From: Dehalococcoidia bacterium | Lineage (GTDB): Bacteria; Chloroflexota; Dehalococcoidia; UBA2979 | Assembly (NCBI GenBank): GCA_964291495.2 | Contig: OZ219871.1 | Span: 1,376,001 to 1,440,000, forward strand | DNA: 64,000 nucleotides | Direction of reading: 5' to 3' | Shown: positions 1 through 64,000 of the stretch, one piece after another | Position numbering within the stretch: the first letter of the stretch is position 1 | Layout of the letters: every line of letters starts with the position of its first letter | Translations under genes and position numbers: made by a program | Notes under the pieces: generated by a model | The model's database searches: none | What the model saw: the letters and a program-made list of their open reading frames with translations, nothing else | Told to the model about the DNA's origin: nothing

Positions 1-2
1 GT

Positions 3-1061
3 CGCTCGTCCGACCCGGCGGCGCAGCAGCGCTACGCGGCCGCTGTCGAGGCCGCTCGCCGTTTCGCCGAGCAACCCGAGGGCTGGCTGGTCTTCAGCGG
101 CGTGCCCGGTTGCGGCAAGACGCACCTCGCCGCCGCCATCGCCAATCGCGCGATCGCGCTCGGCCGCCCCGCGCTCTTCCTCTCCGTCGCCGACTTCCTC
201 GATCGGCTCCGCGCCTCCTATGACGACGCTGCGGAGGTCTCCTACGAGCGGCTGAGCGACCAGTTCCGCGAGGCGCCCCTGGCCGTGCTCGACGACCTCG
301 ACAGTTACTCCGAGACGCCGTGGGCGCGCGAGAAGTTCGCGCAGCTCGTCTCGCACCGCTTCCACGCCGCGCTGCCCACGGTCTTCACCTGCGTGCGGCC
401 GCCCGAGCAGATCGACGAGCGTCTCGGCGCGCGGCTGAGCGACCCCGCGATCGCGCAGCACTTCACGCTCGAGGAGACCTCGTCGCCTCGCTACTTCGAG
501 GTCGGCGGGATGTCGCGCGAGCGGCTCGCCGAGCTGACGTTCGAGCGCTTCCGACCCGGCGGGCACGGCCTGCGTGGAGAGCAGCGCCGCAACCTCGAGG
601 GCGCGTTCCGGCTGGCGCGCGGCTGGGCGGAGCGGCCGGCGGGCTGGCTGGTGCTGCTCGGCGCGAACGGCAGCGGCAAGACGCACCTCGCCGCCGCCAT
701 CGCCGGATACCGCCTCGAGCAGGGCGACCGCGTCGCCTTCGCCACCGCGCCCGATCTCCTCGACGAGCTGCGGTCGACGTTCGCGCCGGACTCGGGCGAG
801 CGCTTCGATCCGCTGTTCCGCCGGCTGCGCGACGCGGGCCTGCTGGTGCTCGACGACCTCGGGGTCGAGAAGTCGGGCGGCTGGGCGCAGGAGAAGCTCT
901 ACCAGCTGCTCAACTACCGCCACCTCGGCCGCCGCCCAACGGTGATCACGAGCGACCTCGCGCTCACCGAGCTGGAGCCGCGCATCGCCTCGAGGCTTAG
1001 TGATCTGCAGGTCGCGACCGCCTACGAGCTGCGCGCCCCGGACTACCGCACAGGGGCGTAA
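3..1061 (+). CDS. DnaC/IstB-like AAA+ ATPase with two tandem ATPase domains (5' partial)
   Basis: Frame is open from base 3. Two copies of W-L-V-x-x-G-x-x-G-x-GKTHLAAAIA (Walker A), LDDL (Walker B) and R-x-x-x-x-x-P-T-V; C-terminal APDYR typical of DnaC/IstB. Confidence 0.85.
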   Translation, partial: RSSDPAAQQRYAAAVEAARRFAEQPEGWLVFSGVPGCGKTHLAAAIANRAIALGRPALFLSVADFLDRLRASYDDAAEVSYERLSDQFREAPLAVLDDLDSYSETPWAREKFAQLVSHRFHAALPTVFTCVRPPEQIDERLGARLSDPAIAQHFTLEETSSPRYFEVGGMSRERLAELTFERFRPGGHGLRGEQRRNLEGAFRLARGWAERPAGWLVLLGANGSGKTHLAAAIAGYRLEQGDRVAFATAPDLLDELRSTFAPDSGERFDPLFRRLRDAGLLVLDDLGVEKSGGWAQEKLYQLLNYRHLGRRPTVITSDLALTELEPRIASRLSDLQVATAYELRAPDYRTGA

Positions 1062-1130
1062 CAGTGTGATGAGTATGTGCTACACTCTCTCGCGGCAGCG
1101 TGCGGGGGGTAGCGGCGTATACTCATGGCG

Positions 1131-1406
1131 ATGGCTTCAGACACGCTGAGCATTTCCAAGGACCTGCGCGCGGCAGGCTTCAACGAGCAGCAGGCCGACG
1201 CCCTCGCCACGCACATGGCCGTCACGCCCTCGAACCTCGTGACGAAGGAAGATCTCGCGCTCGAGGTTGCCCGGCTGGACCACAAGATCGATCAGGTGGA
1301 ATCACGGCTGCTGCTGAGGCTGGGCGCGGGGCTGGCAGTTGCGACGGGCCTGGTCCTCGCCGGGATAGGCACGGCGACAGCGGTCCTCCTGAACCAGCTC
1401 GGCTAG
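1131..1406 (+). CDS. Small DUF1640/CCDC90-like coiled-coil protein with C-terminal TM helix
   Basis: DTL...L..AGF.E.QA.AL...VTKEDL pattern, heptad region and hydrophobic C-terminus. Start 1125 or 1131 (TATACT lies 7 nt before 1131). Confidence 0.7.
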   Translation: MASDTLSISKDLRAAGFNEQQADALATHMAVTPSNLVTKEDLALEVARLDHKIDQVESRLLLRLGAGLAVATGLVLAGIGTATAVLLNQLG

Positions 1407-1422
1407 CGACCCTCGCGAAGCC

Positions 1423-2142
1423 TCACGCCCCTGCGGGGTGCTCCGAGCCGGCGGGGCGAGGGCTGACGCCCTCCTGCCAGACCGAGCCATCGAGGCCGTG
1501 CTCGCGCTTCCAGACGGGGACAGTCTCCTTGATCCGGTCGACGGCACGCAGGGCCGCCTCGAAGGCGTCCCCGCGGTGCGAGGCGGAGACGGCGACCAGC
1601 AGCGAGACCTCGCCGATCTCCAGCATCCCGATGCGATGATGCGCCGCGATGCGGTGCACCTCGCGATCCGCGAACTCCGCCAGCACCTCGCGCGAAGCCG
1701 CCTCGAGCTGCCGCTCGGCCATCGAGGCGTAGGCCTCGTACTCGAGCCGCGCCACCGCACGGCCCTCGTGGTGGTTGCGCACTACGCCCTCGAACAGCAC
1801 CACGGCGCCGCTTGCGTCCGTGTGCACGACCTCGCGCAGCGCGTCGCGGTCCAGCGGGTCGTGCGTCACGAGGAACGGCGCCGTCCCGCCCTCGCCGCCG
1901 GAAATCGGCTGGATCAGCGCCACCTCGTCGCGTTCGCCGATCTCGGTGGCGGCGTCGATGCAGTACTCCTCGTTGATCGCGAGCGCGAGCGTCGGCAGGT
2001 GCGGGCGCAGCGCGGGCCGCGACTGCTCCAGGCGACGCTGCAGATCGGCGACCGTGACGGCGCTCTCCGCGAACTCCTCGTCGAGGAACTCGCTGTCCAT
2101 CAGCTCGCGGAGCTGTGCGAAGAGCCGGATTCTGACGCGCAC
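1423..2142 (-). CDS. moaX: Fused molybdopterin synthase MoaD-MoaE (MoaX-type)
   Basis: N-terminal ubiquitin-like domain (LFAQLRE...AINEEY...ALIQPISGG) followed by MoaE motifs (GAVVLFEGVVR, LEYEAY, HRIG.L.IGE, IKETVPVWKRE). Confidence 0.9.
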   Translation of the reverse strand: MRVRIRLFAQLRELMDSEFLDEEFAESAVTVADLQRRLEQSRPALRPHLPTLALAINEEYCIDAATEIGERDEVALIQPISGGEGGTAPFLVTHDPLDRDALREVVHTDASGAVVLFEGVVRNHHEGRAVARLEYEAYASMAERQLEAASREVLAEFADREVHRIAAHHRIGMLEIGEVSLLVAVSASHRGDAFEAALRAVDRIKETVPVWKREHGLDGSVWQEGVSPRPAGSEHPAGA

Positions 2143-2231
2143 GGGCCTGCCTCATCCGTTCGTCCTGCTGCCCAGCGAGTATAAGCTCGGCAGCGCCCGC
2201 CGGAGCCGCTCCGGCGCTATCGAGGCTGGCG

Positions 2232-2912
2232 ATGGTTGCGCGCGAGTTGCTGCACGAGCTGGCGGAGGCGCTGCTGCCGCAGCGCTGCATTGCCTGCGGG
2301 CGCTTCGGCGCCTCGCTGCACCACGCCTGCCTCGAGGCGTTGCCGGCGGCCGGATCGCCGCGCTGTACGCGCTGCTGGGCGCCCGGTCCGGGCTCGCCCT
2401 GCGCGGCCTGCCTCGCCGATCCGCCGCCGTTCGAAGGGCTGCGCACCCCCTACCGCTTCGCGGGCGTGGCGCGCCGCGCGCTGCTGGAGGCGAAGTTCCG
2501 GGGGATCAGCGCGCACCTCGATCCGCTCGGCGATGTTGCCGCGGGCGTCGTGCCGCGCCGCTGGAGGATCGACGCCGTGACGCCGATCCCGCTGCACGGC
2601 GCGCGCCGCCGCCGGCGCGGCTTCAACCAGTCCGAGCTGATCGCACGCCGCGTCGCGAGGGCCCTCGGGCTGCCGCTGCGCGCCGATCTGCTGCGGCGCG
2701 TCCGGGCAACCGGGCCGCAGACCGCCCTCGGCAGGGAGCGTCGCGCCGCCAACATCACCGGCGCATTCGCGGCCACCGGAACACCGCCCGCGGGCGTGCT
2801 GCTCGTCGATGATGTCTCGACGACCGGCGCGACGCTGGCGGCGGCGGCTCGGGCGCTGCTGGACGGCGGCGCCGGAAGGGTCTACGCCCTCGCCGTGGCT
2901 CGCGAGGACTGA
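2232..2912 (+). CDS. comF: ComF family protein (double Zn-ribbon plus PRTase domain)
   Basis: CxxC motifs, RGFNQSELIA, LLVDDVSTTGATL. Confidence 0.9.
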   Translation: MVARELLHELAEALLPQRCIACGRFGASLHHACLEALPAAGSPRCTRCWAPGPGSPCAACLADPPPFEGLRTPYRFAGVARRALLEAKFRGISAHLDPLGDVAAGVVPRRWRIDAVTPIPLHGARRRRRGFNQSELIARRVARALGLPLRADLLRRVRATGPQTALGRERRAANITGAFAATGTPPAGVLLVDDVSTTGATLAAAARALLDGGAGRVYALAVARED

Positions 2913-2997
2913 GCGGGGCCGCTCGCCGCGACGAGCGCTGGCACCGCTTGCGGGGCAGTTCTAGAATGCCCCCGCCGGCCCCCACGGGAGGCGCGCT

Positions 2998-3969
2998 GTG
3001 ATCATCACGGTCACCCTCAACCCGGCCATCGACCAGACGATCGAGATCGATCGCCTGATCGAGGGCGACACCAACCGCGTCGCAGCGATCCGCTGGGACA
3101 TCGGCGGCAAGGGCATCAACGTCGCGCGCATGCTCAAGGAGCTCGGCTACGAGCCACTGGCGAGCGGCTTCGCGCCCGGCGACCTCGGACGGATGATCGA
3201 GGACTCGCTGGTCGACGCGGGCATCGGCTGCGAGTTCATCTTCGTCCCGGGCGAGACGCGCACCAACATCACGATCCTCGACCGAGAGACGCACCGCGAC
3301 ACCGTGCTCGCCGCCTCCGGGCCGAAGGTGACGCAGCACGCGGTCTCACTGCTGCGCACGCGACTGAATCGCCGCCTCCGCCCGCACGGCGAGAGCTGGC
3401 TGGTGCTGGCCGGTTCGATTCCGCCCGGCTGCGACCCCGCGCTCTACGCCGACCTGCTGGGCATGGCGGCCGAGCGCGGCGCGTACAGCGCCGTCGACGC
3501 CGACGGAGAGGTGGTGGCCGCGATCCTCAGCGGCGGCGCTGCGCCCGACCTGCTCAAGCTCAACGAACACGAGGCGGGGCGCCTGCTCGGACGCACGATC
3601 GATGACGAGGCGAGCGCCATCGAAGCAGCGCGCACCCTGCGCTCGTGGGGCCTGACGCAGGTCGTGATCACCCGCGGCGGGGACGGAGCGGTTGCGATCA
3701 CGCCCGAGGGCGACTTCCGGGTCGGGGCCCTCGATGTCGAGGTGCGGTCCGCGGTTGGGGCGGGCGACGCCTTCCTCGCCGGGCTGATCTTCGGGCTCGT
3801 CCGCGGGCGCGGCTGGGCCGCCTCGCTGGCGACCGCGACCGCCTCCGGCGCGGCGGCGTGCCTGGCGCCCGGCACCTCTCTCGGGCGGGCCGCGGACGCG
3901 CGCCGCCTGGAGGCGCAGGTGCGCGTCGAGGCGCTGCGGGAGCCGACCGCGCATCCTGCGCACGCCTGA
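2998..3969 (+). CDS. 1-phosphofructokinase family (PfkB) hexose kinase
   Basis: TVTLNPAID, GGKGINVAR, GETRTN, AVGAGDAF. Confidence 0.9.
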   Translation: MIITVTLNPAIDQTIEIDRLIEGDTNRVAAIRWDIGGKGINVARMLKELGYEPLASGFAPGDLGRMIEDSLVDAGIGCEFIFVPGETRTNITILDRETHRDTVLAASGPKVTQHAVSLLRTRLNRRLRPHGESWLVLAGSIPPGCDPALYADLLGMAAERGAYSAVDADGEVVAAILSGGAAPDLLKLNEHEAGRLLGRTIDDEASAIEAARTLRSWGLTQVVITRGGDGAVAITPEGDFRVGALDVEVRSAVGAGDAFLAGLIFGLVRGRGWAASLATATASGAAACLAPGTSLGRAADARRLEAQVRVEALREPTAHPAHA

Positions 3970-4049
3970 CTCCCGGGGCGCGGTCCCAGACCCGGTCCTG
4001 CGGTAGGATTTGATCCGGCAGCAGCGCCTATCCCCACGAGGAGCGAGAG

Positions 4050-5318
4050 ATGAGCACGCTGACCGATCTGGCGGGCACGCTCGCCGACGTCGACCCTGCG
4101 ATCGCCTCGGCGATCGGCCGCGAGGAGCAGCGGCAGCGCTCCACCCTCGAGATGATCGCGTCGGAGAACTTCGCATCCGCCGCCGTGATCGAGGCCGTGG
4201 GCACGGTGCTCACCAACAAGTACGCTGAGGGCTACCCGGGCCGCCGCTACTACGGCGGCTGCGAGTTCGTCGACGAGGTCGAGAGCCTCGCCATCGAGCG
4301 GGCCGAGTCGCTCTTCGGCGCCGAGCATGCCAACGTCCAGCCTCACTCTGGCGCGCAGGCGAACATGGCCGTCTACTTCGGGCTGCTCAAGCCCGGCGAC
4401 ACGGTGATGGGCCTGCGCCTCGATCAGGGCGGCCACCTTACGCACGGCTCGAACGTCAACTTCAGCGGCAAGCTCTTCGAGTTCGTCTCCTACGGCGTCG
4501 ATCGCGAGACGGAGTACATCGACTACGACGAGATGGCGGCGCTCGCCCGCGAGCACCGCCCGAAGATCATCGTCACCGGCGCCACCGCCTACCCGCGCGA
4601 GATCGACTTCGCCCGCGCCCGCGCGATCGCCGACGAGGTGGATGCGCTGCTGATGGCGGACATGGCGCACATCGCCGGTCTCGTCGCCTCGGGTGTGCAC
4701 GTCTCGCCGATCGGGCACGCGCAGCTGGTCACCAGCTCGACGCACAAGACGCTGCGCGGCCCGCGAGGCGGGATGATCCTCTGCGACCAGCCGTATGCGC
4801 GGCGCATCGATCGCGGCGTCTTCCCCAACGCCCAGGGTGGTCCGCTGATGCACGTCGTGGCGGGCAAGGCCGTCGCCTTCGCCGAGGCGGCGACCTCCGA
4901 GTTCCGCGCTTACTCGCAGCAGACGGTCGACAACGCGCGCGCCCTCGGCGAGACGCTGGTCGATGCCGGGCTGCGCGTGGTCAGCGGCGGCACGGACAAC
5001 CACCTGCTGCTGGTCGATGTGACGCCCAAGGGGCTGACCGGCCAGACGGCCGAGGACGCGCTGGCTCGCGCGGGGATCGTCGTCAACAAGAACGCGATCC
5101 CCTACGACGAACTCCCGCCGGCCGTCGCCTCCGGCATTCGCGTCGGCACGCCCGCGCTCACCTCGCGCGGACTTGCTACGACGGAGCTGCGCCAGGTGGG
5201 CGAGCTGATCGTGCGCATCCTCGATGCGCCCGAGGACGAGGCGGTCGCGGCGCAGGTGCGCTCCGAGGTGCTGGCGCTGTGCGAGGCGTTTCCCGCGCCG
5301 GGGGTGCCTGCGGAGTAG
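4050..5318 (+). CDS. glyA: Serine hydroxymethyltransferase
   Basis: [43 protein letters not shown]. Confidence 0.98.
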
Positions 5319-5330
5319 GCGCCGCCTCGA

Positions 5331-5359
5331 TTGCCCCTCGATCGGGGCGTTCATATACT
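5331..5359 (+). promoter_or_regulatory. Sigma70-type promoter for rpsF-ssb-rpsR
   Basis: TTGCCC (5331-5336), 17-nt spacer, TATACT (5354-5359). Confidence 0.7.
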
Positions 5360-5365
5360 GGCGCA

Positions 5366-5488
5366 ACGGAGTACGGGCTGCCTCGATTCCCGCCGTGCCC
5401 GGTTGCCGCGAGGGCGGCGCCGGGCGCTGTGTTCATCGGGGCGCTCTGCTGCGAGCGGCGGGACGACCGACTCCACGAGGGAGCACGC
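5366..5488 (+). promoter_or_regulatory. Structured rpsF leader, candidate S6:S18 autoregulatory element
   Basis: Nested complementary pairs GGAGT/ACTCC, TCCCGCCG/CGGCGGGA and GCCCGG/CCGGGC between promoter and RBS. Confidence 0.45.
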
Positions 5489-6088
5489 TTGAACGAGTAC
5501 GAGCTGATGTACGTGATCAGCCCGCGCCTCATGGTGGAGGAGATCGACTCCACCATCGAGCGCGTCCAGGGACTGGTCGAAGATGCCGGCGGCGAGATCC
5601 TGATGACGGACAACTGGGGCCGGCGGCGCCTCGCCTACCCGATCAAGCACCACTTCGAGGGCACCTACGTGCTCTCCCACATGACACTGCCGCCCGACCG
5701 CGTCGCCGGGTTCGAGCGGGCGATGCACCTCAACGAGCAGATCCTCAGGCACCTCGTGGTTCGCGGCATCGTCCCGGGCTATGACGGCCCGCCTGAAGAG
5801 GAGCTGGTCTACGCCCGGCGCGGCACGTCGCGTCCGGCGCCGTCGCGATCGCCCGCCGAGGACGCGCCCGCCGCAGCGGAAGCGACCGAGGCTGCCGACG
5901 CGCCCGAGGCGGCAGAAGCGGCCGACGCGCCCGAAGCAACTGAGGCGGCCGACTCTCCCGAGGCGGCAGAGGCGGCCGACTCTCCCGAGGCGGCAGAAGC
6001 GGCCGACGCGCCCGAGGCGTCCGAGCCCTCAGAGGCCGCCGAGACACCAGAGGTTGCCGAAGCGCCCGCGGCCACCTCGGCAGAGTGA
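5489..6088 (+). CDS. rpsF: 30S ribosomal protein S6 with acidic repeat tail
   Basis: TTG start; NEYELMYVI...WGRRRLAYPIK...ILRHLVV, then Ala/Glu-rich tail. Confidence 0.95.
   Translation: MNEYELMYVISPRLMVEEIDSTIERVQGLVEDAGGEILMTDNWGRRRLAYPIKHHFEGTYVLSHMTLPPDRVAGFERAMHLNEQILRHLVVRGIVPGYDGPPEEELVYARRGTSRPAPSRSPAEDAPAAAEATEAADAPEAAEAADAPEATEAADSPEAAEAADSPEAAEAADAPEASEPSEAAETPEVAEAPAATSAE
5885..6019 (+). repeat. 27-bp in-frame tandem repeat, 5 copies, encoding (A/T)EAAD(A/S)PEA
   Basis: Repeated gaggcggccgac(g/t)c(g/t)cccgaggcggca-like units within the rpsF 3' end. Confidence 0.9.
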
Positions 6089-6163
6089 CGCAGCCGCAAC
6101 GGCGAACCGCGTGATCGAGGGCGCAACGAATCCGCTACTCTCCCCACGGACGGGGGTCCAAGC

Positions 6164-6577
6164 ATGCTGAACAAGGTGATGGTCATTGGGAATCTGGGCG
6201 CCGATCCGGAGATGCGCTACACCGCGAACGGCAGCGCCGTCACGAACTTCAACGTCGCCACCAACCGCGAGTACACCACCGGTGATGGCGAACGCCGCCA
6301 GGAGACGGAGTGGTTCCGCGTCGTCACCTGGAACCGGCTGGCCGAGATCTGCAGCCAGTACCTCTCGAAGGGCCGCCAGGTCTATGTCGAGGGCCGGCTG
6401 CAGACCCGCTCCTGGGAGGGGCAGGACGGTCAGACGCGCTACACCACCGAACTGATCGCCCAGGAGGTGAAGTTCCTCGGCGGCCAGCGCGACGCCTCGT
6501 ACGAGCGTGCGGGCGCGCCCAACCTTGCCGCTCCCGACTTCGCGGGCGACATTGAGGCGGACGATCTGCCGTTCTAG
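6164..6577 (+). CDS. ssb: Single-stranded DNA-binding protein
   Basis: MLNKVMVIGNLGADPE, VEGRLQTRSW, C-terminal DDLPF. Confidence 0.98.
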   Translation: MLNKVMVIGNLGADPEMRYTANGSAVTNFNVATNREYTTGDGERRQETEWFRVVTWNRLAEICSQYLSKGRQVYVEGRLQTRSWEGQDGQTRYTTELIAQEVKFLGGQRDASYERAGAPNLAAPDFAGDIEADDLPF

Positions 6578-6601
6578 CCGCCGACTGAACCGGAGGAGCC
6601 G

Positions 6602-6982
6602 ATGACCACCGAGCCGCCCCGCAGCGCCCCAGCAGGCCGCCCACCCGCGGGCCGTGACCGCGACCGCGACCGCGACCGCGACTCGGACTTCGGGCGTGGG
6701 CGCGGCGGCCGAGGGGGAGGCGGCGGTGGCCGCGGCAGGCGCCGGCCCTGCGAGTTCTGCCCGCCCGGCACGCGTGTGGTCGACTACAAGAACACGCCGA
6801 TGCTGAGGCGCTACCTGACCGAGCGCGGCAAGATGGAGGCGCGCCGCCGCGGTGGTTGCACGGCCAAGTGCCAGCGGCTGCTGGCGCAGGCCATCAAGCG
6901 CGCTCGCCACATGGCCCTGCTCCCGTACACCGCCGAGCATGTCCGGCTGAGCAACGTCCCGGCTGGACGGCCGCGCCGCTAG
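6602..6982 (+). CDS. rpsR: 30S ribosomal protein S18 (Zn-binding form) with N-terminal RD/RGG extension
   Basis: CEFC...DYKN..LRRYLTERGK...CTAKCQR.LA.AIKRARHMALLPY. Confidence 0.95.
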   Translation: MTTEPPRSAPAGRPPAGRDRDRDRDRDSDFGRGRGGRGGGGGGRGRRRPCEFCPPGTRVVDYKNTPMLRRYLTERGKMEARRRGGCTAKCQRLLAQAIKRARHMALLPYTAEHVRLSNVPAGRPRR

Positions 6983-7027
6983 GCGCCCGCGGATCGCGAC
7001 GGCGCTCCGCGAGGAGGGCCCGCACAC

Positions 7028-8161
7028 GTGCCCCGCCCCCGAGGCCAGGCCGATCGCAGTTCCGGGTCGACGCGCATCAGCGCGCGCCGCCAGCGCGATG
7101 AGCGCGCGGCACGCCGGGAGCGCGTCACCATCATCGCCGTCGCCGTCGTCCTCGGCGTCGCCTCTCTGGTCGTGCTGGCGGGCCTCTACGTCACGCAGTA
7201 CCGCCCACCGCGCGCCCACGTCCTGAGCGTCGGCGAGACGGACTACCAGGCCGCCGCAGTCGCTCGCCGCGCTGCCTACGAGGTCCGCTTCGGGGACCTC
7301 CCGGGCGGGATCGGCGAGGCCGTGCCGGGGACGCTGAGCGTGCTCGAGGAGCAGACGATCCTGCTGGAGCGCGCCCCCGCCCTCGTCGGCGCGGCGACCG
7401 ACGAGGACGTCACGCAGTGGCTGCGCGAGCACCTCGGCTTCGCGCCGCCCGAGCAGCCCGCCCGGGACGCCGCGGCGGATGGAGACGATTCGAGCGACGC
7501 AGCGGACGATGGCGCAGCGGACGATGGCGCGGCGGACGAGGGAAGCCTCGAAGAGGATCCGGAGGAAGCAGCTGCCCGCTTCGCGACCGCGCTGGCCGAC
7601 TGGTTGCGCCACATCGATCTGCCGAAGGACGAGTACGATCTCGTGATCGCGGCCGGGATCCTGAGCGATCGCCTTCGTGACCAGTTCCGGGCGGAGATCG
7701 GCGAGGCGGCCGACCAGGTACGCGTCTCGCGCATCCGCCTCGCCGACCGCGGCGGCGCCGAGGACGTGCGCGCGCTCCTGCTGGAGGGGGCGGACTTCGC
7801 CGAACTCGCCGAGGAGCGCAGCGCCGAGGCCGAGTACGCGGCGCAGGGCGGCGACCTGGGCTGGCTGCCCTTCGGCTCCCTGAGCGACATCGCACGGGCG
7901 GCGATCGAGGGTCTCGCGCCGGGCTCGATCAGCGAGGTGGTCGACACCGGGGTGTTCTTCGACGTCTACCTGGTGGCGGAGCGCGAGGAGGCCCGACCGC
8001 TCGATCCGGCGCAGATCGAGGCGCTGATCGAGAGGCGCTGGGACGGGTGGCTTCTCGCGCAACGGGCTATGGTGTCCGTGGAGCGCGACTTGTCCGATGG
8101 CGAGGAGCGCTGGATTCTCGATCGCGTGGTCGGCAGCCTGTCGAGCGGAGGCGGCTCGTGA
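7028..8161 (+). CDS. Membrane-anchored parvulin-type peptidyl-prolyl isomerase (PrsA/SurA-like)
   Basis: N-terminal TM helix; rotamase motifs GADFAELAEERS, GGDLGW, L.PG.IS.VV. Confidence 0.75.
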   Translation: MPRPRGQADRSSGSTRISARRQRDERAARRERVTIIAVAVVLGVASLVVLAGLYVTQYRPPRAHVLSVGETDYQAAAVARRAAYEVRFGDLPGGIGEAVPGTLSVLEEQTILLERAPALVGAATDEDVTQWLREHLGFAPPEQPARDAAADGDDSSDAADDGAADDGAADEGSLEEDPEEAAARFATALADWLRHIDLPKDEYDLVIAAGILSDRLRDQFRAEIGEAADQVRVSRIRLADRGGAEDVRALLLEGADFAELAEERSAEAEYAAQGGDLGWLPFGSLSDIARAAIEGLAPGSISEVVDTGVFFDVYLVAEREEARPLDPAQIEALIERRWDGWLLAQRAMVSVERDLSDGEERWILDRVVGSLSSGGGS

Positions 8162-9465
8162 GCGCTGGGCAAGGGCACGAGGGCGGTCCGATCGGCGTCG
8201 CGCTCTTCGGCGCGGGCAACGTCGGCGGCGGAGTGATCGAGGCCCTCGATCGCGGCGGCGAACGCTACGCGATGGTCGTCGGACGCCCGCTCGAGCTGCG
8301 CGGCGCGCTCGTGCGCGACGCCTCGGCGCCGCGTCACGGCCTCGGACCGGAGTGCCTGACGACGGGCCCGGACGCGCTGCTCTCGGACCCCGCGGTGCGC
8401 ATCGTCGTCGAGCTGATGGGGGGCGAGGAGCCGGCCGCCGACTACATCGCGCGCGCGCTGCGCTCCGGCCGGCACGTGGTGACGGCCAACAAGGAGGTGA
8501 TCGCCAAGCACGGGCGCGATCTGCTCGCGATTGCCGCGGACCACGGCGTGCGCCTGCTCTACGAGGCTTCGGTCGGCGGTGGCATCCCGATCATCAGCCC
8601 GCTCTCCCGCGACCTGCTCGGCAACCAGATCACCGGCGTCACCGCGATCATCAACGGCACCACGAACTACATGCTGACCGGCATGGATCGCGAGGGCGCC
8701 GACTACGCCGAGATACTCGCCGAGGCGCAGCGTCTCGGCTACGCCGAGCCGGACCCGACCGCCGATGTCGAAGGCATCGACGCCGCCTTCAAGCTCGCGA
8801 TCCTCTGCGGCCTGGCGTTCCACGTCGCGGTCAGCCCGGACGACATCGTGCGCCAGGGCATCACGACGCTGACCGCCAACGACCTGCGCCACGCGGACGC
8901 GCTCGGCTACGCGATCAAGCTGCTCGCGAACGGGCGGCTCGTCGAGGGCGAGCTGATCGCCTCCGTGCAGCCGACGCTGATCGCGCGCAGCGAGCCGCTG
9001 GCCAAGGTGGACGGCGTGCTCAATGCCGTCCAGGTCGAGGGCGATCTCGTGGGCCGCGTCGTCCTCGAGGGCCCGGGCGCCGGTCCCGGCCCCACGGCGA
9101 GCGCCGTGCTGGCGGACGTGCTGGACGTGGCCCGCGACATCGTGGCGGGGCGCCCGCCCGTGGAGACGCCGCCACTGCGCAGCGTGCGCGTGCGCCCGCC
9201 CGGCGAGCATCGCGCCCGGCGCTACCTGCGGATGACCGTGGCGGACCGTCCGGGCGTCCTCGGAGTAATCGGGCACGCGCTCGGCGCGCACGGCGTCAGC
9301 ATCGCCTCGGTGATCCAGGTGGAGGCGGACGAGGACGCCCGGACTGCGGAGATCGTGCTCACCACGCACCTGACCGCCGGTGCGGAGCTGGAAGCCGCCC
9401 TCGATGAGCTCAGCGCCTCGGACGTGGTCGAGGAGATCGGCAACGTGATCGCGATGGCGGGCTAG
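8158..9465 (+). CDS. hom: Homoserine dehydrogenase with ACT domain
   Basis: GAGNVG, VVTANK, YEASVGGGIPII, INGTTNY, GYAEPDPTADVEG, GPGAG; GTG start overlaps the upstream stop. Confidence 0.95.
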   Translation: MSAGQGHEGGPIGVALFGAGNVGGGVIEALDRGGERYAMVVGRPLELRGALVRDASAPRHGLGPECLTTGPDALLSDPAVRIVVELMGGEEPAADYIARALRSGRHVVTANKEVIAKHGRDLLAIAADHGVRLLYEASVGGGIPIISPLSRDLLGNQITGVTAIINGTTNYMLTGMDREGADYAEILAEAQRLGYAEPDPTADVEGIDAAFKLAILCGLAFHVAVSPDDIVRQGITTLTANDLRHADALGYAIKLLANGRLVEGELIASVQPTLIARSEPLAKVDGVLNAVQVEGDLVGRVVLEGPGAGPGPTASAVLADVLDVARDIVAGRPPVETPPLRSVRVRPPGEHRARRYLRMTVADRPGVLGVIGHALGAHGVSIASVIQVEADEDARTAEIVLTTHLTAGAELEAALDELSASDVVEEIGNVIAMAG

Positions 9466-9469
9466 CAGC

Positions 9470-10333
9470 ATGACTGCCGAGCCGCCCCTCCACGAACGGG
9501 CGGTCGATCGCCAGGTGCAGCGCCTCGGCGAGCAGCTCGCCGAGCTGCGCGCGGGCCTCGAGCAGCAGCGCCGCGACATCGACGAGCTGCGGACCGCGCT
9601 CAGCCTGCAGCACCGCGCTTCCGAGGAGAAGGGCGTCGACGAGCTGGTGCTGGACCAGGTGAGAACCAGCATCGATCACCTCGCCGAGCGCCTTGCAAGC
9701 GAGAGCGAGCGCGGCCGCCGCGTCGGCGACGAGCTGACCGAGCTCGAACGCGTCAGGGAAACCGTGGACTTGCGTCTCGAAACCGCCGAGGGCCGGATCG
9801 CCGCCCTCGCCGAGGTGGCCGGCAGCGAGCGCGAGGAGCGGACGCGGATCGACGCCGCGGTCCCGGAACTCGCCGGCACGGTCGATGAGGTCGTTGCGCG
9901 GCTCAACGCGCTGCAGGCCGCGCTGCGGCGCGCGGAGGACGGCCTCGCCCGCCTCGACAGCAGCCTGGGCCGCGAGGAAGAGCTGCGCCAGATGGTCGAG
10001 CAGCACCAGTCGGTCCGGCTTCGCCTCGAAGATCGTCTGCGCGATCTCGAGGATCGCTTGCAGGAGACGCTGGAGCTCCTCGGATCCGCCGCCGAGGAGC
10101 GGCTGGCCCTGCGCCACCAGGTCATGGGGCTTGATGAGCGCATGCGGATCATGGGCGAGGCGCTGGAGTTCCAGCGCGATGCCGTGATCGATCACTTCCG
10201 GCGGGTTCTTGATGTCGAGGAGCAGCAGGGTCAGCGCCAGATCGAGGAGATCGAGCAGCGCCTGCGCCGCGGCCGCGCCCTGCTTGTCCGGCTGCGCGAG
10301 AGCGGCCCGCGTCCCCCGGAGGAGCAGTCCTGA
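9470..10333 (+). CDS. Hypothetical long coiled-coil protein
   Basis: 287-aa E/R/L/Q-rich helical ORF with native codon usage, packed tightly between hom and thrC. Confidence 0.75.
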   Translation: MTAEPPLHERAVDRQVQRLGEQLAELRAGLEQQRRDIDELRTALSLQHRASEEKGVDELVLDQVRTSIDHLAERLASESERGRRVGDELTELERVRETVDLRLETAEGRIAALAEVAGSEREERTRIDAAVPELAGTVDEVVARLNALQAALRRAEDGLARLDSSLGREEELRQMVEQHQSVRLRLEDRLRDLEDRLQETLELLGSAAEERLALRHQVMGLDERMRIMGEALEFQRDAVIDHFRRVLDVEEQQGQRQIEEIEQRLRRGRALLVRLRESGPRPPEEQS

Positions 10334-11430
10334 CAGGGCCCGAACCGACGTCCGACCCGGCCGGCTCGGGGCCCCCGGAGACGCGCTTCATCCTCGAGCG
10401 TTACGCGGACCTGCTGCCTGTCGGGCCGGACACGCCGCGCGTGACGCTCGGCGAGGGCGGCACCCCACTGCTGCGCTCGCGTGTGCTCGAGGGCGAACTC
10501 GGGATCGAGGCGCTCTACTTCAAGCTCGAGGCATCCAACCCGACCGGCTCGTTCAAGGACCGCGGGATGGTGCTCGCGGCGGCGAAGGCGGTGGAGGAGG
10601 GCGCGGAGGCGATGATCTGCGCCTCCACCGGCAACACCTCCGCCTCGATGGCGGCCTACGCCGCGCGCTATGGCCTGCGCGCCCACGTCGTGGTGCCCTC
10701 CGGGCGCGTCGCCGCCGGCAAGCTCGCGCAGGCGATCGCCTACGGGGCGGACATCGTGGCCCTCGACGGCTCGTTCGACGACGCGCTGCGCGTCGTGCGC
10801 GAGCTGGCCGCGCAGCACCCGGTCGCGTTGATGAACTCGGTGAACCCGTATCGCATCGAGGGCCAGAAGACTGCTGCCTTCGAGATCGCCGACGATCTCG
10901 GCGACGCCCCGGACCTGGTCTGCATCCCGGTCGGCAACGCGGGCAACATCACCGCCTACTGGGCGGGCTTCGTCGAGTATCGCCGGCAGGAGCGCAGCGG
11001 TCGGCTGCCCCGGATGTGGGGCTTCCAGGCCGAGGGCGCCGCGCCGCTCGTGCGCGGCGAGCCGGTGCCCGAGCCGGAAACCATCGCCACCGCGATCCGC
11101 ATCGGCAACCCCGCCTCCTGGAAGGGCGCGATCGCCGCGCGCGACGACTCCGGCGGCGTGATCGCCGCCGTCTCCGACGACGAGATCATCGAGGCCTATC
11201 GCCGCCTCGCGCGCGACGAGGGCGTGTTCTGCGAGCCTGCTTCGGCCGCCAGCGTCGCCGGTCTGCTCGCGCGGGCGGGCGCGGGGGAAGACCTGTCGGG
11301 GCTGACCGTCGTCTGCGTGATCACCGGCTCCGGCCTCAAGGATCCCGACACGGCGATGGGCGTCGAGACCGCGCGCTTCTCCGCGCCCGCCGAAGCGGAC
11401 GCCGTGGCGAGGGTGCTCGGCTGGTCCTGA
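10330..11430 (+). CDS. thrC: Threonine synthase (probable CTG start at 10330)
   Basis: [56 protein letters not shown]; conserved N-terminal [11 protein letters not shown] lies upstream of the track start at 10441. Confidence 0.93.
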
Positions 11431-11491
11431 GCCGCACGCCGGATCGCGTGCTACGATCGGGCGCGCTGACCACGCCTCGGAAGGATCGCTC

Positions 11492-12091
11492 GTGAGCACG
11501 GCGCAATACCACCTGGATGTGAGGCCCGGCTTCGACGACGAGCGCGCCGAGGCCGCCATCCGCGCGCTGATCGAGGCGCTCGGCGAGAACCTGCACCGCG
11601 AGGGCCTGGCCGACTCCCCGCGGCGCATCGCCGCGATGTACCGCGAGCTGTTCGAGGGCCTCAACCATGACCCCGTCGAGGTGCTCTCCGTCGGCTTCGA
11701 GGAGGGCCACGACGAGCTCGTGATCCTGCGAGAGATCCCCTTCTACTCGATGTGCGAGCACCACTTCATGCCCTTCCACGGCCAGGCCCACATCGGCTAT
11801 ATGCCGGACGGGCGCATCGTCGGCCTCTCCAAGATCGCTCGCGCCGTCGAGATCTTCGCCCGCCGTCCGCAGGTGCAGGAGCGCCTGACGACGCAGATCG
11901 CGGATTGCATCGAGCAGGTGCTGCATGCGCAGGGCGTCGGCGTGGTCATCGAGGCGGAGCACCTCTGCATGACGGCTCGAGGCGTGCGCAAGCCCGGCGC
12001 GACGATGGTCACCTCGGCAATGCGCGGCTGCTTCCGTACCGATGCGAACACGCGCCACGAGTTCCTCGGCCTGATCCGGCCGTCGGCGTGA
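11492..12091 (+). CDS. folE: GTP cyclohydrolase I
   Basis: [35 protein letters not shown]. Confidence 0.97.
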
Positions 12092-12168
12092 GCCGCGATG
12101 GAGATCCGCCCAACGGAGCGCCGGTCTCTGGCGCGCGGCGGCGCGGCTCCGTAGGCTTCCCCGAAAGG

Positions 12169-13437
12169 ATGCCTGCCTCGATGCCTGCTCCGCAGCGGAT
12201 CGCCGTGCTCTCGTTCCACACCTCGCCGCTGGCGCCGCTCGGCGGCCGCGAGAGCGGTGGGATGAACGTCTACGTCCGCGAGGTCTCCGCGCAGCTCGCG
12301 CGAGGAGGCCCGGCCGTCGATGTCTTCACCCGCCGCACCGACCCGCTCCAGCCCGACGTGCTGACGATGGCGCCCGGCGTGCGACTGGTGCACATCGACG
12401 CCGGACCGCCCGAGCGGCTGGAGAAAGAAGAGCTGCAGCCGCTTGCGGGTGCGTTCGCGCGCGGCGTTGCCGACTTCGCGCGCCTCGAGGGCGTCGACTA
12501 CGACCTCGTGCACTCGCACTACTGGCTCGCTGTCGAGGCCGGCGCGCTCCTGGCGCGCGAGTGGGACGTACCGCACGTCGCGATGTTCCACACGCTCGCG
12601 GAGGTTAAGCTGCTCGCCCGCTCCTCCGAGCGCGAGCCGGAATCGCGTCGCGAGGCCGAGCGCCGCCTGGTGCATGAGGTGGACCGCATCGTCGCCGCCA
12701 CCGAGCACGAGCGGCGGCTGCTCGATCAGGTCTACGGCGTGCCCCGCGATCGGGTGGAGGTAATCCCGCTCGGCGTGGATCGCGATCGCTTCCGCCCTCG
12801 CGCGCAGCTCGACGCCCGCCGCTCGCTCGGCATCGACCCGCAGGCGCGGATCCTGCTCGCCGCGGGGCGCATCGAGCCGCTCAAGGGCCTCGACATCTTG
12901 ATCGAGTCGCTCGCGCAGCTACCCGGACGCGACCGCCTGCAGTTGCTGATCGTGGGCGGCGACGAGCGCGCCGAGCCGGAGATCGCGCGCCTCCGCGCCG
13001 TCGCCCGCGAGGCGGGTGTCGAGGCCCTCGTGCGCTTCGTCGGCCCCGTGCCTCACGAGGAGATCGGCGCCTACTACAACGCCGCCGACGTGGTCGTCGT
13101 GCCCTCGTTCTACGAGTCGTTCGGGCTGGTCGCCGCCGAGGCGATGGCGTCCGGCGTGCCCGTCGTTGCCTCGCGCGTCGGCGGGCTCACCTCCACGGTG
13201 GCGGACGGCCGCAGCGGCTACCTGATCCCGTGGCGCTGCCCCGGCCCCTTCGCCGAGAAGATCGACCTGCTGCTGGAGAACCGGCCGCTGCGCGAGGCGC
13301 TCGGCGCGGCCGCTGCGCGCTCGATGGAGCGCTACGAGTGGTCCGCCGTCGCGGGCGGATTGCTCGACCTCTACGCCTCGCTGCTGCGCGAGCGCGCCGC
13401 CGGGCCGGCCGCGCAGCCGGCGCTCGCCCACGCCTGA
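12169..13437 (+). CDS. GT4 glycosyltransferase, MshA-like
   Basis: HTSPLA.LGG..SGGMNVYV, HSHYW, FHTL..VK, GRIEPLKG, ESFGLVAAEAMASG.PVVA; start uncertain (12088, 12169 or 12181). Confidence 0.85.
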   Translation: MPASMPAPQRIAVLSFHTSPLAPLGGRESGGMNVYVREVSAQLARGGPAVDVFTRRTDPLQPDVLTMAPGVRLVHIDAGPPERLEKEELQPLAGAFARGVADFARLEGVDYDLVHSHYWLAVEAGALLAREWDVPHVAMFHTLAEVKLLARSSEREPESRREAERRLVHEVDRIVAATEHERRLLDQVYGVPRDRVEVIPLGVDRDRFRPRAQLDARRSLGIDPQARILLAAGRIEPLKGLDILIESLAQLPGRDRLQLLIVGGDERAEPEIARLRAVAREAGVEALVRFVGPVPHEEIGAYYNAADVVVVPSFYESFGLVAAEAMASGVPVVASRVGGLTSTVADGRSGYLIPWRCPGPFAEKIDLLLENRPLREALGAAAARSMERYEWSAVAGGLLDLYASLLRERAAGPAAQPALAHA

Positions 13438-13445
13438 GCAGCGAC

Positions 13446-14207
13446 GTGACCGAGGACGCCACCGCCACCGACCTGGAGGCACTCGTCGCCGACCTCGAAC
13501 CGCGGCGCGCCCTCGTCATGGTCGCGCACCCGGACGACGCCGACTTCGGCTGCGCCGGCACGATGGCGCTGCTCTGCAAGGCGGGCTGGGAGGTCGACCT
13601 GCTGGTGGCGACGAACGGCAACAAGGGCACGAAGGATCCGCGCCGCACGGGCCAGCAGCTGGCCGCCGTGCGCGAGGAGGAGCAGCGCCAGGCCGCCGCG
13701 ATCCTCGGCGTGAACGAGCCGATCTTCCTCGGTTTCCCGGACGGCTACCTCCACGCGGATAACGAGCTGCGCGGACTGCTGGTGCGCGAGCTGCGGCGGC
13801 TGCGCCCCTCGCTCGCGATCACCTTCGACGGCTTCCGCGCCGGCTTCAATCACCGCGACCACCGCGAGGTCGGGCGCGCCGCCTACGACGCGATCTACCC
13901 GGCGGCCGACGACCACCTCTTCTACCCCGAGCACCGCGAGGAGGGCCTTGAGCCGCATCGCCCGGATATGCTGCTGCTGGCCGGAGCGCCCGAGCCCGAC
14001 GTCGTGATCGACATCGAGCCGGTGCTCGAGCTGAAGGTTCAGGCCGTTACCGCCCACGTTTCGCAGGTGGGCGGCCGCTCGCCGGAGGAGATGCTGCGCT
14101 GGTGGCGCGAGCGCGCCGGACCCGCCTCCGGCCCTCGCTACCGCGAGTCGTTCCGCAAGGTGACGTGGGAGCGCGCGCGGCGCAGCGCGGACGCGCGCCG
14201 GGGTTAA
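13446..14207 (+). CDS. PIG-L family (MshB/BshB/LmbE-like) deacetylase
   Basis: AHPDDADF, R..E...AA.ILG, HRDH, AHVSQ. Confidence 0.9.
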   Translation: MTEDATATDLEALVADLEPRRALVMVAHPDDADFGCAGTMALLCKAGWEVDLLVATNGNKGTKDPRRTGQQLAAVREEEQRQAAAILGVNEPIFLGFPDGYLHADNELRGLLVRELRRLRPSLAITFDGFRAGFNHRDHREVGRAAYDAIYPAADDHLFYPEHREEGLEPHRPDMLLLAGAPEPDVVIDIEPVLELKVQAVTAHVSQVGGRSPEEMLRWWRERAGPASGPRYRESFRKVTWERARRSADARRG

Positions 14208-14227
14208 CTCGACGCGTACCCCGCGCG

Positions 14228-14256
14228 TTGACACTGGACCGGCCCAGACGTAGCCT
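14228..14256 (+). promoter_or_regulatory. Sigma70-type promoter of the str/S10 superoperon
   Basis: TTGACA (14228-14233), 17-nt spacer, TAGCCT (14251-14256). Confidence 0.75.
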
Positions 14257-14481
14257 TTTTTCGTTGCGCCTTGCAGCGCTGGTACACGGTTCAACGGTCG
14301 GCTGGCCGGGGCGGGTGAGGACCGGCGACGGGCAATTCGCACGACACGGTGCGATGTCGCGTCTGGCTCACATCGCAGCCATCTGGCCGTTCATTCTGCC
14401 CTCCGTCGGATGGCGGATCGCAGGCCCGGACGGCGAAGCAAGGACGGCGCGGAGAAGCCGCGCCGGGAGGACAGGGACGAC

Positions 14482-14895
14482 ATGCCGACCATCAATCAGC
14501 TGGTCCGCAAGGGTCGCAAGCCCGTCACGAAGAAGACGAAGGCGCCGGCGCTGCGCTTCCGCTACAACTCGCTCACCAACCGCACCACGCGCGGCAAGAA
14601 GGGGTCGCCGCAGAAGCGTGGCGTCTGCACCCAGGTGCGGACCGTCACGCCGAAGAAGCCGAACTCCGCGCTGCGCAAGGTCTGCCGCGTCCGCCTGACC
14701 AACGGCATCGAGGTCACCGCCTACATCCCGGGCGAGGGCCACACGCTGCAGGAGCACTCCGTCGTGCTGATCCGCGGCGGCCGTGTCAAGGATCTCCCCG
14801 GCGTGCGCTACCACGTCGTGCGTGGCGCCCTCGATGCGACGGGCGTCGAGGGCCGCCGGCGCGGCCGCAGCAAGTACGGGACGCGCAGGGACTAA
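14482..14895 (+). CDS. rpsL: 30S ribosomal protein S12
   Basis: [32 protein letters not shown]; carries the insertion seen in Bacillota/Chloroflexota. Confidence 0.98.
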
Positions 14896-14901
14896 TCGAC
14901 G

Positions 14902-15369
14902 ATGCGCCGCAGCCGAGCTCCCCAACGACCCGTTGCCCCCGATCCGCGCTTCCAGTCGCGGCTCGTCACCGCGTTCACCAACAAGGTGCTGCGCAACGGC
15001 AAGAAGAGCACGGCCGAGCGCATCGTCTACGGGGCTTTCGACCGCATCGAGGAGCAGACCGGCCGGCCGGGTATCGACGTCTTCGAGCAGGCAGTTCGCA
15101 ACATCACGCCGATCATCGAGGTGAAGCCGCGCCGCGTAGGTGGCGCGACCTATCAGGTCCCGGTCGACATCCGCTCCGAGCGCCGTCAGGCGCTCGCTCT
15201 GCGCTGGCTGCTGAACGCGGCCCGCTCGCGGGGCGGGCGCTCCATGCAGGAGCGCCTTGCCGCCGAGATGCTGGATGCCGCGAACAACGCGGGCGCCGCG
15301 GTGCGCCGCAAGGAAGAGACGCATCGGATGGCCGAGGCCAACCGCGCGTTTGTGCACTACCGATGGTAG
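14902..15369 (+). CDS. rpsG: 30S ribosomal protein S7
   Basis: [31 protein letters not shown]. Confidence 0.98.
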
Positions 15370-15465
15370 GCCGCACCCGTCGGCCGGCGCCCGCCCCCGG
15401 AACACCGGGGGCGGAACCATTCGAGGACACGCCGGGCACGCTGCCGGGCCGGGGGAGCAACTAAC

Positions 15466-17562
15466 GTGTCTCGCGAAACCCCGCTCGAGCGCGTCCGCAA
15501 CATCGGCGTGATCGCGCACATCGACGCCGGCAAGACCACCGTGACCGAGCGCATCCTCTACTACACCGGGCGCACGCACCGCCTTGGTGAGACGCATGAC
15601 GGCACCGCCGTCATGGACTTCATGGCGCAGGAGCGCGAGCGCGGCATCACCATCACCTCGGCGGCCACCACCGCCGAGTGGCGCGACCACCAGGTCAACA
15701 TCATCGACACGCCCGGCCACGTCGACTTCACCGTCGAGGTCGAGCGCTCGCTGCGCGTGCTCGACGGCGGCGTCGTGGTCTTCGACGGCGTCGCCGGGGT
15801 CGAGCCGCAGTCGGAGACGGTCTGGCGTCAGGCCAACCGCTACGAGGTGCCGCGCATCTGCTTCGTCAACAAGATGGACCGCACCGGCGCCGACTTCGAT
15901 CGCACCGTCGAGATGATCGTCGACCGCCTCGGAGCCATCCCCGTGCCGCTGCAGCTGCCGATGGGCGCCGAGGATGACTTCAGCGGCGTGATCGACCTCG
16001 TCGAGATGCGCGCCATCACCTTCGGCGGCGAGCGCGGCGAGGATGTCTCGGTCGGCGAGATCCCCGGCGCCTTCCAGGACGCGGCCCGCGATGCCCGCGA
16101 TCTGATGATCGAGCGCGTCGCCGAGAACGACGACCAGATGATGGTCTCGTTCCTCGAGGGGCACGAGATCGACGTGCCGGAGCTGCAGAAGGCGATCCGC
16201 CGCGCGACGATCAGCAACGCGATCACCCCGGTGCTGGCCGGGGCCGCGCTGCGCAACCGCGGCGTGCAGCCGCTGCTCGACGCCGTCGTCACCTACCTGC
16301 CCTCGCCGATCGACGTGCCGCCGGTGAGCGCGCACGCGGTCGGTGACCCGGACCGCACGGTCGAGCGCGCCGCCGACGACGGTGCGCCGCTGACGGCGCT
16401 CGCCTTCAAGGTCGTCGCCGACCCGTTCGTCGGCCGCCTCGTCTTCTTCCGCGTCTACTCCGGCGTGGTGCGTAGCGGCGAGCAGGTGAGCAACAGCACG
16501 CGCGGGCGCCGCGAGCGCTTCGGCCGGCTGCTGCGCATGCACGCCGACTCGCGCGAGGACATCCAGGAGGTCTACGCCGGCGAGATCGCCGCGGGCATCG
16601 GCCTCAAGGACACGTTCACCGGCGACACGCTCTGCGACACGAAGCGCCCCGTCGCCCTCGAAGCGATCCGCTTCCCCACACCCGTCATCTCGATCGCGAT
16701 CGAGCCGCGCACACGCAACGACCAGGATCGCCTCGGCGACGCCCTGCAGCGGCTCTCCGAGGAAGACCCGACCTTCCGCGTGCGCTACGACGACGAGACC
16801 GGCCAGACCGTGATCTCCGGCATGGGCGAGCTACACCTCGAGGTGATCGTGGACCGCATGCGCCGCGAGTACCGCGTCGAGGCCAACGTCGGCCGCCCGC
16901 AGGTGGCCTACCGCGAGACGCTGACGCGCGCGCTGCGCACCGAGGGCCGCTTCGTGCGCCAGACCGGCGGCCGCGGCCAGTACGGCCACTGCATCCTCGA
17001 GGTCGCCCCGCGCGAGCCGGGCGCCGGCTTCAGCTTCGAGGACCGCACCGTCGGCGGCTCGATTCCGCGCGAGTACATCCCGGCCGTCCGCCGCGGCGTC
17101 GAGCAGGCGCTCGCCAGCGGCGCGCGCGCCGGGTACCCGGTGGTCGATGTCGCGGTCGCCGTCGTCGACGGCTCGTACCACGACGTGGACTCCTCGGAGA
17201 TCGCGTTCCAGACGGCCGGTTCGCTGGGCATGCGCCAGGCGCTCGATCGCGGCGGCTCGGTGCTGCTGGAGCCGGTGATGAAGATGGAGATCGTGACGCC
17301 GGAGGACCACTTCGGCGACGTGCTCGGGGACATTGGCAGCCGTCGCGGGCAGGTGCTGGGCGCGGAGCCGCGAGGCAACGCGCACGTCATCCAGGCGCAG
17401 GCGCCGCTCGCCGAGACGTTCGGCTACGCCACGGACCTGCGCTCGCTGACGCAGGGCCGCGCGACGTACTCGATGGAGTTCGATCACTACGCGCGCGTGC
17501 CGGACGGGATCGTCGAGGAGATCACGGATTCACGCGTCGACACGCGCGTGGCGGCGGGCTAG
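15466..17562 (+). CDS. fusA: Elongation factor G
   Basis: [34 protein letters not shown]. Confidence 0.98.
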
Positions 17563-17592
17563 GGACGCCCGCGAAGGAGAGGGAGCCGGAGG

Positions 17593-18792
<1,200 letters not shown>

Positions 18793-18828
18793 CAGCGAGC
18801 AGCGAGTCGCGAGGGCGCGGGGGACGCA

Positions 18829-19143
18829 GTGGTAAGTTCGCGACAACGGATCCGGATTCGGCTCAAGTCCTACGACCATCGCGTCCTGGACCGCTCCGCG
18901 AAGCAGATCGTGGAGACCGCCGAACGAACCGGCGCCGCCGTCGCCGGGCCCGTGCCGCTGCCCACGCGCATTCGCAAGTACACGGTGATTCGCTCGCCGT
19001 TCATCGACAAGGACTCGCGGGATCAGTTCGAGATTCGCACGCACAAGCGGCTGATCGACATCTTCGAACCGACCTCGCGCACGGTGGACACGCTGATGCG
19101 GCTGCAACTGCCGTCCGGCGTGGACATCGAGATCAAGCTGTAG
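18829..19143 (+). CDS. rpsJ: 30S ribosomal protein S10
   Basis: [26 protein letters not shown]. Confidence 0.98.
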
Positions 19144-19162
19144 CGGACGCGAGGGCAGACCA

Positions 19163-20002
19163 GTGATTCGCGGGATGCTCGGCCGCAAGCTCGGAATGAT
19201 GCGCCTCTACGATGGCGGCGGGCAGGTGCGCGCCGTGACGGTGATCGAGCTCGGCCCCAACCGCGTCACCCAGCTGCGCACGCTGGAGCGCGACGGCTAC
19301 GAGGCCGTCCAGGTGGGCTACGGCGGCAACCGCAAGCGCCTCAACCGGCCGCGCCGCGGCCACCTGCGCAACGCTGGCCTCGAGGGCGAGGCGCTGTCCC
19401 TGCTGCGCGAGTTCCCCGCCGACGACCCCTCGGCGCATGCGACCGGCGACGTCGTGGTCTGCGACCAGTTCGAGCCCGGCCAGTACGTGGACGTCTCCGG
19501 TGTCTCGAAGGGGCGCGGCTTCGCCGGCGGCGTGAAGCGCTGGGGCTTCCACGGCGGCCCGAAGACGCACGGTCAGTCCGACCGCCACCGCGCGCCGGGC
19601 TCGATCGGCGCGGGCACCACACCCGGCAAGGTCTGGAAGGGCCAGAAGATGGCCGGGCACATGGGCGCGCGCAACACCTCTGTCCTCAACCTGCTCGTCG
19701 TCCAGTCCGACCCGATCCGCAACCTGCTGTTCGTCGAGGGCTCCGTGCCCGGCCCCAACAAGGGCCTCGTGACCGTCACGCCCGGCCGCAAGCCCGCGCG
19801 CAGCGACTACGAGCCGCCCGAGCTGCCCGAGCCGCCCGCGCTGGAGGCCGACGAGCCCGAGCCGGACGAGCCGGAGGAGACCGTGGCGGTCGCGGACGAG
19901 GACGCCGCCGCCGAGGCCAGCGCGGACGAGGCTGCCGAAGCGACCGACGACGAAGCGACCGACGACGAGGCCGCCGAGGCGAGCGAAGAGGAGCAGGAGT
20001 GA
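19163..20002 (+). CDS. rplC: 50S ribosomal protein L3 with acidic C-terminal tail
   Basis: [38 protein letters not shown]. Confidence 0.98.
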
Positions 20003-20679
20003 CGGAACTCCCGGTCCGCAACGCCGCCGGTGAGGCCCTCGATGCGATCGAGGTCGACGACGCCGTGTTCGGGATCACGCCGAACGAGGCGGTGGTGCAC
20101 CAGACGCTCGTTGCCCAGCTCGCCGCCCGCCGCGGCGGGCACCACAGCACGAAGTCTCGGGGCGAGGTCCGCGGGTCGACCGCGAAGATCCGCCGCCAGA
20201 AGGGCCTCGGCATGGCGCGCATGGGCTCCAACCGCTCGCCGATCCGGCGGGGCGGCGGCGTCGCCTTCGGTCCGAAGCCGCGCTCCTACGTGCAGCGCCT
20301 TCCGAAGCGGATGCGCCGCCTGGCGCTGCGCTCCGTGCTCTCCGCGCGCGTCCGCGACGAGCGCCTGCACGTGATCGACGAGCTGGCGCTCGAGGCGCCC
20401 TCGACGCGCGCGGCGCGCGAACTGCTGGAGACGCTCGGCATCGAGCGCTCGGTACTGATCGTGACCGGCGCCGCGGATCGCACGGCGTTCCTCTCGGCGC
20501 GCAACCTGCCGGGCGCGGACGTGGTCCCGGCCGACGTGCTGAACGTCGCCGACCTGCTCGCGCACCACTCGGTGCTGCTGACGGTCGACGCCGTGCGCCG
20601 CGCCGAGGCGCTGTGGGGCGGCGAGCGCGCCTCGGGCCGCCCGGCGCCGCCGCCCGAGCCCGTGACGGTGGAGGCCTGA
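19999..20679 (+). CDS. rplD: 50S ribosomal protein L4
   Basis: [28 protein letters not shown]. Confidence 0.98.
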
Positions 20680-20681
20680 CG

Positions 20682-20978
20682 ATGCCGAAGGCGATCCATC
20701 CCTACCAGGTGCTGAAGCGCCCGATCATCACCGAGAAGTCGACGATGCTCGGCGCGCAGGGCCAGTACGTCTTCGAGGTGGACACGCGCGCCAACAAGCC
20801 GCAGATCGGCGAGGCCGTCGCGCGCGCCTTCGACGTCAACGTGGTCAAGGTGCGGACGATGATGGTGCGCGGACGCACGCGCCGCGTCGGCACGCGCATC
20901 GTGCGCCGCCCGGCCTGGAAGAAGGCGATCGTGACGCTCGCGCCGGGCGACCAGATCGAGTACTTCGAGGGGGTCTAG
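20682..20978 (+). CDS. rplW: 50S ribosomal protein L23
   Basis: [24 protein letters not shown]. Confidence 0.97.
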
Positions 20979-20981
20979 GCG

Positions 20982-21821
20982 ATGCCGCTGCGCAACTTCA
21001 AGCCAACCTCTCCGGGCCGTCGCAACTCGATGGGCTACACCTTCGGCGAGATCACGAAGAAGAAGCCGGAGAAGAAGCTGCTCGCGACGAAGAAGCAGAA
21101 GGCGGGCCGCAACTCGCAGGGCCGCATCACCGTGCGCCATCGCGGCGGCGGTCACAAGCGCCGGATCCGCATCATCGACTTCAAGCGCGACAAGGACGGC
21201 GTCCCGGGCCGCGTCGCGGCGATCGAGTACGACCCCGGCCGCAGTGCGCGGATCGCGCTGATCTTTTACGCCGACGGCGACAAGCGGTACATCGTCGCGC
21301 CCGACGGGCTGGCCGTGGACGACACGATCGTCGCCGGCTCCGGATCGCCGATCAGCCCCGGCAACACGCTGCCGCTGCACGAGATTCCGCCGGGCACGAT
21401 GGTGCACAACGTGGAGCTGCAGCCCGGGCGCGGCGGCCAGCTGGGCCGCTCGGCGGGGACCGGCATCCAGGTGATGGCGCGCGACAGCGGCTACGTGCTG
21501 CTGCGTCTCCCCTCGGGCGAGATGCGGCAGGTGCTGGAGCGCTGCCGCGCGACGATCGGGACCGTCGGGAACCCGGAGCACGCGCTGATCAAGCTCGGCA
21601 AGGCGGGGCGCAACCGCCACCGCGGCCGCCGTCCGCAGGTGCGCGGCTCGGTGATGAACCCCGTCGATCACCCGCACGGCGGGGGCGAGGGCAAGTCGCC
21701 GATCGGGCTGCCCGGCCCGAAGACCCCGTGGGGCAAGCCGGCGCTCGGCTATCGCACGCGGCGCAACAAGCGCACCGACCGCTTCATCGTGCGGCGGCGC
21801 ACCCGAGGGCGGAGGCGCTAG
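20982..21821 (+). CDS. rplB: 50S ribosomal protein L2
   Basis: [35 protein letters not shown]. Confidence 0.99.
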
Positions 21822-21823
21822 CG

Positions 21824-22108
21824 ATGTCACGCTCAACGAAGAAGGGGCCGTACATCCACCCGAAGCTGCTGAAGAAGGTGGAGGCGGCCCAGCGCTCGCA
21901 GAGCAAGCAGGTGATCCGCACTTGGTCGCGCGCCTCGACGATCATGCCGGAGATGGTGGGTCTGACCATCGCCGTGCACGACGGCCGTCGCCATGTGCCG
22001 GTCTTCTGCACGGAGAACATGGTCGGCCACAAGCTCGGCGAGTTCGCCTTCACCCGCACCTTCCGGGGCCACCGTGGCCGCAGCGAGCAGACCTCGAGGG
22101 CGCGGTGA
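21824..22108 (+). CDS. rpsS: 30S ribosomal protein S19
   Basis: [27 protein letters not shown]. Confidence 0.98.
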
Positions 22109-22449
22109 TGGAAGTACGTGCCGTCCACCGCGACGCGAAGGTGTCGCCGCGCAAGGTGCGGCTGATCCTCGAACTGATCCGCGGCAAGTCCGCGAGCGAG
22201 GCGCTGACGCTGCTGGAATTCCTGCCGCAGCCCTCGGCGCGGATGGTCTGGAAGGCGGTCAAGTCCGCGATGGCCAACGCCGAGAACAACTTCAACCTCA
22301 ACCCGGACGCGCTGGTCATCAAGCGCGCCGACGCCGGCGACGCGCGCACGCTGCGCCGCTACAAGGCGCGCTCGCGCGGCCGCGTCTCCCCGCGCCTCAA
22401 GCGCTACAGCCACATCGAGATCGTCGTAGACGGTGACGAGGTGTTCTGA
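22108..22449 (+). CDS. rplV: 50S ribosomal protein L22
   Basis: SPRKVR, SA.ANAENN, R.RGR...KR.SHI. Confidence 0.97.
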   Translation: MEVRAVHRDAKVSPRKVRLILELIRGKSASEALTLLEFLPQPSARMVWKAVKSAMANAENNFNLNPDALVIKRADAGDARTLRRYKARSRGRVSPRLKRYSHIEIVVDGDEVF

Positions 22450-23117
22450 TGGGTCGCAAGGTTCACCCCTACGGCTTCCGTGTCGGCGTGACGAAGCACT
22501 GGCAGGCGCGCTGGTTCAGCGAGCGCGACTACGCCGCGCTGGTCCACGAGGACCTGAGGATGCGCAGCATCGTGCTCGACAGCCTGCCTGACGCCGGCAT
22601 CTCCGAGATCACGATCGACCGCAACGCCAACCAGCTGACGCTGACCGTGCAGACCGCCAAGCCGGGCATCGTGATCGGCCGCGGCGGCGCCAACGTGGAG
22701 CAGCTGCGGAACGCCCTCGAGCGGGCGACCGATCGGCGCGTGCGGCTGAACATCGAGGAGATTCGCGTCCCGGAGATGGACGCCTACCTCGTCGCCCGCT
22801 CCGTGGCGGACCAGCTCGAGCGCCGCGTGGCGTTCCGGCGGGCGATGAAGCAGTCCCTGCAGCGCACGATGTCGCGCGGGGCGCTGGGCTGCAAGATCAA
22901 GATCGGCGGGCGCCTCGGCGGCGCCGAGATGTCCCGCTCCGAGTACGAGATGCAGGGCCGCGTGCCGCTGCACACGCTGCGCGCGGACATCGACTACGGC
23001 CTGGCCGAGGCGCGGACGACGTTCGGCGTGATCGGCGTGAAGTGCTGGATCTACAAGGGCGAGATCACGCCGGAGCGCTCGCCCTTCGTGCTCGCCGGCG
23101 GCGACGAGGCGGAGTAG
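22449..23117 (+). CDS. rpsC: 30S ribosomal protein S3
   Basis: [34 protein letters not shown]. Confidence 0.98.
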
Positions 23118-23121
23118 CGCG

Positions 23122-23535
23122 ATGTTGATGCCTCGGCGCGTCCGTTACCGCAAACAGCACCGCGGCAAGCGCCGGGGCATGGCGCACACGGGCAACTCCG
23201 TGGCGTTCGGCGAGTGGGGCCTGCAGGCGCAGACCACTGGCTGGGTCGACGCCCGTCAGATCGAGGCGGCGCGGCGCGCGATCACCGGGTCGCTGCGACG
23301 TGGCGGCAAGGTCTGGATCCGTGTCTTCCCGGACAAGCCCGTCACCAAGAAGCCCGTCGAGACGCGCATGGGCAAGGGCAAGGGCGCGCCCGACCACTGG
23401 GTCGCCGTCGTCAAGCGCGGCCGTGTGATGTTCGAGGTGGCCGGTGTGCCCGAGGACGCGGTGCGTGAGGCTTTCCGCCGCGCCCACCACAAGCTGTCCG
23501 TCAAGACGAAGATGATCCCTCGCGAGGAAGTGTGA
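23122..23535 (+). CDS. rplP: 50S ribosomal protein L16
   Basis: [29 protein letters not shown]. Confidence 0.98.
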
Positions 23536-23795
23536 TGACCGCGCAGGAAACCGCCGATCTGCGGGCGCTGCCCTCGGACGAGCTCCAGCAGGAGCTCGAC
23601 GAGAGCCTGCGTGCGCTCTTCAACCTGCGCTTCCAGGCGGCGACGCGTCAGCTCGCCGACGTATCGCAGGTGCGCCAGGCGCGCCGCCGCGTTGCACGCG
23701 TGCGCACGCTGCTGCGCGAGCGCGAGATCCTGGCCGCGATCGCCGTGAACGGCGAGGCGCCCGAGAGCGACACCGATGAGGGGGAGCGGGAGTAA
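23535..23795 (+). CDS. rpmC: 50S ribosomal protein L29
   Basis: LFNLRFQ.AT.QL, R...ARV.T.LRE; operon position. Confidence 0.95.
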   Translation: MTAQETADLRALPSDELQQELDESLRALFNLRFQAATRQLADVSQVRQARRRVARVRTLLREREILAAIAVNGEAPESDTDEGERE

Positions 23796-23798
23796 GCC

Positions 23799-24665
23799 GT
23801 GGTTCAGGCCGAGCAGGCAGTTGAGCGCAAGGTGAACCGCAAGAGGCGGAGCGGCGTCGTGGTCTCGCACGGCAACGACAAGACCGTGATCGTGGCCGTC
23901 GCGTCCGCCTCGCGGCACCGGCTCTACCGCAAGGTGATCCGGCGCACGAAGCGCTACCCGGTGCACGACCCCGAGAACAGCGCCACCACGGGCGACCTCG
24001 TCGTCATCGAGGAGAGCCGGCCGATCAGCAAGACGAAGCGCTGGCGGCTGGTGGAGGTGATCACCGAGCGCGAGGTCGCCGAGGTCGCGCCGGAGTCGAT
24101 CGACGAGGCGCTGGTCGACGAGATGCAGCGCACCGCCGCTCGCGCCGCCGCCGAGGCGGAGGAGGCCGCGGAGGCGGCCGAAGAGCCCGCAGCGGAGGCC
24201 GAGACCGTAGAACCCACGGCAGAGGCCGAGGAGCCCGCGGCGGAGGCCGAGACCGAAGAGCCCGCGGCGGAGGCCGAGACCGAAGAGCCCGCAGCGGAGG
24301 CAGAGGCCGAGGAGCCCGCAGCGGAGGCAGAGGCCGAGGAGCCCGCAGCGGAGGCAGAGGCCGAGGAGCCCGCGGCGGAGGCAGAGGCCGAGGAGCCCGC
24401 GGCGGAGGCAGAGGCCGAGGAGCCCGCGGCGGAGGCAGAGGCCGAGGAGCCCGCGGCAGAGGCAGAGGCCGACGAGCCCGCGGCGGAGGCAGAGGCCGAA
24501 GAACCCGCGGCAGAGGCAGAGGCCGAGGAGCCCGCGGCGGAAGCCGAAGCCGAAGAGCCGACCGCCGAGGCCGAGGCGGAAGCTGAAGCCGAAGAGCCGA
24601 CCGCCGAGGCCGAGGCGGAAGCTGAAGAAGACGAAGAGAAGACCGAGGAGTCCGCAGCGCAATGA
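23799..24665 (+). CDS. rpsQ: 30S ribosomal protein S17 with very long acidic repeat tail
   Basis: G.VVS...DKTV.V, H.LY.K...[17 protein letters not shown]; about 190 extra residues follow. Confidence 0.95.
24180..24627 (+). repeat. 27-bp in-frame tandem repeat encoding EEPAAEAE(A/T); about 12 near-perfect consecutive units plus degenerate ones
   Basis: Repeated gaggagcccgc(g/a)gcggaggcagaggcc units. Confidence 0.95.
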
Positions 24666-25033
24666 TCCAGCAGGAGAGCCGGGTCAAGGTCGCCGACAAC
24701 TCGGGCGCGCGCGAGTTGCTCTGCATCCGCGTGCTCGGCGGCAGCGGCCGGCGCTACGCGCGCGTGGGCGACGTGATCGTCGCCACCGTGAAAGAGGCGC
24801 AGCCGAACAGCCCGGTGCCGAAGGGCGAGGTGGTGACGGCCGTGATCGTGCGCACCGCCAAGCCGTTCCAGCGCCCCGACGGCTCCTCGATCCGCTTCGA
24901 CGAGAACGCGGCCGTCGTGCTCGCCGACCGCGAGGGCAACCCGCGCGGGACGCGCATCTCCGGGCCAGTCGCGCGCGAGCTGCGCGACCGCCAGTTCATG
25001 CGCATCGTCTCGCTTGCCCCGGAGGTGCTGTGA
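24662..25033 (+). CDS. rplN: 50S ribosomal protein L14
   Basis: MIQQES...[23 protein letters not shown]. Confidence 0.98.
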
Positions 25034-25350
25034 TGGCCTCCAAGATCCGGCGGCGCGACACCGTGCAGGTGCAGACCGGCAAGGACCGCGGCCGGCGCGG
25101 CGAGGTGCGACAGGTGCTGCGCGGCGCGCAGCGCGTGATCGTGACCGGCGCGAACATGGTCAAGAAGCACCGCCGCTCGCGCAGCCCTACGGCGCCATCC
25201 GAGATCCTCGAGGTGGAGGCGCCCCTGCACATCTCGAACGTGGCGCTGGTCTGCGGCGGTTGCGACGAGCCGACGCGGGTCGGCTTCCGCGTGCTCGGCG
25301 ACGGCCGCAAGGTCCGCTACTGCAAGTCCTGTGACGAGGCGATCGACTGA
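25033..25350 (+). CDS. rplX: 50S ribosomal protein L24
   Basis: [19 protein letters not shown]. Confidence 0.97.
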
Positions 25351-25916
25351 TGAGCGAACAGAACAACGGCTACACACCCCGGCTGCTGGCCCGCTACCAG
25401 CAGGAGGTGCACGACGCGCTGATGCGCGAGTTCGGCTACGGCAACCCGATGCAGGCGCCGACGCTGGAGAAGATCAACGTCAACGTCGGCCTCGGCGAGG
25501 CGCTCGACAACGCCCGTGCGATCGAGACGGCGACGACCGACCTCAAGGCGATCACCGGGCAGCAGCCGGTGGTCACCAGGGCGAAGCGCGCGATCTCCAA
25601 CTTCCGGCTGCGCGCGGGCAACCCGATCGGGCTGAAGCTGACGCTGCGCGGCGTGCGCATGTGGGAGTTCTACGACCGCCTCGTGAACATCGCGCTGCCG
25701 CGCGTGCGCGACTTCCGGGGGGTGCCGGAGCACTCGTTCGATGGGCGCGGCAACTTCGCGCTGGGGATTCGCGAGCAGATGATCTTCCCGGAGATCAACT
25801 ACGACAGCGTCGATCGCGTGCGCGGGCTGCAGGTCAACATCATTACCAGCGCGCGCAACGACGAAGAAGGCAAGCGGCTGCTGGAACTGCTCGGCATGCC
25901 GTTCCGGCGGACGTAG
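25350..25916 (+). CDS. rplE: 50S ribosomal protein L5
   Basis: [29 protein letters not shown]. Confidence 0.98.
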
Positions 25917-25933
25917 GCGGCGAGGACGGGATC

Positions 25934-26137
25934 ATGGCGCGAAAATCGCTGATCGCGAAGGCCCAGCGCGAGCCGAAGTTCTCGGCGCGGAAGGTCAACC
26001 GCTGCCCGGTGGTGTGGCGCTCGCGGCCGTGCGGCCGCGCTCGCGGCTATATGCGCCGCTTCGAGATGTGCCGCATCTGTTTCCGCACGCTCGCCAACCA
26101 GGGAAAGCTCCCCGGCGTCCGCAAGTCATCGTGGTAG
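25934..26137 (+). CDS. rpsN: 30S ribosomal protein S14, short Zn-binding type, with insertion in the first CxxC
   Basis: MARKSLIAK...NRC-x8-CGR.R...[20 protein letters not shown]. Confidence 0.95.
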
Positions 26138-26177
26138 CCGGGACGCCGAGGAAGCAACAGGAAGGGAGCACGAGCGC

Positions 26178-26576
26178 ATGAGCATGTCCGATCCGCTCGC
26201 CGACATGTGCACCCGCATCCGCAACGCCGTCATGGCGAAGCACGAGAGCGTGCGCGTCCCCGCCTCCAAGGTGAAGCGCGCGATCGCCGACGTGCTTCAG
26301 TCCGAGGGCTTCATCGCGGGCTATTCGGAGGAGCAGGACGGCAGCCGCAGCTATCTGCGGCTGCGGCTGAACTATGTGAGCGACCAGCAGGCCGCGATCG
26401 GCGGCATCCGCCGCGTCTCGCGGCCGGGCCTGCGCGTCTACGTGAACAAGCGCGAGATTCCGCGCGTCTACGGCGGACTCGGCGTGGCGATCATGAGCAC
26501 CTCCAGCGGCGTGATGACCGGCCAGGAAGCCTGGCGTCGCAACGTCGGCGGCGAAGTGCTCTGCTACGTCTGGTAG
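26178..26576 (+). CDS. rpsH: 30S ribosomal protein S8
   Basis: DPLADM.TRIRNA, RVSRPGLRVY, GGEVLCYVW. Confidence 0.98.
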   Translation: MSMSDPLADMCTRIRNAVMAKHESVRVPASKVKRAIADVLQSEGFIAGYSEEQDGSRSYLRLRLNYVSDQQAAIGGIRRVSRPGLRVYVNKREIPRVYGGLGVAIMSTSSGVMTGQEAWRRNVGGEVLCYVW

Positions 26577-26601
26577 CGGCGAGGAAACGAGGAGCAGCGA
26601 G

Positions 26602-27135
26602 ATGTCCCGCGTCGGCAAGGCGCCGGTCCCGATCCCCGATGGCGTCGAGGTGACCCTTGACGGCGGCCGCTGCCACGTGCGCGGTCCGCGGGGCGACCTG
26701 CAGCAGCAACTGCGCGCGGAGATGGACGTGCGCATCGAGGACGGCGTGCTGACCGTGCACCGCCCCTCGGACGCGCCCACGCACCGCGCGCTGCACGGGC
26801 TGACGCGCGCGCTGATCCACAACATGGTCGTCGGCGTCACCGAGGGCTTCCGCAAGACCCTCGAGATCCACGGCACCGGCTACCGCGCCGAGATGCGCGG
26901 CGACTCGCTGGTGCTCAACGTCGGCTTCTCCCACCAGGTGCAACTCGACCCGATCGAGGGCGCGACCTTCGAGCTGGAGACGCCGACCGTCGTGCATATC
27001 GACGGCATCGACAAGCAGATCGTCGGCCAGCAGGCCGCGCTCGTGCGCCGCGTGCGGCCGCCCGAGCCCTACCAGGGCAAGGGCATCCGCTACCGCGGCG
27101 AGCAGGTGCGCCGCAAGGCCGGCAAGCGGACGTAG
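26602..27135 (+). CDS. rplF: 50S ribosomal protein L6
   Basis: MSRVGK.P, GL.RALI.NMV.GV, PEPY.GKGIRY. Confidence 0.98.
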
Positions 27136-27155
27136 GACGAGGCGGGGAAGCAGCG

Positions 27156-27524
27156 ATGGGCAGCGACCAACAGACACGGCGAGCCGCGCGCCTGCGCCGC
27201 CACCGGCGCCTGCGCAAGCGCGTCCACGGCGTGCCGGAGCGGCCGCGGCTCTGCGTCTATCGCTCCGCGCGCTACATCTACGCGCAGCTGATCGACGACG
27301 ACGCCGGACGCACGCTGGTGCAGGCGTCCGACATCGAGCCCTCGCTGCGCGAGGGCGCCGGCGAGACGAAGGTCGAGCGCGCGCGCGCCGTCGGCGAGCT
27401 GGTCGCGAAGCGCGCCCGCGAGGCCGGGCACGAGGCCGTGGTCTTCGATCGCGGCGGATTCGCCTACAAGGGACGGGTGCGCGCGCTGGCCGAGGCAGCG
27501 CGCGAGGAAGGCCTGGTCTTCTGA
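27156..27524 (+). CDS. rplR: 50S ribosomal protein L18
   Basis: [27 protein letters not shown]. Confidence 0.98.
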
Positions 27525-28099
27525 TGGTCCAACAGCAGGGCGGACGTGGCGGCCGGGGCGGCGGACGCGGCCAGCGCGGCGAGCGCGGGCGGCGCGACCG
27601 GCGCCGCGATGCCGATCCCGAGGGCCCCGACTACATCGAGAAGGTCGTGCACATCAACCGCGTCGCGAAGGTCGTGAAGGGCGGGCGGCGCTTCTCCTTC
27701 ACCGCCATCGTCGTCGTCGGCGACGGCGAGGGCCGCGTCGGCTTCGGCATGGGCCGCGCCAACGAGGTGCCCGAGGCGATTCGCAAGGGCGGCGTGATCG
27801 CGCGCCGCTCGATGACGACGATCGCGCTCCATCAGGGCACGATCGCGCACGAGACGATCGCCCGCTTCAAGGCCTCGAAGGTCGTGATGCGCCCCGCCGC
27901 GCCCGGCACCGGCATCATCGCCGGCGGCGGCGTGCGCGCCGTCCTCGAGGCGGCCGGCGTGACCGACGTGCTGACCAAGTCGCTCGGCTCCAACAACCCC
28001 GTCAACCTCGTGCGCGCGACCGTCGAGGGGCTGGTCGCGCTGCGGCACCCGGGCGCCGTCGTCTCGGCGCGGCGGGCGCTGGTGGAGGCGGGCTCGTGA
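27524..28099 (+). CDS. rpsE: 30S ribosomal protein S5
   Basis: [32 protein letters not shown]. Confidence 0.98.
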
Positions 28100-28278
28100 G
28101 CAAGCTGCGCATCACCTGGACGAAGTCGGCGATCGGCTACGCGGAGCGCCAGAAGGCGACGATCCGCGCGCTCGGGCTGAAGCGCATCCGCCACAGCGTC
28201 GAGCACGACGACACGCCGTCGATCCGCGGGATGGCGCACAGGGTCCGGCACCTCGTGACGGTCGAGGAGGTCGAGTAG
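28096..28278 (+). CDS. rpmD: 50S ribosomal protein L30
   Basis: KSAIG....QKATI.ALGL, IRGM...V.HLV. Confidence 0.97.
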
Positions 28279-28779
28279 GTGGATCAGCACAAGCTGCAAC
28301 CGCCGAAGGGCGCGAAGAAGTCCCGCATCCGGCGCGGTCGCGGCAACGCGTCCGGCAAGGGCACGTACTCCGGGCGCGGACTGAAGGGCCAGAAGTCGCG
28401 CTCCGGCGGCAAGGTCCGGCCCGGCTTCGAGGGCGGCCAGATCCCGCTGATCCGCCGCCTCGCCCGCAAGCCTGGCTTCCGCAACTTCTCTCGCGTCGAG
28501 TTCCAGGCCGTGAACCTGCGCGACATCGCCGCCCGCTTCGAGGCCGGCGCCGAGGTCGACGCCGAGGCGCTCGCCGCCGCGCGGCTGATCGACGGTCCCG
28601 ACGAGCCCTTCAAGGTGCTCGCCGACGGCGAGCTCGGCCACGCGCTGACGGTGCGCGCGCCGCGCCTCTCGGCCGCTGCCAAGGAGGCGATCAGCGCCGC
28701 GGGCGGCAGCTTCGAGGAGCTGGCCCCGGCCGTGAAGCGCGTCCGCAACCGCATCCACCGCCGCGGGGAGGGCAGCTAG
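28279..28779 (+). CDS. rplO: 50S ribosomal protein L15
   Basis: GRG..SG.G..SGRG.KGQKSRSG, GFEGGQ.PL. Confidence 0.98.
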   Translation: MDQHKLQPPKGAKKSRIRRGRGNASGKGTYSGRGLKGQKSRSGGKVRPGFEGGQIPLIRRLARKPGFRNFSRVEFQAVNLRDIAARFEAGAEVDAEALAAARLIDGPDEPFKVLADGELGHALTVRAPRLSAAAKEAISAAGGSFEELAPAVKRVRNRIHRRGEGS

Positions 28780-30117
28780 GTGGCTCAGCAGGAAGCGCCG
28801 GCGGCCCGTCCGCGGCTGCTTCAGGCCGCCGTCGATGCCTTCGGGCAGCCGGACGTGCGGAAGAAGATCCTCTTCACGCTCGCGATGCTGCTCGTCTTCC
28901 GCTTCGTCGCCCATGTCCCCGTGCCGGGCGTCAACTCCGACCGCCTGCAGGACGTCTTCGACAACAACGCGATCCTCGGCTTCCTCAACATCTTCTCGGG
29001 TGGCGCGCTGGAGAACCTCTCCGTCGCCGCGCTCGGCGTCTACCCGTACATCACCGCCTCGATCGTCATGCAGCTCGCCGTGCCGCTGATGCCGCGGCTG
29101 CAGGCGCTCTCCCGCGAGGGCGAGTCCGGCCGCCAGAAGATCCAGGTCTACACGCACTGGCTGACAGTGCCGCTCGCCTTCTTCCAGGGCTACGCGCAGT
29201 TGCTGCTCATCCAGCAGTTCGGCGGCATCGAGGACATCGGGCTGGGCGGGGGCAACGCGCTGCCCACGATCGCCACGATCATCTCGATGGTGGCGGGCAC
29301 GATGTTCCTCGTCTGGCTCGGCGAGCTGATCTCGGAGGAGGGCATCGGCAACGGCATCTCGCTGATCATCTTCGGCGGCATCGTGGCCGGGCTGCCGGGC
29401 ATCATCGGCCGCAGCACGCTCACGGGCACGGCCGCACTGACCGGCGGCATCTTCCTGCTGGTCGTGATCACGATCGCGGTGATCGCGATGATCGTGCTCT
29501 TCCAGGAGGCGCAGCGCCGCATCCCCGTGCAGTACGCACGCTCCACGATCCGCGGAGGGCGGATGTACCGTCAGCAGGGCCAGACGCACATCCCGCTGCG
29601 CGTCAACAGCGCCGGGATGATCCCGCTGATCTTCGCCTTCTCGATCATGATCTTCCCGCCCGTGGCCGCGCAGTTCCTCGCGGAGACCTCGGACATCGGC
29701 TGGATCACGAGCGTCGCGAGGTTCTTCGAGAACGCGCTGACGCCGGAGAACTTCCCGTACTGGGCCCTCGTCTTCGTGCTGGTGATGCTGTTCACGTTCT
29801 TCTACACGATGGTGCAGTTCCAGCAGCAGAACCTGGCCGAGAACCTGCAGCGCCAGGGCGGCTTCATCCCCGGCATCCGGCCCGGCCGGCCGACGCAGGA
29901 GTACATCACGCGGGTGCTGGTGCGGATCACCTGGGGTGGCGCGATCTTCCTCGGCTTCATCTCCGTGCTGCCCTTCTTCGCGACCGATCTGACGGGCGTC
30001 CAGGCGCTGCAGATCAGCGCCGCCGGGTTGCTGATCGTCGTCGGTGTCGTGATCGACACGATGCGCCAGCTGGAGGCGCAGATGCTGATGCGCAACTACG
30101 AGGGGTTCATCGGATGA
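28780..30117 (+). CDS. secY: Preprotein translocase subunit SecY
   Basis: ALGVYPYITASI, GIGNGISL, AGMIPLIFA, GGFIPGIRPG. Confidence 0.98.
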   Translation: MAQQEAPAARPRLLQAAVDAFGQPDVRKKILFTLAMLLVFRFVAHVPVPGVNSDRLQDVFDNNAILGFLNIFSGGALENLSVAALGVYPYITASIVMQLAVPLMPRLQALSREGESGRQKIQVYTHWLTVPLAFFQGYAQLLLIQQFGGIEDIGLGGGNALPTIATIISMVAGTMFLVWLGELISEEGIGNGISLIIFGGIVAGLPGIIGRSTLTGTAALTGGIFLLVVITIAVIAMIVLFQEAQRRIPVQYARSTIRGGRMYRQQGQTHIPLRVNSAGMIPLIFAFSIMIFPPVAAQFLAETSDIGWITSVARFFENALTPENFPYWALVFVLVMLFTFFYTMVQFQQQNLAENLQRQGGFIPGIRPGRPTQEYITRVLVRITWGGAIFLGFISVLPFFATDLTGVQALQISAAGLLIVVGVVIDTMRQLEAQMLMRNYEGFIG

Positions 30118-30133
30118 GGCAGGTGGCGCTGCG

Positions 30134-30706
30134 ATGAAGATGGTGCTGCTGGGACTGATCGGCGCCGGCAAGGGCACGCAGGCGAAGCTGGTCGCCGAGC
30201 GCCGCGGCCTGCTCCACGTCTCGACCGGCGACATGCTGCGCGAGGCCGTCGCCCAGGGCACGGCGCTCGGCACGCAGGCCAACGACCACATGTCCCGAGG
30301 CGAGCTGGTCCCGGACGAGCTGGTGATCGGCATGCTGCTGGAGCGAATCGGCCAGCCGGACGCCGCCGCCGGCTTCATCCTCGATGGCTTCCCGCGCACC
30401 GTCGCGCAGGCGGAGGCGCTGCAGACCGCCCTCGAGGCGGCGTCGCAGGGCATCGACATCGTGCCCTTCATTCGCGTGCCGGAGGCGATGCTGCTGGAGC
30501 GCATCGCGAAGCGCGCGGAGATCGAGGGGCGCGTCGACGACGCGCCCGAGGTCGCGCAACGCCGCCTGCGGGAGCAGGCGGAGGGCCTCGAGGGCGTTGC
30601 CGGCTTCTACGGCGAGCACGGCACGCTCTGCGACGTGGACGGCGTCGGGAGCGTGGACGAGGTGTTCGAGCGGCTGGATGCGGAGTTGGAGCGGGTATCC
30701 GCTTGA
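30134..30706 (+). CDS. adk: Adenylate kinase (short-LID type)
   Basis: G..GAGKGTQ, STGDMLR, GELVPD, GFILDGFPRT. Confidence 0.96.
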   Translation: MKMVLLGLIGAGKGTQAKLVAERRGLLHVSTGDMLREAVAQGTALGTQANDHMSRGELVPDELVIGMLLERIGQPDAAAGFILDGFPRTVAQAEALQTALEAASQGIDIVPFIRVPEAMLLERIAKRAEIEGRVDDAPEVAQRRLREQAEGLEGVAGFYGEHGTLCDVDGVGSVDEVFERLDAELERVSA

Positions 30707-30762
30707 TGGAGCACCGGACCCGGCAGGTACCGGGCCCGGCGGAGAGGGCGTAACATAGATCG

Positions 30763-31584
30763 ATGTCCGTCGTCATCAAGTCGCCGGATGAGATCGCGAT
30801 CATGCGCGAGGCCGGAAGGCTGAACGCGGAGGTGCGCAGGCTCCTCCTTGACGCGATCGCTCCGGGTGTAACGGGCCGTGAGCTGGACGAGCTGGCGAAG
30901 GCGGAGATCGCGCGTCGTGGCGCGACGCCCACCTTCGTCGGCTACGCGCCGGGCGGGCGGCCTCCCTACCCCGGCGCGATCTGCTACTCGGTGAACGCGC
31001 AGCTGGTGCACGGCATACCGGGCGACCTGCCGCTGCGGGAGGGCGATATCGTCAGCATCGACCTGGGAGTGACCTGGCGCGGCTACGTCTCCGATGCGGC
31101 CTTCACGGCCGCCGTCGGCGAGGTGCCGCCGAAGGTGCGGCGATTGCTTGAGCGCACCGAGGCGTCGCTCCATGCCGGGATCGAGCACGCCGTCGCCGGG
31201 AACCGCATCGGCGACGTGTCGAGCGCGATCGGCGCCGTCGGCCACGAGGAGGGCTACGGCATCATTCGCGAGTACGGAGGGCACGGCGTCGGCAGGACCA
31301 TGCACGAGGAGCCGCACATCCCGAACTACGGCCGGCCCGGCGTGGGCCACCAGCTGAAGCCGGGCATGGTGGTGGCCCTGGAGCCGATGTTCAGCCTCGG
31401 GGCTGAGGCCACGGAGGAGGAAGCGGACCGCTGGACCGTGCGCATGCGCGATGGCAGCCTGTGCGCCCACTTCGAGGAGACGATCGCGGTCACCGAAGGT
31501 GCGCCGGAGATCCTCACCAGCATGGGCCGCCTGGACGACGCGCGCGAGGGCGCAGCAGCGGCCACGACAGGGGGCGCCGCCTGA
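30763..31584 (+). CDS. map: Methionine aminopeptidase type I
   Basis: SVN...VHGIP, GDIVSID, GHGVG..MHEEP, EPM, AHFE.T. Confidence 0.97.
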
Positions 31585-31850
31585 TGGCGAAGGGACGCCA
31601 GAAGCAGCGGACGCAACGCCAGGCGCAGCAGCGCAAGAAGAAGGAGGTCATCGAGGTCGAGGGCGTCGTGAAGGACGCGCTCCCCAACGCCCAGTTCGAC
31701 GTCGAGCTGGCGAACGGGCACCACGTGCTGGCGCACGTCTCCGGGCGGATGAAGATGCACTACATCCGCATCCTGCTCGGGGACCGCGTGCTCGTGGAGC
31801 TGAGCCCCTACGACCTCACCCGGGGACGGATCACGTACCGCTTCCGCTAG
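31584..31850 (+). CDS. infA: Translation initiation factor IF-1
   Basis: [38 protein letters not shown]. Confidence 0.97.
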
Positions 31851-31879
31851 CGCGGCAGCGGCGCCCCGAGGAGCAAACG

Positions 31880-31993
31880 ATGAAGGTACAAGCGTCGATC
31901 AAGAAGCGTTGTGACCGCTGCCAGATCATCCGCAGGCACGGCCGCCTGCGGGTGATCTGCGTGATTCCGCGGCACAAGCAGCGCCAGGGCTAG
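31880..31993 (+). CDS. rpmJ: 50S ribosomal protein L36 (Zn-binding)
   Basis: [14 protein letters not shown]...VIC...HKQRQG. Confidence 0.97.
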
Positions 31994-32003
31994 GAGGACG
32001 CGA

Positions 32004-32384
32004 ATGGCTCGCGTCGCAGGCGTCGAGATCCCCAACGACAAGCGGTTCGAGTTCTCGCTGCCGTACGTCTACGGCATCGGGCGCTCCCGCGCCCGTCAGA
32101 TCGCTGAGCAGATCGGCGTCCCGCTGGACACGATGGTGCGGGATCTGACCGAGGAGCAGCTCGTTCGCCTGCGCGCCGTCGTCGAGGGCGAGTACACGGT
32201 GGAGGGAGACCTCCGCCGCGAGGTGCGCCAGAACATCCAGCGGCTGATCGAGATCAACTGCTACCGCGGCTACCGCCATCGCCGCGGGCTGCCCGTGCGC
32301 GGGCAGCGCACCAAGACCAACGCACGCACGCGCCGCGGCTCCCGGCGAACCGTCGCCGGCAAGCGCCGCGTCGCGCGGAAGTAA
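32004..32384 (+). CDS. rpsM: 30S ribosomal protein S13
   Basis: [34 protein letters not shown]. Confidence 0.98.
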
Positions 32385-32399
32385 GGGAGCGTCGCGAGT

Positions 32400-32783
32400 A
32401 TGGGTGGTCGACGCGGTCGGCGTCGCGAGCGCAAGTCCGTCCCACGGGGCCGGGCTTACATCCGCTCGACCTTCAACAACACGCTGATCACGATGACCGA
32501 TCCGAACGGGAACGTGATCGCCTGGGGCTCCGGCGGCACCGCCGGCTTCCGCGGCTCGCGCAAGAGCACGCCCTACGCGGCCCAGCTCGCCGCCGAGGAC
32601 GCCGCCTCCAAGGCGGTGGAGCACGGCATGCGCGAGGTGGACGTCTACATCCGCGGGCCCGGAGCGGGCCGCGAGGCAGCCGTCCGCGCGCTGCAGGCGA
32701 GCGGCGTGCGCGTCTCCTCGATCCGCGACGTCACCCCGATCCCGCACAACGGTTGCCGCGCGCGGCGGCGGCCGCGGAACTAG
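32400..32783 (+). CDS. rpsK: 30S ribosomal protein S11
   Basis: [25 protein letters not shown]. Confidence 0.98.
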
Positions 32784-32802
32784 CGGCGAGGAGAGCGAGC
32801 AG

Positions 32803-33411
32803 ATGGCCCGTTACACCGGACCTCGCGTGAAGAAGGCGCGCCGCTACGGCGCTCCGATCTTCGCCAACGCCGCCGTCGTGCGGATGCGCCGCACCAACCC
32901 GCCCGGCCCGCGCCCGCTGCGCCGCCGCAAGGTCTCCGACCGCGGCCTGCAGCTGAACGAGAAGCAGAAGGTGCGCTTCGCCTACGGCCTGATGGAGAAG
33001 CAGTTCCGCCGCTACTACGAGCGCGCGGTCCGGCACCCCGGCGTCACCGGCGACCAGCTGATGATCTCGCTGGAGCGCCGTCTCGATAACGTGGTCTACC
33101 GCCTCGGGCTCGCGGGTACGCGCGCCCAGGCGCGCCAGCTGGTGACGCACGGCCTGGTCGCCGTCAACGACAAGAAGCTCGACATCCCCAGCGCCGAGAC
33201 TTCGGTCGGCGACGCGATCGGCTTCAGCGCCCGCGGCAAGCGCTCGAAGTACCTCGACATCCTGCGCGAGGAGATCCAGGCGCGCGAGGTGCCCGGCTGG
33301 CTCGAGGTCGACCGCGAACAGCTCTCCGGCCGTGTCGTCGCGCTCCCCGGCGCCGGCGACTACGAGCCTCATTTCAACCCGAGCGCCATCGTTGAGTACT
33401 ACTCACGCTGA
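32803..33411 (+). CDS. rpsD: 30S ribosomal protein S4 (Cys-free form)
   Basis: MARYTGP, QL.EKQK, LERRLDNVVYR, ARQLV.HG, IVEYYSR. Confidence 0.97.
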   Translation: MARYTGPRVKKARRYGAPIFANAAVVRMRRTNPPGPRPLRRRKVSDRGLQLNEKQKVRFAYGLMEKQFRRYYERAVRHPGVTGDQLMISLERRLDNVVYRLGLAGTRAQARQLVTHGLVAVNDKKLDIPSAETSVGDAIGFSARGKRSKYLDILREEIQAREVPGWLEVDREQLSGRVVALPGAGDYEPHFNPSAIVEYYSR

Positions 33412-33461
33412 GCAAGTGACAAGCAGCCCGCTCCACTGGCGAGCACGCAGCGAGGTGACTT

Positions 33462-34583
33462 TTGGCGGCTGAACTACAAACCCCGACCCTTCGCATCGAC
33501 GAGTCGGAGCTGGAATACGCGAAGTTGGTGATGGAGCCGCTGGAGGCGGGCTTCGGCACGACGATCGGCAACGCCCTGCGCCGCGTGCTGCTCTCCTCGC
33601 TTCCCGGCGCCGCGATCACCTCCGTGCGCATCGACGGCGTCGAGCACGAGTTCTCGACCGTCCCGCACATGCAGGAGGACGTGACGGAGCTGCTGCTCAA
33701 CCTCAAGGACGTCCGGCTGCGCGCCTTCGCCGACCGCCCGGCTCGGCTCTCCCTGGACATCGCCGGCGAGACGGCGATCACCGCGGGCGACATCCGCGCC
33801 ACCGCGGACTACGAGGTCGCCAACCCTGATCACCACCTCGCGACGCTCGGCCACCCGGAGGCGTCGCTCGTGATCGACCTCAACGTCGAGACCGGCCGCG
33901 GCTACGTGCCGGCGACGGTCAGCGAGGGCCTGCCGATCGGCGTGATCCCGGTCGACGCGCTGTTCACCCCGGTGAAGCGGGTCAACTACAACGTCTCGCA
34001 CACGCGCGTGGGGCAGGACACGAACTTCGACCGCCTCGAGCTTGAGGTCTGGACCGACGCCACCATCGACGGCCAGACCGCGATCTCGATGGCGGCGGGC
34101 ATCCTCCGCGACCAGCTGCTGCAGCTTCAGCAGCTCGGACGCGGCGAGATCGTCGCCGAGCGCGCCAGCGAGGCCGCTCCCGCCGACGGCCACGACACGC
34201 CGATCGAGACGCTCGAGCTGTCCGTGCGCGCCTACAACTGCCTCAAGCGCTCCGGCCTCGTCACGATCGGGGCGATCCTCGAGCGTTCCGAGGAGGAGCT
34301 GCTGGCGCTGCGCAACTTCGGCGAGAAGTCGTACGAGGAGCTGCGCGACAAGCTGGTCGCCAATGGCTTCCCGGCGCCGCGCGGCGAGGCGCCGCGCTCG
34401 CGCCAGCCGGTCGCCGTCGCGGAGCCGGCCGCTGCTGCCGGCGATGCCGCCGCGCCGGAGCCGGAGGCGGCCGCTCCGGCGGAGGATGACGACGGCGAGG
34501 AGGTCGGCTCGCTCGGCGCCGCGCTGATCCAGGCGCTGCGCGAGGCCGGCGAGGACGCGCCGGATCTGAGTGAGCGAAGCTGA
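33462..34583 (+). CDS. rpoA: RNA polymerase alpha subunit with extended C-terminus
   Basis: [42 protein letters not shown]. Confidence 0.98.
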
Positions 34584-34933
34584 TGCGTCACAAAGTCGAT
34601 GGCCGCAAGTTCGATATGCCGACCGCGCAGCGGATGGCGATGCTGCGCAACCTCACCACCGACGTGCTCAGACACGGCTCGGTGACCACCACCGAGGCGC
34701 GCGCCAAGGAGGCGCGGCGCTTCGTGGAGCGCATGATCACGCTCGGCAAGCGCGGGACGCTGCACTCCCGCCGCCAGGCGCTCGCCTTCGTCTACGACCC
34801 GAAGGTGGTCAAGCGCCTCTTCGACGAGATCGCGCCGCAGTACGAGAGCCGCCCCGGTGGCTACACGCGCGTGCGCAAGCTGGGCCCGCGTCGCGGCGAC
34901 GCGGCGCGGATGGCGGAACTGGAACTGGTCTAG
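34583..34933 (+). CDS. rplQ: 50S ribosomal protein L17
   Basis: MRH, TT.ARAKE, RPGGYTR, R.GD.A.MA. Confidence 0.98.
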
Positions 34934-34938
34934 GCCTG

Positions 34939-35766
34939 ATGTCCTCCCCAATCTCCCCGCGACGCCTCGCGCTGCTCGTCGAGTACGACGGGACGGAGTT
35001 CTCCGGCTCGCAGTCGCAGCGCGGCCGGCGCACGGTGCAGGACACGCTGGAGGCCGCGATCGCCGACTACTGCGGCGAACCGTCCGAGGACGCGCCGAGG
35101 CGCATCACCCTCGCCGGGCGCACCGACGCCGGCGTGCACGCTCGCGCGCAGGTGGCCGTGATCGAATGCCCGCGCGCGGACGCCCTCGAGACCGTGCGCG
35201 ATGCCTTGAACCACTACCTCCCGGAGGACGTAGCCGTGCGCGCGGTCTGCGAGGTCGCGGCGGACTTCGATCCGCGCCGCGATGCGATCGCGCGCCGTTA
35301 CTGCTACCGCATCCGCGACGGCGGCACGCGATCGCCGCTGCGCCGCCGCGACGTCTGGCAGCGCCCGCACGCCCTCGATGCAGCCGCGATGGCAGCGGCC
35401 GCTGCCGCGCTGCCGCGCGGCCGGCGCGACTGGGCCGCCTTCGCCGGCGCGCCCGCCGGGGGCGGCTCCACGGTCCGCACGCTGACCAGCATGGCCGTGC
35501 GCCGTCGCGGCCCGCACGAGATCGAGGTCACGATGGAGGCCGACGCCTTCCTGCCGCACCAGGTGCGGCGCACCGTCGGCGCCCTCGAGCGTGTCGGCGC
35601 GGGCGCGCGCTCGCCGCGCGAGTTCGCCGCGCTCACCGACGCACCGGCGAGCAGCGTCGGCCCCACCGCGCCGCCGCAGGGACTGACGCTCGAGGCCGTC
35701 CGCTATCCCGCAGGCGCCGTCGAGTGGGGACTGGACCGCGAAGCCGAGCAGGGGATGGTGGCCTGA
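34939..35766 (+). CDS. truA: tRNA pseudouridine(38-40) synthase
   Basis: YDGT.F.G.Q, AGRTDAGVHA..Q, FL..QVR, TAPPQGL.L. Confidence 0.95.
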   Translation: MSSPISPRRLALLVEYDGTEFSGSQSQRGRRTVQDTLEAAIADYCGEPSEDAPRRITLAGRTDAGVHARAQVAVIECPRADALETVRDALNHYLPEDVAVRAVCEVAADFDPRRDAIARRYCYRIRDGGTRSPLRRRDVWQRPHALDAAAMAAAAAALPRGRRDWAAFAGAPAGGGSTVRTLTSMAVRRRGPHEIEVTMEADAFLPHQVRRTVGALERVGAGARSPREFAALTDAPASSVGPTAPPQGLTLEAVRYPAGAVEWGLDREAEQGMVA

Positions 35767-35767
35767 G

Positions 35768-36445
35768 GTGACGACGAAGACCTACCGGCTGAGCGCCAAG
35801 GAGTTCGACCGCCGCTGGCACGTGGTCGACGCGGGCGGGCGGCCCCTCGGGCGCGTCGCCAGCGAGGCCGCGCGGCTGCTGCTCGGCAAGCACAAGCCGG
35901 ACTACGAGCCGCACCTGCCGATGGGCGACTACGTGGTGGTGATCAACGCCTCCGGGGTGGTCCTCACGGGCAACAAGGCGCAGCAGAAGGTGTACTACCG
36001 GCACTCCGGCTACCCGGGGAACCTGCGTCAGCGCACCTTCGAGGAGCAGATGGAGCGCGATCCTCGCAAGGTGGTGGAGCGCGCGATCCGCGGCATGCTG
36101 CCGCACACGCGCCTCGGGCGCGAGCTGTTCCGCCACCTCCGCGTCTACGCCGGTGCGGACCACCCGCACGAGGCGCAGCTGCGCGCCGGCACGGGCGCTC
36201 GCGCCCGCCGCCGCGCCGCCGCCGAGGCTCGCGCCGCCGAGGCGGCCGTGGCCGCGCCGCCGGCGGAGGAGATCGTGGCCGACGAGATCGTGGCGGACGA
36301 GGTGGTGGCCGAGGAGGTCGCCGTCGACGAGCCGGAAGTGGATGAGGCCACGGCGGACGAGGCCGAAGAGACTGTCGCCGACGCCGAGGAGCCGACCGAA
36401 GACGCCGACGCGAGCGACGATGCAGACGCGAACGACGACGACTAA
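35768..36445 (+). CDS. rplM: 50S ribosomal protein L13 with acidic tail
   Basis: W.VVDA....LGR.AS, GKHKP.Y.PH, GMLP...LGR, HPHEAQ. Confidence 0.97.
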   Translation: MTTKTYRLSAKEFDRRWHVVDAGGRPLGRVASEAARLLLGKHKPDYEPHLPMGDYVVVINASGVVLTGNKAQQKVYYRHSGYPGNLRQRTFEEQMERDPRKVVERAIRGMLPHTRLGRELFRHLRVYAGADHPHEAQLRAGTGARARRRAAAEARAAEAAVAAPPAEEIVADEIVADEVVAEEVAVDEPEVDEATADEAEETVADAEEPTEDADASDDADANDDD

Positions 36446-36472
36446 GCACACGGGGAGCGAGCGAGTGGCACG

Positions 36473-36874
36473 ATGACGAACGAGCAGCAGCACTACTACT
36501 ACGGCCTCGGCCGCCGCAAGTCGGCAGTCGCCCGCGTCCGGCTCACGCCCGGCAACGGCGCCTTCGTCGTCAACGGCAAGCCGCTGGAAGACGTTGTCTT
36601 CCGCGCCTCGATGCGCCAGGACCTGCTGCGCCCGCTCGTCGTCACCGAGAACGCGAACCGCTTCAACGTGCAGGTCAAGGTCAGCGGCGGCGGTATCTCC
36701 GGCTGGACCGGAGCGATGCGTCTCGGCATCGCCCGCGCGCTCGTGGCCGCCGACGAGGGCTACCGACGCCCGCTGCGCCAGCACGGCCTGCTGACGCGCG
36801 ACGCGCGCGAGAAGGAGCGCCAGAAGCCCGGCCTCAAGCGCGCCCGCAAGGCCCCGCAGTACACCAAGCGCTAG
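36473..36874 (+). CDS. rpsI: 30S ribosomal protein S9
   Basis: GRRKSAVARV, GGG..G, LTRD.R..ER.KPGL..ARKAPQYTKR. Confidence 0.98.
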   Translation: MTNEQQHYYYGLGRRKSAVARVRLTPGNGAFVVNGKPLEDVVFRASMRQDLLRPLVVTENANRFNVQVKVSGGGISGWTGAMRLGIARALVAADEGYRRPLRQHGLLTRDAREKERQKPGLKRARKAPQYTKR

Positions 36875-36915
36875 CCTCCGCGCCCAGCGTGCTCCTTCGC
36901 CTCCGGCCTCCCCTC

Positions 36916-36943
36916 CGTCATTCCGGCGAAAGCCGGAATCCAG
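36916..36943. repeat. REP/dRS3-like palindromic element CGTCATTCCGGCGAAAGCCGGAATCCAG
   Basis: Perfect hairpin ATTCCGGC-GAAA-GCCGGAAT; reverse strand translates WIPAFAGMT, a pattern typical of this widespread repeat. Confidence 0.75.
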
Positions 36944-37025
36944 GCGGGGGCTCGCCGGCGGTTCTCGCCACCTCGAGGGATGTGCGCCCTCGGAGCCCCT
37001 TGCCCGCGGGCGGGCTGCGCCCGCT

Positions 37026-37064
37026 CCCCCTCACCCCCACCCTCTCCCGCCGGGGGAGAGGGGG
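37026..37064. repeat. CCCCTCACCC...CCCTCTCCC/GGGAGAGGG palindromic repeat element
   Basis: Hairpin CCCTCTCCC-gccgg-GGGAGAGGG preceded by CCCCTCACCC. Confidence 0.7.
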
Positions 37065-37124
37065 CCGGATCGGCCCTCGCGGGTGAGGTGCGCCCGCGGA
37101 AGTCACGTAGCGAGCAGCGGAGCC

Positions 37125-37152
37125 GAGGGGGCGTGGGGGCGCAGCCCCCCGC
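37125..37152. repeat. GGGGGCGCAGCCCCC-type palindromic element
   Basis: GAGGGGGCGTGGGGGCGCAGCCCCCC hairpin. Confidence 0.5.
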
Positions 37153-37211
37153 AGCAGACACGCATCCGCCCTCGAGGTTCCGCGTCCGGCTCCAGAGGTG
37201 AGGGTGCGTCG

Positions 37212-38261
37212 CTATGCGCCGCGCGGGTCGCGGCCGTAGCGGACGGCGAGCATCTCCGCGAGGATCGCGACGGCGATCTCCGCGGGCTCCCGACCGCCGA
37301 TGTTCAGCCCGATCGGCGCGCGCAGCCTCGCGAGGGCGTCGTCGTCGCAACCCGCCTCCCGCAGCTGCTCCAGCCGCCGCTCGTGCGTGCGGCGGCTCCC
37401 CATCACGCCGATGTACCCCGCCTCCGACCGCAGCGCCGGCACCAGCGCGGGCACGTCGAACTTCTCGTCGTGCAGCAGCATCACGATGTAGGAGTGCGGC
37501 CCCAGCGCGGCCGCCTCGAGCGCCTCGTTGGGCCAGCCGACGATCAGCTCGTTGGCGCTGGGGAAGCGCTCGCGCGTCGCGAACGCGGAGCGCGGATCGA
37601 CGACGGTGACGTGGAAGCCCGCCTCGCTCGCCATCCGGGCCAGCGGAGGCCCGGCGAAGGCCGCGCCGAGCAGGAACAGGTGCGGCGGTGGCCGGAACGC
37701 CTCGAGGAAGACGACGCGCTCCGCGCCCGGCTCGCCGAGCGTCAGCCTGCGCGTGCCGCCCTCGAGCAGCAGGCCACGCGCCTGCTCGGCGATCGCGCCG
37801 TCGAGGCCCGCCTCGACGCTGCCGGTCGTCGCGCCGTCCTCGAAGACGACCATGCGCCGTCCCGCGATCGCGGTCGGCTGGAGGCCGACCGCGAGCACCG
37901 CGGAGCGCTGGCCGATCAGCGCCTCGCGCAGCGCCTCCCAGACGGCGTCGGACCGGAACGGCTCGACGAGCACCTCGATCTCCCCGCCGCAGCTGAGGCC
38001 GACCTCGAAGGCGAACTCGTCGGAGATCCCGTACTGCACGACGGCCGGCCGGTCGCCGTCCAGCACCTGCATGGCGTGTTCGTAGAGATCGGCCTCGATG
38101 CAGCCGCCGCTGACGGAGCCGCTGACCTCGCCGGAGCGGGTCGCGCAGAAGCGTGCGCCCGGCAGCCGGGGCGCGGAGCCGCGCACCTCGGTGAGCGTCG
38201 CGATGGCGACCTGCTCGGACTGGCGTTGCCAGCGCTCCAGATCGTCGAGCACGTCCCGCAT
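37212..38261 (-). CDS. XdhC/CoxI family molybdoenzyme maturation factor
   Basis: GSAPR.PGA, GSVSGGCIE, GLSCGG.IEV, YIGVMGSRR, APIGLNIG...P.EIA. Confidence 0.92.
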   Translation of the reverse strand: MRDVLDDLERWQRQSEQVAIATLTEVRGSAPRLPGARFCATRSGEVSGSVSGGCIEADLYEHAMQVLDGDRPAVVQYGISDEFAFEVGLSCGGEIEVLVEPFRSDAVWEALREALIGQRSAVLAVGLQPTAIAGRRMVVFEDGATTGSVEAGLDGAIAEQARGLLLEGGTRRLTLGEPGAERVVFLEAFRPPPHLFLLGAAFAGPPLARMASEAGFHVTVVDPRSAFATRERFPSANELIVGWPNEALEAAALGPHSYIVMLLHDEKFDVPALVPALRSEAGYIGVMGSRRTHERRLEQLREAGCDDDALARLRAPIGLNIGGREPAEIAVAILAEMLAVRYGRDPRGA

Positions 38262-38286
38262 CAGGTTGCTCCGGCGCGCGGAGGCG

Positions 38287-38901
38287 TCAGCGCCGCGCGG
38301 CCCGCGGGCCGGAGTCGGCTCGCACCGCCTCGTAGTCCCGCCAGGTGTCCACGTCCCTCGGGAGCGGGCGGCCCACCTCGACGTCGTCGATCCAGTCCGG
38401 GTGGCGGTCGAGGATCTTCCACGCGGCTTTGTCCCCGTGCAGCTCGTGCAGGAGGCCGAACAGCTCGCGCGAGAAGAGCAGCGGGTGGCCTCGCTCGCCC
38501 TGGTAGGAGACGGCCATGATCCGTCCGCCGCTGCGCCGCCACTCGGACACGAGGCGGTCGATGTCCTCCGTCTCCACGCCGGGCTGATCGCCGAGCGTCA
38601 CGACGACGGCCTCGGCGTCCGGGTGCAGCGCGGCCAGCCCCGCCTGGTACGACGACGAGCAGCCGTCTTCGTAGTCGGGGTTCTCAACGACCTGCGCTCG
38701 CCCGAGCGTGAGTTGCGGTCGCACCTCGGCCGAGGCGCCGCCGAGCACCACGGTCACGTGGTCGAGGCTCGCAGCCGCCTCGACGCTGCGCACGACCCAG
38801 TCGACGAGGATCGTGCCGCGGTAGGGCAGGAGCTGCTTCGGCTGGCCGAGGCGGCTGGAGCTGCCCGCCGCGAGGACGAGCCCGTGGACGGGCGCGCTCA
38901 T
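38287..38901 (-). CDS. mocA: Molybdenum cofactor cytidylyltransferase (MocA family)
   Basis: LAAG.SSRLG.PKQLL, NP.Y..G...S, LGDQP, GHP.LF, GD.AA, DVDT..DY. Confidence 0.85.
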   Translation of the reverse strand: MSAPVHGLVLAAGSSSRLGQPKQLLPYRGTILVDWVVRSVEAAASLDHVTVVLGGASAEVRPQLTLGRAQVVENPDYEDGCSSSYQAGLAALHPDAEAVVVTLGDQPGVETEDIDRLVSEWRRSGGRIMAVSYQGERGHPLLFSRELFGLLHELHGDKAAWKILDRHPDWIDDVEVGRPLPRDVDTWRDYEAVRADSGPRAARR

Positions 38902-39917
38902 CGCAGGGCCGCGGCGTAGCGCTCCGGCTCCTGCTCGAAGCGCTGGCGGCACCCCGCCGCGCAGAAGTAGACCGTCTGGCCCTCGTGCTCGGTGGTATGG
39001 CGCGCTGTCGCCACGTCGACCGTCATGCCGCAGATCGGGTCGAGCGCCTGCTCGCCGCCGCCGGCGGGGATGGGGGTGAGGATCAGCGGCTCGGCGGCGG
39101 ACGAGGCGGCCGGCTCGGGCTGTCTCGCGGGCTGCTCCCGCCGCACCTGCAGGATCTCGGCGGCGATGCTGAGCGCGATCTCCGGGGGCGTCACCGCGCC
39201 CAGGCTCAGCCCGGCGGGGCAGTGCAGCCGCTCCAGCTCGTCAAGCCCGAAGCCACTTCCGCGCAGGTAGTGGAGGACCGCCTCGGCCCGCTTCACGCTC
39301 GCGACGAGGCCCACATAGGCGGCCTCGGAGCGCAGCACGGCGGCCAGCGCGTCCTCGTCGTACTGCCCCTGCGTGGCGACGACCACGTAGCTGTCGGCCC
39401 GCAGGCGCGCCGCGGTCGCCTCGAGGTCCGTCAGCAGCAGATCGGCCTCGGGGAAGCGCTCGGCGGTCGCGTCCGGGTCGGACACGCAGACGTCGAACTC
39501 GATCAGCTTGCCCGCGCTTGCGAGGGCCTGCGCAAGCGGGGTCTCGCCGATCACGACGAGTTCGGGGCGGGGCAGGAACGGCTCCACGTAAATCTCCAGT
39601 GCGCCCTGGCTCTGGCAGGGCATCGCCAGCTCGAGCACGCCCTCCTCGGGCTCGCTCTCGAGGTCCGGCTCGGGGCTGATGCGGAGCAGGCGCGGCTTGC
39701 CGTCCTCGAGGGCCGCGAGCGCCTCGCGCAGCACCAGCGGCTGGGCGCAGCTCCCGCCGACCCAGCCGCTGAACGCGCCGTCGGCATCGATCAGGGCCTT
39801 CGCACCGGGGTAGGCCGAGGTCGGCCGGCGGCAGGCGACGACGGTCGCGAGGGCGAACGGTTCGCGGCGCTCGCGCAGTGTGACCGCCTGACCGAGCGGG
39901 TCATCCGATCCTGGCAT
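38898..39917 (-). CDS. XdhC/CoxF family protein fused to C-terminal YHS (TRASH) metal-binding domain
   Basis: GWVGGSC, MPCQS.G.LEIYVEP, YVGLVAS..R, PAGL..GA.TP.EIALS; tail DPICGM.VD...YFCAAGC...F. Confidence 0.88.
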   Translation of the reverse strand: MPGSDDPLGQAVTLRERREPFALATVVACRRPTSAYPGAKALIDADGAFSGWVGGSCAQPLVLREALAALEDGKPRLLRISPEPDLESEPEEGVLELAMPCQSQGALEIYVEPFLPRPELVVIGETPLAQALASAGKLIEFDVCVSDPDATAERFPEADLLLTDLEATAARLRADSYVVVATQGQYDEDALAAVLRSEAAYVGLVASVKRAEAVLHYLRGSGFGLDELERLHCPAGLSLGAVTPPEIALSIAAEILQVRREQPARQPEPAASSAAEPLILTPIPAGGGEQALDPICGMTVDVATARHTTEHEGQTVYFCAAGCRQRFEQEPERYAAALR

Positions 39918-39954
39918 GGCCCATCTCCACGCGAGGGCCGATCGCCTCGCCTCG

Positions 39955-42330
39955 CTACTCCGTCACGCCGTGCTCGCGCAGGATCGCCCACACCTTGTCC
40001 GGCGTGATCGGGATGTCGATGTGGCGTACGCCCAGGTGCGACAGCGCGTCCACCACGGCGTTCGCGATCGCAGGCGGCGCGCCGACCGTGGCCGACTCGC
40101 CGATGCCCTTCGCGCCCAGCGGGTGGTGCGGCGAGGGCGTCACGGTGTTCGCCGTCTCCCAAGCCGGCGTTTCAACCGCCGTCGGCACGAGGTAGTCGAC
40201 GAACGACGCGCTGAGCGGGTTGCCGCTCTCGTCGTACGACAGCTCCTCGTAGAGCGCCGGTGCGAGGCCCATCGTCAGCCCGCCGTGGACCTGACCCTCG
40301 ACGATCATCGGGTTGATGATGTTGCCGCAGTCGTCCACGGCAACGAAGCGCCGCACGTGGACCTCGCCCGTGCCCTTGTCGATGTCCACCACGCAGATGT
40401 AGCTGCCGAAGGGGAACGTCAGGTTGGGCGGGTCGTAGTAGGAGACGGCCTCGAGGCCGGCCTCCATGCCCTGCGGGTGGTTCGTGTAGGCGGCGAGGGC
40501 GATCTCCTGGATGGTGACGCCCTTCTCCGGGTCGCTCCGCACGAAGAAGCGGCCGGGCTCCCACTCGAGGTCATCCTCGGTGACCTCCTCCGCCTCGAGC
40601 AGGTGCGCCGCGATCGCCCGCGCCTTCTCGCGCACCTTGCCCGCGGCGACGGCGCCCGCCGCTCCGGCTGTCGGCGTGCTGCGGCTGGCGTAGGTGCCGA
40701 GGCCGTACGGCGCCGTGTCGGTGTCGCCCTCCTCGACGGCGACGTCGCTGGCCGGGATGCCGAGCTCCTGGGCGATGATCTGCGCGTAGGTCGTCTCGTG
40801 GCCCTGGCCCTGCGACTTCGTGCCGAAGCGCGCGATCGCCTTGCCGGTCGGGTGCACGCGCAGCTCGCAGCTGTCGAACATCTTCAGCCCGAGGATGTCG
40901 AAGTGCCTCGAGGGCCCCGCGCCCACGATCTCGGTGAAGCTCGAGATGCCGATGCCCATCAGCTCGCCGCGCTCGCGCTTCTCGGCCTGCTCGCGCCGCA
41001 GCTCGTCGTAGCCGATCGTCTCCATCGCGAGGTTGAGTGCGCCCTCGTAGTTGCCGCTGTCGTACTCCCAATCGAAGACCGACTGGTAGGGGAAGGCGTC
41101 CGCGGGGATGAAGTTCTTCTTCCGCACGTCGGCCGGGTCCATCCCGACCTCGGTCGCCAGCACGTCGACGAGCCGCTCGATGGCGTGGACGGCCTCGGTG
41201 ACGCGGAACGAGCAGCGGTAGGCGATGCCTCCGGGCGGCTTGTTCGTGTAGACGCCGTCCACCTCGGCGAAGGCCTGCTGGAAGTCGTACGAGCCCGTGC
41301 AGATCGAGAACAGGCCGGCCGGGAACTGCGAGGGGTTGCAAGCGGCGTCGGTGTAGCCGTGGTCCGCCAGCGTCTTGATGCGGAGCGCCTTCATCGTGCC
41401 GTCGCTGTCGGCGGCGATCTCGGCGGCCATGTGGTAGTCGCGGGCGAACGAGTCCGCCTGCAGGTTCTCGATGCGGTCCTCGATCCACTTCACGGGGTGC
41501 CCCGTGACGACCGCGGCGGCGACCGCGATCACGTAGCCGGGATAGACCGGGACCTTGCCGCCGAAGCCTCCGCCGATGTCCGGCGAGATGATCCGGATCT
41601 TCTCCTCGGACAGCCCGACGTGGCCCGCGACGAGGGCGAACACCGTGCGGATCGCGTGCGGCGCCTGCGTGGTCATCCAGACCGTCAGCTGCCCGGTCAC
41701 CGAGTCGAACTCGGCGACGCAGCCGCAGGTCTCGATCGAGGCGACGTGGATGCGCGGCAGGTAGACGTCCTGCTGCACCGTCACGTCGGCTTCCTCGAAG
41801 GCGCGGTCGGTCGCGTCCCTATCGCCGACCTCCCAGTGGAAGATGTGGTTGTCGGTCTTGCCTTCCTTGTCGTCGCGCAGCACGGGCGCGTCCGGCTCGA
41901 GCGCCTTGAACGGGTCCACCACCACGGGCAGCGGCTCGTACTCGACCTCGACGGCCTCGACGCCGTCGGCGGCGGCGTAGCGGCTGGTCGCCACGACGGC
42001 GGCGACCTCCTGGCCGGCGTACATCACCTTGTCGACCGGGAGCACCATCTGCGTGTCCGACATCAGGGTCGGCATCCAGTGCAGGTTGTAGGCCTCCAGT
42101 GTCTCGCCGGTGATCACGGCGAGCACGCCGTCCACCTCGAGGGCGGCGTCGCTGTTGATGCTCTTGATGCGGGCGTGCGCGTAGGGGCTGCGCACGATGT
42201 CCAGGTAGAGCATCCCCGGCCGCACGATGTCGTCGACGTAGTTGCCGCGGCCGCGGATGAAGCGCGCGTCCTCCTTGCGCTTCACGCTGTGGCCCATGCC
42301 TCCGATCTCGGGGCTTGTCTCTGCGACCAT
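39955..42330 (-). CDS. coxL: Aerobic Mo-Cu carbon monoxide dehydrogenase large subunit, form I
   Basis: Form I active-site motif AYRCSFR; KRKEDARF, WMPTL, GGGFGGK, SQGQGHETT, AKG.GES. Confidence 0.97.
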   Translation of the reverse strand: MVAETSPEIGGMGHSVKRKEDARFIRGRGNYVDDIVRPGMLYLDIVRSPYAHARIKSINSDAALEVDGVLAVITGETLEAYNLHWMPTLMSDTQMVLPVDKVMYAGQEVAAVVATSRYAAADGVEAVEVEYEPLPVVVDPFKALEPDAPVLRDDKEGKTDNHIFHWEVGDRDATDRAFEEADVTVQQDVYLPRIHVASIETCGCVAEFDSVTGQLTVWMTTQAPHAIRTVFALVAGHVGLSEEKIRIISPDIGGGFGGKVPVYPGYVIAVAAAVVTGHPVKWIEDRIENLQADSFARDYHMAAEIAADSDGTMKALRIKTLADHGYTDAACNPSQFPAGLFSICTGSYDFQQAFAEVDGVYTNKPPGGIAYRCSFRVTEAVHAIERLVDVLATEVGMDPADVRKKNFIPADAFPYQSVFDWEYDSGNYEGALNLAMETIGYDELRREQAEKRERGELMGIGISSFTEIVGAGPSRHFDILGLKMFDSCELRVHPTGKAIARFGTKSQGQGHETTYAQIIAQELGIPASDVAVEEGDTDTAPYGLGTYASRSTPTAGAAGAVAAGKVREKARAIAAHLLEAEEVTEDDLEWEPGRFFVRSDPEKGVTIQEIALAAYTNHPQGMEAGLEAVSYYDPPNLTFPFGSYICVVDIDKGTGEVHVRRFVAVDDCGNIINPMIVEGQVHGGLTMGLAPALYEELSYDESGNPLSASFVDYLVPTAVETPAWETANTVTPSPHHPLGAKGIGESATVGAPPAIANAVVDALSHLGVRHIDIPITPDKVWAILREHGVTE

Positions 42331-42334
42331 GGCG

Positions 42335-42805
<471 letters not shown>

Positions 42806-42809
42806 CGGC

Positions 42810-43676
42810 CTACCCTCCAGCCCGCTCGACGGCTCGGCGCAGGGCTCGCAGGGTGAGCACCCGCACCATGTCTCGCTTGTACTCCTCGGAGCCGCGCAGG
42901 TCGGCCGCCGGCTCCGAGGCGGCAGCCGCCAGCTCGGCGGCGGTCCGCAGCGCCTCGTCGTCGAGGCTGCTGCCGAGCAGCGAGTCCTCGGCCTCGCTCG
43001 CGCGGATCGTCGTCGGTCCGACCGCGGTGAGGCCGATCCCGGCCGCGCTGCAGCTGCCGTTCGAGCGCGTGATCTGCACGGCGACGGCCGCCGTGGCGAA
43101 GTCGCCGACCTTGCGTTCCAGCTTCTCGTAGGCGCCGCCGCTTCCGTCGGTCGGTTGCGGGACGCGCACCTCGGTGAGGATCTCGCCCTCATCGAGCGTG
43201 GTCATGAACGGTCCGAGCAGCAGCTCGTCGATCGAGAGCGTGCGCTCGCCGCCCGGCCCGGCGACGCCGACCTCGGCGCCCAGCGCGGTCATGACCGATC
43301 CGAGATCCCCCGCGGGGTCGGCGTGGGCGAGCGAGCCGCCCGTCGTGCCGCGGTTGCGCACGAGCGGGTCCGCGATGACGGCGGCGGCGTCGGCGATCAG
43401 CGGATAGCGCGAGGCGATCAGCTCCGAGCGCTCCAGCGCCGAGTGGCGGGTCATCGCGCCGATGCGCAGCTGCCCGTCGGACTCCTCGATGCCGCTCAGC
43501 GAGTCGACCGTGTTGAGGTCGACGAGCACGGCGGGGGAGGCGAGCCGCAGCTTCATCAGCGGGATCAGGCTCTGGCCGCCGGCGAGCACGCGCGCGTCGG
43601 AGCCGTGCTCGGCGAGTAGTGCGAGTGCTTCGTCCAGCGTCGAGGGGGCGTGGTATTCGAACTGTCCGGGGATCAT
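42810..43676 (-). CDS. coxM: CO dehydrogenase medium (FAD) subunit
   Basis: [37 protein letters not shown]. Confidence 0.96.
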
Positions 43677-43769
43677 CGGGGTACTCCTTGGCGTTCGCCC
43701 GGGCGGATGCTACAAGGCAATCACGAGTCTAGTAGGAACCGACCCGCTTGTGGGGCGAGGAGTGCGGCG

Positions 43770-44216
43770 ATGGAGATCAAGATCGACAAGACCTTCAAGG
43801 TGAACGCGCCGATCGACCGCGTCTGGGACTTCCTCACCGACCCCGAGCAGGTGGTGCAGTGCATGCCCGGCGCCGAACTGGACGAGGTGATCGACGAGCG
43901 CAACGTGCGCGGCCGCGTCGGCGTGAAGGTCGGACCCGTCGAGGCCCGCTACCGCGGCCAGGCGACCTTCGAGGAGCTCGACGAGGAGAACCACCGCATC
44001 CGCGTCGTCGGCCAGGGTATGGGCGACGGCAGCGCCGACATGCAGCTGGCGGGCGAGCTGCGTGCGCTGGACGACGGCAGCACCGAGGCCGAGTTCGCGG
44101 CGGCCGTCAACGTCGGCGGCCGCATGGCGCAGGTCGGCTCGCGCCTGATCAAGTTCGTCTCGGACCGCCTCTTCCAGCAGTTCGTCTCGCGCGTGCGCGA
44201 GCAGCTCGAGACGTAG
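43770..44216 (+). CDS. coxG: CoxG (SRPBCC) family protein
   Basis: VW..L.DP..V..CMPGA, VKVGPV...Y.G, G.MAQ.GSRLI; divergent from coxM. Confidence 0.88.
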   Translation: MEIKIDKTFKVNAPIDRVWDFLTDPEQVVQCMPGAELDEVIDERNVRGRVGVKVGPVEARYRGQATFEELDEENHRIRVVGQGMGDGSADMQLAGELRALDDGSTEAEFAAAVNVGGRMAQVGSRLIKFVSDRLFQQFVSRVREQLET

Positions 44217-44233
44217 CGAGCCGGGAAACGCGG

Positions 44234-45421
44234 TTACTCCCCGGGGTCGATTGGAAGCACGGCCGGGTCGTCCGCGCCGAGCAGGACGCTGCCGACCGAC
44301 TCGTAGTGTTCCCTCGAGGCTGCGACGTGCTGCTTCGCCACATTGAGGTCGCGGAGGGCGCGTTCGATGCGGTGCTCGGTGAAGATGGCGTTGCTGCCGG
44401 CGGCGTCATAGAGCAACTGCACCGCTCGCAGCGCTTCATGCACCGAGTGCATCAGCGCCAGTCGCGCGATCCAGGTCCGCCGCATGGCGTCGGGCGCGTC
44501 CTCGTGCGCCGCGATCCATGCCGCCTCGACCGCCTCGAGGAGGAAGGCGCGGGCGCTCCGGACGATCGCCTCGGCCTCGGCGATCGCGCTCTGCACACGC
44601 GGGCGGTTGCGCAGCAGCGTGGCCGAGTGCTTCGAGCCGTGCGTCTGGGCGAGCGCGCTCAGATCCTCGATCGCGCCGCGCGCCATGCCCAGGGAGTTGC
44701 CGCCGTGCAGCGACCAGCCCCAGGTGCCGACGTACGGCCGGCGGTAGCGCGGGCCGGGGAACGGGGACGGGTCGGCGTACCACATCGTTCGTTCCGCCGG
44801 GACGAAGCGGTCGCGCACCACGAAGTCGTTGCTGCCCGTGCCGCGCATGCCCATCACGGTCCACGTATCGAGGACCTCGCCGTCCCCGTGCGGAATGAAC
44901 GCGATGCGCTGCAGCGGCTCACCGTCGGCGCCAACGCGCCGCTCGCCGCCCGGGCGGTCGAGGATCCAGAAGCCCCCGAGGATCCAGTTGGAGTGCATGA
45001 CCCCGCTGACGAAGTCCCAGCGTCCGTCAATGACATAGCCGCCCTCGACCTCGACGGCGGTTCCCTGGGGTAGATTCGCGCCGCCGACCAGGATGTCCGC
45101 CGAGCCGCGACTCTCGAGGGCGCGCATGCCCGCGATCGCCTCGGAGGAGAGCCAGCCGAGCAGCGCCGACTCGAACGATCCGTTCTGCGCCAGCCAGCCG
45201 GCGGAGCCGTCCGCGCTACCGATCAGCTCGATGGCGCGAATGGCGGTGGTGGGTTCGGCCTCCGCACCGCCGTAGGCGGCGGGCGCCAGCAGCGTGAAGA
45301 GCCTGGCTTCGGCCATGGCCTCAACGATCTCGTCGGGTAGCTGGCGCTCGGCCTCGATCGTGTCGGCGGCGGCACGGATTCGGGGCGCGATGGCCGCTGC
45401 CGCAGCTACGACGTCGAACAT
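44234..45421 (-). CDS. Acyl-CoA dehydrogenase-fold flavin-dependent monooxygenase (HsaA-like)
   Basis: E..RQLP, ADGSAGW, G.W.FVSG, W...GMRGTGS, AGSNAI......ER..RD. Confidence 0.85.
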   Translation of the reverse strand: MFDVVAAAAAIAPRIRAAADTIEAERQLPDEIVEAMAEARLFTLLAPAAYGGAEAEPTTAIRAIELIGSADGSAGWLAQNGSFESALLGWLSSEAIAGMRALESRGSADILVGGANLPQGTAVEVEGGYVIDGRWDFVSGVMHSNWILGGFWILDRPGGERRVGADGEPLQRIAFIPHGDGEVLDTWTVMGMRGTGSNDFVVRDRFVPAERTMWYADPSPFPGPRYRRPYVGTWGWSLHGGNSLGMARGAIEDLSALAQTHGSKHSATLLRNRPRVQSAIAEAEAIVRSARAFLLEAVEAAWIAAHEDAPDAMRRTWIARLALMHSVHEALRAVQLLYDAAGSNAIFTEHRIERALRDLNVAKQHVAASREHYESVGSVLLGADDPAVLPIDPGE

Positions 45422-45500
45422 GGGACGCTGAGCATAGCAGCCGAGGCAGCGGCGAACGGCGGCGACGCGTCAGGGCGCAGCCCTCGCGACGGGGCGCGCG

Positions 45501-46925
45501 CTACAGCGTGACGCCGGCGAGGGCCTGGCCCTGCGCGATCGCCCGGCGGACCTGCTCCGCCGAGGGCAGCTCGGCGTAGATGCGCAGCAGCGGCTCGGTC
45601 CCGCTGAAGCGCATCAGCAGCCACCAGCCGCCCTCGAGGGTGAAGCGGTAGCCGTCCAGCGTGTCGCGTGAGACCACGCGCAGCCCGGCGATCTCCGAGG
45701 GCGTCGCGGCTGCCGCCTGCTCCGCGATCGCGTCGCGCTCCTCCTCGCGCAGGGTGACGTCGACGCGGTCGTACTCGTGCGGCCCGAGCTCGGCGTACAG
45801 CTCCGCGAGGAGCTGCGAGGCGGGCTTGCCGGTCTGCACCATGTAGTCGAGCAGCAGCAACCCGGACAGCACGCCGTCGCGCTCCGGGATGTGGCCGCGG
45901 AAGGCGTAGCCGCCCGACTCCTCGCCGGCGGTGATCGCGTCCTCGTCGATCATCCTCGGCCCGAGGTGCTTGAAGCCGACGGGCGTCTCGAAGACCGGGC
46001 AGTCGTGGCGCTCGCCGAGCAGGTCGACCATGCGCGTCGTCGTGATCGAGCGCACGATCGCGCCCCGCTCGCCGCGCACCTCCAGCAGGTAGCGCACGAG
46101 CAGGGCGAAGACCTGGAGCTGGTTGAGGAAGCGCCCCTGCTCGTCGACCAACCCGAAGCGATCGCCGTCGCCATCAGTTGCGAGGCCGACGTCGTGCTCA
46201 CCCTCCTGGAGCAGCCGCATCAGCGCGCCGAGGTTGGGGGCGATCGGCTCCGGCGCGCGCATGCCGGGGAAGGCCGGGTTCGGCTCGCCGTGCAGCTCGT
46301 GCACGGTCGTGGCGCCCTCGCCGATCGCGGCCGCCGTCAGCCCACCCGCCGCGCCGTACATCGAATCGACTGCGACGCGCAGTCCCGCCTCGCGGATGCG
46401 TTCGAGGTCGACGAACTCACGCAGCGCCGCGAGATAGGGCGGATTCGGGTCGAAGCGCTCGATTCTCGCCGCGCCCTCGCCGTCGGCGCCGCCCGCCGCC
46501 CCGCCGCCATCGAGGATGGCCGGCACGGCCTGCTCGATCTCGCTCGTGACCTCGGGAGGGGCGGAGTTACCGGCGGCCTGTTTGACCTTGAAGCCGTTCC
46601 AACGCGCCGGGTTGTGGCTCGCCGTGATCACCACGCCCGCCGCCGCTTCGCGGTCCAACACCGCGTGCGAGAGCGCCGGGGTCGGTGCGGCCCTTGAGGC
46701 GAGCGCGACGGCGATGCCGTTCGCGGCCAGGACCTCGGCGGCCGCGGTCGCGAAGGCGTCGGAGAGGAAGCGCGTGTCGTAGCCGACGACCACGCCGCTG
46801 CGGGCCTGCCCGGTGCGGCGCAGCCAGCCCGCGGTCGCCTGCGCGACCGCGCGCACGTGCTCGAAGGTGTAGTCCTCGGCGATGACGGCGCGCCAGCCGT
46901 CCGTGCCGAAACGGATCTCGGCCAT
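45501..46925 (-). CDS. Phosphoglucomutase/phosphomannomutase
   Basis: FGTDGWR, TASHNP, DGDGDR, GEESGG, R.SGTEP. Confidence 0.95.
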   Translation of the reverse strand: MAEIRFGTDGWRAVIAEDYTFEHVRAVAQATAGWLRRTGQARSGVVVGYDTRFLSDAFATAAAEVLAANGIAVALASRAAPTPALSHAVLDREAAAGVVITASHNPARWNGFKVKQAAGNSAPPEVTSEIEQAVPAILDGGGAAGGADGEGAARIERFDPNPPYLAALREFVDLERIREAGLRVAVDSMYGAAGGLTAAAIGEGATTVHELHGEPNPAFPGMRAPEPIAPNLGALMRLLQEGEHDVGLATDGDGDRFGLVDEQGRFLNQLQVFALLVRYLLEVRGERGAIVRSITTTRMVDLLGERHDCPVFETPVGFKHLGPRMIDEDAITAGEESGGYAFRGHIPERDGVLSGLLLLDYMVQTGKPASQLLAELYAELGPHEYDRVDVTLREEERDAIAEQAAAATPSEIAGLRVVSRDTLDGYRFTLEGGWWLLMRFSGTEPLLRIYAELPSAEQVRRAIAQGQALAGVTL

Positions 46926-48064
46926 CAGGCCTCGCCCGTTCCGAGGGCCGACGCGGGAGTCATCACCCGACCGTCGCGGTAGACATCGTCCGGATCCAGC
47001 AGCGTCCCGGCTCGCGGCCGCTCGCCCGCCTCGACGGCGGCGCCGTGGGCGAGCACCGCGCCCTCGAGGACCGCGCCCGCACTGACGCGCGCGCCCGTGG
47101 CCAGCACCGAGTCGCGCACCTGTGCGCCCTCGCCGATGGTCACGCCGTCCCAGAGCACGCTGCCGGCCACGCTCGCGCCGCGCCCGATCTGGCAGCCCGC
47201 CCCGGCCACCACGCCGCCCTCGAGGATCGCGCCCTCACCGACGCGCGTCCCGGCGCCGAGCAGCGCCCGGCCCTCGACACGCGCGTCCGCGGCGAGATCG
47301 GCCTCGCCGATCGCGCGTCCGTCCTCGGGCCAGCCGGGGGGCAGCAGCGAGGGGGCCGCCCCGGCGAGGAGGTCGAGGTTGGTCTGCAGGTAGGCCTCGG
47401 GGTTGCCGACGTCGGCCCAGTAGCCCTCGTGGCGGTGGCCGAAGATGCCGCGCCCGTCCGCGGCGAGGTTCGGGAACAGCTCGTCCTCCACCCGGTTGAA
47501 GCGGTTCGCGTCGAGCATCCGCCCGACCTCGGACTCGAACAGCCAGAGCCCGGCGTTGATCAGCCTCGAGGGAGCCTCCTCGCGCGGGGGCTTCTCGACG
47601 AAGCGCGTGATCCGCTCGCCGTCGCCGAGCACGACCACGCCGAAACGCGAGGGATCCTCGACCTCGGAGAGGGCGATTGAGAGCTCGGCGGTGCGTTTGC
47701 GGTGCCTGGCGGTGAAGGCACCGAGGTCGATGTCGCTCACGATGTCGCCGTTGCAGACGAGGAAGGGCTCGTCCCAGCCCGCGGAGGCGTTGGCGATCGC
47801 GCCGCCGGAGCCGAGCGGCTCGCCCTCAAGGACGCACTCGATCTCAAGGCCCGGCGGCGAGGCGTCGCCCGTGAAGGCGGCCTCGATCGCCTCGTCGCGC
47901 TCGGTCATCGCGAAGGTGACACGGTCGAAGCCATGACTGTGCAGGGCGTCGAGCAGGTAGGAGAGGAGTGGGCGGTTGAGGATCGGGACGAGTTGCTTCG
48001 GCGACCGCCACGAGAGCGGGCGCAGCCGCGTTCCCTTGCCGCCGATGAGCACGACCGCGCGCAC
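46925..48064 (-). CDS. NDP-sugar pyrophosphorylase (mannose-1-phosphate guanylyltransferase-like) with hexapeptide repeats
   Basis: GGKGTRLRPL...PK, EPLGSGG, NGD, F.EKP, W.DVG.P; C-terminal left-handed beta-helix repeats. Confidence 0.9.
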   Translation of the reverse strand: MRAVVLIGGKGTRLRPLSWRSPKQLVPILNRPLLSYLLDALHSHGFDRVTFAMTERDEAIEAAFTGDASPPGLEIECVLEGEPLGSGGAIANASAGWDEPFLVCNGDIVSDIDLGAFTARHRKRTAELSIALSEVEDPSRFGVVVLGDGERITRFVEKPPREEAPSRLINAGLWLFESEVGRMLDANRFNRVEDELFPNLAADGRGIFGHRHEGYWADVGNPEAYLQTNLDLLAGAAPSLLPPGWPEDGRAIGEADLAADARVEGRALLGAGTRVGEGAILEGGVVAGAGCQIGRGASVAGSVLWDGVTIGEGAQVRDSVLATGARVSAGAVLEGAVLAHGAAVEAGERPRAGTLLDPDDVYRDGRVMTPASALGTGEA

Positions 48065-48065
48065 G

Positions 48066-49286
48066 TTACCCGTCGAGGCCTGCGCTCTGGCGCAGTGCGT
48101 CCACTGTGTCCAGCTGCTCCCACGGCAGATCGAGCAGGGGGCGTCCGAAGTGCCCGTAGGCCGCCGTCTGCTGGTAGATCGGGCGGCGCAGCTCGAAGCG
48201 GTCGATGATCGCAGCGGGCCGCAGGTCGAAGTGCTCGTCGATCAGGCGCACGAGGTCCGCGTCGGGCAGCTTCCCTGTCCCGAACGTCTCGATCGCAACC
48301 GAGGTCGGGTGCGCCACGCCGATCGCGTACGAGACCTGTACCTCGATGCGGTCGGCGAGGCCGGCCGCGACGATGTTGCGCGCGACGTGGCGCGCGGCGT
48401 AGGAGGCCGAGCGATCCACCTTCGTCGGATCCTTGCCGCTGAAGGCGCCGCCGCCGTGGCGGGCGATGCCGCCGTACGTGTCGACGATGATCTTGCGGCC
48501 GGTCAGCCCGGCGTCGCTGGCCGGTCCGCCCGAGACGAAGCGCCCGGTCGGGTTCACGAAGATCTTGTCCTCGGCGAGGCCTGCCAGCAGCTCCTCCGGG
48601 CAGACGTATTCGATGACGAGCTTGCGCACGTCCTCGCGCAGCTGCTCGATGCGCACGTCGGGGTCGTGCTGGGTGGAGACGACGACGGCTTCGAGGCGCT
48701 TCGGGACGCCGTACTCGTACTCGATCGTGACCTGCGACTTGCCGTCGGGGCGCAGGTAGGGCAGCACGCCGCTCTTGCGCAGCGCCGCCAGCCGCTGCGC
48801 GAGCCGGTGCGCCAGCCAGAGCGTGAGCGGGATGTGATCAGGCGTCTCGTTGCAGGCGAAGCCGATCATCATTCCCTGGTCGCCCGCGCCGATCTGGTCG
48901 TACACGTCCTCCGAGCCGCGCTCGCGCGCCTCCATTGCCGCGTCGACGCCGCGTGCGATGTCGCTGGCCTGCTCCTTGAGCGAGGAGATGACGCCGCAGG
49001 TGCGCCAGTCGAAGCCGACCTCGGAGTCGTCGTAGCCGACTTCGCGGATGGTCTGGCGCACGACGTCCTGGAGGTCGACCCAGGACGTCGTGCTGACCTC
49101 GCCGAAGACGAACACCAAGCCGGTGTTGACGGCCGTCTCGCAGGCGACGCGGGCGTCGGGATCCTTCTCAAGCAGCGCGTCGAGCACGGCGTCCGAGATC
49201 TGGTCGCAGAGCTTGTCCGGGTGCCCCTCGGTGACCGACTCGCTGGTCAGCAGCAGGGACGGCGAGTCGAAGAAGGTGTTGCTCAT
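48066..49286 (-). CDS. metK: S-adenosylmethionine synthetase
   Basis: [44 protein letters not shown]. Confidence 0.98.
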
Positions 49287-49362
49287 GCGCCCGCCGTGCC
49301 TTCCGCGCGTCTTCGCGCTCGATTGGACCGCAGTTCCGCCGCAGCCGCCATCGGGGCGGCGC

Positions 49363-50670
<1,308 letters not shown>

Positions 50671-51600
50671 TTACTCGCCGGGCGCGACGCGCACGAGGCG
50701 CTCACCGTCCGGGCCGCGCCGCGCGAAGCGGCGGCGCAGCACGGCGCCTAGTCCGAGCACGTCGCGGCGCTGGAAGCGAGCCTCGTGCACCGGCGCGCCT
50801 CGCCCGTAGCCGAGCCGCTCGTAGGCGCGCAGCGCGGGGGCGTTGTCCGGGTCGACGGTCAGCGTCACCTGCCAGCAGCCGCGCTCCAGCAGGTCGGCGG
50901 TGACGGCCGAGGTGACGCGCGTCGCGAGCCCGCGGCCGCGCGCCGAGGCGCGCGTGAAGACGTTGCCGACCACGCCGATGCCCATGCCCGGCGAGACGAG
51001 GTGCGTCCCGGCGACGGCGGCCAGCGAGCCGCCCTCGAAGACACCGTAGTAGACGCCCTGCTCGATGTGCTCGCCGCGGTAGCCGGTGGGACCGCCGCCG
51101 GTCGCGTAGAGCGCGTTCAGCTGGCGCGCGTCGCGTGCGGCGAGGCGCTGCACGGTGCGCTGGCCGATGCCCGCGCCGATCGGCTGGAAACTGTCGGCGT
51201 CCACCGACATGCGGATCATCGAGATCAGGCCGCCGAGCGTGTAGACGCCGCGCACGGCCGGCAGGTGCTCCGGGGCGCAGGTTGCGAGGTAGCCGCCTCG
51301 CGGGCCCGGGTGCAGGGACAGGGCCGCGGCGGCCGCGGCCGGGTCGCCGCTGATCACGCTCATGCGCCCCAGCGAGCCGTTGGCGTGCATCACCACCGCG
51401 TGCGCGCCCGCCGGTCCTTCGGCCGTCCAGAACCGTGCATCGGCGAAGAGGCCGCTATCGAGGTGCCCGATCGCGAACGCGGCAAAGGCGCGGTCGTCGG
51501 CGAGGAGCGCAAGCAGGCGCTGGCTGTCGCGCTCCTCGTGCACGCGGTAGATCGCGGAGTCGCCCTCGACGGCGTGGTCTTGCGAGAGCGTCCGGGTCAT
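50671..51600 (-). CDS. GNAT family N-acetyltransferase
   Basis: GNVFT...RGRGLA, L.V..DN.PA...Y.RLG. Confidence 0.85.
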   Translation of the reverse strand: MTRTLSQDHAVEGDSAIYRVHEERDSQRLLALLADDRAFAAFAIGHLDSGLFADARFWTAEGPAGAHAVVMHANGSLGRMSVISGDPAAAAAALSLHPGPRGGYLATCAPEHLPAVRGVYTLGGLISMIRMSVDADSFQPIGAGIGQRTVQRLAARDARQLNALYATGGGPTGYRGEHIEQGVYYGVFEGGSLAAVAGTHLVSPGMGIGVVGNVFTRASARGRGLATRVTSAVTADLLERGCWQVTLTVDPDNAPALRAYERLGYGRGAPVHEARFQRRDVLGLGAVLRRRFARRGPDGERLVRVAPGE

Positions 51601-52481
51601 GGCTCGTCCGGCGGCTCGCCGTGGTAGCGCCGCAGCAGCAGCGCGAGCCGCCGTCGCGTCTCCGGCGGGACGAGGTCCGGCGAGGTGACGAGCGCCGAGG
51701 CGAGCGCGTCGCCGCAGCCGCAGTCTCCGCGCGCGCCCAGCCCGGCGACGGTGCGCACCAGCGCCTGGCGGCCGCGCGCGGCGTTCCTCGAGAGGTTCTC
51801 CAGCACCATGTCCGCGCTCACGTCCTCCTGCGAGTCGCGCCAGACGTCGTAGTCGGTGACGAAGCAGAGCGCCGCGTAGCAGAGCTCGGCCTCGCGGGCG
51901 AGCTTCGCCTCAGGGATCGCCGTCATCCCGATGATCGTGCCGCCCGCGTCGCGGTTGACCCGCGCCTCCGCGCGCGTCGAGAACGATGGACCCTCGGTCA
52001 CCACCAGCGCGCCGCCTCGATGCGTCGTGACGCCACTCGCCTCGGCCGCGTCGGCCAGCGCGGTCGCGAGGTCGGCGCAGAACGGGTCGGCGAAGCCGAT
52101 GTGCACGACCATCCCGTCGCCGAAGAAGGTGTGCGGCCGCTTCCAGTTCGTGCGGTCGATGATCTGGTCCGGCGCGACGGCGTGCAGCGGCGCGATCTCC
52201 TCGCGCAGCGAGCCGACGGCGGAGAGCGAGATCACGCGCTCCGCCCCGAGCTGCTTCAGCGCGTGGATGTTGGCGCGCGCGGGCACCTCGGACGGCAGTA
52301 GCCGGTGCCCCTCGCCGTGCCGCGCGATGAAGGCGACGCGCCGCCCCTCGATCGTGCCGGCGACGATCGGCCCGCTGGGCGCGCCGAAGGGCGTCTCGAC
52401 CTCGAGCCGCTCGGCGTCGCGCAGCTCCTCGAGCTGGTAGAAGCCGGATCCGCCGATGACGCCGATCTCCGCGGTGCTCAT
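51597..52481 (-). CDS. mtnP: S-methyl-5'-thioadenosine phosphorylase
   Basis: IGGSG.Y, TPFG.PS, RHG..H, EGP.FSTRAE, GMT..PEAKLAREAE.CY, TDYD.W. Confidence 0.95.
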   Translation of the reverse strand: MSTAEIGVIGGSGFYQLEELRDAERLEVETPFGAPSGPIVAGTIEGRRVAFIARHGEGHRLLPSEVPARANIHALKQLGAERVISLSAVGSLREEIAPLHAVAPDQIIDRTNWKRPHTFFGDGMVVHIGFADPFCADLATALADAAEASGVTTHRGGALVVTEGPSFSTRAEARVNRDAGGTIIGMTAIPEAKLAREAELCYAALCFVTDYDVWRDSQEDVSADMVLENLSRNAARGRQALVRTVAGLGARGDCGCGDALASALVTSPDLVPPETRRRLALLLRRYHGEPPDEP

Positions 52482-52491
52482 CTCGTCTCCA

Positions 52492-53031
52492 TCAGTACGT
52501 CACCAGCGACGTTACCCCGTGCGGGGCCAGCCGGTCGCGTCCGCCGAGCCCGGCGAGCTCGACGACGAAGGCGAAGCCGGCCACCTCGCCGCCGAGGCCG
52601 GCGACCAGCTGCGCCGCCGCCTCGGCGGTGCCGCCCGTCGCGATCAGGTCGTCGACGATCGCGACGCGGTGGCCGCCCACCGAGGGGTCGCGGTGCACCT
52701 CGAGCGAGGCCGAGCCGTACTCAAGCTCGTAGGCGACGGAGGCGCGGTCGGCGGGCAGCTTGCCCGGCTTGCGCATCGGCACGAACGGCACGCTGAGGCG
52801 CTCCGCGACGGGCACGCCGAAGATGAACCCGCGCGCCTCGATGCCCGCGACGAGCGTCGCGCCGTAGCCGCGCGCCACCTCGGCGAGCGCGTCGTTGGTC
52901 TCGCGCAGGCCGTCGGGGTCGTGGAGCAGCGGGGTGATGTCGCGAAAGAGGATGCCGGGCTCGGGGAAGTCCGGGATCGCGCGAATCAGCGCGCGCAGCC
53001 GTCCGCCGTCCAGCGGGGCCGATGCCGTCAT
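52492..53031 (-). CDS. apt: Adenine phosphoribosyltransferase
   Basis: PDFP.PGI.FRDITP, GIEARGF, RKPGKLP, Y.LEYG, VDDLIATGGT. Confidence 0.96.
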   Translation of the reverse strand: MTASAPLDGGRLRALIRAIPDFPEPGILFRDITPLLHDPDGLRETNDALAEVARGYGATLVAGIEARGFIFGVPVAERLSVPFVPMRKPGKLPADRASVAYELEYGSASLEVHRDPSVGGHRVAIVDDLIATGGTAEAAAQLVAGLGGEVAGFAFVVELAGLGGRDRLAPHGVTSLVTY

Positions 53032-53038
53032 GCGCCCG

Positions 53039-53067
53039 ATGCTGCGTTCCGTCGGCTGCCCGGTCAA
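53039..53067 (-). promoter_or_regulatory. Probable leaderless promoter for apt
   Basis: Minus strand TTGACC, 17-nt spacer, CAGCAT, 7 nt, ATG; no Shine-Dalgarno. Confidence 0.55.
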
Positions 53068-53119
53068 GCACGCCCGGCTGCCTGTCCGCCGCTCGCGGCG
53101 TGGTGCTAGCATCGCGCGA

Positions 53120-53932
53120 ATGCTGGAGCCGCCCGTCGACCCGTTCGCGCAGATCGCGCCCTTCTACGACCTCGATCTGGAGGGCTTCGACGACGATCTT
53201 GCGCTCTACCTCGCGCTCGCCGGGCGCGCGGCGGCGCGCGACGGTCGCGAGGACGTGCTGGAGCTGGGCTGCGGCACGGGCCGGGTCGCCCTCGCCCTCG
53301 CCGGCGCCGGCTTCGGCGTCGCCGGCGTCGACTACAGCGCGGCGATGATCGAGGCCGCCCGCGCGCGCACCGAGGGCCTGCCCGTCCGCCTCGTCGAGGG
53401 CGACATGCGCTCGCTCGCCCTCGGGGCGAGCTTCGGCCTCGTGCTCGTCCCGCTCGGCGGCCTGCAGCACCTCGAGACGACCGAGGACCTCGCCGCCGCC
53501 TTCGCGACCATCGCCGTACACCTCGCGCCCGACGGGATCGCGGCCGTCGACGTCGAGGCGCCGCACGCAGACGACTGGCTGCCGGGCCCGCGCCCGCTGG
53601 TCGAGCACTGGACGCGCCCGCTGCCCTGCGAGGACGGCGAGGCGCACGTGACGAAGCTCGTCGCCGTCGAGGGCGCGCCGAGCGAGTCGCTGCGCCTCGT
53701 GACGTGGCACTTCGACGTGCAGCCGCCGTCCGGTCCGCTGCGCCGCGTCACGCAGCAGTTCGCGCTGCGCGTCATCACCGCCGGCGAGATCGAGCTGGCC
53801 GCGCGCCTCGCGGGCCTCCGCTTCGACGCCTGGTACGGAGACTACGAGGGCGCCCCGCCGCGCGACGGCGACGAGCGGCTGATCGCCGTACTCTCGCACG
53901 AGGATGACGAGGAGCCGGAGGACGCGCCGTGA
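53120..53932 (+). CDS. Class I SAM-dependent methyltransferase
   Basis: YD, VLELGCGTGR, GVD.S..M, GDMR; extended -10 TGcTAGCAT 7 nt before the ATG. Confidence 0.9.
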   Translation: MLEPPVDPFAQIAPFYDLDLEGFDDDLALYLALAGRAAARDGREDVLELGCGTGRVALALAGAGFGVAGVDYSAAMIEAARARTEGLPVRLVEGDMRSLALGASFGLVLVPLGGLQHLETTEDLAAAFATIAVHLAPDGIAAVDVEAPHADDWLPGPRPLVEHWTRPLPCEDGEAHVTKLVAVEGAPSESLRLVTWHFDVQPPSGPLRRVTQQFALRVITAGEIELAARLAGLRFDAWYGDYEGAPPRDGDERLIAVLSHEDDEEPEDAP

Positions 53933-54930
53933 CCCGCGTTGCGATCGACGGCATGGGTGGCGACCTCGCACCCGCGGCGACGACCGAAGGAGCGATCGCG
54001 GCGGCTCGCGAGGGCATTGAGGTCGCCCTCGTTGGCGACGAGCAGCGCCTGACAGCCGAGATCGAGCGGCTCGGCGGTGCGCCCGCCGGGCTGCGCGTGG
54101 TGCACGCGCCGGACGTGATCGAGATGGGCGACCACGCCGCGCGCGAGGCGATCCGCCGCAAGGAGTCCTCGACCTACGTCGGCGTCGCGCTCGTCCGCGA
54201 CGGCGAGGCGGACGCCTTCGTCTCCGCCGGCAACACCGGCGCCGTCTTCGTCGTTGCCCTGCTGGAGCTTGGGCGGCTGCCGGGCGTCGAGCGGCCGGCG
54301 ATCGGGGCGCCGATTCCCTTCCCGAACGGGCTGACGCTGCTGCTCGACGCGGGGGCGAACGCGGAGTGCCGCGCCTCGCACCTCGTGCAGTTCGCGCACC
54401 TCGGGAACAGCTACATGCGCGCCGCGCGCGGGGTGGCCGAGCCGCGCGTCGGCCTGCTCAACATCGGCGAGGAGGGCAGCAAGGGCTCGCCGCTCACGAT
54501 CGAGACCCATGAGCGGCTGAGCGAGTCCGGCCTGCGCTTCATCGGCAACATCGAGGGCCGCGAGATGGTCGAGAACCGCGCCGACGTGGTCGTGACGGAC
54601 GGCTTCACGGGCAACGTCGTGCTCAAGCTCGGCGAGGGCCTGATGGAGCTGCTGATGGGCGAGTTGCGGAGTGCCGCGGAGCGTTCCTGGCGGGGCCGCC
54701 TCGGCGGGCTGCTGATTCGCCCGGCGGCGCGCAGGGTGCGCGACTCGCTGGACTACCGCGCGCACGGCGCCGCGCCGTTGCTCGGCCTCGACGGCTCCGT
54801 CTTCATCGCGCACGGCACGAGCGACGCCTTCGCGATCGCGAACGCGCTGCGCAGCGCGGCCGCGGACGTCGAGCGCGGCGCGCTCTCCGCGCTGCGCGAA
54901 GCGATGGAGGCGCAGTCCGGCGGGGAGTGA
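53929..54930 (+). CDS. plsX: Phosphate acyltransferase PlsX
   Basis: A.D.MGGD.AP, VSAGNTGA, LD.GAN, LLNIGEE..KG, GNIEG, DGFTGNV.LK. Confidence 0.96.
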   Translation: MTRVAIDGMGGDLAPAATTEGAIAAAREGIEVALVGDEQRLTAEIERLGGAPAGLRVVHAPDVIEMGDHAAREAIRRKESSTYVGVALVRDGEADAFVSAGNTGAVFVVALLELGRLPGVERPAIGAPIPFPNGLTLLLDAGANAECRASHLVQFAHLGNSYMRAARGVAEPRVGLLNIGEEGSKGSPLTIETHERLSESGLRFIGNIEGREMVENRADVVVTDGFTGNVVLKLGEGLMELLMGELRSAAERSWRGRLGGLLIRPAARRVRDSLDYRAHGAAPLLGLDGSVFIAHGTSDAFAIANALRSAAADVERGALSALREAMEAQSGGE

Positions 54931-55078
54931 GGAGCGCGGTCGGCCGCAGGCCTCGGCGCTCCGCTATGATGCCGCCCGACGGCGGTCGGCGAACGCGCGG
55001 GCAGGCAAGCGCCGGCGCTGCGTGAGATACTGGATCCAGGCCCGGCGGGTGCGGGCGATCGAAGGGGGAATGCACGTC

Positions 55079-55405
55079 ATGGCGATGCCTACCGACACGA
55101 CGGACGCGACGTTCAACTCGGACGTGATCGAGAACGACGACCCGGTGCTGGTCGACTTCTGGGCGCCCTGGTGCGGCCCCTGCCGCATGGTCGCCCCGAT
55201 CGTCGAGGAACTCGCCGAGGAGTACGACGGTCGCGTCAAGTTCGTGAAGCTCAACACCGACGAGAACCCGATGACCGCCGGCCAGTACGGGATCCGCTCG
55301 ATCCCCACGCTGCTCGTCTTCAAGGGCGGCGAGCCGGTCGGCCAGATCATCGGCTTCCGCCCCAAGGGCGACCTCGCGAAGCAGCTCGACGCCGCCCTCG
55401 CGTAG
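55079..55405 (+). CDS. trxA: Thioredoxin
   Basis: VDFWAPWCGPC, YGIRSIPTL; start 55070, 55079 or 55085. Confidence 0.97.
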   Translation: MAMPTDTTDATFNSDVIENDDPVLVDFWAPWCGPCRMVAPIVEELAEEYDGRVKFVKLNTDENPMTAGQYGIRSIPTLLVFKGGEPVGQIIGFRPKGDLAKQLDAALA

Positions 55406-55425
55406 CCCTCGCGGCAGACACTGAA

Positions 55426-55458
55426 ACGGGCGCCCCGCCGGCCGGCGAGGGCGCCCGT
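55426..55458. terminator. GC-rich hairpin between convergent trxA and the YdeI-like gene; probable terminator
   Basis: ACGGGCGCCC...GGGCGCCCGT inverted repeat, extendable by GACAC/GTGTC. Confidence 0.65.
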
Positions 55459-55495
55459 CGTGTGTCGGCCGCGCGCGGCAGGCGCGGAGCCGCGC

Positions 55496-56059
55496 TCAGA
55501 AGTACTTCTCGGCGCCGCCGTAGCCCAGCTGCCGCCCTTGCTCCGTAGCCCTGATGAAGCTCCGCACGCGGCTCTCGAACACCTCCGGGCGCGCCCTGCC
55601 GACATCGATGTACGCCACGCGGATGCGGCGATACGCATCCGAGAAGCCCTGGTAGTGCGCCCACGCCCGATCGTTCGCCCGGATCGCGTCGAGGATGTCG
55701 TCGGGGAACACGAACTCCTCGCGCAGCACCTCCTCGACTGAGGCGCGAACCGAGGGGTGCAGGAGCCCTTCGCCGGCAAGCCAGCGCAGCCGCTCCTTGT
55801 TCAGCTGCGAGTAGCGGCTGCCCCGCTTCCTCGGCGAGAACCGCTGCGCGGCCCGCAACTCGTCCGGCTTCTTGATGATGCTGTCGATCCAGCCGAAGCA
55901 GAGCGCCTCCTCCACAGCGTCGTTGTAGAGGATGCGCGGCTCGCCCGACGCCTTGTTCGGATACACGAGCCAGATCTCGCTCGCGCTGTCGAAGTTGGCC
56001 TCGAGCCACTCGCGCCACGCCCGGCGCTCGGTGACGTAGAGGGTCTCGCCGATCTCCAC
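55496..56059 (-). CDS. YdeI/OmpD-associated family protein
   Basis: WR.WL..N, Y.DAVEEALCFGWIDS, FSPR...S..S..NK.R, P.D...A. Confidence 0.9.
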   Translation of the reverse strand: MEIGETLYVTERRAWREWLEANFDSASEIWLVYPNKASGEPRILYNDAVEEALCFGWIDSIIKKPDELRAAQRFSPRKRGSRYSQLNKERLRWLAGEGLLHPSVRASVEEVLREEFVFPDDILDAIRANDRAWAHYQGFSDAYRRIRVAYIDVGRARPEVFESRVRSFIRATEQGRQLGYGGAEKYF

Positions 56060-56093
56060 CGCGCTTGCCTCGGCGGCCGCGCGCCGACTCCCG

Positions 56094-56537
56094 CTACTTC
56101 TTCTCGATCTTGCGGCCCTGTTTCTCCTCGAGGCGCGCGAGGGCGCGGCCCTTGTCCGGGTGCGGGTCCTTCACGAGGCCGTAGATCTCGCGGCCTTCGT
56201 GGTCTTCTGGCAGGTGTTCGGTGATAGGAAGACCTTCCTCATCGCAGAACAGCAGTCAGTGGCAGTATTTGTACTTCTGCATCTCCTCGCAGGCGCAGAT
56301 CCAGGTGCTCCGCTTTACCTCTTCCTCTTTGTCCTCGTAGAAGTTGCAGGGGCAGAGCGGCCGCCCGAGGTCGTCCACGTGCTTGGCGAGGCCGATCACG
56401 AGGAACTCGGTGATCTCGCGCTGCGGGTGGAGGTATGAGCCGCTTTTCTCGGCGAATTTCTCGACGAACTTCCACATCTTCTGGAGCGATTCGTCGGAGG
56501 CCTGCATGCGGTCCGCATCGGTCGGTTGGTCGACCAT
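56094..56537 (-). CDS. Ferredoxin:thioredoxin reductase catalytic subunit, probable selenoprotein (UGA at 56256-56258 read as Sec94)
   Basis: CPC(62/64), CAC(81/83), C-H-[TGA](92/94) match FTR CPC/CPC/CHC spacing; frame continues LLFCDEEGLPITEHLPEDHEGREIYGLVKDPHPDKGRAL... to TAG at 56094; SECIS-like hairpin follows the UGA. Confidence 0.85.
56216..56255 (-). promoter_or_regulatory. Bacterial SECIS-like element
   Basis: After UGA: GUUC-UGC-GAU-G-AGGAA-GGUC-UUCCU-AUC-ACC-GAAC; stems GUUC/GAAC, GAU/AUC, AGGAA/UUCCU, bulged G, GU in the apical loop 23-24 nt after UGA. Confidence 0.75.
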
Positions 56538-56631
56538 GGCGTCTCTCCGTCCATGCCGTTCGCGCTCTCGATCGAGCGTACCACGGACGCCACCCGCACC
56601 ACCGGGCGAATCGACGAGGATTGCGCGTTCA

Positions 56632-56660
56632 TTGACAGTTGCGCGGCCCGCCGTGACCAT
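56632..56660 (+). promoter_or_regulatory. Probable leaderless promoter for the dehydrogenase at 56668
   Basis: TTGACA, 17-nt spacer, GACCAT, 7 nt, GTG. Confidence 0.5.
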
Positions 56661-56667
56661 CCGGCGC

Positions 56668-57678
56668 GTGAGCGACACCCCCTTCCTCGCCGTCCAGACA
56701 GAGACGTCCGACCAGGACCGCCACGCGACCGAACGCGCGATCATCGAAGGCGCGGGCGGGCGGCTGCTCGTCGCGCAGGCCGGAAGCGAGGACGAGCGCA
56801 TCGAGTTGCTGCGCGAGGCTCAGGCGGTGCTCGTCGGCGGCGCGCAGATCACCCGGCGGGTGATCGAGGGGTCGCCGGAGCTGCGGCTGATCGTCCGTTA
56901 CGGCGTCGGCCTCGACACGCTCGACATTCCCGCCGCGACCGAGCACGGCGTCGTCGTCGCGCACTATCCGGACTTCTGCCAGCCGGAGGTCGCGAACCAC
57001 GCGATCATGCTGCTGCTTGCCGTCGCCAAGAAGCTGGTCGTGCACGACCGCGCGATCCGCGCCGGCCGCTGGGGCAGCGTCGACCGCAGCCCGGCCCCCT
57101 CGATCCACGGCCAGACGCTTGGCCTGATCTCCTTCGGCGCGATCGCCCGCGAGGTCGCCGTGCGTGCGCAGGCCCTCGGCATGACGGTGACCGCCTACGA
57201 CCCGTACGAGCAGGACGCGACGTTCGAAGCCTGCGGCGTCGAGCGCGCCGGGAGCCTCGAGGAGCTGCTGCGCGGCGCCGATCACGTCTCGGCGCACCCG
57301 CCGTTGACGCCGGAGACGCGCGGGATGATGGGCGCGGAGCAGTTCGCGCAGATGAAGCCGGACGCGATCTTCCTCAACACCTCGCGCGGGCCGGTGCACG
57401 ACGAGGCGGCGCTGGTCGCCGCCCTCGAGGGCGGGGAGATCGCCGGCGCGGGCCTCGATGTCTTCGAGACGGAGCCGCTGGCGGGCGACTCGCCGCTGCT
57501 GGCGATGGACAACGTGGTACTGACGCCGCACTCCGCCTCGTACTCGGACCTCGCGTTCCAGCGAATCAGGGAGCGCGTCGGCAACACGGTGGTCTCGGTG
57601 ATGAACGGTCGCTGGCCCTCGGAGTTCGCGACGCTGCCGAACCGCCACGCGGTCACGCCGCGCGTGCCGCTGCACTAG
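56668..57678 (+). CDS. D-isomer-specific 2-hydroxyacid dehydrogenase (CtBP/SerA-like)
   Basis: RYGVG.D, EVANHA, G..SFG.I, NTSRGP, GLDV.E.EP, TPHSA. Confidence 0.92.
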   Translation: MSDTPFLAVQTETSDQDRHATERAIIEGAGGRLLVAQAGSEDERIELLREAQAVLVGGAQITRRVIEGSPELRLIVRYGVGLDTLDIPAATEHGVVVAHYPDFCQPEVANHAIMLLLAVAKKLVVHDRAIRAGRWGSVDRSPAPSIHGQTLGLISFGAIAREVAVRAQALGMTVTAYDPYEQDATFEACGVERAGSLEELLRGADHVSAHPPLTPETRGMMGAEQFAQMKPDAIFLNTSRGPVHDEAALVAALEGGEIAGAGLDVFETEPLAGDSPLLAMDNVVLTPHSASYSDLAFQRIRERVGNTVVSVMNGRWPSEFATLPNRHAVTPRVPLH

Positions 57679-57813
57679 ACCGGGGCGGGCGCGGAGGCGA
57701 ACGAGCCGGCCGGGGCGTCACGGACAGGGTTCGCAGTCTCTCGCAATGTGGGACCATACGGCCCGTTCAGCGCATAGGCTCGGGGCCGATGCCGCCGGGA
57801 GGAGGATCGAGGG

Positions 57814-58602
57814 ATGCGACCGAACAGGGTGCTGCGCGCATGGCGTGAGGGACGGCAGACCATCGGCGGCTGGCTCAGCACGCCCTCGGGACACTCCGCC
57901 GAGGTGATGGCCAACCTCGGCTTCGACTGGCTCTGCATCGACATGCAGCACGGGGCGATCGACTACGGCGACGTGCTGGAGATGTGCCGCGCGATCTCGA
58001 CCACGGAGACGACGCCGTTCGTGCGCGTCCCCTGGAACGACCCGGCGATGATCATGAAGGTGCTCGACGCGGGCGCCTACGGCGTGATCGTGCCGCTCGT
58101 GAACAACCGCGAGGAGGCCGAACTCGCCGTCTGGTCCTGTCGCTACCCGCCGGACGGCGGGCGCTCCTCCGGCCCTACGCGCGCCGCGATGTACGGCGGC
58201 GCCGGCTACCAGGACGAGGCCAACGACGAGATCGCCGTGATCTGCATGATCGAGACTACCGAGGCGCTCGAGAACCTCGACGACATCCTCTCCACGCCGG
58301 GCGTGGACTGCGCCTACATCGGCCCCTCCGACCTCGCCTACGCGATCGGCATCACGCCGACCGGCGACAACGCCGATCCGAAGCACCAGGAGACGGTGCT
58401 GAGCATCCTCGAGGCGTGCAGGCGGCACGGCGTGGCGGCGGGCATCCACACCGGCAGCCTAGAGTACACGGTGAAGTGGCTGCAGGCGGGCTTCGACACG
58501 GCGATGCTCAACAACGACGTCGGCTTCATCCGCCAGGCGGCGGGCTCGCAGCTCGCAGAGGCGCGCTCGACCACAGGCGTGGCCAACGTCCACGAGGCGT
58601 AG
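57814..58602 (+). CDS. HpcH/HpaI family aldolase
   Basis: GFDW.CIDMQHG, RVP.N, LDAGA.GVIVP, YPP.G.R, MIET, IGPSDL. Confidence 0.92.
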   Translation: MRPNRVLRAWREGRQTIGGWLSTPSGHSAEVMANLGFDWLCIDMQHGAIDYGDVLEMCRAISTTETTPFVRVPWNDPAMIMKVLDAGAYGVIVPLVNNREEAELAVWSCRYPPDGGRSSGPTRAAMYGGAGYQDEANDEIAVICMIETTEALENLDDILSTPGVDCAYIGPSDLAYAIGITPTGDNADPKHQETVLSILEACRRHGVAAGIHTGSLEYTVKWLQAGFDTAMLNNDVGFIRQAAGSQLAEARSTTGVANVHEA

Positions 58603-58605
58603 CCG

Positions 58606-59730
58606 TTGCCGACCGTTCCGCCCGATGATCTGAGGGGCTACCTCGGGCGCATCTTCGAGGCGGTCGGCGCTCCCCCGGACGACGCCGCGGAGGTCGCCGC
58701 GCACCTGGTGGAGGCGAACCTCAAGGGCCACGACTCGCACGGCGTGATCCGCGCTGCGGGGTACGTCCAGTCCGTACAGGAGGGCCGCATCCGTCCGGCC
58801 GCTCCGATCGAGGTCGAGCGCGAGACGGAGACGACGGCCGTCGTCAACGGCAATTGGAACTTCGGGCAGATCGTCGCCCGTGACGCGATGGCGATCGCGG
58901 TCGCCAGGGCGCGGCAGCACGGCCTCGCCGCGGTGGGCGGCTACCAGTCGGCGCACATCGGGCGGGCGGGCGCTTACGGCGAGCAGGCCGCGGCGCAGGG
59001 GATGGTCGCGCTCGGCTGGGTCAACGGCCACGGCGCCAGCGCCCTCGTCGCGCCCTTCGGCGGGACGGAGCGAAGGCTCGCGACCAACCCGCTCTTCGTC
59101 GCCGCGCCGACCGGCGACCCCGACGCGCCGTTCGTGCTCGACATGGCGACGCCGGTGATCGCCGAGGGCAAGGTGCGGGTAGCGCACAACCGCGGCGCCG
59201 AGCTGCCGCCCGGCCGCATCGTCGCTGGCGACGGCCGGCCCTCGATGGACCCGGACGACCTCTACGGCGGGGACCCGCCGGGATCGAGGCCGGGGGGCGC
59301 GTTGCTGCCCCTTGGCGTCGCGCCCGACTACGGCGCGGGCGGCGACGGCGGGGTGGGCCACAAGGGCTACGCGCTCGCGCTTGCCGTCGATCTGCTCGGC
59401 GGCGCGCTCACCGGGGCGGGCGCGAGCAGCCGCCCCGGAAGCAGCGGCAACGGCTTCCTCTTCATCACCGTCGACCCCGAGCGCTTCGTTGGCCTCGGTC
59501 CGTTCGAGGGCGAGCTCGCCGGCCTGCTCGACTACGTGAAGCAGCCTCCGTACGCCGAGGGCTTCGACGAGATCCTGACGCCCGGCGAGCCGGAGCGCCG
59601 CCGCATGGCAGAGCGCCGCGACGGCATCCCCCTCGACGACGCGACCTGGCGCCAGATCGCCGACGCGGCCGCCTCGGTCGGCGTCGGCCCGTACGAGGGC
59701 GCGATCTTCGAGGGCCTAGCCGTCGAGTGA
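58606..59730 (+). CDS. Ldh_2 family oxidoreductase (malate/lactate/ureidoglycolate dehydrogenase-like)
   Basis: A.L.GHDSHG, H.GR.G.Y, TNP, LDMAT, HKGYAL, PGEPE. Confidence 0.9.
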   Translation: MPTVPPDDLRGYLGRIFEAVGAPPDDAAEVAAHLVEANLKGHDSHGVIRAAGYVQSVQEGRIRPAAPIEVERETETTAVVNGNWNFGQIVARDAMAIAVARARQHGLAAVGGYQSAHIGRAGAYGEQAAAQGMVALGWVNGHGASALVAPFGGTERRLATNPLFVAAPTGDPDAPFVLDMATPVIAEGKVRVAHNRGAELPPGRIVAGDGRPSMDPDDLYGGDPPGSRPGGALLPLGVAPDYGAGGDGGVGHKGYALALAVDLLGGALTGAGASSRPGSSGNGFLFITVDPERFVGLGPFEGELAGLLDYVKQPPYAEGFDEILTPGEPERRRMAERRDGIPLDDATWRQIADAAASVGVGPYEGAIFEGLAVE

Positions 59731-60099
59731 GAGCGGGTTCTCGCCGATCAGGTGGTCCGGCACCGGGCGGCCCTGCCCCAACTCCTCGGCGATGACGCGA
59801 TCGAGGGCGTCCGGGACCAGGCCCGCGTACCAACGGCCCTCCGGGTAGACGACCGCCACCGGCCCGCTCTCGCAGATGCGCAGGCAGCCCACTTTCGTGC
59901 GGTAGATCGGCGGCTCGTCGCCGCGCGCGTTCAGCTCGCCGACGGCGCGCTTGAGGCGCGTCCAGGCGGCCAGGCCCTCCTCGGGCGTGCAGCAGTCCGG
60001 GCCGGTGCAGATGAAGACGTGGCGGCCGTAGCCGCCGACGCCGCGACGCTCCGCCTCGGCGCGCGCGCCCGACAGACCCTCGCTCGTCTCGTCCGTCAT
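59716..60099 (-). CDS. Thioredoxin-like [2Fe-2S] ferredoxin
   Basis: HVFICT...CC, GCLRIC..GP..VVYPEG.WY, GRPV. Confidence 0.88.
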   Translation of the reverse strand: MTDETSEGLSGARAEAERRGVGGYGRHVFICTGPDCCTPEEGLAAWTRLKRAVGELNARGDEPPIYRTKVGCLRICESGPVAVVYPEGRWYAGLVPDALDRVIAEELGQGRPVPDHLIGENPLSLDG

Positions 60100-60116
60100 G
60101 CGTCCTCCGCTGGAGG

Positions 60117-61097
60117 CTACCCGAGCACCTCGGGGTTGACGATCGCGGGCGGTGTCTCGCCGCTGACGACGGCGATCAGGTTCCGCACCGCCAGCTCGCG
60201 CATCGCGCGCCGCGTCTCGACGGCGGCGGTCCCGATGTGCGGGAAGGTGATCACGTTGGGCAGCCGCACGATCGGGTCGTCCGGGTCCGGCGGCTCCGCC
60301 TCGAGCACGTCGAGGCCCGCCCCGGCGATCGTGCCCGCCTCGAGGGCAGCGACCAGCGCTGGCTGGTCGATGACCGGGCCGCGCGCGGTGTTCACGATGT
60401 AGGCGCTGGGCTTCATCAGCGCCAGCTCGCGCGCGCCGATCAGGTGGTACGACTCCGCCGTCAGGTTCGTGTGGATCGTCACGAAGTCGGACTCACGCAG
60501 CAGGTCGTCGAGCGGGCGGTAGGGCGCGTCCACCACGTCGTCGATCGCGGCGGTCGAGGCGCCCTCGAAGATGTCGTACCAGATGATGCGCATGCCGATC
60601 GCCTGCATGCGTCGCGCGACCTCGCGGCCGATGCGCCCGAAGCCGATCACGCCGAGCACCTTGCCGCTGATCTCGTGGGCGAGCGGTGGGAGCGGCTCGC
60701 GGCGCGCCCAGGCGCCGCTTCGCGAGAACGCCTCGAACTCCCAGAGCCGCCGCGCGAGCGAGATGATGATCGCCATCGTCAGGTCGGCGACCGCCGCATT
60801 GAGCACGGTCGGCGTGTTGCAGACCGCGACGCCGTGCCTCGTCGCGGCCTCGATGTCGATGTTGTTGTAGCCGACGGCGTGCTGCGAGACGACGCGCAGG
60901 CCGGGCACGGCGGCGAAGAACTGCTCGCCGAGGTTGAAGTGTGTCGGGCTGAGCACGCCGTCCACGCCGCGCACCGCCGCGATCAGCTCATCGAGCGGCA
61001 CCCCTGGATCGACGTGTACGACCTCGCCGACCTCGGCGATCTGCGCGGTGAGGTCGTCTTCGAGGGCGGTCGCGATGCAGATCGTAGGGCGGCTCAC
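60117..61097 (-). CDS. D-glycerate dehydrogenase / glyoxylate reductase family
   Basis: AVGYNNID, NTP.VL...VADL, G.IGFGRIG, NTARGPV.D, GLDV.E.EP, PHIG.A. Confidence 0.9.
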   Translation of the reverse strand: MSRPTICIATALEDDLTAQIAEVGEVVHVDPGVPLDELIAAVRGVDGVLSPTHFNLGEQFFAAVPGLRVVSQHAVGYNNIDIEAATRHGVAVCNTPTVLNAAVADLTMAIIISLARRLWEFEAFSRSGAWARREPLPPLAHEISGKVLGVIGFGRIGREVARRMQAIGMRIIWYDIFEGASTAAIDDVVDAPYRPLDDLLRESDFVTIHTNLTAESYHLIGARELALMKPSAYIVNTARGPVIDQPALVAALEAGTIAGAGLDVLEAEPPDPDDPIVRLPNVITFPHIGTAAVETRRAMRELAVRNLIAVVSGETPPAIVNPEVLG

Positions 61098-61101
61098 GGC
61101 G

Positions 61102-61329
61102 CTAGAACCCCTCGTCGAGCGGGCCGCCGGGGTCGAGCACGGCGCCGTCGAGGGCGATCAGGCTGGGGCGCTCGTTGCAGTAGATCTCGCTCTCGCACTT
61201 GTCGAAGCTGAACGCGGCGCGCTCCTTGTCGTAGCGGATCACCCACGTGCCGAGGACGTGACCGTCACGGCCCAGCTCGCTCTGCCCTCGGAGCACCTCG
61301 ATCAGCGCTTCGAGCTCCTTCGCCCCCAT
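61102..61329 (-). CDS. Small hypothetical protein (75 aa)
   Basis: GGAGGTG Shine-Dalgarno before ATG; native codon usage; stop 4 nt before the next gene's start. Confidence 0.7.
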   Translation of the reverse strand: MGAKELEALIEVLRGQSELGRDGHVLGTWVIRYDKERAAFSFDKCESEIYCNERPSLIALDGAVLDPGGPLDEGF

Positions 61330-61403
61330 CTCGCACCTCCGCCGCCACGCTGCCCGCTTCCGCTCGGCGGGCACGCGCCTACAATATGCCGGGCGGGGAG
61401 CGC

Positions 61404-62477
61404 ATGGGCGACAAGGCCAGCACCGGCAACTACTTCGAGGACCTCGAGACCGGCCTCGAGATCCGCCACGCCGTGCCGCGGACCCTCACCGAGGGCGACG
61501 CCGCGCTCTACATCGCCCTCACGGGCGACCGCTACCCGCTGCACTGCAACGCCGAGTTCGCGCGCGCGCTTGGCTACCCGCGCGAGACGGTCAACGACCT
61601 GCTGGTCTTCCACACGGTGTTCGGCAAGTCCGTGCCCGACGTCTCGCTCAACGCCGTCGCCAACCTCGGCTACGCCGACGTGCGCTTCGGCGTGCCGGTG
61701 CTGCCGGGCGACACGATCAGCTCGGTGACGACCGTGCTCGGCCGCCGCGAGTCGCGCGGCGGCGACACCGGCGTGGTCTGGGTGCGCACCACCGGCTCGA
61801 ACCAGCGCGGCGAAGAGGTGCTGACGCTGATCCGCTGGGTGCTGATGAACAAGCGCGACCCCTCGACGCCGACCGGCGCGAACGACGCGCCCGAGACGCC
61901 CGAAGCCGTCGCCCCCGAGGCGCTGCGCGTGCCGGAGCAGCTCGACCGCGCCGGGTTCTCGCCCGAGGTCAGCGGCGGGCGCGCCTGGTGGGAGGACTAC
62001 GAGCCGGGCGAGCGCATCCACCACGTTGACGGCATGGCGATCGAGGAGGCCGAGCACCAGATCGCGACGCGCATGTACCACAACACCGCGCGCGCGCACT
62101 TCAACGCCTACGCGCTCGCGGACTCGCGCTTCGGCCGCCGCGTGATCTACGGCGGGCACATCATCTCGATCGCGCGGGCGCTCTCCTTCAACGGGCTGGA
62201 GCATGCCCTCGGCATCCTCGCCTTCAACGGCGGCACGCACAGCAACCCGACCTTCGCGGGCGATACGGTCTTCGCCTGGACGGACGTGCTCGAGCGCATC
62301 GACCTCGGCCGCGACGACTGCGGCGCGCTGCGCCTGCGCCTCGTCGGCGTCAAGAACGCCGACCCCGCGAGCGAGGATGTCGAACTGAAGCAGACTTCCG
62401 GGGACGGGCGCGAGCGCTATCACCCGAACGTGGTGCTCGACCTCGACTACACCGTGCTGATGCCGAGGGCGCGGTAA
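61404..62477 (+). CDS. mch: Mesaconyl-C1-CoA hydratase-like double-hotdog (MaoC) dehydratase
   Basis: GNYFED, HA.PRT.TEGD.ALY, VFGK.VPDVSLNAVANLGYA, HVDG..IEEAEH, YGGH.IS.AR.LSFNGL, LDLDY. Confidence 0.85.
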   Translation: MGDKASTGNYFEDLETGLEIRHAVPRTLTEGDAALYIALTGDRYPLHCNAEFARALGYPRETVNDLLVFHTVFGKSVPDVSLNAVANLGYADVRFGVPVLPGDTISSVTTVLGRRESRGGDTGVVWVRTTGSNQRGEEVLTLIRWVLMNKRDPSTPTGANDAPETPEAVAPEALRVPEQLDRAGFSPEVSGGRAWWEDYEPGERIHHVDGMAIEEAEHQIATRMYHNTARAHFNAYALADSRFGRRVIYGGHIISIARALSFNGLEHALGILAFNGGTHSNPTFAGDTVFAWTDVLERIDLGRDDCGALRLRLVGVKNADPASEDVELKQTSGDGRERYHPNVVLDLDYTVLMPRAR

Positions 62478-62523
62478 GCGGACGAGAGAAGGCGCCGAGG
62501 CGCGCAGCGAACGGAGCAGGCAC

Positions 62524-63999
62524 GTGGCGAGCACCGGAGTGGACATCGACGCCGTCGCCGTCGCGCGCACCCTCGTCGACGCGGCCGGAGCGGCCATCGA
62601 CGCGGCGGTCGCGCACGCGGCCGAGGTCACAGAGGGCGGCGCGCTGATCGACGACCACCAGGTGCACACCGAGCGCATCGCCTACCTCGCCACGCAGGTG
62701 CGCGCGGCGACCGCGCTGGTCGCCTCCAGCGAGGGTCTGCGCGAGGCTGGCGTCCGCGACGAGCAGCAGGAGGACGCCGCCCTCGTCTACGCCGCCGAGG
62801 CGACGCACGTGCTGCGCTCCGCGATCGAGGCCTCTCGCGACGACTTCGGCATTGACGCGGCGGCGGACGCCCTCGATGCGCCCGAGCTGCGCTCGGCGGT
62901 CCGCGCCGGCCTCGACGAGTCGCGCGTGCGCGCGCTGGGGCGGCGCGCGATCGCCTCGCTCGGCGTCAACAACCTCGATCTGCGCGACGACGCGGCGATG
63001 CTCACGCGCGAGACGGCGCGCGAGTTCGCGCGCAACGAGGTCGCCCCGATCGCGCAGGAGATCCACCGCCAGGACCTGCTGGTTCCCGACAGCCTGCTGG
63101 AGCGCTTCTCCTCGCTCGGCTTCTTCGGCGCCTCGATCCCGGAGCAGTACGGCGGCACGGGCATGGGCTACCTGCCGATGGTGGTGATGACCGAGGAGCT
63201 GTCGGCGGCCTCGCTCGGCGCGGCCGGGTCGCTGCACACTCGGCCGGAGATCCTCGCGCACGCGCTGCTGACGGGCGGCACCGAGGCGCAGAAGGACGAG
63301 TGGCTGCCCAAGCTCGCCTCGGGCGAGGTGCTGGTCGCGATCGGCGTGACCGAGCCGGACGTCGGCTCGGACAACGCGAACCTCCAGGCGCGCGCGACCC
63401 CGGCCACCGTCGACGGCGTGCAGGGCTGGCGCCTCAACGGCGCGAAGGCGTGGAGCACCTTCTCCGGCCGCGCCAACGTGATCTCGATGCTCGTGCGCAC
63501 GAACCCGAACCCCGAGGCCGCCGGCCGCGGGCTCTCCGTGCTGATCGTTCCCAAGGACCCGCACTACGGCCACGAGTGGACGCAGACCCAGCCCGAGGGC
63601 GGCTCGATGAGCGCCACCGCCAACCCGACGCCCGGCTACCGCGGCATGCACTCCTTCACCGTCGCGATCGACAATTACTTCGTGCCGCACGCCAACCTCG
63701 TGGGCGAGGACGAGGGGATGGGCCGCGGCTTCGCGCTGCAGATGGGCGGCTTCGCCGTCGGCCGCCTCCAGACCGGCGGGCGCGCCTGTGGCGTCGCCCA
63801 GGCCTCGCTGGAGAAGGCCTGCCAGTACGTCACGCAGCGCGAGCAGTTCGGCAAGCCGATCGGCGAGTACCAGCTCACCCAGTTCCGCATCGGCGAGATG
63901 GTCGCCCGCCTCGCCGCCGCCCGGCAGCTCACCTACGCCGCCGCGCACGACTTCGACTCGCGAGGCCTGCCGGCGCCGATGGCGAAGCTGCTCGCCTGC
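62524..63999 (+). CDS. mcd: Acyl-CoA dehydrogenase, (2S)-methylsuccinyl-CoA dehydrogenase-like (3' partial)
   Basis: Missing from the ORF track because it has no stop in the window. Extra N-terminal helical domain (IDDHQVHTERIAYLATQV), EELS...G.AGSL.TR.EI, TEPDVGSD, GYRGM, R.QT..RA, R.QFGKPI; adjacent to mch. Confidence 0.75.
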   Translation, partial: MASTGVDIDAVAVARTLVDAAGAAIDAAVAHAAEVTEGGALIDDHQVHTERIAYLATQVRAATALVASSEGLREAGVRDEQQEDAALVYAAEATHVLRSAIEASRDDFGIDAAADALDAPELRSAVRAGLDESRVRALGRRAIASLGVNNLDLRDDAAMLTRETAREFARNEVAPIAQEIHRQDLLVPDSLLERFSSLGFFGASIPEQYGGTGMGYLPMVVMTEELSAASLGAAGSLHTRPEILAHALLTGGTEAQKDEWLPKLASGEVLVAIGVTEPDVGSDNANLQARATPATVDGVQGWRLNGAKAWSTFSGRANVISMLVRTNPNPEAAGRGLSVLIVPKDPHYGHEWTQTQPEGGSMSATANPTPGYRGMHSFTVAIDNYFVPHANLVGEDEGMGRGFALQMGGFAVGRLQTGGRACGVAQASLEKACQYVTQREQFGKPIGEYQLTQFRIGEMVARLAAARQLTYAAAHDFDSRGLPAPMAKLLAC

Positions 64000-64000
64000 G

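Follow-up and report, generated by a model that had tools for sequence, protein, structure and literature searches.

A predicted selenocysteine-containing homologue of the ferredoxin:thioredoxin reductase catalytic chain in Dehalococcoidia

Described relatives of the enzyme

The closest solved structures are those of the catalytic chains of the cyanobacterial and plant ferredoxin:thioredoxin reductases (FTRs; PDB entries 1dj7, 2pu9, 2puk and 7bzk), with which the protein described here has in common the six-residue signature, its spacing, the His of the CHC motif and the core fold. In contrast to these chains, the present protein is predicted to have selenocysteine (Sec, U) at the position of Cys87, its middle motif is CAC instead of CPC, it has a conserved 47-residue C-terminal extension without a counterpart in the solved chains, and no gene for the variable subunit was found in its genome. 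More distant are the ferredoxin-dependent disulfide reductases (FDRs), namely the FDR of Methanosarcina acetivorans (4tpu) and the Grx–FDR fusion of Desulfotalea psychrophila (7pwe), both from non-photosynthetic anaerobes, which likewise have an FTR-catalytic-like domain without a variable subunit. These are related to the present protein with E-values of 1.3e-8 and 0.0037, respectively, by sequence and with 22–25% identity by fold, and they are fused to rubredoxin or glutaredoxin domains, whereas the present protein has none.

Sec-containing homologues of the FTR catalytic chain were predicted by Zhang and Gladyshev (2008) in the Global Ocean Sampling (GOS) metagenome (PMC2398784), and reviews list a family named 'Ferredoxin-thioredoxin reductase, CxU' (PMC9312934, PMC13188914). 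The gene is therefore not a hidden new kind, and the original prediction for this locus, which had mentioned Sec-FTR homologues predicted in metagenomic surveys, was right in this respect. The GOS proteins belong to the same Pfam/COG family and have Sec in place of a redox-active Cys of the CxC motifs, and, as for the Dehalococcoidia form, a bacterial SECIS element is predicted after the UGA and Cys homologues exist at the same site. The GOS set comprised two Sec sequences, known from single reads, and one of these has two Sec residues, whereas the form reported here has one Sec (CHU), a complete genome context and a distribution over 61 of the 104 matching Dehalococcoidia species (401 sampled). 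The double-selenoprotein FtrB family NF041072 (FtrB_double_U), likewise an FtrB-family selenoprotein, was the only NCBIfam match, scoring 40.6 bits where the cut-off is 160; owing to this score and to the presence of Cys, not Sec, at the first redox-active position (residue 64), the single-Sec form falls outside this equivalog. Our literature search found no biochemical study of a Sec-FTR.

Gene, reading frame and fold

The gene lies in the window analysed here, a stretch of 64,000 nucleotides of the Dehalococcoidia bacterium contig OZ219871.1, and the coordinates of its features are collected in Table 1. Calling of open reading frames with translation table 11 cuts the gene at KYCH, codon 93. 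The original prediction had placed the TGA that follows on the last Cys of the CPC/CxC/CHC signature, and the alignment does place it on Cys87 of 1dj7: phmmer aligned residues 14–99 with residues 7–92 of 1dj7_A without gaps, at an offset of 7, so that C62, C64, C81, C83, C92 and U94 correspond to residues 55, 57, 74, 76, 85 and 87, and H93 to His86. The predicted equality of the motif spacing (62/81/92) with that of the cyanobacterial enzyme (55/74/85) follows from the same alignment; the intervals of 19 and 11 residues of the FTR signature are kept, with TGA (Sec) and not Cys at the sixth position. We take C62, C81, C83 and C92 to be the counterparts of the cluster ligands Cys55, Cys74, Cys76 and Cys85 of Synechocystis FTR, and C64 that of its exposed redox-active Cys57. 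The orthologue alignment shows His93 and each of the six Cys/Sec positions retained.

At the 5′ end, conservation among the orthologues at the relatives' loci starts at the same ATG (MV[DE]QPTD). At the 3′ end, recounting gave the 53 sense codons past the TGA and the 34-nt gap between the stop codon and the next minus-strand gene, which begins at 56059, that had been reported. The accompanying claim of native codon usage past the TGA stood in part: the frame is open, but its first codons do not look native, GGT and CTT being fixed just past the TGA in the Sec forms, an imprint of the SECIS. The 53-residue part has a conserved tail, LPITE.LPEDHEGREIYG..DP.PDKGRA, which is absent from the solved FTR chains.

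The protein matches PF02943 (FeThRed_B) over residues 18–101 with 86.1 bits (cut-off 22, E = 2e-24), and the genome has no other PF02943 gene. The FTR catalytic chains in the PDB were matched at E = 1e-22 and are the closest solved relatives, with 41–42% identity. The AF2 model of the 147-residue protein has a pLDDT of 93 and a pTM of 0.86, with the C-terminal stretch (residues 91–140) at pLDDT 91–97, and Foldseek superimposed it onto 7bzk_A and 1dj7_A with a probability of 1.00 and an r.m.s.d. of 1.9–2.0 Å over 88–89 columns, this low-r.m.s.d. match covering only the approximately 87–89 columns of the core. No match to the variable subunit (PF02941, FeThRed_A) was obtained in the genome, which is 93.7% complete, and the control was matched in Synechococcus elongatus; the enzyme is thus better described as an FTR-like single-subunit reductase than as a classical heterodimer. 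The gene thus encodes a homologue of the FTR catalytic chain, and its product is probably an FTR-type Fe–S disulfide reductase.

Table 1. Positions, within the window, of the Sec-FTR gene, its elements and its neighbours
Feature	Position	Strand	Remarks
Complete CDS, Sec-containing FTR catalytic subunit homologue (predicted)	56537–56094	minus	147 aa, TGA translated as U
GGAGAG, Shine–Dalgarno-like motif	56543–56548	minus	5 nt 5′ of the ATG; read from the sequence
Start codon ATG	56537–56535	minus	
C62-P-C64	56346–56354	minus	Gap-free alignment to 1dj7_A; columns invariant in the orthologue alignment
C81-A-C83	56289–56297	minus	1dj7_A alignment and orthologue alignment
C92-H93-U94	56256–56264	minus	TGA at 56258–56256 = U94
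53-residue C-terminal part	56255–56097	minus	Made only if the UGA is decoded
SECIS-type hairpin GAU-G-AGGAA-[GGUC]-UUCCU-AUC	56243–56223	minus	Begins 12 nt past the UGA; folds
Near-invariant 12-mer GGAAGGTCTTCC	56238–56227	minus	
Hairpin loop GGUC	56234–56231	minus	
Stop codon TAG	56096–56094	minus	
OmdA/YdeI-family gene	55496–56059	minus	PF13376, 43.5 bits
Thioredoxin gene (WCGPC)	55022–55405	plus	PF00085, 114.6 bits; candidate substrate

The UGA codon among relatives and the RNA element downstream

The column of codon 94 was followed through 90 distinct orthologous CDS from Dehalococcoidia genomes, of which 77 have TGA and 13 have TGC or TGT, and the homologues continue past CH instead of ending there; both are as expected from the original prediction, which had looked for Cys/TGA pairs in one column. 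TGA occupies the CH* column at 27 of 30 relatives' loci, a single in-frame TGA is present in all 17 same-genus genomes with a match (18 searched) and in most same-family genomes, and in an even sample of the class a match was found in 104 of 401 genomes, with the TGA form in 61 of the 104 by a hand tally that includes the unpublished genome G271. The same TGA persists among distinct CDS down to approximately 61% identity. Its recurrence in a shared column is far more than chance, with the reservation that kin are not independent and that the gene tree needs only two Sec/Cys changes among the 90 rows. The relative L146 has TGC with the SECIS 12-mer intact, while two species of its genus have TGA, and it represents a recent in situ TGA-to-TGC interchange. 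At the other redox position, residue 64, Cys (TGC/TGT) was found in 92 of 92 regex matches. The Cys forms are full-length in the public protein sets searched.

Four residues past this column, 74 of 77 Sec forms have Cys (U-L-L-F-C), whereas the residue is Val in all 13 Cys forms; Val is also seen in the Sec forms L097, L113 and L133–L136, and Cys is kept in the Cys form L146. A role of this Cys as a functional partner of Sec was not accepted as demonstrated, the change amounting to essentially one event on the tree, and is retained as a lead.

The coding constraint extends past the UGA, where the original prediction had expected a conserved tail. Over codons +13 to +45, beyond the hairpin, pN/pS in 2926 Sec-form pairs is 0.22, compared with 0.29 upstream, and these 33 codons are under purifying selection. 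The tail is conserved in both the Cys and the Sec forms, full-length Cys homologues having the same one. Over codons +1 to +12, pS is 0.28, compared with 0.48 and 0.57 elsewhere.

It is in these first codons that the SECIS-type hairpin lies. In the SECIS of Escherichia coli fdhF, G23/U24 and the bulged U17 contact SelB. The hairpin of the Sec-FTR gene resembles it in having a GGUC loop closed by an A–U pair and a single-base bulge on the 5′ arm, whereas the spacer after the UGA is 12 nt instead of 11 nt, the loop is 3 nt further from the UGA, the stem between the bulge and the loop has 5 bp instead of 4 bp, and the stem sequences differ. Of the 77 Sec forms, 76 have the 12-mer at the centre of this hairpin, which is absent from all 13 Cys forms. 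The GAA, GGT and CTT codons are fixed in the Sec forms (76/76, 76/77 and 76/76) and variable in the Cys forms, which use GGG/GGA/GGC and CTG/CTC where the Sec forms have GGT and CTT. In the alignment, 85.6% of the cells of this hairpin pair, against at most 56.7% with the partners slid; compensatory changes are found at pairs 18:34 (UA 41, CG 5), 20:33 (CG 33, AU 2) and 16:36, and the covariation score was reached by none of 500 shuffles. In a second Sec clade (L133–L136) the TGA is accompanied by another hairpin in the same columns, with 7 bp and a CGGGC loop; the Cys kin of this clade, L142–L144, lack it. A SECIS-like hairpin is specific to the TGA forms.

The 25-nt fold of the hairpin has −6.1 kcal/mol (z = −1.36; 21 of 200 shuffles fold as well) and the 91-nt stretch has z = +0.51, so that the single-sequence energy is not significant; since the validated fdhF mini-hairpin itself does no better (z = −0.24), folding significance of single sequences was discarded as a criterion. 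Among the Cys forms, 17 of 21 distinct sequences likewise fold weakly here (mean MFE −4.46, against −7.32 for the Sec forms), and an MFE hairpin loop in columns 23–30 is formed by 59 of the 60 Sec sequences and by 17 of the 21 Cys sequences. The presence of a hairpin alone therefore discriminates poorly, and the Sec and Cys forms are told apart only by the fold energy and the 12-mer. On alignment A1 RNAalifold prefers a pairing of columns 21–31 with 40–50, which has no broken pairs; we rank it below the hairpin of Table 1 as the real SECIS because it shows no compensatory changes and forms only six of nine pairs in the second Sec clade. An Rfam scan of 56000–56600 with E up to 10 gave no SECIS family, only a chance match to leuA-Halobacteria at 13.5 bits. 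When the whole genome was searched with a regex that requires a 4-bp stem and a GGTC loop after a TGA, there were 88 raw matches, among which only the FTR gene is in a real-looking coding context, so that such a regex is useless for listing the selenoproteome. The SECIS region of selD in the same genome has no GGUC loop in its MFE fold; there is accordingly no common SECIS consensus within the genome.

Decoding, proposed mechanism and alternatives

The genome encodes all of the components that the original prediction had named: a tRNA-Sec (77 bits, anticodon TCA), selA (523.6 bits), selB (301.7 bits) and selD (368.3 bits), all of them scoring above their curated cut-offs and selD having an in-frame TGA of its own. 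Otherwise TGA is an ordinary stop: it closes 2508 of the genome's 4521 long open frames and also the neighbouring plsX and omdA genes. The reading of the gene as a Sec-containing FTR is supported by the TGA/Cys column, the tail, the hairpin and the Sec machinery, and from these sequence data we put the probability that the in-frame UGA is read as Sec at roughly 0.9.

In the mechanism proposed here, the UGA at codon 94 would be decoded by SelB and tRNA-Sec, directed by the hairpin 12 nt downstream, the GGUC loop and bulged 5′ arm of which lie inside the D-E-E-G-L-P-I codons. By analogy with the family, C62, C81, C83 and C92 would hold a [4Fe–4S] cluster, and C64 and U94 may form a redox-active selenenylsulfide beside it, which would be opened by electrons arriving singly, probably from ferredoxin. 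The dependence on ferredoxin is likewise suggested by the family. The substrate disulfide would be attacked by C64, and U94, at the Cys87 position, would ligate an iron of the cluster at the one-electron stage before resolving the mixed disulfide. The substrate would most likely be a thioredoxin, for instance that of the thioredoxin gene 0.7 kb away, an assignment towards which we lean. This thioredoxin gene is convergent to the Sec-FTR gene, with one OmdA/YdeI-family gene between them. Among 60 distinct relatives' loci a Trx-like ORF is found within 3 kb in 16, all of them TGA forms, and in a subset of relatives the thioredoxin gene is the immediate convergent neighbour. The genome also contains two TrxB-like genes, which at 283 and 243 bits fall short of the cut-off of 343, so the Sec-FTR need not be the only thioredoxin reductase.

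The alternative that survives best concerns this substrate: the gene may encode a real selenoprotein that is not a thioredoxin reductase but a disulfide reductase dependent on ferredoxin or another donor and acting on another substrate, as proposed for the archaeal FDR-type relatives. The missing variable subunit, the lineage-specific 47-residue tail that the solved FTRs lack, the weaker similarity to the M. acetivorans FDR and to the Desulfotalea Grx–FDR, the TrxB-like genes and the adjacency of a thioredoxin in just 16 of 60 loci are all consistent with it. We nevertheless consider it unlikely, since true FTR catalytic chains are the nearest solved relatives of the protein in both sequence and fold (41–42% identity, r.m.s.d. 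of about 2 Å), His93 and the six Cys/Sec positions are kept, and a thioredoxin gene is nearby in the window and directly adjacent in some relatives.

The remaining alternatives concern the codon itself. Insertion of an amino acid other than Sec, by a near-cognate Cys or Trp tRNA or by other read-through to give a Cys or Trp form, is very improbable. Cys is functionally acceptable at this position, as the TGC/TGT codons in 13 of 90 CDS and the recent TGA-to-TGC form L146 illustrate; yet if the product contained Cys there would be no reason for 77 CDS to maintain a TGA together with a constrained RNA element, and the genome has the complete Sec machinery, an fdhF-type GGUC hairpin at the right distance that is specific to the TGA forms, and TGA as its commonest ordinary stop.

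Still less probable is that the TGA is a true stop, so that a truncated gene or pseudogene would yield a 93-residue protein without the sixth Cys and the downstream frame would be a relic. The table 11 call ending at KYCH would agree with this, and the relative L044, with a TGA nested in the Cys clade, no 12-mer and a long branch (0.26), may be such a case. Against it, the same TGA is found in 77 distinct CDS down to approximately 61% identity, the tail evolves under purifying selection (pN/pS 0.22) and is modelled confidently with the core (pLDDT 91–97 for residues 91–140), and the genome has this PF02943 gene only.

A sequencing or assembly error in one genome for TGC or TGT, from which TGA differs by one base, is hardly credible: TGA is present in the independently assembled genomes of 17 congeneric species and in 77 of 90 distinct CDS overall (which equally disposes of a recent nonsense mutation), and the window has the 12-mer typical of TGA forms. 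TGC contigs (T>G at 56256) occur in two runs, at depths of 52.7/216.1 in X1 and 50.5/53.3 in X2, but the TGC contig of X2 has many other differences, including some across the 12-mer, and hence comes from another organism, and contigs, 90–95% alike, from two RNA-library runs span the codon with 56256–56258 unchanged, although such contigs are no proof of transcription. The exact-match contigs of run X1 end at 56256 and restart at 56274, and because none among those listed bridges the codon, this run gives no independent confirmation of the TGA.

Returning to the decoding of the UGA as Sec, a further reading is offered only tentatively, as one that may well not hold: the selenium form may be the prevailing and long-maintained state of the only FTR-type reductase in the lineage, gained or re-gained more than once, with an intermediate in which the cluster has a fifth, selenolate ligand. 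The repeated gains would be explained by the E-[ED]-G-L-P codons, which already fold as a proto-hairpin that a few synonymous changes would turn into a SECIS; two unrelated hairpins do occupy the same columns. With Sec at the cluster-interacting position and not at the exposed nucleophile, the intermediate might be a natural [4Fe–4S] cluster with a fifth, selenolate ligand; to our knowledge, Fe–Se cluster chemistry has not been described for any characterized enzyme of the FTR family.

In conclusion, this study opens no new category, but provides firm documentation of one that has hitherto rested on a few metagenomic reads. The only curated NCBIfam model covers the double-Sec type, and with a model for single-Sec FtrB and the SECIS 12-mer together, the gene would be picked up in approximately 60% of the FTR-bearing Dehalococcoidia sampled. 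The predicted Sec is placed at the residue that contacts the [4Fe–4S] cluster in FTR catalysis, and natural Sec/Cys pairs, including the just-converted L146, are at hand for comparison, which makes the protein well suited to studying what advantage selenium brings to one-electron Fe–S disulfide chemistry.

The reading frame and its cysteine signature

The gene studied here encodes a homologue of the catalytic subunit of ferredoxin:thioredoxin reductase (FTR), which matched PF02943 (FTR catalytic chain, Pfam) with a score of 86.1 bits (cut-off 22) and is the only PF02943 gene in the genome holding the window (G000). The coordinates, the motif spacing, the 53 codons past the TGA and the 34 nt gap that follows them, as given in the original prediction, proved correct when the frame was read again in the window, and the conservation of the orthologues starts at the ATG at 56537. 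The protein aligns without gaps to the Synechocystis FTR chain 1dj7_A at an offset of 7, so that its six Cys/Sec positions, C62/C64, C81/C83 and C92/U94 (U94 being the residue encoded by the TGA), fall on Cys55/57, Cys74/76 and Cys85/87 of that chain. The AF2 model of the 147-residue protein (pLDDT 93, pTM 0.86) superimposes on FTR catalytic chains with an r.m.s.d. of 1.9–2.0 Å over 88–89 columns; its 47-residue tail, which is conserved and confidently folded in the model, has no counterpart in the solved FTR chains.

Features of the FTR locus and of the selenocysteine machinery (window numbering unless a contig of G000 is named)
Feature	Position	Strand	Remarks
FTR-homologue frame	ATG 56537 to TGA 56258-56256	minus	table 11 closes the frame after ...KYCH
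Full FTR-homologue CDS	ATG 56537 to TAG 56096-56094	minus	147 residues when read with TGA=U
GGAGAG motif	5 nt upstream of the ATG	minus	read from sequence
SECIS-type hairpin GAU-G-AGGAA-[GGUC]-UUCCU-AUC	56243-56223	minus	begins 12 nt after UGA; folding
Thioredoxin gene (WCGPC, PF00085)	55022-55405	plus	0.7 kb from FTR gene, convergent
OmdA/YdeI-family gene	55496-56059	minus	adjoins FTR gene
Two translation-GTPase genes	~15499-18501 (G000:C5:1391499-1391921, 1393632-1394501)		weaker matches of the selB model
tRNA-Sec	G000		77 bits; ARAGORN: tRNA-SeC, anticodon tca
selA	G000		523.6 bits
selB	G000		301.7 bits
selD	G000:C5:1608812-1609747, outside the window		368.3 bits; own in-frame TGA (...SCGG-U-AGK...)

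Conservation of the TGA codon and of the downstream hairpin

Within a first set of 60 relatives' genomes, the orthologue was present in 17 of the 18 from the same genus, all 17 with a single in-frame TGA, as in most genomes of the same family; the CH* column of 30 fetched loci read TGA in 27 and TGC in three. The set was extended by the top 80 of 249 loci in a species-representative genome collection, with record titles denoting Dehalococcoidia or Chloroflexota MAGs; merging identical CDS and removing two regex false positives gave 90 distinct CDS, with TGA in the column of U94 in 77 (Sec forms), TGC in 12 and TGT in one (Cys forms). When 401 genomes were sampled evenly across the class, 104 gave a match; 61 of these (a hand tally of rows, including the unpublished G271) held a one-TGA form, the tally recording the presence of one TGA in the match and not its alignment column, 17 held only full-length, stop-free forms and the remainder held insert-bearing Cys forms. 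Homologues of full length in the protein collection belong to the Cys type and have the entire tail in common. Among the Sec forms, pN/pS was 0.22 at codons +13 to +45 after the TGA versus 0.29 upstream (2926 pairs), and this low value indicates that the downstream part is translated. Elsewhere in the genome TGA is an ordinary stop: it closes 2508 of 4521 stop-to-stop frames of at least 300 codons, as well as plsX and omdA nearby. The TGA in the FTR gene is neither an error nor a recent nonsense mutation, and the observation that it stands in place of the last Cys of C-H-C is confirmed.

The core of the hairpin, the 12-mer GGAAGGTCTTCC (56238–56227), occurs at the identical offset in 76 of the 77 Sec forms and in none of the 13 Cys forms. 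The codons GAA (76/76), GGT (76/77) and CTT (76/76) are fixed in the Sec forms, the Cys forms having GGG, GGA or GGC and CTG or CTC at the latter two, and synonymous divergence was 0.28 at codons +1 to +12 versus 0.48 and 0.57 elsewhere. Across 54 distinct 51 nt sequences, the eight-pair helix was paired in 85.6% of cells, compared with at most 56.7% for slid partners, and compensatory changes were found at 18:34 (UA 41, CG 5), 20:33 (CG 33, AU 2) and 16:36 (GC 17, AU 7); the covariation score was attained by none of 500 shuffles, a control that ignores relatedness. In two loci (L137 and L138) the loop is GGC. The hairpin of fdhF from Escherichia coli K-12 (UGA, 11 nt, GGUUGCA-[GGUC]-UGCACC) shares the GGUC loop, the A–U closing pair and the 5' bulge, although its loop lies 3 nt nearer to the UGA.

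Against the hairpin, its folding energy is not exceptional, Rfam gave no match at the site and RNAalifold favours another consensus, which is without compensatory support and falls to six of nine pairs in a second Sec clade (L133–L136). Weak folds at the site are found in the Cys forms too (17 of 21 sequences; mean −4.46 versus −7.32 kcal/mol in the Sec forms); we read these as a predisposition of the E-[ED]-G-L-P codons to a hairpin.

TGA-type contigs (window 55900–56552), 90–95% alike and spanning 56256–56258 unchanged, were found in two RNA-library runs labelled sponge metagenome (X18 and X19); such contigs are not proof of transcription, and the label and the likeness suggest that relatives may live in sponge-associated communities. 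Two runs that contain the window's sequence (X1 and X2) also gave contigs with TGC at the codon (window 56256), that of X2 with Cys-form-type changes across the 12-mer too; these derive from other organisms, namely Cys-type relatives.

Selenocysteine machinery and exchange between Sec and Cys

The machinery genes were found in G000, an assembly of eight contigs that is 93.7% complete. The in-frame TGA of selD indicates that selenophosphate synthetase is itself a selenoprotein; its downstream fold has no GGUC loop. Together, the hairpin, the machinery and the Cys/TGA column support the interpretation as a Sec-containing FTR homologue. The two translation-GTPase genes in the window are presumably fusA and tuf of the str operon. 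Both tRNA-Sec and selA were present in five further genomes, two of them with Cys-form FTR, and thus loss of the Sec trait does not explain the Cys forms. G055, with a Cys-form FTR, gave two tRNA-Sec matches above the cut-off (C1:2160–2253 and C2:30616–30709).

A quick ML tree of 90 rows and 124 columns, in which many forks are open, places the 13 Cys forms in a single clade inside the Sec forms, and two changes suffice. Locus L044 (G036:C79) has TGA at the Sec column, yet its long branch (0.26) falls inside the Cys clade; it has Val at +4, lacks the 12-mer and has a weak hairpin, GAUGG-CGUGC-CCAUC, offset by 2–3 nt, and its genome contains tRNA-Sec and selA. Either a nonsense mutation or a new gain of Sec may explain this locus. 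Locus L146 (G093:C14:34241–34975) has TGC at the Sec column, with the 12-mer complete and the MLFC context retained, while the codon is TGA in two species of its genus (L140 and L141); Cys seems to have replaced Sec here very recently, leaving a relic SECIS. The second, more distant Sec clade (G300, G224, G177 and G124) has TGA at ~61–63% identity, and its hairpin, AUGGGGA-CGGGC-UCCCCAU (7 bp, −10.2 kcal/mol), is different from and stronger than that of the main clade, with the loop on the same columns. A Lys-to-Gly replacement (AAG to GGG) partly creates this hairpin, which is absent from the clade's Cys kin (L142–L144). Codon 98 (56244–56246), at +4 after Sec (U-L-L-F-C), is Cys in 74 of the 77 Sec forms and Val in all 13 Cys forms, with exceptions in both directions (L097, L113, L133–L136 and L146); the +4 Cys may be due to phylogenetic inertia or to a constraint on the RNA, or it may serve as a functional partner thiol.

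Putative active site, partners and family

By analogy with FTR, a [4Fe–4S] cluster would be held by C62, C81, C83 and C92, and a redox-active Se–S bond would be formed between C64 and U94, which in the role of Cys87 would touch the cluster in the one-electron intermediate and then resolve the mixed disulfide. These residue roles in FTR were reportedly established by Dai and co-workers in structural studies, including a 2007 paper. A gene for the FTR variable subunit was not found in G000 at its level of completeness. Of 60 distinct loci from relatives, 16 have a Trx-like ORF no more than 3 kb away, and some relatives carry the thioredoxin gene directly beside the FTR gene, convergent with it and ~450–575 nt from the TGA. 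Two full-length TrxB-like genes elsewhere in G000 (C5:171227–172138 and 541629–542519; 283 and 243 bits, under the TIGR01292 equivalog cut-off of 343) could encode NTR or ferredoxin/flavin-type thioredoxin reductases.

FTR catalytic-subunit homologues were reported as a new selenoprotein family by Zhang and Gladyshev (2008; PMC2398784) on the basis of predicted SECIS elements and a pair of GOS reads, in one of which both redox-active positions are Sec, and the family is entered under the motif CxU in two reviews (PMC9312934 and PMC13188914), the latter citing NF041072 with two Sec. The window protein scores 40.6 bits against the NF041072 cut-off of 160 and has Cys at position 64, which places it as a single-Sec relative outside NF041072. 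BSepDB lists Dehalococcoidia among selenoprotein-rich bacteria (PMC13326102). A literature search, mostly without subscription journals, found no biochemical work on a Sec-FTR.

In conclusion, this kind of selenoprotein is already known and the gene in the window is a further member, which exposes an annotation gap and offers a clean natural system for Se beside an Fe–S cluster.
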